Positions 1 through 64,000 of a DNA stretch of 64,000 nucleotides are shown here, piece after piece. The notes beneath the pieces were generated by a model. That model was given only the letters and a program-made list of their open reading frames with translations, did not search any database and had not been told where the DNA came from. Each line of letters opens with the position of its first letter. Position 1 is the stretch's first letter. The stretch spans positions 102,362,001-102,426,000 of the forward strand of contig OX597818.1 in the NCBI GenBank assembly GCA_951406725.2, given 5' to 3'. Origin of the DNA: Octopus vulgaris. Lineage: Eukaryota. A program made the translations under genes and the position numbers.

Positions 1-280
1 ATAGTTGTAAATATCAGGGTGAATGTGAATGATTATTGGAAACGCATATATCCACAGTTTGTTCAAGTCCAATCTTGAAAGGTTATTAACGAAATAAATA
101 TTTTAATTATTTTCTGGTTTTTGCACGTCATTTCAAAATTTCTAGTACATTGACTCCACATTTGTATCGAAAAAGAAACTGTACATGCCCACTTACCTAC
201 CATATATAATTATGTATGCTTCGATATGTACACATATGAGTATGTTTCTGTATGCATATGCATATATATCCGTTGTATGC

Positions 281-548
<268 letters not shown>

Positions 549-870
549 AGTATTTAAGGTATAATCTGCGTATATTCCACTGACGAATCAAACTATATTT
601 CTATGCATCCCTCGAAATCTAGATCTGGAATCAACCAATAATTTTTTCCTAGTTTATATTGTCACTTTGTCTTTCCTCCTCATGTTGTATGAATATTTGA
701 TGTGATTTTATAGTCAAGCTTTGACTACTATGTCTAGCATGGTACTATCTTAGAGATACCCTTAATTATAATTTAAGTAATGATTATTGCCTATAAGATT
801 TTTATTCTCGTGCTAGCCACATGATATAATCGGTTCTTACTTTTTTACTATAACGATCTGATCCTTATTC

Positions 871-1204
871 ATATATATATATATATCTATATATATATAC
901 GTATAAGTGTATATGTACATATCTACATATATATTTATATATATATATGTATATGAACATACACACACGCACACATACACACACATATATATATATATAT
1001 ATATATTTATACATATATATACATATATATATATTTATATTTATACATATATGTATATGTATATATATATATATGATAAATATATATGTATATATTTATA
1101 TATACGTATATGTATATATATTGATAAATATATATATATATATATTTATATATACATATATGTATATATATATAAATATATACATACATATGTATATACA
1201 TATC

Positions 1205-1260
<56 letters not shown>
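871..1260. repeat. Compound (TA)n/(CA)n/(TG)n microsatellite
   Basis: Directly visible low-complexity dinucleotide tract. Confidence 0.9.
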
Positions 1261-1261
<1 letters not shown>

Positions 1262-2346
1262 CTGTATGGGTTTATATATGTATGCATGTATATAAAACAT
1301 GTATAAAGCGTAAACAACATAAATAACCTGCAGCTGTAGCGTTGAAAATATTCACAAATGGAAATTTATTTTTTGATATATCCATTAAAACATATTGACA
1401 TAATTTTCAATTAAGGTTAACAACCTGTGTTATGCAAAGAAGAGTAAGTAAAAAATTGATTATCGCCCGTGGGAAAGCAGCAGTGCAGACTGTAGCTTTG
1501 TAGTAGTATTGGAACATAAGACTTGGATTCCTTCATGTGGGTGGCATGTGAATATCCAGTAAACAGTTTTATTGAACACACACACACACATTGTTGAAGT
1601 ATGTACATACTTTCTTATACCTTAATTCAAATATATACACGTATACCTAATCAAACGCATATTTAGCTACACACACAGGCACATAGCTTATGATGGAGGT
1701 ATGCTGGATTGTTGGTTTGACTGTGGAATAATAAATTTATGAAAAAATTCGCAGTAGTATTAGGAAATGAAAAAGAAACCCAACTCGAAATTAGAGCGTT
1801 ACTTCTGCCTCACTCTGTATAGAAAATTTTTAACAGAGCCTAATGTGAATTTAAGCCAAGTTAGCCTGAAGCCTGGAGGTTGACGTTTGTTGGTTCTGTT
1901 TGTGTCACTCAATAGGGAATTATTGTTTGGGAGACTTTAACTCTATGTAAGGCGTATGCTTAACTTTAGAAAGTATATTTTTCGTTGGCCGGTTTTCTAA
2001 CACACGTTTTCGCCTGGCGAGACATGTTGTGTGATGGTCATGTATATATATATACATATAGTTATCAGTAATAATATAGGGTGAAATTAATTAATTTGGT
2101 TATCAGTAGTAATATAGGGTTATCAGTAATAATATAATGATAAATATCAATGTGAGTTATATACAGTAGCGGTAACACAACGTGACGTATTTTTGCCATT
2201 TCAATATGGCTAACCCCTAAGGGTGGATGCTACTGTAGTTTTTAGCCCCAGGAGGACACACTCCTCCAGCTGGCCATAGACACACTTTCTGTGTCCTGTC
2301 AGTATTTGCAAAGGGAAGTCATCCTTCCCGTCTTCAACTTATGATA

Positions 2347-2391
2347 CCCACGGACTCGAGTTTCGAGGTATTGACCTCTCGTCAGCGTGTG
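2347..2391 (-). ncRNA. Type I minimal hammerhead ribozyme, copy 1
   Basis: Minus strand: CACACG-CUGACGA-GAGG(ucaaua)CCUC-GAAA-C(ucga)GUC-CGUGGG; one stem I mismatch relative to the other copies. Confidence 0.85.
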
Positions 2392-2698
2392 ACAATCATA
2401 GTTGTCGCCGAGAATTAGATTTCCTTCACAAATACTTATACTTTTTCCAGCGTCCACTGTCGCTGATATTGAAAAAGTGAAATCAAACAATGATAAATAT
2501 CAATGTGAGTTATATACAGTAGCGGTAACACAACGTGACGTATTTTTGCCATTTCAATATTACTAACCCCTAAGGGTGGATGCTACTGTAGTTTTTAGCC
2601 CCAGGAGGACACACTCTCCAGCTGGCCATAGACACACTTTCTGTGTCCTGTCAGTATTTGCAAAGGGAAGTCATCCTTCCCGTCTTCAAATTATGATA

Positions 2699-2743
2699 CA
2701 CACGGACTCGAGTTTCGAGGTATTGACCTCTCGTCAGCGTGTG
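2699..2743 (-). ncRNA. Type I minimal hammerhead ribozyme, copy 2
   Basis: Intact core CUGACGA/GAAA/GUC; 6-bp stem I CACACG/CGUGUG; 4-bp stem II; palindromic stem III ACUCGAGU. Confidence 0.9.
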
Positions 2744-2933
2744 ACAATCATAGTTGTCGCCGAGAATTAGATTTCCTTCACAAATACTTATACTTTTTCC
2801 AGCGTCCACTGTCGCTGATATTGAAAAAGTGAAATCAAACAATGATAAATATCAATGTGAGTTATATACAGTAGCGGTAACACAACGTGTTGGCGAGTTC
2901 ATTGTTTAAAACTCGCCAAGAAACATTTTGAAA

Positions 2934-2996
2934 CCACCTGATGAATGACTGCAACTCAAAAATTTGATGACAGCAGACAGGAAACGATCGTAGTGG
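2934..2996 (+). ncRNA. Second, unrelated type I hammerhead (opposite polarity to the unit's own ribozyme)
   Basis: CCAC-CUGAUGA-aUGaCUGC...GCAGaCAg-GAAA-C(gauc)GUA-GUGG; stem I CCAC/GUGG; palindromic stem III ACGAUCGU; stem II imperfect. Confidence 0.7.
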
Positions 2997-3316
2997 ATAT
3001 TTTTGCCATTTCAATATGGCTAACCCCTAATACTGACAGGACACTGCAAATACTGACAGGACACAGAAAGTGTGTCTATGGCCAGCTGGAGGAGTGTGTC
3101 CTCCTGGGGCTAAAAACTACAGTAGCATCCACCCTTAGGGGTTAGCCATATTGAAATGGCAAAAATACGTCACGTTGTGTTACCACTACTGTATATAACT
3201 CACATTGATATTTATCATTGTTTGATTTCACTTTTTCAATATCAGCGACAGTGGACGCTGGAAAAAGTATAAGTATTTGTGAAGGAAATCTAATTCTCGG
3301 CAACAACTATGATTGT

Positions 3317-3361
3317 CACACGCTGACGAGAGGTCAATACCTCGAAACTCGAGTCCGTGTG
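3317..3361 (+). ncRNA. Type I minimal hammerhead ribozyme, copy 3 (inverted arm)
   Basis: CACACG 3317-22, CTGACGA 3323-29, GAGG/CCTC, GAAA 3344-47, GTC 3353-55, CGTGTG 3356-61; predicted cleavage after 3355. Confidence 0.9.
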
Positions 3362-3763
3362 TATCATAAGTTGAAGACGGGAAGGATGACTTCCTTTGCA
3401 AATACTGACAGGACACAGAAAGTGTGTCTATGGCCAGCTGGAGAAGTGTGTCCTCCTGGGGCTAAAAACTACAGTAGCATCCACCCTTAGGGGTTAGCCA
3501 TATTGAAATGGCAAAAATACGTCACGTAGTAATAATATAGTTATCAGTAATAAAAAACTTAATTTCGAAACGTACGTCCGTAGGTTACTTAATATAGTAT
3601 GATTGTCGTCATTTATTTCTCTCTTACCTGCGTTTGCCGTTTAAGTGCTGTGGTTTTACTGAGATCTCCCTTTTAGTAGAAAGAATAGCTATAACTCTTT
3701 GACTGCTATTTCTAAACTCGGTGTGTGGTGAGGCAAATCGTTGCTAAACCCTTAATTACTTAG

Positions 3764-3804
<41 letters not shown>

Positions 3805-3805
<1 letters not shown>

Positions 3806-3930
3806 AGTACCGCTGGCGATTTTTTTCCTCCGTCTTCCCTTCTTTCCTGAGCGTCCAATAATACTTTTTTTGTTCCACGTCCTCGCGTTGTTGTGTTTTT
3901 TTGTGTTTTTTTGTGTTTTCTTGTTTGGAT

Positions 3931-3936
<6 letters not shown>
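3805..3936 (+). repeat. Short interspersed repeat remnant between TA tracts
   Basis: Its 3' end matches 63826-63865 in reverse, and its 5' end (ggcgattttttcctcc) matches ~41992-42010. Confidence 0.45.
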
Positions 3937-3973
<37 letters not shown>

Positions 3974-4130
3974 CTTCGTTTGTATGACATACTTTATACG
4001 GCCCTCTTTCCAAATTCATTCTCGGAACCATAGCTTTCTGGGAATAGTTAGACTTAGATGTTCAATGTTACAGTTTACATATATGTATACATATATATAT
4101 ACATATACATATATGTATAAATATAAATAT

Positions 4131-4172
4131 ATTGCTAGCGATATTCGCTCCACAGACTGGTCCTGTTGGTGG
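4131..4172 (-). repeat. 42-bp inverted duplicate of Penelope RT sequence at the 5' junction
   Basis: Reverse complement of 4384-4425 with a single mismatch. Confidence 0.9.
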
Positions 4173-6180
4173 CAATGCAACCTCATATCGCAAATACAGC
4201 AATAACAACTGTACAGGCGCATGAAGAGAGGGAAATATCCTCAACGCCCACATGATGATATGGACAATTGTTCTGGGACCCCAGAAACGTACAGCAAATA
4301 ATTTCCAAACCTGGAACAATGATATTCCGGCACTGTATGGACTTCGCAAGGACCATAAAGTAATTACTGACTCTATAGCAGGACCACCAACAAGACCAGT
4401 CTGTGGAGCGAATATCGCTAGCAATTACAGAACCTCCTACTTCCTCTCAGTGACCATACGCCCTATAAGCTGGATGTCACATGAGGTTTGTGACAGCACA
4501 GAAGATCTCCTCAGCAGGATCAATGACTGTAACAACACTTGTGACCTGAGAGGATGTATGGTGGGTAGCATGGATGTGGTATCCCTATACCCATCGATCG
4601 ACGTAGATTTTGCGGTGGAGAAGTGCGTGGAGATGATCAACGAGAGCCAGGTGGAGTTCCGTAATGTCAACACAGAGGAACTAGGCCTCCTACTTAGACT
4701 GACATGTAATAATGAATACTTAGATAAACATAATCTTAGTAGTTTCTGCCCCAATAGATGTTTAAGAGGTAGACCGCCCACAATTACTTCTATGGCTAGG
4801 AAGACACATATAGAAAGATGGCGCGGATGGACCAGAACCACACGGAGCCCCGCAAATGTCCATCAGGTAAAGAAAATGATCGCACATGCACTAGGAGCTA
4901 GTATAAGTGTTACCATAAAAGGCCACACGTTTAAGTTTAATAATAAAATATATGCCCAGGACGAGGGGGCTTCCATCGGCGTTAGTAACCCTGGTGATGT
5001 GGCCAACCTTTTCATGGCATGGTGCGACAGAAGGCTTAAAGAACGCCAAACACAGAACTCCATACTCGTAAACATGTACTCTCACAAGAGAGTAACGTTG
5101 ATATATTTATAGAAACTAATACTATGGATAGCATCCAGCAAATAGCTAACTCAATCCACCGGAGTATTAAGGTCACAATAGACTACCCCACTAAACACCC
5201 CAACCATAGACTACCATTACTAGACACTGAACTCCGGCTAGAAATTGTGAATAACAAAACCCAAATCCTTCATTCATACTATGCACAACCTATGGCCTCA
5301 AAATACTTGATCCACCGGAGCTCAGCCATTGCGGACAATGCCAAATTCACTATTTTGATTGCAGACCTCGTCAGAATAATGAGAAATGTGTCACGCATGT
5401 GCGAGCCCACAGAGTTAATGAGACACATACAATATTTCATTCACCGCATGCAGTTCTCAGGTTACAGCTAAAAGAAAGGATCAGAGTATACAAAGGAGCC
5501 ATGAAGAAATTTGATAATATATTATGTAATAATAGGAATGGGATTTGCCCACTCTATAGGAACAAGTCATGGAACACTATAGAAAGGACAAAAAAGAAAA
5601 TAGGGAAGGCCAACTCTTGGTATGATAGCCATAAATACCAGAGTGTCATGTTCGTTGACACCACCCCTGGAGGTGAACTGGCGTACCGCTTTAGAAGAAC
5701 CCTAGACAAACTTAAACTAAGAATTAAGATTGTTGAAAAGCCAGGCAACCCTATCAAATCTATAATTGGTAGATCCTATCCTTTTTGTAGAACCCCTGTA
5801 CGGATAAGTACTGTACTATATGTAGATTTAGCCCACAAACAAACTGTAAAGCCAGAAATGTAGTCTATAGTATAAGATGTACAGAGGGACGAAGCAGTAA
5901 CAAGACAACGACATACGTAGGGGAAACGGCAAGAGGCATAGGAGAGCGGGTAAATTAACATTGGAGACAACTCAAGGAAGGTAAACGCTCATCGATTCTG
6001 TACCAACACGCCGAACAGGAACACGGGGGATCAATCAACAATATAGAAATTAAAATATTGTCCACACATAGAACAGATGCAACAATCAGACAAATTACAG
6101 AAGCTACACACATAATAGAAAATAAACCTAGCCTGAATAGAAAACTAGAATGGAGCACTAGCACACACCACAACATATGA
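4173..6180 (+). pseudogene. Penelope-like element ORF (reverse transcriptase + GIY-YIG endonuclease), 5'-truncated and frameshifted
   Basis: PLE RT motifs PALYGLRKDHK, TRPVCG, SMDVVSLYPSID, FKFNNKIYAQDEGASIG, LPLLD, IHRSSA; C-terminal NVVYSIRC...TYVGETARGIGERVNxH (GIY-YIG) and terminal PSLNRKLEW. Confidence 0.92.
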
Positions 6181-6237
6181 CGATATAGGATCCTGAAAAC
6201 ATAATAAATACACAGATAATAAACAAATAGAAATAAA

Positions 6238-6282
<45 letters not shown>

Positions 6283-6762
6283 GATTCGATTTATTATTAT
6301 TATTATTACTAGTATTGTTGTTATACATACATACAAGCATATGTAATGATAATAATAAGTGGATGTAAACACATGAACAAAATAAGAATAAACCAAAACA
6401 ACAACAATAAAAACAAAATACAAATTATATGAACGTATATAAACAGAAGATACAAATATTACAGGCATCCCCCCACATACACACACTAAATAAACATAGA
6501 CGCACATAGAGATACAAGCATGCGCAAATGAAGACATACAATAGAAATACAAAATGGCTGACGGTTAGTAAGGAGAGACACAAATAAGAAAGAAGAAAAC
6601 AAAGGACCACTGATGCGATTACAGGATTGTGACGAAAGAACTCTGTCCGAAATAAGATTAAGATTAATGTAAAAAATAAGTAACCCTGAAGCAAAATAAC
6701 ACCAAATATATAGTGCGTGTGTTTTTATTGGCTAAACCGGCAAAATGACCATTCCGAAATAT

Positions 6763-6814
<52 letters not shown>

Positions 6815-8299
6815 GAACACAAACACCCATACACATACATACATATATAAAGAGGGAGAAAGAACGAGAAAAATGGGTAAATTGATAGGTAATTGATCCA
6901 AAGATAGATAGACAGATAGAGAGACAGACAGGCAGGTAGATAGATAGATTGTTAGATACACAGAGAGTGAGAGAGTGAGAGAGAGTAAGATTGAGATACG
7001 TTTATTCATTACCATTTCGAATACACACCTTGCTTCATGGCAATTAAATATTACATCTATATATATATACGCATATACGTAATTTTCTGTGTATTGGTAT
7101 GCTGCTACATGTGTTTACTAGTTTACATCATAAGGCTTGAATGCATATATTGATATAAGATGCACTGGTGGACCCTAAATTTCGAACCATCATCAGCTAA
7201 TAACCAAATATGTCAATTCTTCCCAAGCATGTTCTTGTTTGTTATTTATGAATGTTTCACTTTAATTTATTCCCTCAGGATATTTCTATTAAATTTTTTG
7301 ACTTTGGATTGGATTTTTATTCGTTTAATGTGTTTTGTTGTTGCTTTTTAAACTAATCTTCTGTTAGTGCTTCAGAAAAAAAATGCATAATTTTTGTGTA
7401 ACATGGTATTTTGAGAAATAAAATGAAATTCTGCCATTCTTTTCGAAAAAAAAATCGTTGAACTTTACCAATATTAAGCACTTTATTTGCTGCGATCGAC
7501 AGCCAAACCACTCGTATATGGATATAAAGCTTGAACAAATATTATTATAGCAAAATGTGAAAATAAATTCAAATAAATTTCGTATTTTTGCGATCAATGA
7601 AAAATGCATTAAAAATCTTACAAAATATTTCGAAAACTTATCAGTGATCAATGACGAATTGTCATATTCTAATTCTCTCTGACATTCACAGACATTGCCA
7701 AATACATTCCCAATGATATAGAATGGAAGCACTACTGTAGAATCGGACAAAAACAAAGCAAAAATAACTTTTCTACAGGTTTAATTCTTTCAATATTAAA
7801 TTAATCCAAAAACTGACAGCAAATTCTTTTATAGTATTATTTTTGTTAATCCCCACTAAATTTTAATTTGAAATACTGTTAAAATGTTCTTGTTATAAAA
7901 TATTATTTCCTGGATTGATTATTCGGAGAAGCATTGCAACAGCGGACGGAATGCTTTATATTATCTAATTGCTTTCCTCAACATACTGGTTTCAAATTCC
8001 TCTATTTTGGATTTTCAGTTTTTATTTTCGTTCCACAAATTAGAAGTACCGGCCATACATTAGAGTATAAGTGTGTTCAAACATGATGTATATATATTAA
8101 CGTTAACATTTTAATTTTTTAATCAAATTTTTACTCCAATAGCACGTAAGTATTTGTAAGACTTGCTCACATACTGCAACAGATTATAATATGCAGTTAG
8201 GTCCGTATATTCTTCCATTCCAATGAGCCTGCAAGCATTACATATCTTTTATCTCGTATGTTTCATTTGTTTCAGTCTTGTTATTATTTGTTTAGTTTC

Positions 8300-8503
8300 G
8301 GCTCATCGTAGCACCGTCTAAAACTTTAATCGAATGTAATTATCCAAGTGCTTGCTTTTAAAACTTGGTTCTTATTCTATCGGTTTCTTTCCTCAAACCG
8401 CAAACTTACGGGGGCAGTAATCGTACTAAGACCGGGTGTCAAACGGTGGAGTCAGGTAGGGATAAGCACAGACAGAAATACATACGCATAATCATAAGTA
8501 TAC

Positions 8504-8593
<90 letters not shown>

Positions 8594-8798
8594 GTGTGTG
8601 TGTGTGTGTGTGTGTAGATAGATATGTATATATATATATATTGCGACGGGCTTCTTTCAGTTTCTATGTGTCAAACCCACCCACTAGTCTTTGGCCGGCT
8701 CGAGGATATAGTAGAAGAAATTTGCTAAATGTGGGACTGAACTCCGAATTATGTGGTTGCGAAGCAAATTTCTTACCATTCAGTCACTCATGCGCCTA
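8300..8798 (-). mobile_element. tRNA-derived SINE family A, degenerate copy
   Basis: Shares gacgggcttctttcagtttc and cttattctatcgg blocks and the head region with 9515-10116. Confidence 0.7.
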
Positions 8799-9514
8799 TA
8801 CATACTTTTACAAAGACCAGTGAATAAATTATCGAACTTGTTCTGCTGTTCTTTATCTTTAAGACAGCATGGTCGAGCACAGCTATGAATAAAGAATTGA
8901 GTCAGGATTATATAGATTCCACGATTTAATACAATCATACTTAACTTTACCTTGCGATCTTATAATTTAAGACAGTTGAATTATACAAAATAGCTAATAT
9001 TGCCCAGTGAAAGCATGTCAAAATTTCGAGTTTGTCGAAATATTTAACTGTCGTAGAAATATGTTAAAACATTTAGAGCAGCATTTGACCAATCACACTA
9101 TGGAGTGAACCTTCAAATCTGCCTAACCGGTGTCGATATCAGTTTCATTCGACCTATTTTTCTAATCTCATTGATTATATTATAACATGTACTATTTCTT
9201 AATTAATCAATGAGATAGAAAACATTTTAATATATTCTTAAAAGAGGAAAGGCATATTGGAAAAATTAAAATCGGCGTGGGCAGAGACAGAAAAATGTTT
9301 AGCGATCACAGGAAAATATCCTTCAAAATACGATACATCCTTTTCAATAATTTATTGTTTATAACCCTACAGCTGCAAGAAATATTGACAAATAAATAGC
9401 ACAAATAGACTGGACGATACAAAACAATATACATCTGTAAATATTCCTACTACGATATAGTGAAGTTATCTGTGTTTAACTGAAATCTATCAAATAGTTT
9501 TCAAGTTATACGAT

Positions 9515-9901
9515 TTTACTCTTCACTCTTTTACATGTAGTCATGCTGGAGCACCAGCTTTTAGTCGAGCAAATCGACCCCAGGACTTATTCTTTGTAAG
9601 CCTAGTACTTATTCTATCGGTATCTTTTGCCGAACCGCTAAGTTAGGGGGACGTAAGCACACCAGCATCGGTTGTCAAGCGATGTTGGGGGGACAAATAC
9701 AGACACACAAACATATACACACGCATACATATATATATATATATATATATACATATATACGACGGGCTTCTTTCAGTTTCTGTCTACCAAATCCACTCAC
9801 AAGGCTTTATTCGGTCCCAGGCTATAGTAGAAGACACTTGCCCAAGCTGCCACGCAGTTGGACTGAACCCCGAATCATGTGTTTATATACACACACACAT
9901 C

Positions 9902-9955
<54 letters not shown>

Positions 9956-10116
9956 CGACGGGCTTCTTTCAGTTTCTGTCTACCAAATCCACTCACAAGG
10001 TTTTGGTCGGTCCGAGGTTATAGTAGAAAACACTTGCCCAAGGTGCCACGCAGTTGGACTGAACCTGGAACCATGTGGTTGGTAAGCAAGCTACTTACCT
10101 CACAGCCACTCCTGCG
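9515..10116 (-). mobile_element. tRNA-derived SINE family A with internal duplication of the head half
   Basis: Minus-strand head gcaggagtggctgtgaggtaag...ggttccaggttcagtcc (A/B-box-like) followed by ccttgggcaagtg; segment ~9760-9880 repeated at ~9957-10080; multiple homologs in the window. Confidence 0.85.
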
Positions 10117-12449
10117 ACTATATAAATAATTTCTTACATTACAATCCGTGACAGTACTCATATACTAAAGTTGGAGATAGAAGCCCTGGCCATATTTTTT
10201 CAAATGAGATACTATGGCTTTTGCGAATGAAAATTTCATCGAAAAATGCATCTGTCCAGATTCCATTAGTATATATTCAGCGCGAAACGAAAACTGAATA
10301 AATGCGATATATTGTTATATATTTGTTTTCTTTATATATTGTAAGTTTCAATCTAATCGTCCAACTTCATTAAGTTAATTGTTAATTGAACCAAGTGATA
10401 ATATTTTGCTTTGTTTAAGATGCAGAAAATAATAAAGGGTATAATGTTGATCGGTACAAGGAGATGAAATGCTTCGTTTTTCAAGGGATATTCCATCGGA
10501 TATAACAACATAGCAACAGCTTCCAGTCTCAAACAAGCTTTCACCGGTGAGAATCAATTGCATTCATTTGTTTTAACACTAAGCCATCAGAACGTTATAT
10601 GCTACACCTATTAAATAATTAATTTTTCACGAATTTTCTTTTACTTCATTTTATAATCCTTGTGCTTAATGAGAAATAACGGTTTCTTTCTCATTTTCTG
10701 TGATAAATATAAAAGTTAAATAGAAAAAGCAAGCAAATTATGTTCTGGCACTTTTGTTTATTTCTTTAATGTTCATCTGCTAGTTAAATGCAAGCTGAAG
10801 CATAACTAAGTAAACTGACTTGTGTGATTATTAATATCTCAATGCATTTAATGTTTATTTACCGATTTTTCGCTATACCATAATGCTGAATTTTATGATC
10901 AATTGCTTCCATAAATATATGGAAATTAAAATTAATTAAGCTAGAGATATTATTCAAGTAACTATGATTTATAACAATTTTTTAAACTTTTATATATATT
11001 TAATTTATGAAAGATTTTAAATTAGACATTTTTTTTCTTTATTAGTTCTTCCCTATAACTAAATCGGAAGATAATGTAACGTAAAACATAAAGTAAATCA
11101 ATTAAAGAGATTTAATGTTCTACGTACATCATGTTCAACATCACGTTATTCATTTATGGAGGATTTGATTGGGTTTTTCTTATATTTAGCCGACTATTTT
11201 TTTTCTTGAGAATATAATTGCTTTGCTTTCAGTAGAATAAATATCGTGACTTTATGATCCGGTCTTGCGTAGAAAAAGAAGAAAAAGACTTATGAAATTA
11301 TTCATTTATGAATTATTCTCTTCTATTGTAAGAAACTCTTAATATCCACAACCCTCAATTTAATATATACTGCCGAATATTTTCTATCTACAAGACCTGT
11401 TCCATTTGGAGGTTAAACATTTTGATCAAGGATTTAATACATAGAAAAATGTGCATAAGTCTTGTTGCAATAAAGATTCCTTCTGTTGTTGGGGAATGTC
11501 ATGATGAACGTTTTACATACACAACGGTGTTTCTCTTGAAATTACAATTTCCATTCATACAAACAAGCATACAGATACATACACAAACACACACAAACAC
11601 AAGCACACACGCCTTTATATATGCATATGGTTATATATATATATCTGCATATATATTTATCTTTCTAAATATCTATCTATCTACCTATGCATACGTACGT
11701 ACACACACACACACACATATTACATATGATTATGCGTGTGTGATGCATACATTTGTATGAGTGTGTGTGTGTGGGAGTGTATATGTATGAATACATACAT
11801 ATTTGAGATAGTTACATAGATGGGTTGTATTGATGGAAATAGGTATATGGATATACATATAGATATATGTGTGTGTATGGGTGTATGTGTATATATTTAT
11901 AGCTTTTCCCTACATTCCACTACCAGCTAAAATGATTTATACCTAATGTACGTTAAAGTTCTGTCCCCTACTTCTAAATATTTCCCACATGATATACATA
12001 TCGTCTTAAATTGAAGATATGTATATCATGCAACTCTTCTATATCGTAATCGTTCACTGCAACTCGTCATCACATTCTGCAGCTTATATACTCATCGCGT
12101 GTATTTTGGCTGCTAAAGAAATCAAAATGTTTTCCACTTTAATTAACTATATGAAACAGTTTTCTTCCCGAGAGGTATCGTTTATAGTCATAGAAGCATT
12201 TAATCTTCTGAATCCTAGGGCCGATGTTTATATGTTAATAATCTATGTCATTAACTGCGATGCTTCTCACATTCATCAGACAATACGAGATCGGTGAGAG
12301 ATTAGGTGGACGGAAATTTAAATGCGCATGTCCGATGCACATACATTCACACACAAACATACTTGAGTGTGTGTGTATATGTGTCTTTGTTTGGGTATGT
12401 ATCTTTGTGGATTTGTGTGGATTTGTGTGTTTGTGTGTGTGTGTGTGTG

Positions 12450-12640
12450 TATGTCCTTGTGTTTGTGTTTTGCCCCTACTACCACTTGACAACCGTTGAA
12501 GGTGTTTATGCGTCCCCAAAGCTTGCGCTTCGGCAAAAACGATAGATTAAGTTTCAGACTTTCAAAAGAAGTACTCGTATAGATCCATTCATTCGACTGT
12601 AGTTTCAATATGGCGCCGCAGTAGACTGAACATGCAAAAC
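12450..12640 (+). mobile_element. SINE family A-like 3' half, degenerate
   Basis: cttgacaaccg...cggcaaaag.gatag block is the reverse complement of the family A tail. Confidence 0.5.
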
Positions 12641-12926
12641 ATACACATTAAAAGGTAACCTAAATCGCATTTTTAATAGCATTTATAACACATAGGACTA
12701 CTAACATACACGTAGCAAATTTTGGTTAGCTTAGTAAATAGCACAGCGCATCTAAATTAAGTAATTACGTCATTTGTGGTTGAATTTATTAGCTATCATT
12801 TCAATTAATTTGAGAATAACTAACATCTAGCAAACAACATGTCGTTCTGTATGGAAATTAACACTAGACAGGTGGAATAATTATGCAATTAATACAACCA
12901 CTAATCAACAAATAGAAACGAACCAG

Positions 12927-13002
<76 letters not shown>

Positions 13003-13216
13003 ATCTTTACTACACATTATCTATCCTTCCTTTTCCTTGCAATGAGGGAAAATGATTTAAAAATTATATACAAACATATAATTGTTTTCGTAACGAAGCA
13101 GAAAAAATATACGTTTAAATTAACACGTTTAATTAAATCGATAGATTTAGCAGCTAGCAAACAGTTTAGAGGGGAAAAACGAAATTCTATAAAATACTTA
13201 CTAAAATACTTACACG

Positions 13217-14240
13217 ATTGACCGAGAGTGGGGAGTCGAGAATCAATCAAACCCAGTCAGCACGGGAATGATCTTGGAAACGAATACGATTATTCATTCG
13301 AAGGGCGAACGAAATGCAAACAACTTTGGTTGCAAGCTGTGCTATAGAACCTTTGCAACTGTGAGAAGCTTCAAGATACATCAGGGAAAGACTTGTGAGA
13401 AGAGGACAGATCAGTGTGGATCATCAGATCGTAAAACACGTGGCAAATCATCCCCGGACTTAAACCACAGCGGATCGATAAATGCTACAGCAGAGACCTC
13501 TTCACCTGATGAAACTACAAGTCATGGAACTGGTGCATCTGATAATACTCAGAGGAAACCGAGGGTTTTCTGGCCTGCTGCTAATGAGAAAGTGAAATAT
13601 AAAGAGATTGAAAACAAAGTTTGTCGGGCTCTTTATAAAATGACAGGCCCTACAGTGGAGAAACTGGGTAAATTATCAAGCTCAATATACGATATAGGAA
13701 AATATTTATTTTGAGTAAAAGAGAATATCCGACTAGAGAAAGGAAAGTGTGGAGCAAGCCACCGTAACCAGCCGCTGCTACCTCTACATGGGCTAAATCA
13801 TCTCTCGGGACCTGATATCGAATTCCAGATTGGGGACATCAGGAAGAGAGAGGTGAATGACTTCGTAAGAAAAGCTAGAGCAAAGAGTGTCCCAGGAGGT
13901 GATGGTGTCTCATATAAATAATGTGAAGTCGGATGGGATGTAGAAGGTTCGTTGGACACAGTGTGAGACGACTGTTGTTATCGCTAGGCCTAAATCATCG
14001 TAAAGTCAATACCACCATGACTGATATCCAATCTACAGTGGAGAAGGCTAGCTACTGGATTTGGTTAAAAAGAGACGATGAGCGATGGCTAGAAAGTTAT
14101 TGAGCTTAACTTGATAACCAGCTGATCTAGCAAGCGGGGCCTCATATCTGTGAGGGGGGCCGGTGCGCATTGATGCCGTCGAGAGGTAGGCCCCGAAACG
14201 GCGCGCATTCTCTCCTGATGACCCCATACACTTGCTGGCT
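13217..14240 (+). mobile_element. Internally deleted HERO-like (R2-group, REL endonuclease) non-LTR retrotransposon
   Basis: N-terminal zinc finger CKLC...HQGKTC; RVFWPAANEK; pre-RT motif EVNDFVRKARAKSVPGGDGVSYK (~13820-13918); abrupt jump to C-terminal VEKASYWIWLKR; stop at 14101-14103; structured 3' UTR. Confidence 0.8.
14127..14238 (+). ncRNA. Pseudoknotted hammerhead-like structured RNA in the HERO 3' UTR
   Basis: GUC 14178-80, GAAA 14195-98 and CUGAUGA 14215-21, with seven complementary helices (see findings). Confidence 0.6.
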
Positions 14241-15099
14241 TCTGGAATATGGAGATTTTGACTGGTAGCACTTGCATGTGCAAGTTGTTTGCAGGACATA
14301 GTTATATCTAAAAAAAATGTATCGATGGTCTTTTTGAAGCCAAAGGCTCATAAGACTTGCTTCTCGGATTCTGTGGTATATACATAAACTTCAATTGGAA
14401 GCCGGTCATCTGCAGGATTATTCATATTTACCAGCTGTGCGCACTGGAACAACATGAAATGAAGTTTTTTACCAAAAAATAAAAATGCATCTTCCAATGC
14501 AAGATTCTGACCACAATCTTACAATCATAAGTGCAACACCCTAATCCATAAGTCACCCGCCTCTGCATACACGGACGTAGCGTCTGTACATGATGTACAA
14601 ATAACTGAAATTGTATACATTCATGCATTCTTCAGTTATTCTCACCAACCAAAATATCGGAACGTATTGCAATGGAATTCTTTACTTTAACACATTTGAT
14701 TGTGATGTATTAGCACCAGTTATACTGAATAGTACGGAAATAAAATTATAGAAAGAATCATATTTACCTATTTGCTCTGTATAAAATTATACTACTGCTA
14801 TGTTGCTGTGTGCAAAACTTAAAATCGCTTGATATCACTTGATTTATACAAATGCTTTGTGTATATGTTACGGTTATAATAGGATTACTGTCTGAATTAA
14901 GTGTCGACGTAACATGTTATGGATCGCTGTATATAATGTTAAGATAATTTATGGTGTTAAAATAAATATATTATTCAACAATGCATGATATTTTAAATTA
15001 GAGGTATGACATTTAACTCTCTCCAGTAGTGGGGTCCTCGTTCCAAACTTCACGGTTTTCAGGATTGTGGACGACTTCTTACCACTATTGTCCCCATGC

Positions 15100-15520
15100 C
15101 TACTCTGATCTAGAGAAGTAGCTCCTTAACTATTGGTTAACTAGCAAGACATTTGGGAGTACGAAACTCGTAGACACTAACTAGAAACTACCCGACTAAA
15201 AAGGGAAGCCCTGATTCCAAAACTCCTCTGCTTTGCAGCTGTACCTTACCATGGGGAGGGCTTCGTGACAAACCCTAAGGAAAAGTCCGGATTCAGATAA
15301 CACATCCTCATTCTGGCAACTTCTGCGCTTGTGCTTGTGCTAAAATGAAATGGCCGTGATGTTCCTCTGGATTCGTCGGTGACGTGAAGAGAAGGAACAC
15401 TCCACATGGACAGCAGCTTGTCTCCACCGCATCCTCCCCTCTGTTGGGTACTATTGTGTACCCTATACTGGAAAGACTGTTCCAGTAGACCCGATGCTAG
15501 CATTTTCATCAATGGTTATT
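15100..15520 (+). mobile_element. Probable degraded LINE (RTE/RTEX-like) 5' region
   Basis: GC-richer island whose motif order resembles RTE-type 5' UTRs (recognition from memory); no ORF support. Confidence 0.3.
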
Positions 15521-18500
15521 AAAGACAACTGAAGTCTCCAAATAAGTCTATGAAGTTATATTATCATTTTGTATATTGCTCAAATCTGAAAAACTGTATA
15601 CTACAAAAGGACACTGCTGTATGCTTACTTAATTTAGTTTTCTTTCATATTTGTCGTACCTCATAATTTACAATACTCACATCAAAGTTTATATCCGCTA
15701 TAGATTTAACTTACTTCGTAATAACGTTTTAAGTTCGCTCAACTTATTCCCAGAAAGATTAATTATTTTCTCAATTGAAATTCTGTTTAAAAATAGCAGA
15801 TATATATTATTTTAAAATGTGATGTGTATTGTCAATTTTGAGCTGCTGTGTTAATCACATATCTGTACGCTGTATCGTGCTATATTTCTACGAATGGTTT
15901 GATATAGTTAGGTACATGGGATTAAAATATATTTGATTAACTTCCTTATCACAATTTCTAATTAGCTACAGACGATGTTATGAATAAATTTGCATAAAAT
16001 TTTGGAAACCACCATAGATTGATACTCGTTCAATTCAATGTAAATAGCAATTTTGGTTATCTAATTAACTAATAAATCAATTAATGTGTACGGCATTATT
16101 AATGAATTAACTAGAAAATTCGATGAATATGTCCTTGGGGTATACTTATCGTTTTTCTTTCACGTATACTCGTACATATATATACATACACACACACACA
16201 TAAAACACGCACACATACACAGATATATACTTGGGGACATATGGATGTATATGTATGTATAGGCACACACCTATGCAACAAAATGCTCTCATCATCGTTC
16301 GTATTGTAGGAACGATGATGAGAGAATTTTGTAAAATGAAAAGGTCTAAAGAAAAACAAATATGTATATGTCGGGCTTCAAACACTTTTGCTTCCTTGTT
16401 TGGCTTCCTTTTCTTATTTCATTTAGATTTGATTACCATTGCTTATACTTCATCTCATTTCTTATATCATTCTCCTTTGCTTCCATTTCTTTCCTTTATA
16501 CCTAGGGGTTTTTATTAGACTTGTCCGTTATTTTCCCTCGCCATTTTCTGTATTTGAGGCATCGAAACAATGAGTGTATGTATGAATTTCTCAGTGCACG
16601 GCGACAAACACTTCACAATCTGAGTAAGAAGCAAGAAATATCAATTTATACCTAACGTGTCTGCATAAATAATATTGCATTTTGTATTTGCATCATATTA
16701 TATATCATATGTGTTTACGTGTTTGTATACATATCTATGCAAATATCTGTGCATTTTGTTCGCATGTAAGGGCATAAGAAGAGTTTGTGTATAATTTACC
16801 TCAATGCAATGAAATTATATTTTCCAACACTAGATTCTGATTAGCATACAATAAATTGTATATTTTGTTTCTTGATTGGAGTAACTTACTTGAATGAATA
16901 CTATACATACTTATGTATACAGGGAAATGCATGCACGTTTCAGAGATTTTAAATAGGCATTAAATTGATTCTCATGTTGTAGAAATTCAAAAGGAAAAAA
17001 TTTCAAAAGAAAACAAAAATCATACGTCAGAATGATCCAAAATAAAGGCAAAAAATATAGTCACCCTTACCGTCCACCCAATTCATCCACCAGGCTTGGA
17101 TGCAATTGATAAAAATACTTTCATTTTGTCTGTCAACCGCAGATATGACGTCGCCATCACTGCCATACGCGTTACAAGCCAAGTGTTTGTTTTCATATTA
17201 GGGAACAGATGATTCATTATTGCCTTCTTTTTCATTGTAATTATAGAAAGATACTTAGATTTTGGAGATTATTTCCCTTGGTTTATTCTTAAATAATTTA
17301 AATAATATATTTGTAGAATTTCACAATGTGAACATGTATTAATATGCCATCAATTTCTGATAAGTAGCTTAGCACATTAATACAATGTATTTATAGTTTG
17401 CACGTGTCGATTTATAAATGTTTACAGATAACAATAATTATCGTTACGGAATACATTCTAATTCGGAGATGATGTACGAAATGACGATGTCAGTAAATGT
17501 TTAAACAAAGCAGTACAGATATGTAATTATATTAAACCTCAGCTTAAAGCATTAGTGAAGAAATTAAAGTAGATATAATTGCATTGCCTGCGTAAATGTG
17601 ACGCATATATGGCAATAAATCACAGTGAAGATCTTGCTATTAATCCCTGGAATAATCTAATAAAACACGCTAAAAAGGAAATGAGGCTGATCAACATAAA
17701 TATTCTGATGGAAATATATTAAAGATTTGTTTACCACAGAAGACTATATAGAATGTATACTGCACATAATGATTTAGTACCAACTTCTACCCAGCGATGT
17801 AACTTTCCCTACCCAACAAGTCATTGTATTTAGTGAAAGAATATTACGACACATGTGACATATATTTTAAATATATACGATAAATATAAACTTCAGTGAA
17901 ATTAATTTGATATCGATTTAATATTGAGTTCTATGTCGAGCATATTTTTCATTCGTCCGTATATATTTAAGTACTTTAAACGTTGTTCTACTGACTATCA
18001 ACGTTTTGTCTGTTGCCACTTATGATAGACGAGCAAAACGCTCCCCTGTCCAATGGACTGTGCTGAGTTGTCAAACAATTAAGCCAAATTTTCTCAAAAC
18101 AACTTGTCCGACCGTCCGATAAGCCTCCCCTTTGAGAAACACTGATTTAACATAGATTTGAGACACCAGCAAAAGAAGAAATAAAGTTGGACTTTTTTTT
18201 TCTATTCCACAGAAAAACGATTTCCCACGGCTTTATTGATCGCATTCTCATCTGGAAACGTTTTTTGTAATTTTTTCAAGATTTATACACGCCCTGATAC
18301 CGTTGGTATCTCCATATGATATTTGAGCGCAATCAGATGGACGATGCCCGAGATCCTAGAAGACACACACACAGAAAGACAGAACGGATTTTATATAAGA
18401 GATAATATGTAGCAGATGAGTTTGGGAAGGATTTTAATTTCCCTTTTAAACAAACTACGCATATGTACAAACATGCAATATTTTAAAGTTCAGCTTCATT

Positions 18501-18927
18501 CATATGTCAACTTCTATGAATCCTATCGAAATTTAATCATATATAAACAGTGAATTCAATTAAATATAGCGTTAAATAATTTTAGGCCACCGATTCCTGT
18601 AAATTAATTCTAATGAGAAAACATCATTCACCGTTACGTCAAGATGTCTCCAAACGCGATATTACGAAGAAGTTTTCTATCTGAGAGCGTCTAACCGTTA
18701 ATAGAATCCGAATGGTGTAAACACGGCCGCATGTAAAATAAGATAGCTAAATCATGTTACAGTTGAACTGTATAAACGTTGTTTTGTCGTAAGAAGGTGC
18801 AAGCATAGTTTTATGGTTAGGAGATGGTTCCAAGTTCAATCATGGTACGAAGCACCTTGAGGAAGTGCTTTTTACAATAGTTTTGTGAGTGGATTTCGTA
18901 GACGGGAATTAAAAGAAAATCGTTGTG

Positions 18928-18980
<53 letters not shown>

Positions 18981-18982
<2 letters not shown>

Positions 18983-19393
18983 TAATAGTTATCGCCAAGC
19001 TAATATGGCAGTCCATAAATATAGGAGAAAGCTGCCGTTGATTAGCTCCAAGAGGCCATCGCCTCTAGCAAGCTATATGATACACGAACAAGGGAGATCA
19101 GCCGCTTCTCCTTGCAAGTCAGCCATCTGCAGACATGTTTCAGGGTATTTGCCCTTTATCAATGCAGAGTAGCCGAACCTAGCAGGGGTCGCTGCTGACC
19201 GTATGTTCGAAGGATTATTTACCTAAATTGAGTGGAATACATGCAATGATTTTCAAAAATAGAAATATTATTATTTCTAAGTCTCTCTAAAGGAGACTAC
19301 GGCAGCGGTACTGCATATTAATAGTTATCGCGGAGCTAATATGGCAGTCCATAAATATAGGACGAAAGCTACTGTTGATTAGCTCCAAGAGGC
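18981..19393 (-). mobile_element. ~336-bp unit with ~75-bp terminal direct repeat, diverged homolog of the 353-bp hammerhead unit
   Basis: attaatagttatcgc...ctccaagaggc at 18981-19055 and 19317-19393; same motif and hairpin order as 2205-2391. Confidence 0.75.
19126..19168 (-). ncRNA. Degenerate type I minimal hammerhead
   Basis: Minus: UCUGCA-uUGAUaA-AGGG(caaaua)CCCU-GAAA-C(au)GUC-UGCAGA; all stems perfect, two transitions in the CUGAUGA box. Confidence 0.75.
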
Positions 19394-20368
19394 TAGGGTC
19401 TATAATAGAATACAATTTCCGAAAATAGCATACAGTGGAACTGAACCAAGACACTTGTGGTTGGAAAGCAATCTTCATACCACACAACCAAACCTACACC
19501 TATAAAAAAATTACAAACGCTCTTAGTCTATTTTCCAATCTTGTATTCTCATCAGCGATACATACAAACATAGAACAATACTTATTTATACATATCATCA
19601 CTATTATTCACATAGGGGGCTTGGAAGTCTCATAAGCAATGACTTCTCCTTCAGATACAGCGAATACATATATGTGCGTTTCTTTTTCCTGCGTATTCGT
19701 GTGTGCGTCTGTGTGTATGTGGTGGGGCGTCTGTTTAATCTTCAGAAATGTAAATAAACAAATCGCCGCCAGCCAACTACTTATCTCGAAAAATCTCTAA
19801 TTTTCAAATGTTTTTCTTGTAGCATTATTCAACTGCTCGATGTTACTAAGGTAACTGCCAATTATATTGCTTATTAATTTTACAGGACATCAATACAAAA
19901 ATTTTATGATTCTCTCTATTGATCCAATCATATCGTTCTTTTTATGTAAAAGCACAAAATAATACGGAAAAAGAATATTAATACGATTTTATGCATTATT
20001 TATATCTAAATATCTAGGCGCATTGAATGATATAGAAGAAAGTATTGTTTCAAAGACTAGATTATATTTACATCTTAATAGATTAACATTCGTTAACTGT
20101 CTAAGGGAGTGCTTGAATAGTTATAGGTAAAATCCATGAAATCACTCCCAAAGGATTCACACGTCCGCACACTCAGGCACATATGCACATGCGCATATGC
20201 ATACGCAAATGCATGAATACACGTGCACATTGTATTGCGTTGGTGCACCAGCAAAGCTCATGAGAAATCACAGATGCAGGTTGCAAATATATGGGTGGGT
20301 GTTCTACGCGTGTTTATGCGTGCCAGTGTTTGCGTATTAGTGTGTGTGTTTGATCTATTAGAAATATG

Positions 20369-20425
<57 letters not shown>

Positions 20426-20797
20426 AGGATTGCCAACTTCATATTTAGACATTTTCAAGTGATTTTCTCTTCTTGTTCAATTGCTTAATGTTACTAAATT
20501 GACTGCCAGACAAACTATCAATTACGTAAATTTACAAGACATCTATTGAAAAATCTCATGATGCTTACAATTGATCAAATGGTACTATTCTCGTTAAGTA
20601 CAAGCGTATAAACAATACCATTAATATAGTTTAGTAAAAATAGGAATTAACATTACGATTGAACGTATTATTTACTTGTAAGCATGATTAAAACGATCAT
20701 TCATAGACTGAAGCTATTATTTCCCTCTTAATAGATTTAATGAGTTAGCCGAGGGATAGGTCAAATTGCCGTTGGTACACACCCCCACACACATATA

Positions 20798-21000
20798 TAC
20801 AAGGGGATACTGAAACAGAACCGAGGAAGATCAGTTAATTAAGATTTTTTCAACATGTTCCCCTCTCAGATTCACACACTTATTGCAGAAGTACTTTACT
20901 TTTTCTAACCCCAGTAAATGAACTCGAAATGTTGAGTTTCCAGCCTGGCCTTTCGCGAGAACCTTGAAGCTAAGAACATTTTAGCACCTCCGACCCACGT
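20798..21000 (-). mobile_element. Mariner-derived MITE, degenerate
   Basis: Reverse-complement homolog of 36832-37050. Confidence 0.6.
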
Positions 21001-21274
21001 GTATATATATATATATATGTATAAGAAGGGAAGACCACTAAGAGGACATGCAATATGCTAGATGTAGATCACCTACGAACTAACCACAAAGGAAAAGAAT
21101 GATCTCTAGAAAAATTCAGCAAACACCAAAACATAAGCGGAGTACGACAAATGAAAATATACACAATAAAGAATTAATTGCAGACTAGCTTCGCCATTAA
21201 CAATTTTACTTACGTAACAATGTCTGTGGCTCTTCAGTACGACCGTTCTAATTCGATATTATATGTAGAACTAT

Positions 21275-21418
<144 letters not shown>

Positions 21419-22044
21419 ACGAGGACGTGAATGCATTTATGCTCGTAGGAATTCGCATTAAGCGTGGAAGTGAAGGCTTTATGAAAATCGAAATCAGCAG
21501 ATTTTAATTGTATATACTTCATGGGCATTTGCTTCGCATGCGTTGACCAAGCATACCAGCACAGTTTGATCACTTTACAAACATGACCCAGAGACCTTCA
21601 TGGAGAATGTTTGCTACTCTAGAGTATTTTTCACATCATATTTACTAAATATTGATCACGAATCAGAATTTCATTTCACTACATCATAATCTTCACTCTA
21701 AGTTGGTGATAATTTTAAGTTAGTCTGCGCGTTGTATCGGCGGGACATTTCTGGCATTATTTCAGCGCAATTTCCGATCTTGGCATAACTACAGACGGAA
21801 ATAGCATTGATATATACACTTACATATAAACATATATACACACACACACATGCATACATATACACGTATACACACACATACATACATATATGTCAAAGTA
21901 TATTCATATATATATATATATAGAGAGAGAGAGGAGAGCGAAGGGAAAGGGAGAGTATTTATATGCATATATACAGATACATATGTGTGTGTGGGTCTAC
22001 GTATGTATATATATGTATGTATATATATATATATATATATCTAG

Positions 22045-22082
<38 letters not shown>

Positions 22083-22732
22083 AGGAAGAGGGAGAGCGAG
22101 GGAGAGAGAGACAGTATTTACATGCATATATACAGATATATATGCGTGAGTGTGTGTGTGTGTGTACGTATGTATATATATATATATATATATTATCATG
22201 TGCATTTTGTAAGTTATGCATGCATATCCGGTTATATTCGTATGTGGAGTTCGTTTGTGTATTTGTAACTATTCATAGAACCATAGAATGAATCTTCAGC
22301 GTTGTCTCATTCGTTTACATATTTCTATCATGGAACATACAGAGAAAACGATACATCCGAGATCGAACATATTTTCCGAATCATCTGTATATATATTTTG
22401 GAATACGTAACCTTGATTATGTTATATTCTGATATATATCGTAATTACAGTACATGACTAAATTAGAACTGTGTATATTCTAGTTACTGACACTGCTATG
22501 AAAAAACGAGACCGTGTTGGGGTTTTACCATTACGTTTTGTTGCTGAATCAGTTTTCTAAATTGTACCGGGGTGCTTATATTTGGATTGGAAGTCTAACA
22601 CCTATTTCCTCGTACGCTTTTGCTGAGCCGCTAATGCAATGGGTTATAAACATACCAGCATTGGTTGTGAAGCGGTGGCGGAGGGACAAACAGAGAGACA
22701 CGGACACGCACAATGATACACACATAGGTGTA

Positions 22733-22778
<46 letters not shown>

Positions 22779-22792
22779 CACGCATATATATA

Positions 22793-23129
22793 AAGGTAAA
22801 GACCCCCTTCGGTCATGAATGACCATGGGATTGCACCTAGAAAGTTACCCTCCTAGACACAAGTCCGGGCAAGGTTGTTTATGGAAGGCCAGCAGTCGCC
22901 CATGCATACCAGCCTCCCCTCTCCACACCACCAGTGTTATCCAAGGGAAAGACAAAGGTCGATACAGCTTGGCACCAGTGACGTCGCAACTCATTTCTAC
23001 AGCTGAGTGAACTGGAGCAACGTGAAATAAAGTGCCTTGCTCGAGAACACAACACGCAGCCCGGTCCGGGATTCGAGCTCACAACCTCACGATCGTAAGC
23101 TCGACGCTCTAACCACTGAGCCATGCGCA
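22793..23129 (-). mobile_element. tRNA-derived SINE (family B-related)
   Basis: Minus head gcgcatggctcagtggttagagcg (A box)...gagctcgaatcc (B box); body gcaaggcactttatttcacgttgctcca shared with 34949-35200. Confidence 0.85.
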
Positions 23130-23186
23130 TACATATATTCATATATACATACGTATACATATATATATATATACACACATATATAC

Positions 23187-23253
<67 letters not shown>

Positions 23254-25817
23254 TATATGTGTATATATCCATTTGTAGACATATGTATCGATATATGTGT
23301 GCGCGTGTTTATTGCTTGTTTTTGATGTGGTTTCTCTCCGCCTGGATAAACCGTCACAGCGACAATGTACCCACAATGTTACAAGCTCCTACAGACATAA
23401 CGGCATTGCAGAGGCACAGCGACAAAGCGAATCACATCAACTTCCTGTGTTCAGTACGAATAGACCACCAGACAGAAACCCCCGGCCACGCATGGGATTG
23501 GTTGGCTACAGTCGGACACTGTGCCCATCGCCATTTTCGATGTAGTGTCTCTGATCATCGTCAACAATGACGGAAAAACTATATGAATGTTTGTTCCTTG
23601 GTTCGGCCTTCTTAAATGTACGGGTCAAGCTTCTTATGCACATCAGGGATTCTAAATTTTATAGTAACCTATGTCTAAAACATAAGTATGAAAATAAGAT
23701 TTCAATACTCCATTTGTACGCAGAGTATTGACTAGCCAGATATCAGGACTCTATATCCACATAATATTTGACAATGTTTGCTCATCGGCCTGAAGTGCTT
23801 CAGGAGAAAAGTTTTAAAAAGAAACCACAAGAATAATTACACAAAAAATTATGAAATTATTCTATAAATGGGCAGTGGGATAGAATTTCTTGTTTAAATA
23901 TTTCTTGTAAATAAAAAGCCAACGCATAAAATACGCGTATTCATTGAATATTGATATTGTATAATATTACAAAAGGACAATGAACTTTCGCATATTAATG
24001 CATATCTGAAGAAATGCCGAGATAATGCGTGAAATATCGAAGACTTTTAAAAAAGAATGTAAATCGACTGGGATTTAAAAGTAATGATTGGGAATTTCCT
24101 ATAGATATGGGCACACACACACACATACATCTGTGTGTGCGCGCGGTTCCGTCAATTATTATTTCCTCATTACATGTAATGCAATTTTACAGAATTTATA
24201 TTCACCTAATGACCAATGGAATATTTTACTTACTAGAAACTGATTTTCTTTTATAGTTGTACATGCATTGTCTTCTATTTGCTAGGCTGCATTTTCGATA
24301 TCACAAATTAATTCTCTCTCGACAACAAAGACACATCTATTACCTTTTGTTTGAGAACATCTACTACCCGTTATATACCAAGAAGATCCCTGCCCTTGTG
24401 TATGACAGAGACGCCGTTTGATAAAATAGTGGTCAGTGGTCTTGAGTCTACTTCTAAAAAACCTTCCGGATGTATACTAAATTTAACTGAAGTATTTAGC
24501 TTTGAATAGAATAGTATGGCTTCTAATTCATCATTTTCTGTGTCATTTTAGTCAATCAAATGAAGGACCGAATATATAAGCATGCTGCAATGTGCAACTC
24601 TTGCCAATTTAAATCGGATTTAAGCTAGATAATTCGTTTATAAAGCATCTTAATCCTTCATATGTATATGAATGGTTAGAAGTAAAAATTAGGCCGAGGA
24701 ATAGAACTAGAGAATGTTTCTACAAGGTTGAACGTGCGCAAGCCCAAAATTTGTGATCAGCATCAAACTCTTGTACATACAAATTAATAACTATGTATTT
24801 AATAAAATATATTGAGTAATCCATCTTATTAAATATAATTGTACATACCTTGCCAAAATTTTCTTTCATTTGGGCAATTATACTCTTGTTTTAGATAGAA
24901 AGGGAAATGAAGATGAACATCTTATTTCTTGTTATAGATGTAAAGCTTTTGGCTACTTAAGGGAGGCCCTTCGTTACCATAAGAAAGGCCCTCCTTACCA
25001 TAAGAAAACAACGTAGCTGTCGAAAAAGCTATAATTCATATTAGAAATATTAGTTCATATTCATTAATATTTTTTCTGTTGATTATATCTTCCGTTTTCT
25101 ATCTCTGACATAGCAAAGCCATTGCGCTATAAATCTCGTAAGAAAATTACATCGGGTTTAGACGACTGAAAAGAATGTGCAATATGAAATTAAAACATCG
25201 CAATAACAACTAGCAAGACCTCCACCTCCGCGCGTTTGACACATGCATATGTATCTTCTGTTGAGAAAAATATTGTGGAGCAGGTATTTTACTGAAATCA
25301 AAGTCAATCTCACAAGACAAAATTTCGAGAACATTAAAGAATTTACGATTTCGTAACTAAATTAATAAATTACAAAATATTCTGAACCTTTTCGCAAAGC
25401 CTTTTCTGATATTCCTGTGTATATATAAAAACAGCGGGCACGATTCTCGGTAACCATCTAAAGCCAGCTAACGATGTTAGCATTAAGTGCAAGTGCTTTT
25501 CTTTTGTTATATAGGGGAAGAAAGCATAACACTTAAATATTAAAATTCTCTAAGTTCGGATCTTTTCTATTCTGAAGCCAGTTTTTTCAAATTTTTCCTA
25601 CTGAACCAAACAATTTGAAACTTCGTATACTGGTAGAATGTGTCAAAAGTAAACTTAATTGTAAACCAGAATGAAAACGGAATTGTAACTTCTAAGTTTA
25701 ACGTTGTTTAATAATTAGAATTTTAACCAATGATATTCCGTCATTCGGCTTTATTTTATTTACTCCGTCTCGACCACCAATTTCGTGACGTGTTAAACAT
25801 CTTAAATGTAAACAAGC

Positions 25818-26114
25818 GTGTGTGAAGAGACAGAGAGAGTAATGTGTGAAAGAGAGAGATAACTGAAATTTTTTACTCGGTGTATGTCTGCATGTATGTG
25901 TGTGTATGTATGTGTAAGTATGTGTGTGTGTGTATGTATGTGTGTGTGTGTATGTATGTATGGCCGATTCATCGTAATTACGATGAATCGGCCATACATA
26001 CATAGATACATACACACACACACATACATGCATACAGACATATACACAGACACCGAGTAAAAATTTCAGTTATCTCTCTCTTTCACACAGTACTCTCTCT
26101 GTCTCTTCACACAC
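25818..26114. repeat. ~300-bp spacerless palindrome inside the MITE
   Basis: Centre ...ggccgattcatcgtaa|ttacgatgaatcggcc... between 25977 and 25978; outer arms gtgtgtgaagagacag... / ...ctgtctcttcacacac. Confidence 0.9.
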
Positions 26115-26378
26115 ACTAACAGAAGCACTTCACTTACACAACATACTGTCTGTCTCCCACACTCCATCAAACACACACACACACACACATTTACATCAAT
26201 GCTTCCCCTAGACGGTAACTTCAAAGACAAACTTCCCTCGTCATAAAATCGCTTCCTCTTAGTCTCTTTCGCTCTCATTACTTATGTAAAAAAATAAAAG
26301 TTTTTTACGGAAATCGACGGAAAACTTGTGCTACGACAAGAGAAACTTGGCCGAAATTGAATATTAAAAAAGCAAAGA

Positions 26379-26443
26379 GTTGGCAGAAACGTTAGCACGC
26401 CGGGCGAAATGCGTAGCCGTATTTCGTCTGCCGTTACGTTCTG
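26379..26443 (+). mobile_element. SINE family C 5' fragment
   Basis: gttggcagaaacgttagcacgccgggcgaaatgc is homologous to the copies at 32931 and 50366. Confidence 0.6.
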
Positions 26444-27546
26444 TGTTTGTTTACAGTTTTCCGAACGTTAGTACGTCACAAAAGCGCTTTCTACGTCACA
26501 CTAATAGAATGCAGTCAAGTTTTACACATGAAAACAAACAATCTGATTGGTTAAAATTCGCAGTTTTAATCTACGATTAAACTCATAAAATAGATTTTTC
26601 TCAAATAAACTAGTTCCAACCTGTGTCTTGTTTTGCTAGACTCTATCAGCATACGAAGTTTCAGATTATTTAGTTAAGTAGAAAGATCTGTGGTCCTGGC
26701 TTCAGAATTGAAAAGATCCCTAAGTTCTGACACTCATAGTTTAACATTTGTCATTTTAAATTATTTGACAGCTCAACATATTTTACTAAAAGTGTAGAGA
26801 GACGAGTGAGATACGGAGTGATATAGAGAGGTACAGAGAAGTCAAATTAATGAATAAACGAATATGTGTTTAAAAGGTATATGTATATATATAATTTATA
26901 AGACTGGCAAATAAGAGCAATAAAATCAGGTAGTGTAGAATTGTAAGTGAAAATAATAGATGCAGGCACTATAAGATGGTTCCCGAAACTAAGAAAACAG
27001 GAGCTAGATTCGGTTAATATAAGCAGCGCATATTTCAAAAGTAGGTGCGCAAAAGCCAATACGAATGTCTCAGCTTTATGATTATATAATTGATTGGCTG
27101 TCAAGGTAGAAAAGGCAGGAAAATGGAGTAGGTGAGTATATTAGAGCACTGGTGCCGTTTAAAGAGTAAGGTTGGAATGAGTGACAGAAATAAATTCAAA
27201 CTATTATATAAAATAAGACGAAAGGGGAAGTAAAATTTAAAATAGAACTGACGTGTAGAGATGTTTAAGTTGACAGAACAGGGCAAACAGCTGATCGGTT
27301 GCTAAATAATACAGCGAAAGCGAGAGCAACTTTGTTATTAATATTATTTTTATTTGTATTCTTCTTGTATTTGCTTGCCGCACTGTCAAGGTGAGTTATT
27401 TTGGACTACGTGAGGCGTAATATACTAACTAGATTTAAACGTGGGAAATTTATATTTTATTTGTGCACACCAGGTGGACAAAAATAGTACATTAATTCAT
27501 ATCATTTTTTACATTTACAGGGTTTTTTTCCGTAAATTCTCAATAT

Positions 27547-27890
27547 AGGCTAAGGAATGGCTGTGTGATAAGTAACTTACGGACCACATAGATCCGTGTT
27601 CAGACCAGATGCGGGGTACCTTCGGCAAGTGTCTTCTACTATAGCCTGGGGCCGACCAAAGCCTTGTGAGTGGATTTGGTAGACGGAAACTGAAAGAAGC
27701 TGGTCGTAATTATGTATATATATATATATGTATGTATGTATATATGTGTGTGTGTGTGTGTGTGTGTTTGTGTGTCTCCGTCCCCGTAATCCAGCGGTTC
27801 GGCAAAAGAGTCCGATAGAATAAGTATTAGGCCTACAAAGGATAACTCCTGGGGTTGATTTGGCCACAGTGAAATGACTGAAACAAGTAA
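27547..27890 (+). mobile_element. tRNA-derived SINE family A
   Basis: Head tggctgtgtgataagtaac; body gccgaccaaagccttgtgagtggatttggtagacggaaactgaaagaagc. Confidence 0.85.
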
Positions 27891-30800
27891 AATGGTAAAG
27901 AAAAAGAGTAAACTAGTTACTTGGCAAATGCAGAGAAGATACCTCTTTAAAAATATATATTGCAAATAAGTAAAACATTACAGGAATCTCAATAGTTTTC
28001 AAACTAGACCTGATATTTCAAAAGTTAAATTTTTCTGATATTCAAGCATACAATTTCACCTTATACCATAAATTATACTATACACGTGATTTTCGTTTGA
28101 GATAGATATCATATTGTCTAAACCCAGTGTAGGCATATCACTATAATTTTGTTTTCTGTAGTTGTTGTTCTGTCGCAATTTGTTCAAGCGATGAACAGGA
28201 AGAATAGGTTTGAACAGACTGCTAGAAAACTGCATTCAAAGCCACTGCGGTTTTCAAAACGTTTGTATGTGCTCTACCCCCTACACACATTCAAATATGC
28301 ATATAATTGTATGCCTGTCTGCATGTATATATGCATTCATGTATGTATTTATGTATGTATGTATGTATGTATGTGTTGCGTATGTGTGTACATTTCCTTG
28401 TGTCTGGGTACCAGTTAGTATGTGCGTCATTGTGTAATCTATCCATTTGTATGAAACGTTTACCGATTTTCATTTACTTGGATGTTTCAACTCGGAAACT
28501 CGACGCTTAAGGGGGAATCACAAGCCAAATATATTGCTCATTAAGATCGAATCCGAAACCGTTAGATTCCATAGTTAACTTTACACCCATCCAACACCCA
28601 TAACGGTTTGTTTGATTATTTTTATGCAAAACAGGCATTAAAATATTTCACTATAGTCTATTGTGAAAATCTGTTCGCACAGCAAAATTAAATCATGCGA
28701 ATCATGAAAGATTATATTTAGCTCAGATTTAAGAGAAGTATTACTACTAATGTATAACATAGCACGATGTACATTCAAGCATAAACTCCAGCAAATATGA
28801 ATAATTCATACATAGTAGAGAAGATATTTAGTTAAAAACAGTATTTTTGATCATACAGTTTCAAACCTGGTCTTTAGAAATGCATATTTATTAATATTAA
28901 TTATGCTTAAAATAACTTAGCTTTTAATAATAACTTATCCATAATTCCATGGAGGTAGTGCATAGTATGCAGGGTTACAATGCGTTAGAACTTGATTCTT
29001 ATGTTAAATCTTAATTCCGTACATTGCTACTGGGAACGAAAATGTTCTATTGCTTTAACAATGAGTTAATCTGTAATAAACTGAACAGGGGATTAGAGTA
29101 AGAAAGAAGAAATGCGGAAAGGATGAAAGTGACTTGAAATAAGATTTGTACACGAAACAGTGGTACACACGTTATATAATTTACATTTATCTTTCTAAGG
29201 GTGTTATGTGTTATGTATACTCAAATGAGATCTATGTGAAGAAACTTCGCATAATGGTTTAGGGTATTAGGCTCATTATTTTAATATTATGAGTTCGATA
29301 ATGCCTTGTATCCCTTATCAAGCCACTTTATTTCACGCTACCGTATCCACTAAGCTGAAAAAAAACCGAGTAGTTCATATATTACAAACAGCCGGTCTCA
29401 TCACATTCTCTGTCACATTCAATCCCCTCGAGAACTACAATAATATTAAGCGTTAATTTTACGAGCCGACTGTTTCATTTATCAGATTAACTAGAGAACG
29501 CGTCGTCGTAACCGATGGAGAACCATTTGATATTCATCCAGTTAATTTCTCTTTGCAGCTTTATGTTAAAATGCAACACATTCGGGAATTCTGAAGTTTT
29601 ATATATATATATATATATTGCATTCATTTGCATAAGTTATGGTATTATTTAATTTGCGTGTTTTGCAACAATGATCAAACAACAAAAATAAGTGTTACAA
29701 TGTATCGTGTTAAGAAGTGCGTTTTCAGGTACCAACAGTTAGCTTATTTCATATTTAATAAATAAACTACTTAACTGTATATACTTCCGACTCTTTATGA
29801 ACGGCTCTCAAATCCCACCGATATCGAACTTGCATTTCATTCTTTCTGGGATGACACAATTAAAGAACTTTGTGGGTGAACTTCCTAAACGGTTTTGAGC
29901 TGGCAGAAAAAGAAAGAAATGTCAGACAAAAAGGTATTTGCTTTGAAGCATTTCTTCAAGTTCTTCACAGTTGATTTCCCGCCGATGTCCACATTTTTCT
30001 TCATTCAAACGGTCGCGAGAAAAAAAATTCTCCTGAATAAAATTGCACCAGCGATTTCCTTCACTACAAAAAAGTTCTTTTGTTTGTAACTAAAAAAACT
30101 GTTACGGATGGGGCAGAATCTTTATAATGTCCAGAAATTGTTTGAAGGGTTTTCGGGCTCTTTACGTTCTGGTTCTACATCCTCCCAATCTCAACTTTAT
30201 TTTTCGTCCCGCCGGGGTCGACAATACTATGTACCAGTCAATAACCATGATCAATGGTATCAAATAATACTTCCGCACAAACTTGCTGGGCTTGTGTGGA
30301 AAACAATATCCATTTAAATAAATGCTCATAAAAGGGTCGCATAAAAGTGTTTGACTTAACATTAATGTTACCATTTTTCAATACATATTGAACTTGCTTC
30401 GTTGTTATATATTAGCAAAATATTATATTTTCATGACGGTAAATATGTACAAACTACAAATTATGGTTAGGAATAACTCAGACAAAATATAAGCAGGTTC
30501 ATCGTTTCTCTCGGCATTTGCGATGCTGCAGTAGACTGTTTTGTTTTTGAAGTTAGTTTTAGTTTAAATTTTATAGTATGATTTGCTTAAGAATTGCGAG
30601 ACAATGGGAATTGTGAACACTTTCACTGAAATATATGCAGGCATAAATGTAGGGCTATAATCGCCATTACACTTTACATGAATGCATATGTTCGTTTCAA
30701 CATGCATACACACATCTATTTTATGTTCTATATTTCAATAACCCCAACTAAATATTGATGCTGGTCTCAATTATTTTGATTGAGCGAAGTTGGAAATATG

Positions 30801-31741
30801 TCTCTGCATATTATATTACAAAATATGCGAAATACTAAAAAGATATATTATTTTTATTCAGTTAACATTAAAAATTTAACAAAGTTTTCAGTGACTTTTT
30901 ATGTGTGTGATGTTTTACCTTGTCAGGTTACATCATAAAATACTATCACCATTGTCGTTGCTTCTGTAACCATACTAGCATATATTTAGAAAGTTAGATC
31001 TAAAACCACAATTTACATTGTAATTCAGTTCTAATAATACAGCAGTCAGTAGTTTGATGGGTATTTGCAAACAATTTCTACCAGCTAAATAGAAATGTAT
31101 ACATTCTCTCATTGGTTCAAATCTCATAATACATTGCGCTTTCATTATATAATTATTGTGATTTAAATCGTCTGCTTAACATGCCGTGTATCATTTGAAA
31201 TTGAAACATAAGACGATACAATATATCTGCTACTGTTGTTGTCGTTGCTGGAGATACTGCTACTATTATTACTAGTACCACTGCTGCTGCTACTACTGTA
31301 ACTATTACTGCCAGGTACAACGACGACAACGACTTCAACGATGACCACGACAATGACCACGGTGTGACATTAAAAGCTACATTTTTAATACATTTTTAAT
31401 ACAGGTTTAAAGATGGTAAGATATATGAAAGTGTCCAGCCGCAGCTCGCTAATCGGAAAAGAACTAAAGATTACCTGAATGTCAAGCAAAAGATCGACGA
31501 TATATATCATAGAAAATTTTGATGTGTAAATACGATGAGGTGTATACTACGGAACATTTTTAAGCATTACCATTTATTTGAGTTTGAATTATAAGGCAAA
31601 AACGTTTTTTTCTTCTAATGGGATTGATTTGGGTAAAACTTTATTCTTGGATACATTTTGGTTAGAAATAGAGTGGAACCAGAGTGTGGCGCATAAATCG
31701 TTGGATGTAGCCTTCTCAATAAATAAACATTTATTTCAGAA

Positions 31742-32633
31742 CTAGCGCTATGACCCGGCGTTACCGGGTCTACTGCTAGGACTTGTTGTTCGTTGACCGG
31801 TCGCATTAAAAGTTTCTCACTAAATCAAGAGCTAAGTTTCTTATTACATTTCAGTCCCGGCCAGTTGTGTTGCCTATGTGCTAGTTGGAGCTTTTCATGG
31901 GTTTAATTAATATTCATTGGATTTCGGTTTTCACACCTGGAACGGTATAATCATGGACTGTGCACATGCCATTAGTCGGACAAAATGGGAGGCAGAAGAA
32001 ATTGAAAAACTCGAATTTGGCCGCAAGATAACGTATGAGAATAAGGGGTCGGTATATCGAGTTTTTAAATTGCTTTCTGGGGTGACTGGGAAAATGAAAA
32101 GGAATCTTTTCGGTTTTAACGGCAGTTTTTAACATAATTTCTATGTAACTAAAAAGTTTTCAACTTCGTATACTGGTAGAATATGTTTATAAAACATCTT
32201 TTTCTCTTGGCTTTATTGAGAAAATTCTATAGTTTGTAAGATATTTGTTGTTTTTTCTTCAATTTCTGCAATTTCAACCAATCATTGACGTTCATTGAGG
32301 TAAAAAGCATTCTGTGCCGTATGAATATGTCCCTCGTTTAAGAAACAGATTGGATTTATTTACGTTTGTGAAGAAAAAAAATACCGTTCCCCCCACCCAT
32401 AACCCTAACCCTAAAAGAGGTTGAAATGCAATAGATCTATACTAGCGTCATACTTATGGGTGACAATTTCATATGACACCGCTAGAAAAAACTGCCGTTC
32501 AAACCGAAAAGATCCATGAAAAGATCTTCACGACAATCCCCATAGAAAATGCGAGCCTTTTACGTGAAAAACTGGGGATTTGTGTAAAGGACACACAGAT
32601 ACACAAACCTTTTGCCGTTAATAGATATAGAGA
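31742..32633 (-). mobile_element. Non-autonomous Helitron-like element
   Basis: Minus strand starts TC (32633) and ends CTAG (31742-45), between A and T; subterminal hairpin GACCCGG-cgtta-CCGGGTC at 31752-31770. Confidence 0.7.
32102..32515. mobile_element. MITE (GGATC termini, 8-bp TSD) nested in the Helitron
   Basis: TIR gaatcttttcggttttaacggcagttttt / aaaaactgccgttcaaaccgaaaagatcc; TSD atgaaaag at 32094-32101 and 32516-32523; shares aacttcgtatactggtagaat with the 25558 element. Confidence 0.85.
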
Positions 32634-32930
32634 TGATACAAATTATGTGCATCTCCGTTTAATCAATAATACTTATTACTGCAGTTCATAAAGACGTAAC
32701 CGTACATATAACGGCTTCATTCATACATCATACTAAATCAATACACTTCGCTTAGATTTATTCGATAAAACAGATACTGAGAATATGCATAATGTTGTTA
32801 TATCTACAATAATTAATTTATGTATAAATTCCATTTGAAGAAGTATTCCGTGCAAGTGAAATTATTGTTTAACTTTTAAAATAAGCATATATCCTGATTA
32901 ATTAATATAAATTGTATTTGCATGTAATGA

Positions 32931-33140
32931 GGTGGCGCGCTGACAGAATTGTTAGCATGCAAGGCTAAATGCGTAGTGTCGTTCGTGTGTCTTTACATTC
33001 TGAGTTCAAATTCTTCCGAGGTTGGCCTTTTCTTTCATCATTTTGGTTTCGATCGATTAAGTCGACTTCTGGGGTTATAGGAAATCGTGTAACGTCTATG
33101 CAAGAAATGTCAGGCATTTTAGGTTTAGTAGAAATGATCA
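32931..33140 (+). mobile_element. SINE family C, degenerate
   Basis: ggtggcgcgctgacagaattgttagc...gagttcaaatt (B-box-like); homolog at 50366. Confidence 0.65.
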
Positions 33141-33555
33141 TTTTGGAGGGTCTAATACTAAATTTAATCTAGACCTTCCTCTTCTATATCAAGATAAAAT
33201 CAGAAAATATATGACTTTGGAGGGATAGTTAAGTGGAAACATTAGCCAGACCTTTTTATATGTTGCTAATTCTGTTAATCGGAAAACAAGCACTCAAATA
33301 TTTTTGATATATATTATCTAGATCACATATTAAAAGTTACTCATTGCCTTTCAAATACGTTCTTTCATTCGCAATTTAAATATATATATTCCTCTCGTTA
33401 ATAAACATTTGCATTACTAGATATCTCGCCCCACGTTGAAACTTCCGAATATAAAACTTATATTTCATTGACTTATATATTACAAGGATCTCATTTACCA
33501 TGTAATTCAAAAGAGCACGTGCTTTGAGTTGCGCAATTGCACCTTATAGCTTCCT

Positions 33556-33888
33556 CATTTACATGTTTCAGTCATTTGAATGTGGCCATGCTGGAGCACC
33601 GCCTTTAGTCGAGCAAATCGACTCCGGGACATATTCTTTGTAAGCCTAGTACTTATTTCATCGATCTCTCTTGCCGAACCGCTATGTTACGAGGACATAT
33701 AAACACAGACACATACATATAAATATACATATATGCGACGGGCTAGTTTCAGTTTCAATCTACCAAATCCACTCACAAGGCTTTGGTCGGCCCGAGGCTA
33801 TAGTAGAAGGCACCTACCCAAGGTGCCAGGCAGTGAGAATGAACCCGGAACCATGTGGTTTGTAAGCCAGCTACTTACCACGCAGCCA
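33556..33888 (-). mobile_element. tRNA-derived SINE family A
   Basis: Colinear with 9515-10116. Confidence 0.85.
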
Positions 33889-34948
33889 TGTAACAGCTTT
33901 ATATGAGAATCGGTACTGATGTAACCAAAACTTAATGCATACATCTCCTACTCTTTATTTACTTGTCTCTAATAGTGAATTTTACCTGTAGCCAATACTC
34001 TGTGACAAATATGTACTCCATTAGACAGGAAGAAGCATATCACGCATATCTTCATAGTTTATTACACATTTAGAAAAGAAAATTTAAAGCAGGATTCATT
34101 ATTTAGCATAACGCAACAGTCATTTAACAAAAATATGTAGAGTATAGATACCAGGAAATCATCTAGATGAGGAAATTATACGCTAGCAACATATACTAGT
34201 TTGTAGCATGTATACATATACATATTACACTTTGTCAACTATATTCATGTAATATTTAGTGATTAGGAATTGTTACACTGAAGTTAGAAGACTTCAAACG
34301 AGACGAACTCAATTAATCGATGAATGTGTTTATATTTTTTTCTCGAAAGCAAAAGTAGTTGTTTTTTTTTCTGTATATTTGAGTCGATACTTTAAAGTAG
34401 CAAATAAGACAGTTAATAGATTGCACTTACTTTATTTATTATTTATGCACACTTTTAGTACTAGGTAATGTATCACACTTTTTGCGACTGATAACACTTT
34501 GAGTCTAAGAATTGCTTGATGAAGACAAGCAGTCTATCTTTACTAAGTCTTTCCTCACGACTGACTCGCCAAGAACGGTGATGCCATCAAAATATAAATA
34601 AACGTCTCCCGCTTTCTCCGGTGCTTGCCAAAATAATGAAAATATGCTGATTGTTTATTATTTAGTGGCAGTCGAAGTAAAGTTACCCCAGTGATATATT
34701 TTTGGTATAAATGTATCAATTCTTCGCATTATCTTCCGTACAATGTTGTGTATCTGCTTTGTGATTCCACTTTTTAAAAGAAAGCATATGTTTCGCAGTG
34801 TGGTTCTTGCTGGAAGAAGACGTATTCAATGTTGTCTCCCGTATTTCACATAATGAATAATTCTATTTTACTATTTGTTGAGCCTTCTTCGCAACTTATA
34901 TATTTCTTAACTCTCGATACTAAATACTGCAAGGTAATACTAATTTAG

Positions 34949-35200
34949 TGGAGGCGCGTGGCTTAATGGTTAGGGTTTCAGCATCATGATCATAATGATT
35001 GTGGTTTCGATTCCAGGACCGGGCGACGCGTTGTTTTCTTGAGCAAAACACTTCATTTCACGTTGCTCCACTCCACTCAGCTGGCAAAAATAAGTAACGC
35101 TGCGATGGACTGGCATCCCGTCCAGCTGGGGAATACATAATCCATTGAAACCGGGAAACCGGGCCCATGGGCCTGGCTAGGAATTAAAAGGGCGCATTTA
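34949..35200 (+). mobile_element. tRNA-derived SINE family B
   Basis: ggaggcgcgtggcttaatggttagg (A box), ggtttcgattcc (B box); tail gcgatggactggc...ccagctgggg shared with the 42320 and 47372 copies. Confidence 0.85.
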
Positions 35201-36831
35201 ATTGAATTCAATTGAATGCTAATATAACTCCAACTTTATTACCCTCTCCCTCTTTCTCGCTCTATTTTCCTCCAGCTTTCATTAATCCGTGTTTCTTCAA
35301 TTAACTGTATAACTGAAAACAGGTACGAAAATGAGGTCACGGTTTTACTACGGAAATACCTTAATAATTGCTTTTGACATGGATAAAATATCATCATATT
35401 ATAAAACTTACAATTGTTCTTATAGTAATGTTTCTTATAAATTCATCACTTCAGAAAATATTAACCGCCCATTCTTTTCCATGAAATTTGACCCACTGAA
35501 ATAATTAAGACTACTATCTTATTGAAATCACTGCACATGCTTTGACATTCATAATCTTACTAAGATCTTTTCGTAGAATTTTTATTATTGGAAAATTGAA
35601 ACAAGAGAACAACCGAAAAAACAACCTACGCTACAAAGTCACGTCCTTAGAATTTTTGATTACAAACCATCTCCATATATAAAGGTTAAGTTTCAATATC
35701 CCGAGACCGTATTAATTAGGCACAAGTGTCAGATTAAACGAGTATGTCTTTGACTAAATCAGGATAGTCTAAATCAGTATAGCTATAGCAGAAAACAAAC
35801 ACATACTGACTAATATGAATCATTCACACATATCATTATTTCTAGAAATTATGGTATAAAACAAACTAAATAAAAAATACCTTTTCAATTTATGTGCATT
35901 TTAAAAGAAAGTTTGTACAGTCTGCTTTGACATTCATAGAACTATGAGGAAATGATATGATTCTGGATAGGACTCTTCTACACCACGGAAGGAAGTGTAA
36001 AAGGAATAAATAATCACATTACGAAACGGAGGTCAAATTCACAGAGCCTCTCTCTTGATAAGGAATTTTCCTTTTGTCAATGTGCCTGATTTTAGAGGCG
36101 TAAACATATTTTATATGTACACAATGCGTTCAGTTTTAAGCTTAATCTCTAGTACCACATACATTTCAATATCCGTGGCTCTGTATGGAGTACGGATATC
36201 AAATTATCTAAATGTAAATTAAATATATTTGAACAACAACATAATCTACGTTACGAGTTAAAATCATTACAAATCCAACGGGATTAAGCTTTAGTAATAA
36301 TGAAATATTATTTTCAAAACATTGGAACACTCTTCAAAGTTGTAGCTTGAAAATCAATTAATAGATTTTTTTCTCTCTCTCCGCTTTAATTTTCAAAATC
36401 TAATTCGACACTCACAAGGATTCCTGTAAGTTGATTCGAATTTGGAGATAAATTTCAATTAAAGAGATCTTGTTAATGCAAATTTACTTCAACATGTTTC
36501 TCCAACCGACGCCATCAGTTGTAATTTTAATGTGTATTTGAATATACATTATCATTATATCCATAAATATTATCTGCCTACACACGCCATAAATATGTTT
36601 GATAATTCAAATTGGTGCACATGATTACATTCATAATTATTTTTGAAATAATAATAGCTACGATAATAATTGTAACCCCGTTCTTATTAAATTTGTCCCA
36701 CTCAAGATCGTATTAATATATTATGATAATGCTTCATATTACGTATTTTCTTACGCATCCAAGAACAATTCATTAACATCCTATTTCACTTTGTATTTAT
36801 ATAAATAAACACGCACAAACATTTAAGCAAA

Positions 36832-37050
36832 TACGAGGGCATGCTGAAAAGCTCATGAATTTAAGTGTGTCGCGAAAGGCCTTGTTGGAGGACCGAGCCT
36901 CCGATTTCTTTTGCAGGACATAGAAAACTGAAGGACCGCTGCAATATGTGCGTGAATCTGAAACGGGAATATGCTGGATAAAATCATAATTAACAGATCT
37001 TCCTGTATTTTCTTTAACCTAAAACCAGGACCTTTGCAGCACCCTTCCGT
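36832..37050 (+). mobile_element. Mariner-derived MITE
   Basis: Degenerate TIRs tacgagggcatgctgaaaag / ctttgcagcacccttccgt; homologs at 20798 and ~38998-39070. Confidence 0.65.
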
Positions 37051-37232
37051 TCATGTGTGTGTTAATATGTAAGTCTCTGCCTGCCTATGGGTGAATGTGC
37101 GTACCCTGTCTAGTGAATGTGTGCATCCTATCACACAAATTACCGATTTTTAAAAAATCCAGTTTAGAAAATGAGAAGCACTATAGAAATGCGTTCAGAT
37201 ACGCATATGTTTCGGTTAAAAGTATATATATA

Positions 37233-37359
37233 TAGGGTGTACACGAATTCTGGGTACATGGAGTAAATAAAATCTTAACATAAACAATTAAATATAAGAA
37301 ATAATAATTTCTTAAAGTATGTGTTAATCCCCATGTACCCAGACATTGTGGACACCCTG
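37233..37359. mobile_element. 127-bp Tc1/mariner-type MITE
   Basis: TIR (t)agggtgtacacgaattctgggtacatgg / ccatgtacccagacattgtggacaccctg, flanked by TA. Confidence 0.8.
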
Positions 37360-39139
37360 TATAATAATTATAATATAGCTGTACTCAAAGAACAAATGCC
37401 ACTAAAACAATCAAAATGACTCGCGCAAGATCTAATAAACGAAAGAATATCTAAATTCGCCATTAAATATTATTGAGGAATTTGAAATCCAGTGAACTGC
37501 AAAGGGTGAGTATCTAATTATAAAATGCACAGTAGCTGCTAATAAAATTATGATTTTGAATATTTCTAGATGGATTAAGATTAGCTGAACATGAGACTAC
37601 ATAATCTACATCAAAAATAAATAATACATTAATTTAAGTATTTTGCTGTTTCACATTAGGAGATAGAGAGAACAACTTTAGATTAAATACATGTGCTATA
37701 TTGATTTAGAATTGAAGTCTTTAGAAATATGCAGCAGTCTATATGCACAATACTTCTTAAAAGAGATAGAATTCCGTGCATATAGAATTTATCAGGCGGT
37801 AGTAAATGACGTAGATGATGTACGAGCTATTCAAGTCTTCCCCTCATCTACAAGTACAGTAATCTCTGCTTGATTATGTATGGTCCCTTCTTCCCCTTCG
37901 TCATCCTTCATCTGCACCAAACAAGACCGAAACAATTTGACCGGTCCTTCACAAAAGCTTATCGATCACGTGGATGTACTTCTTCAGCTGTTCGCCTGCA
38001 GATCCACCAACATTTCCCTGTTGATCTTCCCCAATTCACCGCCACGTAGTTCTTGAGAATGGTGCCCCGACGTATTTGGTATCCACCACTACAATAGTGA
38101 GGTTCACCGATCATACTGACACTGATCTATTTTACTAGGGGCTCAAACCATTTTTGTACCGGAGTCATGTGTAGGCAGCAATGACGTACCAAGGTAATCT
38201 ACGTAGGTAATCTGCCAAGCACACTGAGGCTTAGTGTCATTATTTCAGCACCCACTACAGAACAAAGTACATATATTATTTCATAGTATTGCAGGGTGGT
38301 AACGAAATAAAAGTCATATCCCAAAATGCTACTCGCACATATTGATTGATAGATTCATCTCTCTATCCGCCCATCCAAATTTCTATCCATCCATTCATAC
38401 ATCCTTACATATATGCATACATACACATATACATACAAACATACATACACCCGTGTATGAATAAACAGGTACATACTTCCATACATATACATACATACAA
38501 ACTATGATAGATTGATTTAAATATACATACAAGAGTGAGCAGAATCGTTCATACTAGAGGCGTGAAATCTTGCATCAATTAATTTCCACGCTTCTTATTA
38601 CTAGCACCCTTGTTTCGTTACATGAAAACTGACATATGAATGTTCAAAGAAGACTTCAAATATAAGTTGTCTTTTCTTCAAAATGCGAAAGATTTGGTAT
38701 ACTGGTGATATAAATACCTGCATAAAAAAGAGATTGCTGCAGATGGACATTCATACTGGAAAGATTAGGGTATGATGCTTGAAGTTTGTCAACAGTGGAA
38801 AAGTAGCCAACTGAATTTAGGAGAGGGGAGGTAGTCGATGAGGACAATAATCGTCAATTGTAAATAATGTACATAGTTCCTCATCTCTTAAATAGAAAAC
38901 TGTAACAGAAATAACATTTGAACGTTCAGGCCGTTTTAGCTGATTTATCCACTCGGCCAAAAATGATGGTTATGTTCCAAATATTGGAAACCAATTTTAC
39001 GATGTTGTGTTGAAATGTTCCTGGCTTAGTGTAAAAGAAGGTCCAGAAGTATCATTTAATTATTATTTTGTTCAAGAAATTTCTCCCAGATTCATATAGT
39101 TATTGCAACGGCATTTCATGTTATCTAAGTTCTGTACAC

Positions 39140-39245
39140 GAGCTCTGGCCTATATCTCGTACTATATCTCGTACATATCTCGTACTTTTCCAGGGCTTTC
39201 TCAATACCCCTGAAGACTGGAATATTTCGGCACCCACTCGTATTC

Positions 39246-39294
<49 letters not shown>

Positions 39295-39382
39295 AGCTCT
39301 GGTCTATAGAAAAACCATACCTGGTACTTTTACAGTGCTTTCTCAATATACCCGAAGACTTGAATATTTCGGCACCCAATCG

Positions 39383-39435
<53 letters not shown>

Positions 39436-39527
39436 CCCTGGCCTATAGAAGAACCATGCCTGGTACTTTTACAGGGCTTTCTCAATAGTCCTTGAAGACT
39501 GGGATATTACGGCACCTACTCGTATGC

Positions 39528-39575
<48 letters not shown>
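39140..39575. repeat. Three-unit minisatellite: ~95-bp unique core + (TA)n
   Basis: tacttttacagggctttctcaata...gaagactggaatatttcggcacccactcgtat repeated three times, each followed by a TA run. Confidence 0.85.
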
Positions 39576-39577
<2 letters not shown>

Positions 39578-40043
39578 CGATTCCTCATTCATGTTTCCTC
39601 CAAACAAATTACTGTTTTCTTATTTCCTGATATCGTACGATTTATGTCGCTTGTCTTCTTCTCTGATGTATTTTATATCTATTTTTCTTACTGAAATTAT
39701 TATATTGTCTGGCAAGTCTCACAATGAATGTTGTGCCAAATTATTACTTTTGAGAAAGAAAAATATCTGCCTTCCTTATACTATTCATTCATTGCAGCAT
39801 ATTTTGCTCACAAAGCATACTTCTAACAATTAAAGCATATGAACGAATTGTGTTTGCACAATTAACTCTAATTAAATGCGTTTTCACAAGAAATTCTGTA
39901 GAAGTAGTAAAGGGAAGAAAAGAACAAGGAAGAATTATTCTACTGACTTTATTATTTACATCAACAATCACACAGGCAGCATATACATGCACATACACAG
40001 AGACAAGAGCATAGACACCCACACACGAGTGTGTGCGCGCGCA

Positions 40044-40121
<78 letters not shown>

Positions 40122-40266
40122 TATATATTCATGCATATGTCAATGTATACATGGTTCTATTTATCTATCTATTTGTGTATATATATATATAGTTGAAAAT
40201 ATATTCACATGTATATATATACAGCAATTTACACATACACATATAAACACACAAATACACACACAC

Positions 40267-40310
<44 letters not shown>

Positions 40311-40602
40311 ATATATGCATAAATGTGTTTAGACACTTATGTGTGTGTATTTACATACAAATATATTAATATATTTATTGATATACACATGTTTAAATAT
40401 ATGTATATTGCGGATTCCATAGATGTAGTATACGTAGGAAGCAACGTTTTTACACAGAAGTTTATAGAAGCGTCTTTTGTATGTAATCTGTCTGGCGAAA
40501 TAGACAAGACAACAGTTAAGTTGTAAACTTATTCTGACTGAAAATTGTCGATCACGTCTGTGAATACGTAGTCGGGCGAAGCTATACCGGCTTACTTTTG
40601 CT

Positions 40603-40903
40603 TCTCTCGTGGAAGCGTCATCCAACCAAAATGCAAATATATGGGAAACTACCACCTGTGTCATCTCTTGTGAAAAGTAGGAGAGTCGAGTTTGCTGGAC
40701 ATTGTTGTAGAACTGAAAACGAGGCAATGTCTACTCTTCTCCTCTGGAAGACCAGAGGGTACACACTCTCCTACCCTGATGTAATCTCCGGGGATACAGG
40801 CATCCAGCATCAGGACCTCCGTAATGCTATGATGGACCGTGAAGTCTGGCGTAGCATGGTAAATTCCATTGTCTCGACCACGGTCGAACAATGGTGATGA
40901 TGA
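40603..40903 (+). mobile_element. RTE/RTEX-clade LINE 3' end
   Basis: SWKRHPTKMQIYGKLPPVSSLVKSRRVEFAGHCCR...AMMDREVWRSMV, followed by a (TGA)n tail. Confidence 0.85.
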
Positions 40904-42319
40904 TAGGAGATCAAACGTTTTCTGTAAGAACAACTACTCTCCGAAGGTTTCTACTAATTTGTGCTTGCATCCCTGCATATTTCCAGGGCTTAGTTTCTCT
41001 ATAAATGACGCTTTCTCTGGCCGCCTGTGTCCGATAAGACCACTAAACCCAATGCGACGTTTCACACTCCCGGTTGTTAATTTAGAACAGACACTTTCAA
41101 TATAGACTCTCACACGCCTAGAAACGCAGAAGTAAATAAGTAGCTTCTCAATAATATGTATCGCTTTCGCACAGTGTTTTTGTATAAATTTTGTGTCGTG
41201 TCAAATTATTTTTTTACAAGCTTGATGAAGCTCGAATTTCATTTTTGATGGTATTGATAGTATTTCGTGCAATTTGGGGTTTACAAACCGCATTTGCGTA
41301 CATGCTAACAAATAATTGCTTCCAAATGTTTTTCTTCTGCGCAGTGTGTGTGCATGTGTGTATGTGTGTGTCTGTACATATATATATATTTCTTAATATA
41401 AGAGCTGTAATGTATGCTCAATAATATGAGATACATACTGCAAACTTATGAAGGGAATACATGGTAGAGAATGACCGATATGCTTCCTAGACCAAATATT
41501 GGCAGACTACACTGAAATGGGTAATAAATGTCTCTGAAAACAAAATTTAATGATGTAGACTTTCTATTAGAATCTCATTTTTAAGGTGTCTGTAAATAAA
41601 TATAGGCCTAACTTCTTAACTTCACTTACGTTAATATTATATATAAAGTTCACTGAGAATGTTTGAGATGGTTAATGAGGGTAATATTGATTCTCTTTCA
41701 AACGACAGGGTCTGATTGATATAATTAAATGTTAGGGTTAGGTTAGTGTTCTGGTTCGTTGGTCATATTTTATATTTTATAATCTGAAGATTGACACATT
41801 GATTTGAAATGGAGATGAACAACCAAATGTTTCGTCAATAGGAATATAAAATGAGACATAAAAACACAACATAAATACAAGTACTAATCGTATCAGCATA
41901 GAAGGCAATAGGACCAAAGAAATAGGGCAATAAAACACACACACATACACACACACACACACACATATATCCATAAATACAAGCGTTGATCGTTGGCGAT
42001 TTTTTCCTCCTTATGTATGTATGAATGTACGTAATTATGTATGTATATATGTATCTATCTGTCGATGTACGTGTCTGTGTTTGTGTCAGTGTTTTCTCTC
42101 TCATTGCCGATTCTCTGCTGGTTTTGATGTCCCTGCAACATACCAATTCCGCGAAAGAGATCGTTAGAATACATACAAGGCTGTAGAAATATGTTCTGGG
42201 ATCTATTTCTTCCAATAAAGACCGTCAAGACAGTGCTTCGCCATGATCGCTGTCAAATAAATAAGGCAATTAAAAGAATAAAGGCTAAATGAATAGATAG
42301 ATTATTAGATAGATAAACG

Positions 42320-42580
42320 TGGAGGCGCAATGGTCCAGTGGTTAGGGCAGCGGACTCGCGGTCATAGGATCACGGTTTCGATTGCCAGACCGGGCGTTGT
42401 GTGTATATTGAGCGAAAATACCTAACGTTCCACGAGGCTCCGGCAGGGGGTGGTGGCGACCCCATGTTCTACTCGTTCGCCCCAAATTTCTCTTATTCTT
42501 TCTCCCTGTTTCTTGAGTAACGATGCGATGGACTGGCGTACCGTCCAGCTGGGGGGAACACATACGCCACGGAAACCAGG
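42320..42580 (+). mobile_element. tRNA-derived SINE family B
   Basis: A box tggtccagtgg, B-box-like ggtttcgattgc; inverted homolog at 47372-47682. Confidence 0.88.
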
Positions 42581-42584
42581 AGGG

Positions 42585-43041
<457 letters not shown>

Positions 43042-44284
43042 TCTTCATGAATGCATGCGTATGTACAGAATAGGTTGAATTGCCAATAACCAGAATGCTG
43101 GATGCAATGTATTGTAATATTTATTGTACTTTCTTCTAGCCAGGTTGAAAATTAAACCATGAGAGGTAAACTTCATGAGTTATCTGTTTTAATGCCAGCA
43201 ATTATCTTACCTGTCTTTGGTGGTGGCTACTAATTTGGAAGACTTCGTACCGAATCTGCGATTTAAGTGTGAACTCCTTGCTCATACCTCCTGTATGTAA
43301 GGCGCTACTCTTTGTCTGGTATAACATATAAAATATTTTTTTACTTTCCATGCTAAAACGTTTATCGATAGAGATTTATGAAAGCCATATAAATTGTACT
43401 TTTGAATATTTTCTATAAAGCAAAATTACAGAAATCTTACCTTGTAAAATATAACTTTTAAAATACATATCAACACAATAAACAATGGGATATTTTTTTT
43501 CTTTTACATCTGCTTCATGTTAGAATTTATATTAAAGAATACCGTAGTGGCATGTATTCTATATAGCAATTCTATGTGATGTAGAGGGTAATTTGCAGAA
43601 GCAGGTGTTGTTGGCAACAAGTCAAGAATATTTCGCATTGTCGATAGAAAACTGTTACGATTTTTATTTTTTTATGAATTACATAGGCAGATGCATATAA
43701 AGATATACCTGTACATACAAACACATATACATGTATGATTAAGTGCGTCATAGAAACGTAGAACGTTTGGAAATAATATATATTGAGTACTATTGCTTCG
43801 TTTCGCTGTGGTAAACGGTCATCATTACATACATTTTTAAGTAGGATTACGTATATAACAATAAAGATAATGAATTCTGGTTTCCAAATATTCAGTGTAA
43901 CATTGTTCGATTGCAATTATATAATAATGTTGCAGCTGATGCATGCATGTATGTATGTATGTATGTATGTATGTATGTGTGTATGTATGCATGTATATAT
44001 GAACAGACACTTCACTGCACATGATGACGAGTTTTACGCTTAATCCAATCAACGGAACAAACTTGTTCTTGAAGTGCAAGTGGAAGAGTAATCGACACGT
44101 ATCCTCAACGTCGTTCGTGCGGAACTGCAGCGTGACCAGAATCTGATCAGACCTCATCCCATTGAAAATTACAGGTACAATTCATCTTTGCCACCTGAGT
44201 GAAGTAAAATCTCTTGCTCAGGGACACAATACGCCAAGAATCGCATTCTGAAGGCACCCGACAACATTGCTTAGAAAACCATGC

Positions 44285-46300
44285 TCAATAGCATAGGTGG
44301 GTGTACACAACTCTTTATGACTCTCTAGTAACCAGCAATACGTCCCAAGAACATACACTAGTACTTGGGCGTGCAAGCCATCAAGGAAGTGTTGCACAAT
44401 GCTGATGAACTTGTTCTGGGAAACCGAACTGTCCCGTTTTCTTCTAAAGCCACTCGTGACATTAACACCTTCAAAGGCCTTGTTTAGATCTACAAACCTT
44501 GTGTATAGATCTTGGCACTCCTCTTGAAATTGGCGTCCGGTAAGGATCATGTGACTGTCCCCCACGGCGGACTCTGAAGCAACACTGACTCTCTAGCAGA
44601 GGCCCGTCTTCTATGTGTTCAATTAGGTGGTTACTTATGACTCATTAGAGTATTTTCCAGCTACTACAAGGAGAGACATACTTCGGTGGTTGTACAAGTC
44701 ATTCTGTTTCCCTTTCTATTCTAGAAAAGGGCAATTGAAGCGTCCTTGCGCTCCTAAGGATCAACTTCTTGTTGCCACATTGTCTGAAAGAGAGTCGTGA
44801 GCTGGGATGTGTCAAAGCCTGGGTCCTTGCCACATTTATGGTTTGCCAAGGATGTATTGTCAACATGAAGCATGCAAGCAATGACCTCAGCTTTGATGGA
44901 GGAGTGCCTGGTTTGGAGTTTTTGAAGTGGTCCACACACCTTATAATGATAGCGGTTTAATAAGTGAGGAGTATCGTCCCATCAGCACTGAGGAGAGGTG
45001 ATTCTCCGGTGGAATGTGAACCATATATGGCTTTCAGTATATCGTAAGTGCTTGATGTTTGGAGTTATCGCTGTTAGATTACTACTGTATATCATCCGCT
45101 TTGCTGCTGTGCCAGGAATCTTCCATCCCCTTGAGCGTTAGTCAGCATCTTGCTTTCGTTGGCGTTTCTTGTCAGCCGAACTGATGTACTGCTGAGAGGC
45201 ACTCTAGGTCCCATGCTTCTAATCGCGCAGATTCTGAATGTATTCATCGTTAAATTCTTGGTGTTTGTGTGGGCTCTGGCCTATATCAGTGGGAGCAATA
45301 TTGTGCAACTCATCTCTGAAAATCGCCTTGCCTTCTTCCGTTCCCTTTGTACCTACATCGAGTTGTCTCAACTTGTCCAGGAGCTTAAGCTTCGTATTGT
45401 TTCAGGTTTGTTTCAATTTGCTAATATTTATTCGCTTGTTTGCCGGTTCTCCTAGTTTTTGCCGGCTGGGGTGAATGTACAGGTCACGGTTTGCGTGAAT
45501 GAGCCTGTGACCTGTCCAGCATCCTATGCCACACATGATTCTGCACCCTAACGTCCAGCCTGTTTCATCTCCTCGTTTTGACGTAGTCAATTAGATGATA
45601 ATCTTTGCTGCGTGAAGGCATCCAGCGTGTCCTTTTACATTTGGGCAAGCGAGACTCTTTGTTGGTGATCAGCAGGTCATATACTTCACAGGTTTCCAGT
45701 AGGATATACGATTTGCTGTGGCTCTTGCGAACTCGGTTTCTCCGCAAAATTCTCATCCATGTCTGGTAGTCTGTACCATTCCTGGAGTTGAAGTCACCAA
45801 GAGCGACGAGGCTGTCTCCTTAGGCACATCTGCTTTGAGATACTCCAAGACTTCACAGAGCTTGTGCCTGACCTTCTCAGAGTTGATCATGATAATGATG
45901 GCATGGTGTACTCCTCTGAGGGGAGATCAGTAGAGACATCAGTCGGTCATACAGGTTTTTGTGGAGACTGGTAAGATTGCTGATCAGAGTAGATCCGAGT
46001 GCAAAGCCATTTCCTGCGTCAGACATTCTTCGCTGCTGCGGCCACTCTAGGTGTAACCGGCTTTGTCTCTGTCAGCTCGTCTCTGTCTGCTAGCTTGTGT
46101 GGATGTTGTACCCATCGAGTTCTCTTGCAACATGTCGTGTCCGAATCTCAGTTTGTTTGCTTTGACGCTCTCCGTAGGCGTCCGCCATTTCTACGTGCCA
46201 ATGGATAGCGAAAGTCATCAATGATTCTCCTTTTGGTGCTTCGACTGGCTGTGATCCCCGGATAACGCAACATACAGACGAGAGTGAGATGAACCAGTCT
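44285..46300 (-). pseudogene. Degraded RTE-clade (BovB-like) LINE: APE endonuclease + RT
   Basis: APE motif LLITN...RTRWMPSRSKDYHLIDYV; RT motif MILTGRQFQEECQDLYTRFVDLNKAFEGVN; many frameshifts and stops. Confidence 0.85.
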
Positions 46301-47371
46301 ATTTTTAGGGCACTTTTCAGAAGATCGCTTGTTTCAAAATAAAGACGGAATAGTATTAAAAAGAAACTGCAAAAGAAAAACGCCTGAGAAATTATCTTCT
46401 AATTCAGAATCTAAACTTGAAAGATTCAGCACATCTCCGAGAAAGAGCTAAAGAACTAAAAAGAACTAATTTAGGCAGACGCCTTTATTAGACTTTTGTC
46501 TGAAAAACGGAATTAACTAAATGTATTTACCACCGGTAATTTTTTCCAGTGATTTGTGCAATTTGTTTAAAAAATGTTTTTAGAAATACATAATGACTTT
46601 TAACTTAAGGTAACCTCACTTTCCAATATTTTGACTTTTTTGCGAGCAACATACATGTACAAGCATGCGCATACGTATGTCCGTGTATATATTATATACA
46701 TTATGTTATATCTGTTATATCATATTATAGTATATATGAATATATTATATACAATATTTGAAATCATCTACAATTGACTTTTGATTGCATTTTATTTGAA
46801 TTATATAGACAATTTTAAAATGGTTAAAATATAAAGAAAAATATAATGAAGAGACATATGATATGAAGAGAAACCAAACTTCAAAATGGAGTTGAACTAC
46901 AGATGCCAGATGTGCACAGATGTGTAACATATCGTTGCAGTAATATAATAAATAACAATTCTAGACGAATAGTCATTATTAGTTTTCATTATAACCGAAT
47001 ATGTATTGTACAAGTAATTACACTATTTGAGATGGAAACATAAATGTATTGTGCGTGATTGCTTCTTTTGCTAACATGATCAAAAATATCGAGAGCTTAG
47101 AACATTAAAAAATAGAACTATAATTCAAAATAAGAAGTAGCGAGTAATACAGTTTGTAATGCAGCTCTAATTTCTATTTTCACGACTTGTTTCATTAGCT
47201 GATGTCTACCATTTGTTCATTTCTTTGAAAATATTATTCTTGTATTTTTGCTCAATCTTCATATGTTCTGAGAATATACATTGTGGTGTGATTAGGTATT
47301 TAACTTGGCAACTAGACTGTTTGTTACTGCTTGGATCTAAATGGGAAATATTTGGGGAGAATGCGTTATAG

Positions 47372-47682
47372 CATTTTTTTCTCCCTTTCCAAGCCTAGCC
47401 AGGCTCATGGGCCCGGTTTCCCGCTTTCTTTGGTGTATGTGTTCCCCCAGCTGCACTGGACGCCAGTCCATCGCAGCGTTACTCAAGAAACATGAAGAAA
47501 GAGAGAGAGAAATTTGGGGGCGAAAGAGTACAACAAGGGTCGCCGCCACCCCCTGCCGGAGCCTCGTGGAGCTTTAGGTCTTTTCGCTCAATAAACACAC
47601 ACAACGCCCGGTCTGGAAATTGAAACTGCGATCCCGCGACCTAACAGTCCGCTGCCTTAACCACTGGGCCATTGCGCCTCCA
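47372..47682 (-). mobile_element. tRNA-derived SINE family B
   Basis: Reverse complement of 42320-42580, with a fuller tail. Confidence 0.88.
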
Positions 47683-48345
47683 CGTTTGTAAAATTAGGGC
47701 CATGATGACTGAACCGTTCTGAATGTTCTAGGTGCTCATTGTAAAAACTTTAGTATTAATGATTTGTCTGAAGTAATTCAAAAACGCTATCAAACGTGTT
47801 TCAACTTTTGCATCTCCTTTATGAAATCCATTTCGTTTCTATTTCACTGATTCGGGTCCACGTAAACGTCAGGCCCTGTGCCATCTCTGCATAAACATTC
47901 AGGCCTTATTCAATTTCCTTGGTCTCATTATCGCTATTTCGTCATCGTACGCTTGAAGGTGAGCGCGACGGACATTCTTGCTACTGCAGAATATGAATCT
48001 CCCATACAATCCCTCAGCAGTCGTCCATTTTGCTACAAGCCAACAAAGTTGCCAATAATAATATCACACGTCTCGGAGGACCTGCGAAAAGTCCTCTGGC
48101 CATTGTCATCCTCATCCACAAATGAGTTATAAAACTGAAATTTTCACACAGACATAAATACACAAAACAACGTACATGAATGCACATACAATGTGAGACA
48201 CACCTGTATGCCGAGACAAATTACACTTTCCAAATATATTCTTTACATTTGATTATGTTCATGTATGTGCAGGTAAGTATCGGTCTTCTTTGTCTAATGC
48301 TCATATTCTTTCTTTAAGATGACGGTTGCGTGTTGGAGGAGAGTT

Positions 48346-48597
48346 ACTCTTTTATCTTTTAAATTTTACTTGTATCAGTCATCTGACTGTGGCCATGCTG
48401 GAGCACCACCGTTAGTCGAGCAAATCCTTGTAAGTCTAGTACTTAATCTATCGGTCACTTTTGCCGAACCGCTAGGTTACGGGACGTAAACACACCAGCA
48501 TCGGTTGTCAAGCGATATTGGGGAACAAACACAGACACACAAACATATACTCACATATACATATACATACACACACACATACACACATATATATATA

Positions 48598-48645
<48 letters not shown>

Positions 48646-49401
48646 CTAGCAGTATTGCCCGGCTCGACGGGGATTTCAAGGGAGAGTTTCAGGGAGTCGC
48701 TGGCGATGTATCGTGATGATCAAAAATCCGGCCTGCTAAAATTAGGTTAAAGTGATTCAAACTGCAGACTCAACGCAAACGGGTCACATTTAATTCAAAG
48801 CGTTAAAAATGTTATGAAAACAATTGGTATGTGTTCACAAAGTCCAAACGATTAATAGGAAAACAACCTTCCAGCCTACATGCCGAAAATTCATGTCTTT
48901 GCCGAATTCCTACAATGCTTACGGCGATTCGTTTTTATATCTTGATTTTTTAAATTTTTCATGCAATTTACGCATTGATGCACGCGTGGTGAACACAGTT
49001 CACGTCAAACAGCTGACTCAGTAAAGTTCACTATTCAATGTATGGGATTAGGTCTAAACAAACACATTGTCGATTTTTGCACTTGCGATATGAATTTCGG
49101 AACAGAAATAGCGCAGTTCAATTTCCATTCGCCTAAACTTTAAATGACCCATGTTTGGTGGGTCTACGTTTTGTTGGCTAGGAGGAGATGTGCCGGGAAG
49201 TTAAACACACAGACACACACTCAGATACACACACAGACACACAAGTTGAGTCTCATGTATATATATATATACGACGGACTTCTTTCAGTTTCCGTCAACC
49301 AAATCCACTAAGACACTTGCCCAATGTGCCACGCAGTGGAACTGAACCCGGAACCATGTAGTTCGTAAGCAATCTACTTAACACACAACCACTCCTATGC
49401 C
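48346..49401 (-). mobile_element. SINE family A split by a Helitron-like insertion
   Basis: SINE tail at 48346-48545 and head at 49272-49401. Confidence 0.8.
48646..49265 (-). mobile_element. Non-autonomous Helitron-like element
   Basis: a|CTAG at 48646 followed by imperfect hairpin cccggctcgacgggg; CA-rich and TA-rich far end like the 31742 element. Confidence 0.55.
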
Positions 49402-50365
49402 TAATGGACTAATGCGTGGATCATTTTTTCAACCTTTTTATGCTACATCCATCAAATGGGCTTAAATGCGTGCTCCTAATTTATAACATATTCTCATTGA
49501 TTTAATAAAACTCTCGGGAAAACACAATGTTTTTTCTTTTGTTTTTTTAATACAGCATTCCGCTATAGTATTCAGTTAGCATAGCTTTTTTACACTCTAG
49601 GCACATGCATATATAACACATAACCTGATAAAGTGCTGAAAATATATACACACTAGGAAATGCACCAAAGGTTTTACTGTATATTTGCATATATAAAATC
49701 ACCTTTGATATCGAAATAACTTTCTAGAAAGAAAGTGTCTTTCTTGGTTCTCTTGAAGAAATAATATAGCAGTCATCGGTCTTATGATTCGTTCTGTTTT
49801 CTTAAATGTAACAACGTTTTGCTCTGTATTAAAACAGGTTTAATTTCGTCTGAAATCACTTTCTCACAAAGTGACTATCCCAAACCACTGACGAAATTTA
49901 AATATTTATGCCTTTTGTACAGGTCCATCATACGAACAATTGGCCTTAGATTTCAAGCATGATGTAATTAACTTCATAAAGGTGATTCCCAAAGCAGCTT
50001 CCAGATGATTATCATTTGATTGAGAATATCATCCAGAAAACGCTATGACATCCTTTATTATATATATAAGAAACCTATACTTTACGGGATAATAACGGGA
50101 CAGGTTAATCCAATTAACATCGCGTAAACTATCTATTATCGTAGCCAATAAAGAGTTATAAAACTATTAGAAAGAGACCCTGTGTAGAGTTTGGATTTGA
50201 GGATTATATATGTCATAAATCTAAACACCACAAGAGTTAACGGGAAGGTAAGAAAAGGCAATTTCTAAAACACATGCCTTAGATGTAGCTGCTCATATAT
50301 GCATACTTTTAAACTAATATAAAGATGCTCAAGATTTATATTGAAAATATTTCCTCCTTTTCTAA

Positions 50366-50565
50366 TGCGGTGAGCTGACAGCACGCCAGGCAAAATGCAC
50401 AGAGGCATATTCCCCGTCTTTTCTTTCTGTGTTCAAATGCCACCGAAGCCGACTTTGCCTTTCGTGCTTCCAAGGTTCAATAAATAATTACCAGTTGAGG
50501 ACTGGGGTCGATGTAATCAGCTTACTCCTTCTAGAAATTACTGGCATTTTGCCAAAATTTTAAAC
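50366..50565 (+). mobile_element. SINE family C, degenerate
   Basis: gcggtgagctgacagcacgccaggcaaaatgc...gttcaaat...gactttgcctttc...ggggtcgatgtaatc. Confidence 0.65.
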
Positions 50566-51399
50566 TGACATTCCTCATATTCTAATTATGATTGTTTTCA
50601 TTTCTTATTTCCACTCAACAGTAACCTCACAACGGTTAGATTCTCACAATGATTGATGCCAACTCAAACTAAAGAATAGCCATGGAATTGGCAACTCTTT
50701 TAAACTCGATCAGCAGCACATCAGACAAAATGCATCAAAGTGATGCACATATAACTCATACCACCAATTGCTGAACTTTCGGCGAGATAGGAATTAGTCA
50801 TAACCCACATGGATGTCGTGAAAAATCACTATAGAATGTCATTTAATTTTTAAAATCCTTGTCGAAAACAACTTGCAATTTAGGATGTCAGATATTGCTA
50901 TGTACTTATCTAATTTTTGCCTTCGTTCTTAACTATTCGTGGGTAAATCGGGCAAGCAGCATCAACTATATTATTATTATTATTGTCGTTGTTGTTGTTG
51001 TTATATTTAATATTGCTGCTGCTGTTGTTGTTTTTGTTGTCTTCGTTTCATTCTATTCCCGTCTCTCGCCGAGTGTCTTTTATGACACTTGGGTCTGAGA
51101 AACTCACATTGTACATCGGTACGTCATTAAAATAAACATAACAAATTGTTCATTTAGACAACCAAGATGTGTAATGGAAAAAAGAAGAAAAAGAATGTAT
51201 ACAAAAAATGAAAGAAAGAAAATAGGTTGAAAAGGACAAAAAATGCACACGGACAATACACTTTTCATTATGTGTAAATTACCAGTTAAAACAATCTTTT
51301 GCCCTTCTTGCTTGGATGATATTCTCAAATTATTTTCAGCTCCTTTTTTTTTATTATTCCAAGTAATCCTACAATCACTGGTAGAGTGACCGTCTTGTG

Positions 51400-52560
51400 A
51401 TGCTTCATTTGTTCCATTTGAATAAGCTAATCTTTATATTTTCTGAGCTTATCAAATTCTTTTGTCGAGATACTATGATCATAAGGCATGCTTATATCAG
51501 TCAATAAACAGACTTTGTTATTTTGATCTTTCACAATAATATCCGATTTATTAGCTTTGATGGTTCTGTCTGTGTCTACTGCAAAATCTCAAGCAATCGA
51601 TACATTTTCTCCCTTTGTTACAGCATCAGGCTGGTGCTTATAACATTCCTCCGAAGTTTTGATTTTATATTGCCGATACATTAACTTCTTTTTTCGCTCC
51701 TCAGAACGTTCGTTACTGTGTGTTGTGGGAAACTCTGTGAGAGCTGTCGGATGTCTCATGGGGTCTCTTTCCGCGCATTATCAGCTTTGATACTTGGTTG
51801 TTAATTATCCTGGGAGACATTCAAGTGCCAAGCTCCAATCTCAAAATCCTAGCTGTCCCCAGCAAAGCAGCTGGTTGACTTTGCTCTGCTCTCTTGTCAA
51901 TTGCAATTTCTTTAACATATTTCTCGAACTTTGTTGTTAGTGATGCGACTGCCCCTACAACTACTGGAATTGAGAGATGCTCTCCTCATAGTCCACACCT
52001 TGTAATTTCGTCTTTTAGCAGTCTGCTCTTCCAAATATTCTGTAGTTCTTTGCTACTTCTGCGTTCGTCTCCAGGTATTGCAATATCAATGATCTTAATT
52101 TCTGAGTCTCGTTTAGGTAGTCAGACTGGATCGTAAAACTCTGCAGTATCTTATGTTCCCCCTTCTCGGTGACTCCTAATTCATATTCGCGCAATTTCCG
52201 TGCTCTGTTCAGACATTACTTTTCACGTAGCCTCCAGTGGATGAACATAGTTTCGTTATCGTGCCTTTTTTTGCCGTGCTTCTGGACCAGCTTCCTACAT
52301 TCACTCACAATATGTGAAATTGTTTCGTTTCTGCCGTCACACATCCTAAAAAGGGGCGATTCGCGACTTATATATTTGTAATTTGTAGTAATTAGTTCTT
52401 AGAGCTTGTTCCTAGACGCTTCAAATCAATGCCTCAGTGCATCCTTTCAGATCAGTTTTTCTTAGTCATCTCCAAGTGTTGATCTTGCTTTTTTCTTCGA
52501 GTGTTCTGCGATATTACAATGTGTAGTGGTTTTATTTTCCAGCTATTTATCTTTTTTTTT
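51400..52560 (-). pseudogene. Old Dong/R4-like LINE fragments (REL endonuclease region)
   Basis: Minus translations TDRTIKANKSDIIVKD, IIDIAIPGD and KKRHD...IHW. Confidence 0.65.
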
Positions 52561-52671
52561 CTCCATCATATATCTTGAATGTTTGTGACTGCATCAAATT
52601 TTCGGTAGGTGTTATATTGATATTATCATTATATTATTGTTCTTGTTGTTGTTGTTGATGATGATGTTATT

Positions 52672-53670
52672 CAGTAGTATTATTTTATCACGTTCTTTCA
52701 CTGCCGAGTGTAGCCCTCTGTACCTTGGGGATGTTCTGTGGTTTGTTACGGTGCTCTTATTTTCACTGTGCTTTACGCAGGATATGTGCAGTGTCTAGTA
52801 ATGATATTTCCTGTATGTTATATACATTTGTAACTTCTGATATTTTGATTATGCATTTGTCTGAATGCTTTTTAATCATATCCAATGCAGCTATTATTAT
52901 TGGAATTGTTCTGCTTTTAGGCTCCACATTCCAGTTACCGCTATTTCCAGATCTTTGTATTTGGTGAGTTTCTCCGTTTCTGTAAGAAATACATTATTGT
53001 CATCAGCTGGTATTGATACATCAATTGGAATGCATTTTGTTTTTCTTTGTGATCTCTGACTGCTACATCTGGTATATTAGTCTTCGTTTCTTGGTATATC
53101 CCCCTGTATGGTTGCTTTGTCATTTTCTGAGACATTCTTTGAGGTGTTCCTGTTTTCTATTGTCATTTCATTTTGTTGGCATAGCTTTCAGCATCATGTC
53201 TGGGCAGCAAGAGATAAAACGATATATTGTTTCTCCCCAACCACCATATATTCTGCAGTTATTTGTATTTTTATGTGATCTTGTACTACAATTAAAAGTT
53301 CTTCAGTCTCTCGTTTGAGTCCTGAGCTTCTCAGTCATTCTTGGGATCTTACTTTGTCTATTTCATTCCTGTTTAACTTACCTCAATATTTGCCAGGTAA
53401 GGGCATTTCTTGACATCATTTTATCATGATAATTTGTTCTTCCACTTTTAGTTTGGATTGCATTTGATTTCCAGCTTTTATTGTTTCTTCGTTTTCTTCA
53501 TATTTGTCAGGAGCCATGACTGCATTCTTGTATATTTCAGCCTCCTTAAAGACAGTAAGTATTTTGTTTTGTTTGTGTTTTGTGGATAATTTTACAGGTA
53601 TTCCTTACTTGTTAATTAAGCATTTCTGTAATCCTATGGTGGCGGAATTGAAATAGTTTTCAAGCTGTAT
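52672..53670 (-). mobile_element. Dong/R4-like LINE 3' end, degraded
   Basis: Colinear with 58259-59267 (same 3' UTR, CRICG zinc knuckle). Confidence 0.8.
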
Positions 53671-53766
53671 AAGACATATAGATCTATATTTAAGAGATAG
53701 GGAATTATGTACATTATTTACACTATTAACATTTGACGGATATATATTCTCATCTTCTTTGTTGTT

Positions 53767-53812
53767 AACACAACGTTTCCGTTGATATACCCTCCGGCCT
53801 TCATCAGGTGTT
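53767..53812 (-). ncRNA. Degenerate minimal hammerhead in a Penelope pLTR-like fragment
   Basis: Minus: AACAC-CUGAUGA-a-ggccgg...ucaacg-GAAA-CGUU-GUGUU; stem I 5 bp, palindromic stem III, stem II eroded. The adjoining tail matches 38837-38900. Confidence 0.55.
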
Positions 53813-53908
53813 TTTGTTATGTATTCGTCTGAATATTTTTTTATCATGCCTAACGTATTTTTCGACGGTATTATTAGTATTATAGTTATTATTATTATTA
53901 TTATTATT

Positions 53909-54444
53909 GAGTGAGAGAGCAGTGCATGCCATCAAAGTGACACTGGGGTAAAATATACGAAGCCCAATATACCCATCATGACTATCCGTCTGATAAAGGT
54001 ACACCAGGCACATGCATCACAACCATATGTGCGCGACATGGTGATCTCATATCAAGATAAACAGCACATGACCTTGCAGGTGGGGCCCAGTTAGAATTTT
54101 CTTCAGGTTGAGTAGCCCATCCCGCTCAAAAGGTCCCTGAATAAGGGTTGTTTAAGGATGTTGAAAGAACCACCCATGTTTCCAGAGGTGAATTATTCAA
54201 ACCCCAAAGAATCCCCCTCAACACATGGCCATGATGCTCCCCCTCTCTACTTCTGCTCGTGATCAGAGATGCACATATCGCCAGCCACTAAAGGACATGC
54301 TCAACTGGTTAAGGTCAAACAACTGACAAGCAAATATGTGGTATTGAGCAGAATATTTGCTGTAGCCCATCTTTTATAGAAAGACAAAACAATGTACATG
54401 ATAACACTTCCAATCAGTTAAGATCAGAAGCCATGAGAGCCACT
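53909..54444 (-). mobile_element. Non-coding ~535-bp insertion bounded by (TAA)n (SINE or LINE UTR)
   Basis: Unique-complexity block with TAA tracts on both sides inside the Dong cluster; no ORF. Strand inferred from the neighbouring Dong copies. Confidence 0.5.
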
Positions 54445-54445
54445 G

Positions 54446-54480
<35 letters not shown>

Positions 54481-54544
54481 ATTATTATTATTATTATAGT
54501 TATTATTATTATTATTATAATTATTATTATTATTATTATTATTA

Positions 54545-54638
<94 letters not shown>

Positions 54639-54681
54639 TATTATTAGTATTAGTATTATAGTTATTATTATTATTATTACA

Positions 54682-54757
<76 letters not shown>

Positions 54758-54804
54758 CATCATAATCGTCCTCGTCGTCATCATCATCATCATCATCATC
54801 ATTA

Positions 54805-54839
<35 letters not shown>

Positions 54840-54860
54840 ATTATTATTATTATGATTATA
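54445..54860. repeat. (TTA)n/(TCA)n trinucleotide microsatellite
   Basis: Directly visible. Confidence 0.97.
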
Positions 54861-55731
54861 CAGTAGTTTTATTTTTATAGCGTGCTTTCACTTCACTACC
54901 GAGCGCAGCTCTGTGTGCCTTAGGTATGTGCTGTGATTTGTTGTGATGCTCTGATGGTTATTGTATGGAAAGTGTTCTGCGTAGGATGTGTGCAGTGCCT
55001 AGTAGTGCAATTTTCTGTATGTTATATGTGTTTGTAAGTCCTGGTGTTTTTGTTATGTATTTGTCTGAATATTTTTTTATCATGCCTAATGCACCTACTA
55101 TGATAGGAATTGATTCTGTTTTTAGATTTCACATTCTGGTTACCTCTATTTCCAGGTCTTTGTATCTTGAAAGTTTTTCCATTTCTTTTAGAGACACCTT
55201 GTCATGATCTCTAGCAACTATATCTGGTCTGTTGGCCTTAATTTCTCTATCTGTGTGTATCGGCATATCCCAAAGTATGGTTGCTTTCTCGTTTTCTATG
55301 ACCTTTTCTGGTGTGTGCCTATACCATCTTTTTTCTGTTGTTATTCCATAATGTTGGCATAGCTTCCAGTGTATGTAGGTTCCAACTCTGTCATGTCTGT
55401 GAATATATTCCTTCTCAGCCAGGACTAGGCAGCCAGTGATAATATGATTTATTGTTTCCTGTCCATCTCCACATATTCTGCAGTTACTTGTTATATGTCT
55501 TTTCATTACATGTTTTTGGTAATTTCTGGTGGGGAGGCTTTGGTCTTGTGCTGCAATTAAAAATCCCTCTGTCTCTGCTTTGAATCCTGAGCTTCTCAAC
55601 CATTGCTGGGATATTTCGTTGTCTATTTCTTTTGCGATTAGATTAGTCCACTATTTACCATGAAGGGGCTTTTCTTGCCATCGTTTTATCATGGTTCGTT
55701 GCTGTTCTGTTTTTAGTTTGGATTTCATTTG
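54861..55731 (-). mobile_element. Dong/R4-like LINE 3' end
   Basis: ETEGFLIAAQDQSLPTRNY, CRICGDGQETINHIITGC (CCHC), YIHRHDRV, ANRPDIV (PD-(D/E)xK REL). Confidence 0.92.
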
Positions 55732-55746
55732 TCAGGATTTCATTTG

Positions 55747-55828
<82 letters not shown>

Positions 55829-55829
<1 letters not shown>

Positions 55830-56278
55830 GTATTGAAAGTGTTATGCGTAGGATGTGTGCAGTGCCCACTAGTGCAATTTTCTGTATGTTATATATATTT
55901 GTAATTCATGTTGCTTTTGTTATGTATTTGTCTGAATATTTTTTATCATACCTAATGCGTCTACTATGATAGGATGTGTTCTTTTAGATTCTATATTCGA
56001 GTTACCTCTATATCAAGGTCATTGTATTTTGAAAGTTTCTCCATTTATTTTAGAGAAACGTCGTCATCTCCAGGTATTCATATATCAATTACAAAGCATG
56101 TTTTTCCTCGTGATCTCTGACAACTATATCTGGCATATTGGCGTTTTTTCTCTACCTTTGTGTATTGACACAACCCAGAGTAAGGTTGCTTTCTCGTTTT
56201 CTGTGACCTTTTCTGATGTGTGCCGATACCATCTTATTTCGGTTGTTATTCCATAATGACGGCATAGCTTCCAGTGCA
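55829..56278 (-). mobile_element. Dong/R4-like LINE 3' fragment
   Basis: HWKLCRHYGITTE...; colinear with neighbouring copies. Confidence 0.85.
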
Positions 56279-56287
56279 TTATTGTTG

Positions 56288-56377
<90 letters not shown>

Positions 56378-57855
56378 GTATATGTTTGACTTTTGCTTTA
56401 TATTTGTACACGTTGGCTCCAAGTCTCACCCGGAGACCTCAAGAGACAACAGGTTGGAAGTTCACGTTGTTGTTATACCTAGTGTGCCATATATTTGGTT
56501 GTTTTTTGTGCTGTACTGGTGTATGTCTAAAAAAATGTTTGTTTTATACCTTGAGATTGCATAGAAAGTATTTTGCGTAGGATATGAGCAGTTCCCATGA
56601 GCACTATCTTTTGAATTTCTGCCATTTTTGGGTTTCCTGGTATCTGAGTTAGGTAGCAATCAGCCCCTTTTGCTATCATTTCCAGGGCACCTATGACAAC
56701 AGGTATTGTTTCAGTCTTCAGGTTCCACATTTTGCTGACTTCTATTTCAAGATCTTTATATTTGCTCAGTTTTTTGTAGGTCTTGACAGATACGTTTATA
56801 TCGATTGGGACAGTCATATCAATGAGAAAGCATTTCTTTGTTTGATTTCTTTCAATATGATGTCCGGCCTATTTGCATCTATCTTTCTGTCCGTTTGAAT
56901 GGTGAAGTTCCAGAGGAGTGAGATGTGGTCATTTTCAAGCACTGGGGGTGGCTTGTGTTCCCACCAGTTTTTTTCATGGGGCAAATCCAGGTTTTTGCAG
57001 ATTACCCTGTGAATATATTGTGCAGCTCTATCATGCCTGTTGAGATACTCTGTAGACGCTAGAAGACTGCACTCGGAGACAACATGATCAATGGTTTCAT
57101 TTTGTTGCTGGCATACACGACACGTTGGGCTACTGCTGACTTTAATATGTTGGCCTAGTAGTTTCTTGTTGGTAGGCATTGATCTTGAGCTGCTATGATA
57201 AACCCCTCTGTTTCATATTTTAAGCAAGAGGCCATTAGCCATTGATGGGTCAGGGCTTTGTCAACATTTGCATTATCCGCTCTCTTTGGGTATTTGCTAT
57301 AGAGAGGTTTTTCTTGCCATTTATTATTCAGAATATCTAAGGCCGCAGATTTAGCACGGGTTTTCATACGCTTAGCTTTTTCTATGCCTGTTTCTTGTAT
57401 GTCTATCTCTAATTCCGAAATTTGTTATATTCGGAATTCACTTAGATATTCCTTTGCCTGTTTTGTTACTGAGTATGAGGCTTTCTTGTTTTCATGTTTT
57501 GAGACAAGTTTTAACATCCAGTCCTCAGAGTTTTTCAGGTAGGTGTCTAGGCCAATTGTAGCAATCTTCATTGTTACTGCCAGTTGTAAAAGTCCGCGGC
57601 CTCCCTCTTTTCCTGGCAGATAAAGTCGTTCTGTATCTGACTTAGGGTGGTGCAGTCTATGCATTGTCAACAGTTTTCGTATTTTTCTGTCAAGATTACA
57701 TATTTCAGTAATTGACCAGTTAACGATATTGAAACAGTAAGTCATGATTGGTATGGCTAATACATTGATCGCTTCGATCCTCTTTCTCGCATTCAGCTCT
57801 GTCTTGACTATTGCTCTTACTCTGCGATAACATTCTCTCCTGATCCTTTCCTTCC
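56378..57855 (-). mobile_element. Second Dong/R4 family, longer 3' fragment (RT C-terminus, CCHC, REL)
   Basis: LDRKIRKLLTMHRLHHPKSDTERLYLPGKEGGRGL; ETEGFIIAAQDQ; CRVCQQQNETIDHVVSEC; ANRPDII; IPVVIGAL; different 3' UTR from the first family. Confidence 0.93.
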
Positions 57856-57884
57856 GTTCCCTTTCCTTTCCTTCCCTTCCCTTA

Positions 57885-57946
<62 letters not shown>

Positions 57947-57949
<3 letters not shown>

Positions 57950-58162
57950 TAGTTTTATTTTTATAGCGTGCTTTCACTTCACTACCGAGCACAGCTCTGT
58001 GTGCCTTGGGTATGTGCTGTGATTTGTTGTGATGCTCTGATGGTTATTGTATGGAAAGTGTTCTGCGTAGGATGTGTGCAGTGCCTAGTAGTGCAATTTT
58101 CTGTATGTTATATGTGTTTGTAAGTCCTGGTGTTTTTGTTGTTATGTATTTGTCAGAATATG

Positions 58163-58165
<3 letters not shown>
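57947..58165 (-). mobile_element. Dong/R4-like LINE, very short 3' end
   Basis: Near-identical to 58259-58470 and 54861-55075. Confidence 0.9.
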
Positions 58166-58239
<74 letters not shown>

Positions 58240-58258
58240 CATTATTATTATTATTATT

Positions 58259-59266
58259 CAGTAGTTTTATTTTTATAGCGTGCTTTCACTTCACTACCGA
58301 GCACAGCTCTGTGTGCCTTGGGTATGTGCTGTGATTTGTTGTGATGCTCTGATGGTTATTGCATGGAAAGTGTTCTGCGTAGGATGTGTGCAGTGCCTAG
58401 TAGTGCAATTTTCTGTATGTTATATGTGTTTGTAAGTCCTGGTGTTTTTGTTATATATTTGTCTGAATATTTTGTTATCATGCCTAATGCACCTACTATG
58501 ATAGGAATTGTTTCTGTTTTTAGATTTCACATTCTGGTTACCTCTACTTCCAGGTTTTTGTATTTTGAGAGTTTCTCCATTTCTTTTAGAGACACGTTGT
58601 CATCTGCCGGTATTGATACATCAATTAGAAAGCATTTTTTTTTCTTCATGATCTCTGACAACTATATCTGGTCTGTTGGCCTTAATTTCTCTATCTGTGT
58701 GTATCGGCATATCCCAGAGTATGGTTACTTTCTCGTTTCTGTGACCTTTTCTGGTGTGTGCCTATACCATCTTTTTTCTGTTGTTATTCCATAATGTTGG
58801 CATAGCTTCCAATGTATGTAGGTTCCAACTCTGCCATGTCTGTGAATATATTCCTTCTTAGCCAAGACTGGGCAGCTAGAGATAATATGATTTATTGTTT
58901 CTTGTCCATCTCCACATATTCTGCAGTTACTTGTAATATTTCTTTTCATAACATGTTTTTGGTAATTTCTGGTGGGGAGGCTTTGGTCTTGTGCTGCAAT
59001 TAAAAATCCCTCTGTTTATGCTTTGAGTCCTGAGCTTCTCAACCATTGCTGGGATTTTTCTTTGTCTATTTCTTTTGCGTTTAGTTTAGTCCAGTATTTA
59101 CCACGAAGGGGCTTTTCTTGCCATCGTTTTATCATGGTTCGTTGCTGTTCTATTTTTAGTTTGGATTTCATTTGTTTTATAGCTTTTGTTGTTTCTTCAT
59201 CTTCTTCTTCTTCTTCATGTTTATTACGTGGTATGATTTCTTGTTTGTATTCGTCAGCTTCCTTAA

Positions 59267-59267
<1 letters not shown>
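58259..59267 (-). mobile_element. Dong/R4-like LINE 3' end
   Basis: CRICGDGQETINHIISSCPVLAKKEYIHRH; REL motif; TAA tracts on both sides. Confidence 0.92.
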
Positions 59268-59325
<58 letters not shown>

Positions 59326-59333
59326 CATTATCA

Positions 59334-59399
<66 letters not shown>

Positions 59400-62209
59400 C
59401 ATTATTATTATCATTATTATTACTATTGTTATTATTATTATCATCATCATCATCATCGTCATCATCATCATCATCATCATCATTACTATTATTATTACTT
59501 CATACACGCAGAAGATATTTAATTGCTGGAAAAGAAACATTTCTTATATCAGGCTACAAGTAACCTTTGATGCCAAGAACCTTCCTATGTATCCTTTATT
59601 ATTATTGGTGTTGTTATTGTGGTTGTTGTTCTGGTAATACATTTTAATTTAGTTAGAAGTTCGTTTATCTTGATATTTGGTGAAAACAAGCCTCTTAAAA
59701 TCTCAACTATCCTTCTTATGATTTTTGTGCAGGACAAATATATGCTTCAATTGGAATCACTTTTATTCTTTCGCATTTTTGGTGCTCAGACGAATGCCCC
59801 GATTGCTACGGGCTTTCCTCGCATTTCTCATTAGATGCAGTATATTTCTCAATGTGTTTCAATTTCGTTAGTACTGAGTCTTGTGTCGAAATCACTGTCA
59901 ACCTTCAAGTCGTAAAAGTTAAACATTTACTGTACTCAAACTATGGAGTAACTTTTCGATCGAATGTGAAATAACTTATGCGTGCGTATGTATACTCATA
60001 AATGTATATGTGCATGCGTATGCGTGTGTGTGCCTGAGTGTATTCACGAGTGTTTAATAATATGTATTTATATACGAATTAATGTGTAAGAGCTGGCAAT
60101 ATTTGTGAAAGATGTTTTTAGCAATAAAATTGACATAATACTTAAACACATTATGATACCCACAGATATAATATTCAGAGAAATTAAACAATTCAGAAAT
60201 GGACACAAGATAAACAGTGCCTTTTTTTCAAAGTACATCGAAACTAAATCGATTCTAGATATTTACTCAGAGAGAGCTTAAAGGAATATATTAAAAATAA
60301 GTGCTTATGTATATTTCAATATGTTTGTTTATTGTTTGTGTTCTGTACATTTATCTTCTTGTTCATGCAACAGTTTGTGATTTTTGTATTGCGGGTGGTA
60401 TGAAATAACGCGTCATTATAGACTAGAAGCTATGCGTTTAAAGAAAATATACTGTAGAATTTATCTGTTTTGCCCTTTAGCCATAAATATCTCGTTGAAG
60501 AGTTGCCTGCTTATTTGCAATTTGCGATTTTTTATTAAATATTTTGTTTTGTTTTGTCTTTTTGTTTTGCTTTTTATTTTTTGTTTTGCAGATTAATTTT
60601 CTCTTTGATCTTTCAAGTAACTAGAAGTTATTTTAAACTGTTTCAATATTTGCTTTAATTCCTAATATATCCCAAACAAATAGATGATCTTTTTTTTCTT
60701 CTTTCATGAAATTTATTGTGATTACAAACATTAGAACATAAAATATGGTCCTAAGGTTAATACTAATACAATAATTTAATATAATTTTCTTTTGTTCTCA
60801 AAATGTCAACAGTTGATGCTTATTAGATTCCGGCATTGAATTGATTTCTGTTAAGTGAATAATTTTGATGAGGAACAAATAATTTCCTTTTAAATAGTTT
60901 GATCAATGTAAATTTTACTTAAAATGATAGTAATTCCAACTATGTATTCTTTAATCAGCCGGTGATAAAAATCCAGATTGTTTGTAATAGAGAGATATGA
61001 TAGTGTAACATAATAAATTTTGTCGATAAGTACGTATGAGTTTTAGCGCAAGTATATGTGCCTGCATGTGCGCCAGTGTGTGTATTTACTATATTTCTGT
61101 GTGCACTTGTTATTATTTATTTTAAAACTTCAAATGATCGAGAAATAAGTGATGATTTCCAATAAGAACAGTCACTAATTTTCTGGCGGACATAGTTTAT
61201 AAAACAATTCCGACGGCTTCACACGTATTCTCGTTGAAACCAGCGTTTTCAAAGAGAACACTGACGCCTGCATTATTCACCGCAGAAAATTAATGAAGGT
61301 GAGTATTAAAATGTGTTTGTCCGAAGTCTTAAAGAAAATGATTATTTGCTGCCGTCATCTCAATCTACCTGTAATTTTATTGTTCATTATATATATTATA
61401 TCAGTGATTCTGATAAGCCAATATATTTAGTGCAGGCACTACAGTGAAATAACCCAGATATTCTCTGTATGCGTGTTCAAAGATCAAGTGGTGCAACACA
61501 GATTACAAAGACTATTTCGTATTACTAAGAACACAGCATGAAAACAGCTGCAGAGTATTAATCATAAAAAGTAGGAAATCGCTTTGTATATAGATGGATG
61601 TAAGATAATGCTAAGTGAAATATTGAATCCATAGGTACTGGTGTTATAATTTCAGAATTAACATAAAATATATGTTATATGGTCTTCTTATATTATTGAA
61701 AACTACTACTTTCGGACTACGTGTTGAAATACCACCACTGATTATTCAGCAAATCATGTGATAATTCGGTTCAGTATAGAGAACGAAATGTACTTGAATA
61801 ACCTACATTTCAGCAATTATTTTCCAGTCTTACTTGACTCGTATATATCCACTAACGCTCATTCTACTTCACATCTGTTTCCTTTGTAACATCCAAATTG
61901 GTAAATTGCCAGCAAAACCGTTTGTAATAATTCTTTCTGTCTCAGTATATTCTTCATTCCTCACGCGGCTGGTTATTTACAGTAACACACATCATTTGGG
62001 TGTCTATAATATAGGTTTCAAAATTTGCTTACTTTACCTGATAAATTTAAGGCTAAGAATAGTCGCTTGGTTCTTGAGTCTGTGTTACAGAGAGTGTAGA
62101 GTAAAAAGTAATAAATAAAGGAAGCATAATAAAATTATAGATGCAATTATATGGAAATATACGAAAAGATATATACATAAACAGAGCTAATTATATATAC
62201 TGAGAATTA

Positions 62210-62390
62210 ACAAAAAAGAAAAGTCGAAGACGGGTGTGTAAGCAACAAACGGATGTATTAGTTTAACGCTACGGAAGTCAGAAAGTGTTTTACATTTCGA
62301 GCCTACGCTCTTCGACAGGCTGGAACACAGAAAAAAGCTGGGAGAGAAAATAGCCAAAAGGTATAGTGGCTAGAGATCTTTCATAGCGAA
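62210..62390 (-). mobile_element. pLTR-like repeat with a variant hammerhead core
   Basis: Minus 62318-62295: CUGUCGA-A-GAGC(guag)GCUC-GAAA. Confidence 0.5.
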
Positions 62391-62901
62391 TGATATATAA
62401 TCATATGTACCTTGAACATGATCTAAAATTTTATTTCGCTTTCATTTTCTCTTGCTTAGTACACAAAATTGTATATGCTATGTCTGTGCGTTTGTACAGA
62501 TTACAGTATGCAGCACATTTAGTTTGATGCGGAGGAACATGTGTGACACGTACGTGTTGAATCATTATGTTGTGTTATTATTACGTTAAAGCTAAATATT
62601 AGTTAACAATGGGCTGCACAAGCATACAAGCATCGATTTTGGATTTTAATGACAGTGAAAGTGATATTTCTACCCCTGATCAGCATTATCCCAATGCAAC
62701 ATTTCTGCTGACCGATATGAACAATATGTGTAGTTAACCTTATTTTAATACAATTGGTTGTTGTTTATACTATTGTTGCATATGCTCCAGGTCGTTATTT
62801 TTTGTATTATACATACTTACGTGCACATACATGCACTTACATATGGTAATGTGCTACCAAGTATGTATGTATGTATATACATACATACATATATATTTAT
62901 A

Positions 62902-62955
<54 letters not shown>

Positions 62956-63005
62956 TATAGTGGTTTTGTCTCGAATTATATTATATATATATATATATAT
63001 ATATA

Positions 63006-63642
63006 TGATACAAAATGGGACAAGAACGCAAGACATCTGGACAGCTAGGTGATACAAAAAGGGACAACAAATTATCCAGATAGACGATACAAAGAAAACA
63101 AGGACTGGTCATTAGAAGTTTTCTTTCCTCAGTCAAGCACCAGATTACCCTCGCAATTTCGGCTGATTATTCTTGAGATTGCTTCAATCTGGCCAGCCCC
63201 CCGAAATCTAAATAAGAGTATTAGATTCCTTGGAAGGAAGCACCGGATCTATACAAAAACAAGGACGGAAAAAAGCGGACAATGTTGCCCAAATATAAAT
63301 ACAGTAAAAATACAACAAAATGATAATAGAACATAACGACAGGTGTATTTCGACTAAGGCCGAATTGAATTAAGCTGGCGCGTGTGGAAATGGAGCCTTA
63401 CGGTAGATATACAAAAGTTTCATAAACACAGGGAAGAATATCGATATTGCTCGGACAACAATCAAACAAAGGAAGAAAGAACAGGCTTAGTCGAGGCAGT
63501 AACGTGGGAAGAGAAGAGAGGGAAGTAGAAACAGAGGAACAGAAGAATTATGGAGGTGCGAGGAAAAATGACAGGAATACAGTGAAATGAAAAGAGCCGC
63601 ACAAGATTTAGAAAAATGTGCACTTACAAATAAGAGACCAAA

Positions 63643-63723
<81 letters not shown>

Positions 63724-63780
63724 TTATTTATATATATATATATGCGACAAGAATGCAAAACATCCGGACAGCTAGGTGAC
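63006..63780. mobile_element. Interspersed element with partial terminal direct repeat
   Basis: gacaagaacgcaagacatctggacagctaggtga at ~63019-63052 recurs at ~63746-63779; bounded by TA tracts. Confidence 0.4.
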
Positions 63781-63781
63781 A

Positions 63782-63829
<48 letters not shown>

Positions 63830-63956
63830 AATCCAAACATGAACAAGCAAGAAAAACAACGCGAGAATCCCATATACAAGCGTATATACTTACCTCTTTA
63901 TATGCAATAGAGTTACATATACTCTATGTATATGCATACACATATATAAATAAACA

Positions 63957-63990
<34 letters not shown>

Positions 63991-64000
63991 CATATATATA

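Follow-up and report, generated by a model that had tools for sequence, protein, structure and literature searches.

A conserved hammerhead-type motif with an opened core in the 3' UTR of HERO-like retrotransposons, and a possible circular RNA template

The 3' UTR of HERO-like LINEs almost certainly holds a conserved hammerhead-type structure, as judged from sequence comparison, whose catalytic core is opened between A9 and G10.1 by two additional helices. The structure was analyzed in detail in the window, i.e., the whole stretch of 64,000 nt of Octopus vulgaris DNA that was examined here, in which the motif is predicted with good confidence to self-cleave after C14180. The insertion pattern of the host element is best explained by excision of an RNA unit by two such ribozymes, circularisation, and reverse transcription that may proceed beyond one turn, a scenario that we regard as reasonably probable.

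Host element and anatomy of the motif

The motif resides in a defective copy of a non-LTR element. The following features could be assigned in the window (coordinates of the window and strand):

13213..14299, plus strand: copy of a HERO-like RLE non-LTR element (unit 3738 nt), truncated at its 5' end and with internal deletions (BLAST against full-length copies)
14101..14103, plus strand: stop codon TGA of the element ORF, 24 nt before the first helix
14117..14121, plus strand: 5' strand of an outer helix that encloses the domain (partner 14262-14266)
14127..14139, plus strand: 5' strands of P0 (14127-34) and Pa (14136-39), from pairing and comparison
14140..14155, plus strand: hairpin HP, one arm of a four-way junction, from pairing and comparison
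14156..14161, plus strand: 5' strand of Pb, the functional stem II, with G14156 as the G10.1 equivalent
14162..14168, plus strand: 5' strand of Pc (partner 14203-09), which connects the distal parts of stems I and II
14175..14185, plus strand: block S, comprising a stem III strand, C17 at 14180 and a stem I strand (predicted cut 3' of C14180)
14189..14202, plus strand: block G, comprising the Pb 3' strand up to C11.1 (14194), GAAA and a stem III strand
14203..14225, plus strand: Pc 3' strand, stem I strand (14210-14), CUGAUGA (14215-21) and Pa 3' strand (14222-25)
14231..14238, plus strand: P0 3' strand, from pairing
14262..14299, plus strand: 3' strand of the outer helix, terminal hairpin (14270-85) and fixed 3' end of insertions, with no poly(A)

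The window copy corresponds to about positions 195-741, 1051-1209 and 3376-3736 of the unit and has two internal deletions. Intact copies contain one ORF of 1112-1175 amino acids with C2H2 finger, RT, CCHC and RLE motifs, the RLE being represented by PD..ELT.P.E. The sole domain found in this ORF by Pfam was RVT_1 (residues 376-620), and the closest solved structures were R2 proteins at E about 1e-17, R2 and L1 being the best solved relatives. The RT of the element contains ten short motifs that occur in the rows HERO-1_BF and HEROTn of the supplementary alignment of PMC7650587; judged by eye, the same motifs are mostly missing from the Utopia, R5 and R4 rows, and the HERO-1_HR row is more distant. 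On the basis of these motifs, compared by eye, the host appears to be a HERO-like RLE LINE, in agreement with the HERO retrotransposon named in an earlier note on this DNA.

That note had also proposed seven helices around a hammerhead core, beginning 24 nt past the stop codon. In the window sequence, all seven are fully paired at these places (G-U allowed), the core letters C14180, GAAA (14195-98) and CTGATGA (14215-21) are all present, and the TGA lies at the proposed distance. The 5' strand of Pa pairs with the bases directly 3' of A9, and Pa and HP are inserted between A9 and G10.1 as a four-way junction, the fourth arm of which is the G-A stack of the core. The linker between stem I and stem II is GTA. 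The base after A9 and position 11.1 are both C and form a mismatch, on which the window copy and 29 further genomic copies agree, so that it is a family trait and not a mutation. The earlier note had omitted the outer helix, the terminal hairpin and the partial-tandem structure described below. The outer helix was recognized in the fold of the L043 3' UTR and, by eye, in different yet complementary strands of L056-L058. The fixed 3' end near 14299 would represent the start site of the RT.

A search of positions 9000-16000 against Rfam produced no match at the motif site and gave microsatellite-driven noise only. Nested folding of the motif region was insignificant (z = -1.06), which was expected because the fold is pseudoknotted and pseudoknots are unscored by the method. 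When the descriptor introduced below was applied to the whole window, it returned the motif site with a score of 73 and one weaker match on the minus strand near 63180, which has a score of 54 (below the threshold of 60) and is probably due to chance. Two other readings of the letters were ruled out. An upstream CTGTGA is no second, decayed CUGAUGA block, since other copies have CAGTGA and the stretch is a hairpin strand, and a canonical SGC stem II cannot pair in most loci and is at chance level in the alignment.

Conservation and covariation across homologous loci

To describe conservation, we used the best 80 of 248 loci with homologous C-termini, obtained from metagenome assemblies and including near-duplicates; 12 of the 80 have less than 200 nt of 3' sequence. 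With no structure filter, CTGANGA was found 3' of the ORF match in 65 of these best 80 loci. An S-G-C core in which stems I and III each reach 4 bp or more was present in 47 of the 80, and 39 of these 47 also have the upstream arm.

A descriptor was then composed of Pa-HP-Pb and the S-G-C core, in which U16.1, an H17 other than G and helices of at least 3 bp were imposed by design, and its score threshold of 60 was picked after the scores were known. It parsed 47 of the best 80 loci at any score and 42 at a score of at least 60, and 38 of the 68 loci with at least 200 nt of 3' sequence. No parse was obtained from 1950 dinucleotide shuffles at any score or from the reverse strands of the 80 loci, and the single match among 360 upstream windows comes from L087, where a related family contributes another copy of the motif. 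When the arm alone was shuffled, 101 of 2150 sequences still parsed. Many of the 38 loci that fail at a score of at least 60 are short or visibly decayed, and no motif is visible in some unparsed loci (e.g., L063, L115, L122 and L129). Within the window's own family, the strict parse was passed by 20 of 30 copies and failed by 10. Helix sequences differ among the parsed loci, the architecture is the same, and the motif is placed 3' of the ORF.

The non-redundant set consists of 21 sequences less than 80% alike, including the window. All 21 have a four-way junction without any unpaired base, although the descriptor allowed one on either side of HP, which bears out the earlier proposal that stem II is split into helices via an upstream strand carrying a hairpin. 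The G10.1 equivalent, which was not imposed, is G in all 21 sequences, the first pair of Pb being G-C in 19 and G-U in two. The G16.2-C15.2 pair is likewise kept throughout the 21 sequences, each of the four letters occurs at N7, and most helix positions show four to six pair types. The cleavage-site triplet is GUC in nine, GUU in six and GUA in six of the sequences (NUH being imposed by the descriptor). In 18 of the 21, no canonical stem II can form, and in the other three it is limited to 2 bp; the base 3' of A9 is unable to start a stem with 11.1 in 40 of the 47 core loci. When strands are exchanged between loci, pairing is infrequent (Pa 38, HP 78, Pb 65, stem I 30 and stem III 153 of 420), the own-locus pairing in this comparison being largely built in by the descriptor.

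Covariation was counted in two sequence-only MAFFT alignments, which are less circular than the descriptor. In the window group of seven sequences, including three loci failed by the parser, 92.8% of the positions are paired (95% in Pc), as compared with 44-58% in slid controls; 12 of 33 pairs changed on both sides, while shuffles gave 5.3 +/- 1.5 such changes, with 0 of 500 as high. The second alignment contains 14 of the 21 sequences, selected for similar spacing, and has 82.7% pairing; in 23 of its 27 pairs, both partners have changed. Here, Pa (97.6% paired, 6/6 pairs changed on both sides), stem I (98.5%, 5/5) and stem III (97%, 3/5) are well preserved, and a canonical stem II is at chance level (48.6%). 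HP (53%) and Pb (69%) have poor scores in this alignment, which we attribute, by eye, to a register slip of one column. A 33-sequence alignment with misregistered groups was left uncounted. Overall, the hammerhead core and the split stem II of the earlier note, and the covariation of helices that it considered, are supported.

Protein homologues of the element number 228, many of them named from fish. In six fish-named proteins, the C-terminus corresponds to the translated 5' arm of the motif, and in matching loci a TGA follows right after the predicted cut. This supports, for one half of the motif (its 5' arm), the similar arrangement that the earlier note mentions for fish HERO 3' ends. In a fish-type branch (L111, L130, L118 and L124; P0032, P0099, P0105, P0109, P0111 and P0112), the reading frame crosses the 5' arm and ends at the post-cut TGA.

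Insertion pattern of the host element

Matches to the tail of the element in the 2.8-Gb genome amounted to 2370 first-look candidates. The 3' ends of genomic copies are fixed and lie about 120 nt beyond the predicted cut; the copies lack poly(A), and their cut site is intact. Their 3' ends match 0, 1, 2, 3, 4, 5 or 6 further bases of the junction in 8, 22, 14, 2, 6, 3 and 2 of 57 rows, respectively (some loci being counted twice). Short copies are abundant and flanked by unrelated sequence. Clear target-site duplications were not found; matches of 7-8 nt occur in 7 of the 57 rows (again with some loci twice) and are AT-rich or overlap the element.

Full-length copies start with a 5'-truncated copy of their own tail, which is connected to the 3738-nt unit by a constant head-to-tail junction. 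The junction loci are the top 30 of 40 matches, with one pair being a local duplication. Among these 30, the upstream repeat ranges from 26 to 1976 nt and reaches past the predicted cut in 23. No 5' truncation was found within 10 nt of the predicted cut in these loci or in 30 loci found by the 3' part only. In a search with the 5' UTR alone, 27 of 30 copies extend at least 20 nt upstream, one ends at the junction and two stop inside; since 27 of 30 continue past it, the junction is no RNA end. Moreover, of 91 alleles private to the downstream tail of a locus, 19 recur in the upstream repeat of the same locus, as compared with 9 of 1076 in the upstream repeats of other loci (control). The two repeats of a locus were accordingly read from one template. 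A nearest-neighbour test on the raw distance between upstream and downstream copies gave no preference for the same locus. A full tandem array was not detected, no two of the 40 junction matches being one unit apart. Of 27 motif-bearing metagenome contigs whose downstream sequence measures 300 nt or more, 8 continue past the tail into the start of the same kind of ORF, these being collapsed assemblies.

Two loci, L007 and L012, have a foreign 5' flank (286 and 1390 nt, respectively) in common with the L146/L147 locus and normal 3' ends, which implies that uncut linear read-through RNA also served as a template. On three contigs (L007, L012, L146 and L147), a 369-nt tail copy follows a shared foreign flank that measures at least 1390 nt and has AATAAA at its end, as a chimeric read-through lineage. 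In the young loci L043, L044 and L054, a common difference of five versus six G between the upstream and downstream copy was observed, as one linear master would give; it sits in a homopolymer, and other loci differ.

A 1283-nt contig of run X1 was also noted. It begins at position 926 of L043, crosses the head-to-tail junction, continues with 533 other letters and returns to positions 700-947; aligned to L043:700-1420, it closes on itself as an internally deleted unit of about 1250 nt. Its status as RNA is guessed, and a tandem DNA array would look alike.

Proposed life cycle and competing explanations

A circle made by two cuts and ligation, and copied from an internal start, is likely to account for the insertion pattern, and we consider it fairly probable that circular RNA serves as template in a main route. 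According to this proposal, the core would stack on Pb (G12.A9 on G10.1-C11.1) and Pa on HP, so that the usual active site would be rebuilt; the alternative stacking of the junction would be inactive, and Pc would act as a tether between stems I and II. The transcript of a partial tandem would contain two ribozymes, and both cuts would release a 3738-nt monomer, the ends of which would stay held by the helices of the ribozyme itself and could be ligated by the ribozyme or by a host ligase. The element protein would nick host DNA and prime internally near the terminal hairpin, using a few bases of microhomology. Copying could halt anywhere, which would leave mostly short copies, and some products longer than one unit would renew the copies with two ribozymes.

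Since copies end about 120 nt past the cut, the cut is not the maker of the 3' end. This position and the intact site speak against simple 3'-end processing, one of the functions put forward in the earlier note; the ligation that it also envisaged fits better, by way of a circular template. Some copies, to judge from the shared foreign flanks, are made from uncut linear RNA.

Linear RNA is central to the alternative in which a hammerhead-derived fold, non-catalytic or very slow, is bound by protein to place internal initiation, with read-through templates, and tandems arising by re-priming or gene conversion. A fold for RT recognition was also the alternative offered in the earlier note. We consider this unlikely. 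It is consistent with the uncut site in genomic copies, with the linear read-through templates documented in L007 and L012, with the 5-G/6-G pattern in three loci and with the fact that no precedent was found for a split stem II; R2 3' UTRs are structured protein-recognition modules according to the accessible part of PMC13708176. However, the catalytic letters, including the unimposed G10.1, are kept while all helices and N7 vary and the ORF ends are 37-56% identical to the query, and a purely linear lineage would shrink the upstream repeat and would not yield private alleles common to both repeats.

Those shared alleles do not separate the circular template from a second alternative, in which an active ribozyme leaves a nicked or linear monomer as template and the RT, having started internally, arrives after ~120 nt at the cut 5' end, from where it jumps onto the 3' end of either this molecule or a different one. 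This model would explain the constant junction, the upstream repeats and the shared private alleles equally well, and the cut halves would remain paired via Pa, Pb, Pc and stem III. Nevertheless, template jumps usually leave stops or extra bases, and for this reason the seamless cut site in aligned copies counts against a jump, as does the lack of 5' truncations within 10 nt of the cut in both sets of 30 loci. We hold it to be distinctly unlikely, even if the R2 RT is known for end-to-end template jumping (PMC12222951, in the part available).

It is very improbable that new copies simply land exactly at the 3' ends of older, truncated ones, with the ribozyme merely freeing the transcript from upstream RNA: short copies are indeed abundant (2370 first-look candidates), and Penelope-like elements tend to insert into or beside existing copies according to the available portion of a review (PMC6765202), but the private alleles common to upstream and downstream repeats largely refute this idea, a repeat with the invariant joint is found at 27 of 30 full 5' ends, and the short copies sit in unrelated flanks.

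We see a somewhat better than even chance that a branch of R2-group LINEs adopted a hammerhead-driven circular-RNA cycle independently of Penelope elements. Such a branch would have used a fourth break point in the core, closed by the perfect four-way junction, which could in turn be an on/off stacking switch. If true, the genomes of fish and invertebrates would host autonomous, coding RNA circles of about 3.7 kb that undergo rolling target-primed reverse transcription.

Relation to known ribozymes and retroelements

The block order GUC-GAAA-CUGAUGA, which the earlier note took as fitting none of the hammerhead types I, II and III, is that of the published type SGC, and the new architecture claimed there is confined to the A9/G10.1 opening with its two extra helices. 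As described in the accessible text of Eckert 2023 (PMC10085705), type SGC hammerheads have the S-G-C order, a linker of ~3 nt and a helix tying stems I and II, and hammerheads of this order cleave in vitro at 0.007-0.19 per minute. The same text takes CUGAnGA and its adjacent paired bases to be contiguous, in a block without interruption, and derives types SGC, CSG and GCS, which are permuted in a non-circular way, from metatranscriptomes or metagenomes (SGC from metatranscriptomes only), with a known organism only for one weak bacterial GCS candidate. The HERO motif resembles type SGC, as far as this text describes it, in block order, doubly pseudoknotted core, linker of ~3 nt between stems I and II, helix tethering these stems and full core conservation. 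It differs in that its block C is broken between A9 and G10.1, so that the SGC stem II cannot form, and in being found in animal retrotransposons. As regards hammerheads in general, the motif has the CUGANGA, GAAA and NUH letters, covarying stems I and III, and a G10.1-C11.1 pair supplied by an upstream strand, but its stem II does not come from the strand directly after A9.

While the S-G-C order is already known, no earlier description of the A9/G10.1 opening was found, which would leave this opening as the new element of the structure. Single extra bases are tolerated at the A9/G10.1 link of hammerheads. Our literature search, with subscription journals mostly outside its scope, retrieved no report of a HERO hammerhead, a stem IV variant or an A9/G10.1 opening, and an earlier notice is possible. 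No such motif appears in the accessible parts of PMC3088659, PMC10162972, PMC13725137, PMC13580325, PMC12222951, PMC10294476 and PMC9004415, of which PMC13725137 mentions hammerhead variants with additional helices.

Among retroelements, Penelope-like elements are the closest parallel in lifestyle: in the available portions of PMC11167929 and PMC6765202, they are described with partial tandems, hammerheads in pseudo-LTRs, internal RT initiation and a proposed circular RNA. The HERO-like element similarly shows partial-tandem insertions with a hammerhead-type motif in the repeat. Unlike Penelope-like elements, which have a telomerase-like RT, a GIY-YIG nuclease and mostly minimal hammerheads in these descriptions, it has an R2-group RT, an RLE and a predicted ribozyme that is large, complete and permuted. 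With R2 and other RLE elements, as covered by the parts of the sources at hand, it shares a single ORF with zinc finger, RT, CCHC and RLE, a structured 3' UTR and a self-cleaving motif (here a predicted one). In R2, a 5' HDV-like ribozyme defines a linear template (PMC13708176 and PMC6765202, accessible parts), whereas the HERO motif is hammerhead-like and located inside the 3' UTR, and the HERO-like element produces inserts longer than one unit. Finally, the cycle proposed for retrozymes likewise involves two cuts, circularisation and reverse transcription of the circle; retrozymes, in the descriptions available, are non-coding and have type I or III hammerheads, unlike the HERO-like element, which is an autonomous coding LINE of 3.7 kb.

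The split motif breaks the assumption that the CUGAnGA block is indivisible, and descriptors requiring the usual stem II would miss the class. It places a non-circularly permuted hammerhead in animal genomes at high copy number, unseen by Rfam. The data also suggest that an RLE LINE starts internally on circular RNA and copies it, and the long-proposed, unproven circular stage of hammerhead retroelements becomes directly testable in a system with intact and young copies. An RT capable of internal priming on circular RNA free of poly(A) would be of interest to those who build R2-type gene-insertion tools.

Further features of the element and its copies

Internal deletions with differing breakpoints are common (L149, L152, L153, L158, L160, L164, L165, L204, L210 and the window copy), often joining unit positions 680-830 to 3320-3440, in a sample of short loci that favours their detection. 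They have no GT-AG and frequently show microhomology, on which grounds splicing was ruled out as their source; they are probably RT skips. Pairing between distant segments, considered as a cause of the clustered deletions, lacked significance: among 200 random pairs, 20 were as strong. L006 and L013, on different contigs, have the same internal tail duplication, with its break right after the GAAA of the motif.

A tRNA-like segment with A-box and B-box was observed between the stop codon and the motif in the 3' UTRs of L072, L076, L091 and L109. The pattern, fitted afterwards, occurs in 4 of 81 sequences, as compared with 0 of 360 and 0 of 81 in controls; ARAGORN detected no tRNA in seven loci. 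This segment could be a Pol III promoter for the downstream unit of a partial tandem. In the 5' UTR, repeated GGAAAGAC words are located in the loops of small hairpins (L043:1090-1220; also L062, L066, L069, L114, L117, L125 and L130) and are kept across distant families, possibly as protein-binding or translation elements.

One distant RT match was found among the viral contigs scanned. Another RT ORF of at least 418 amino acids starts directly past the 3' end of the element at L043:4748-6001; its motifs resemble the R4 rows, and it is possibly a nested insertion. L052 contains inverted and rearranged element copies within 10 kb, including an inverted ORF segment beside a 5' end. The contig L087 has the motif twice, at 1109 and about 4830 (about 3.7 kb apart), in diverged copies that belong to related families.
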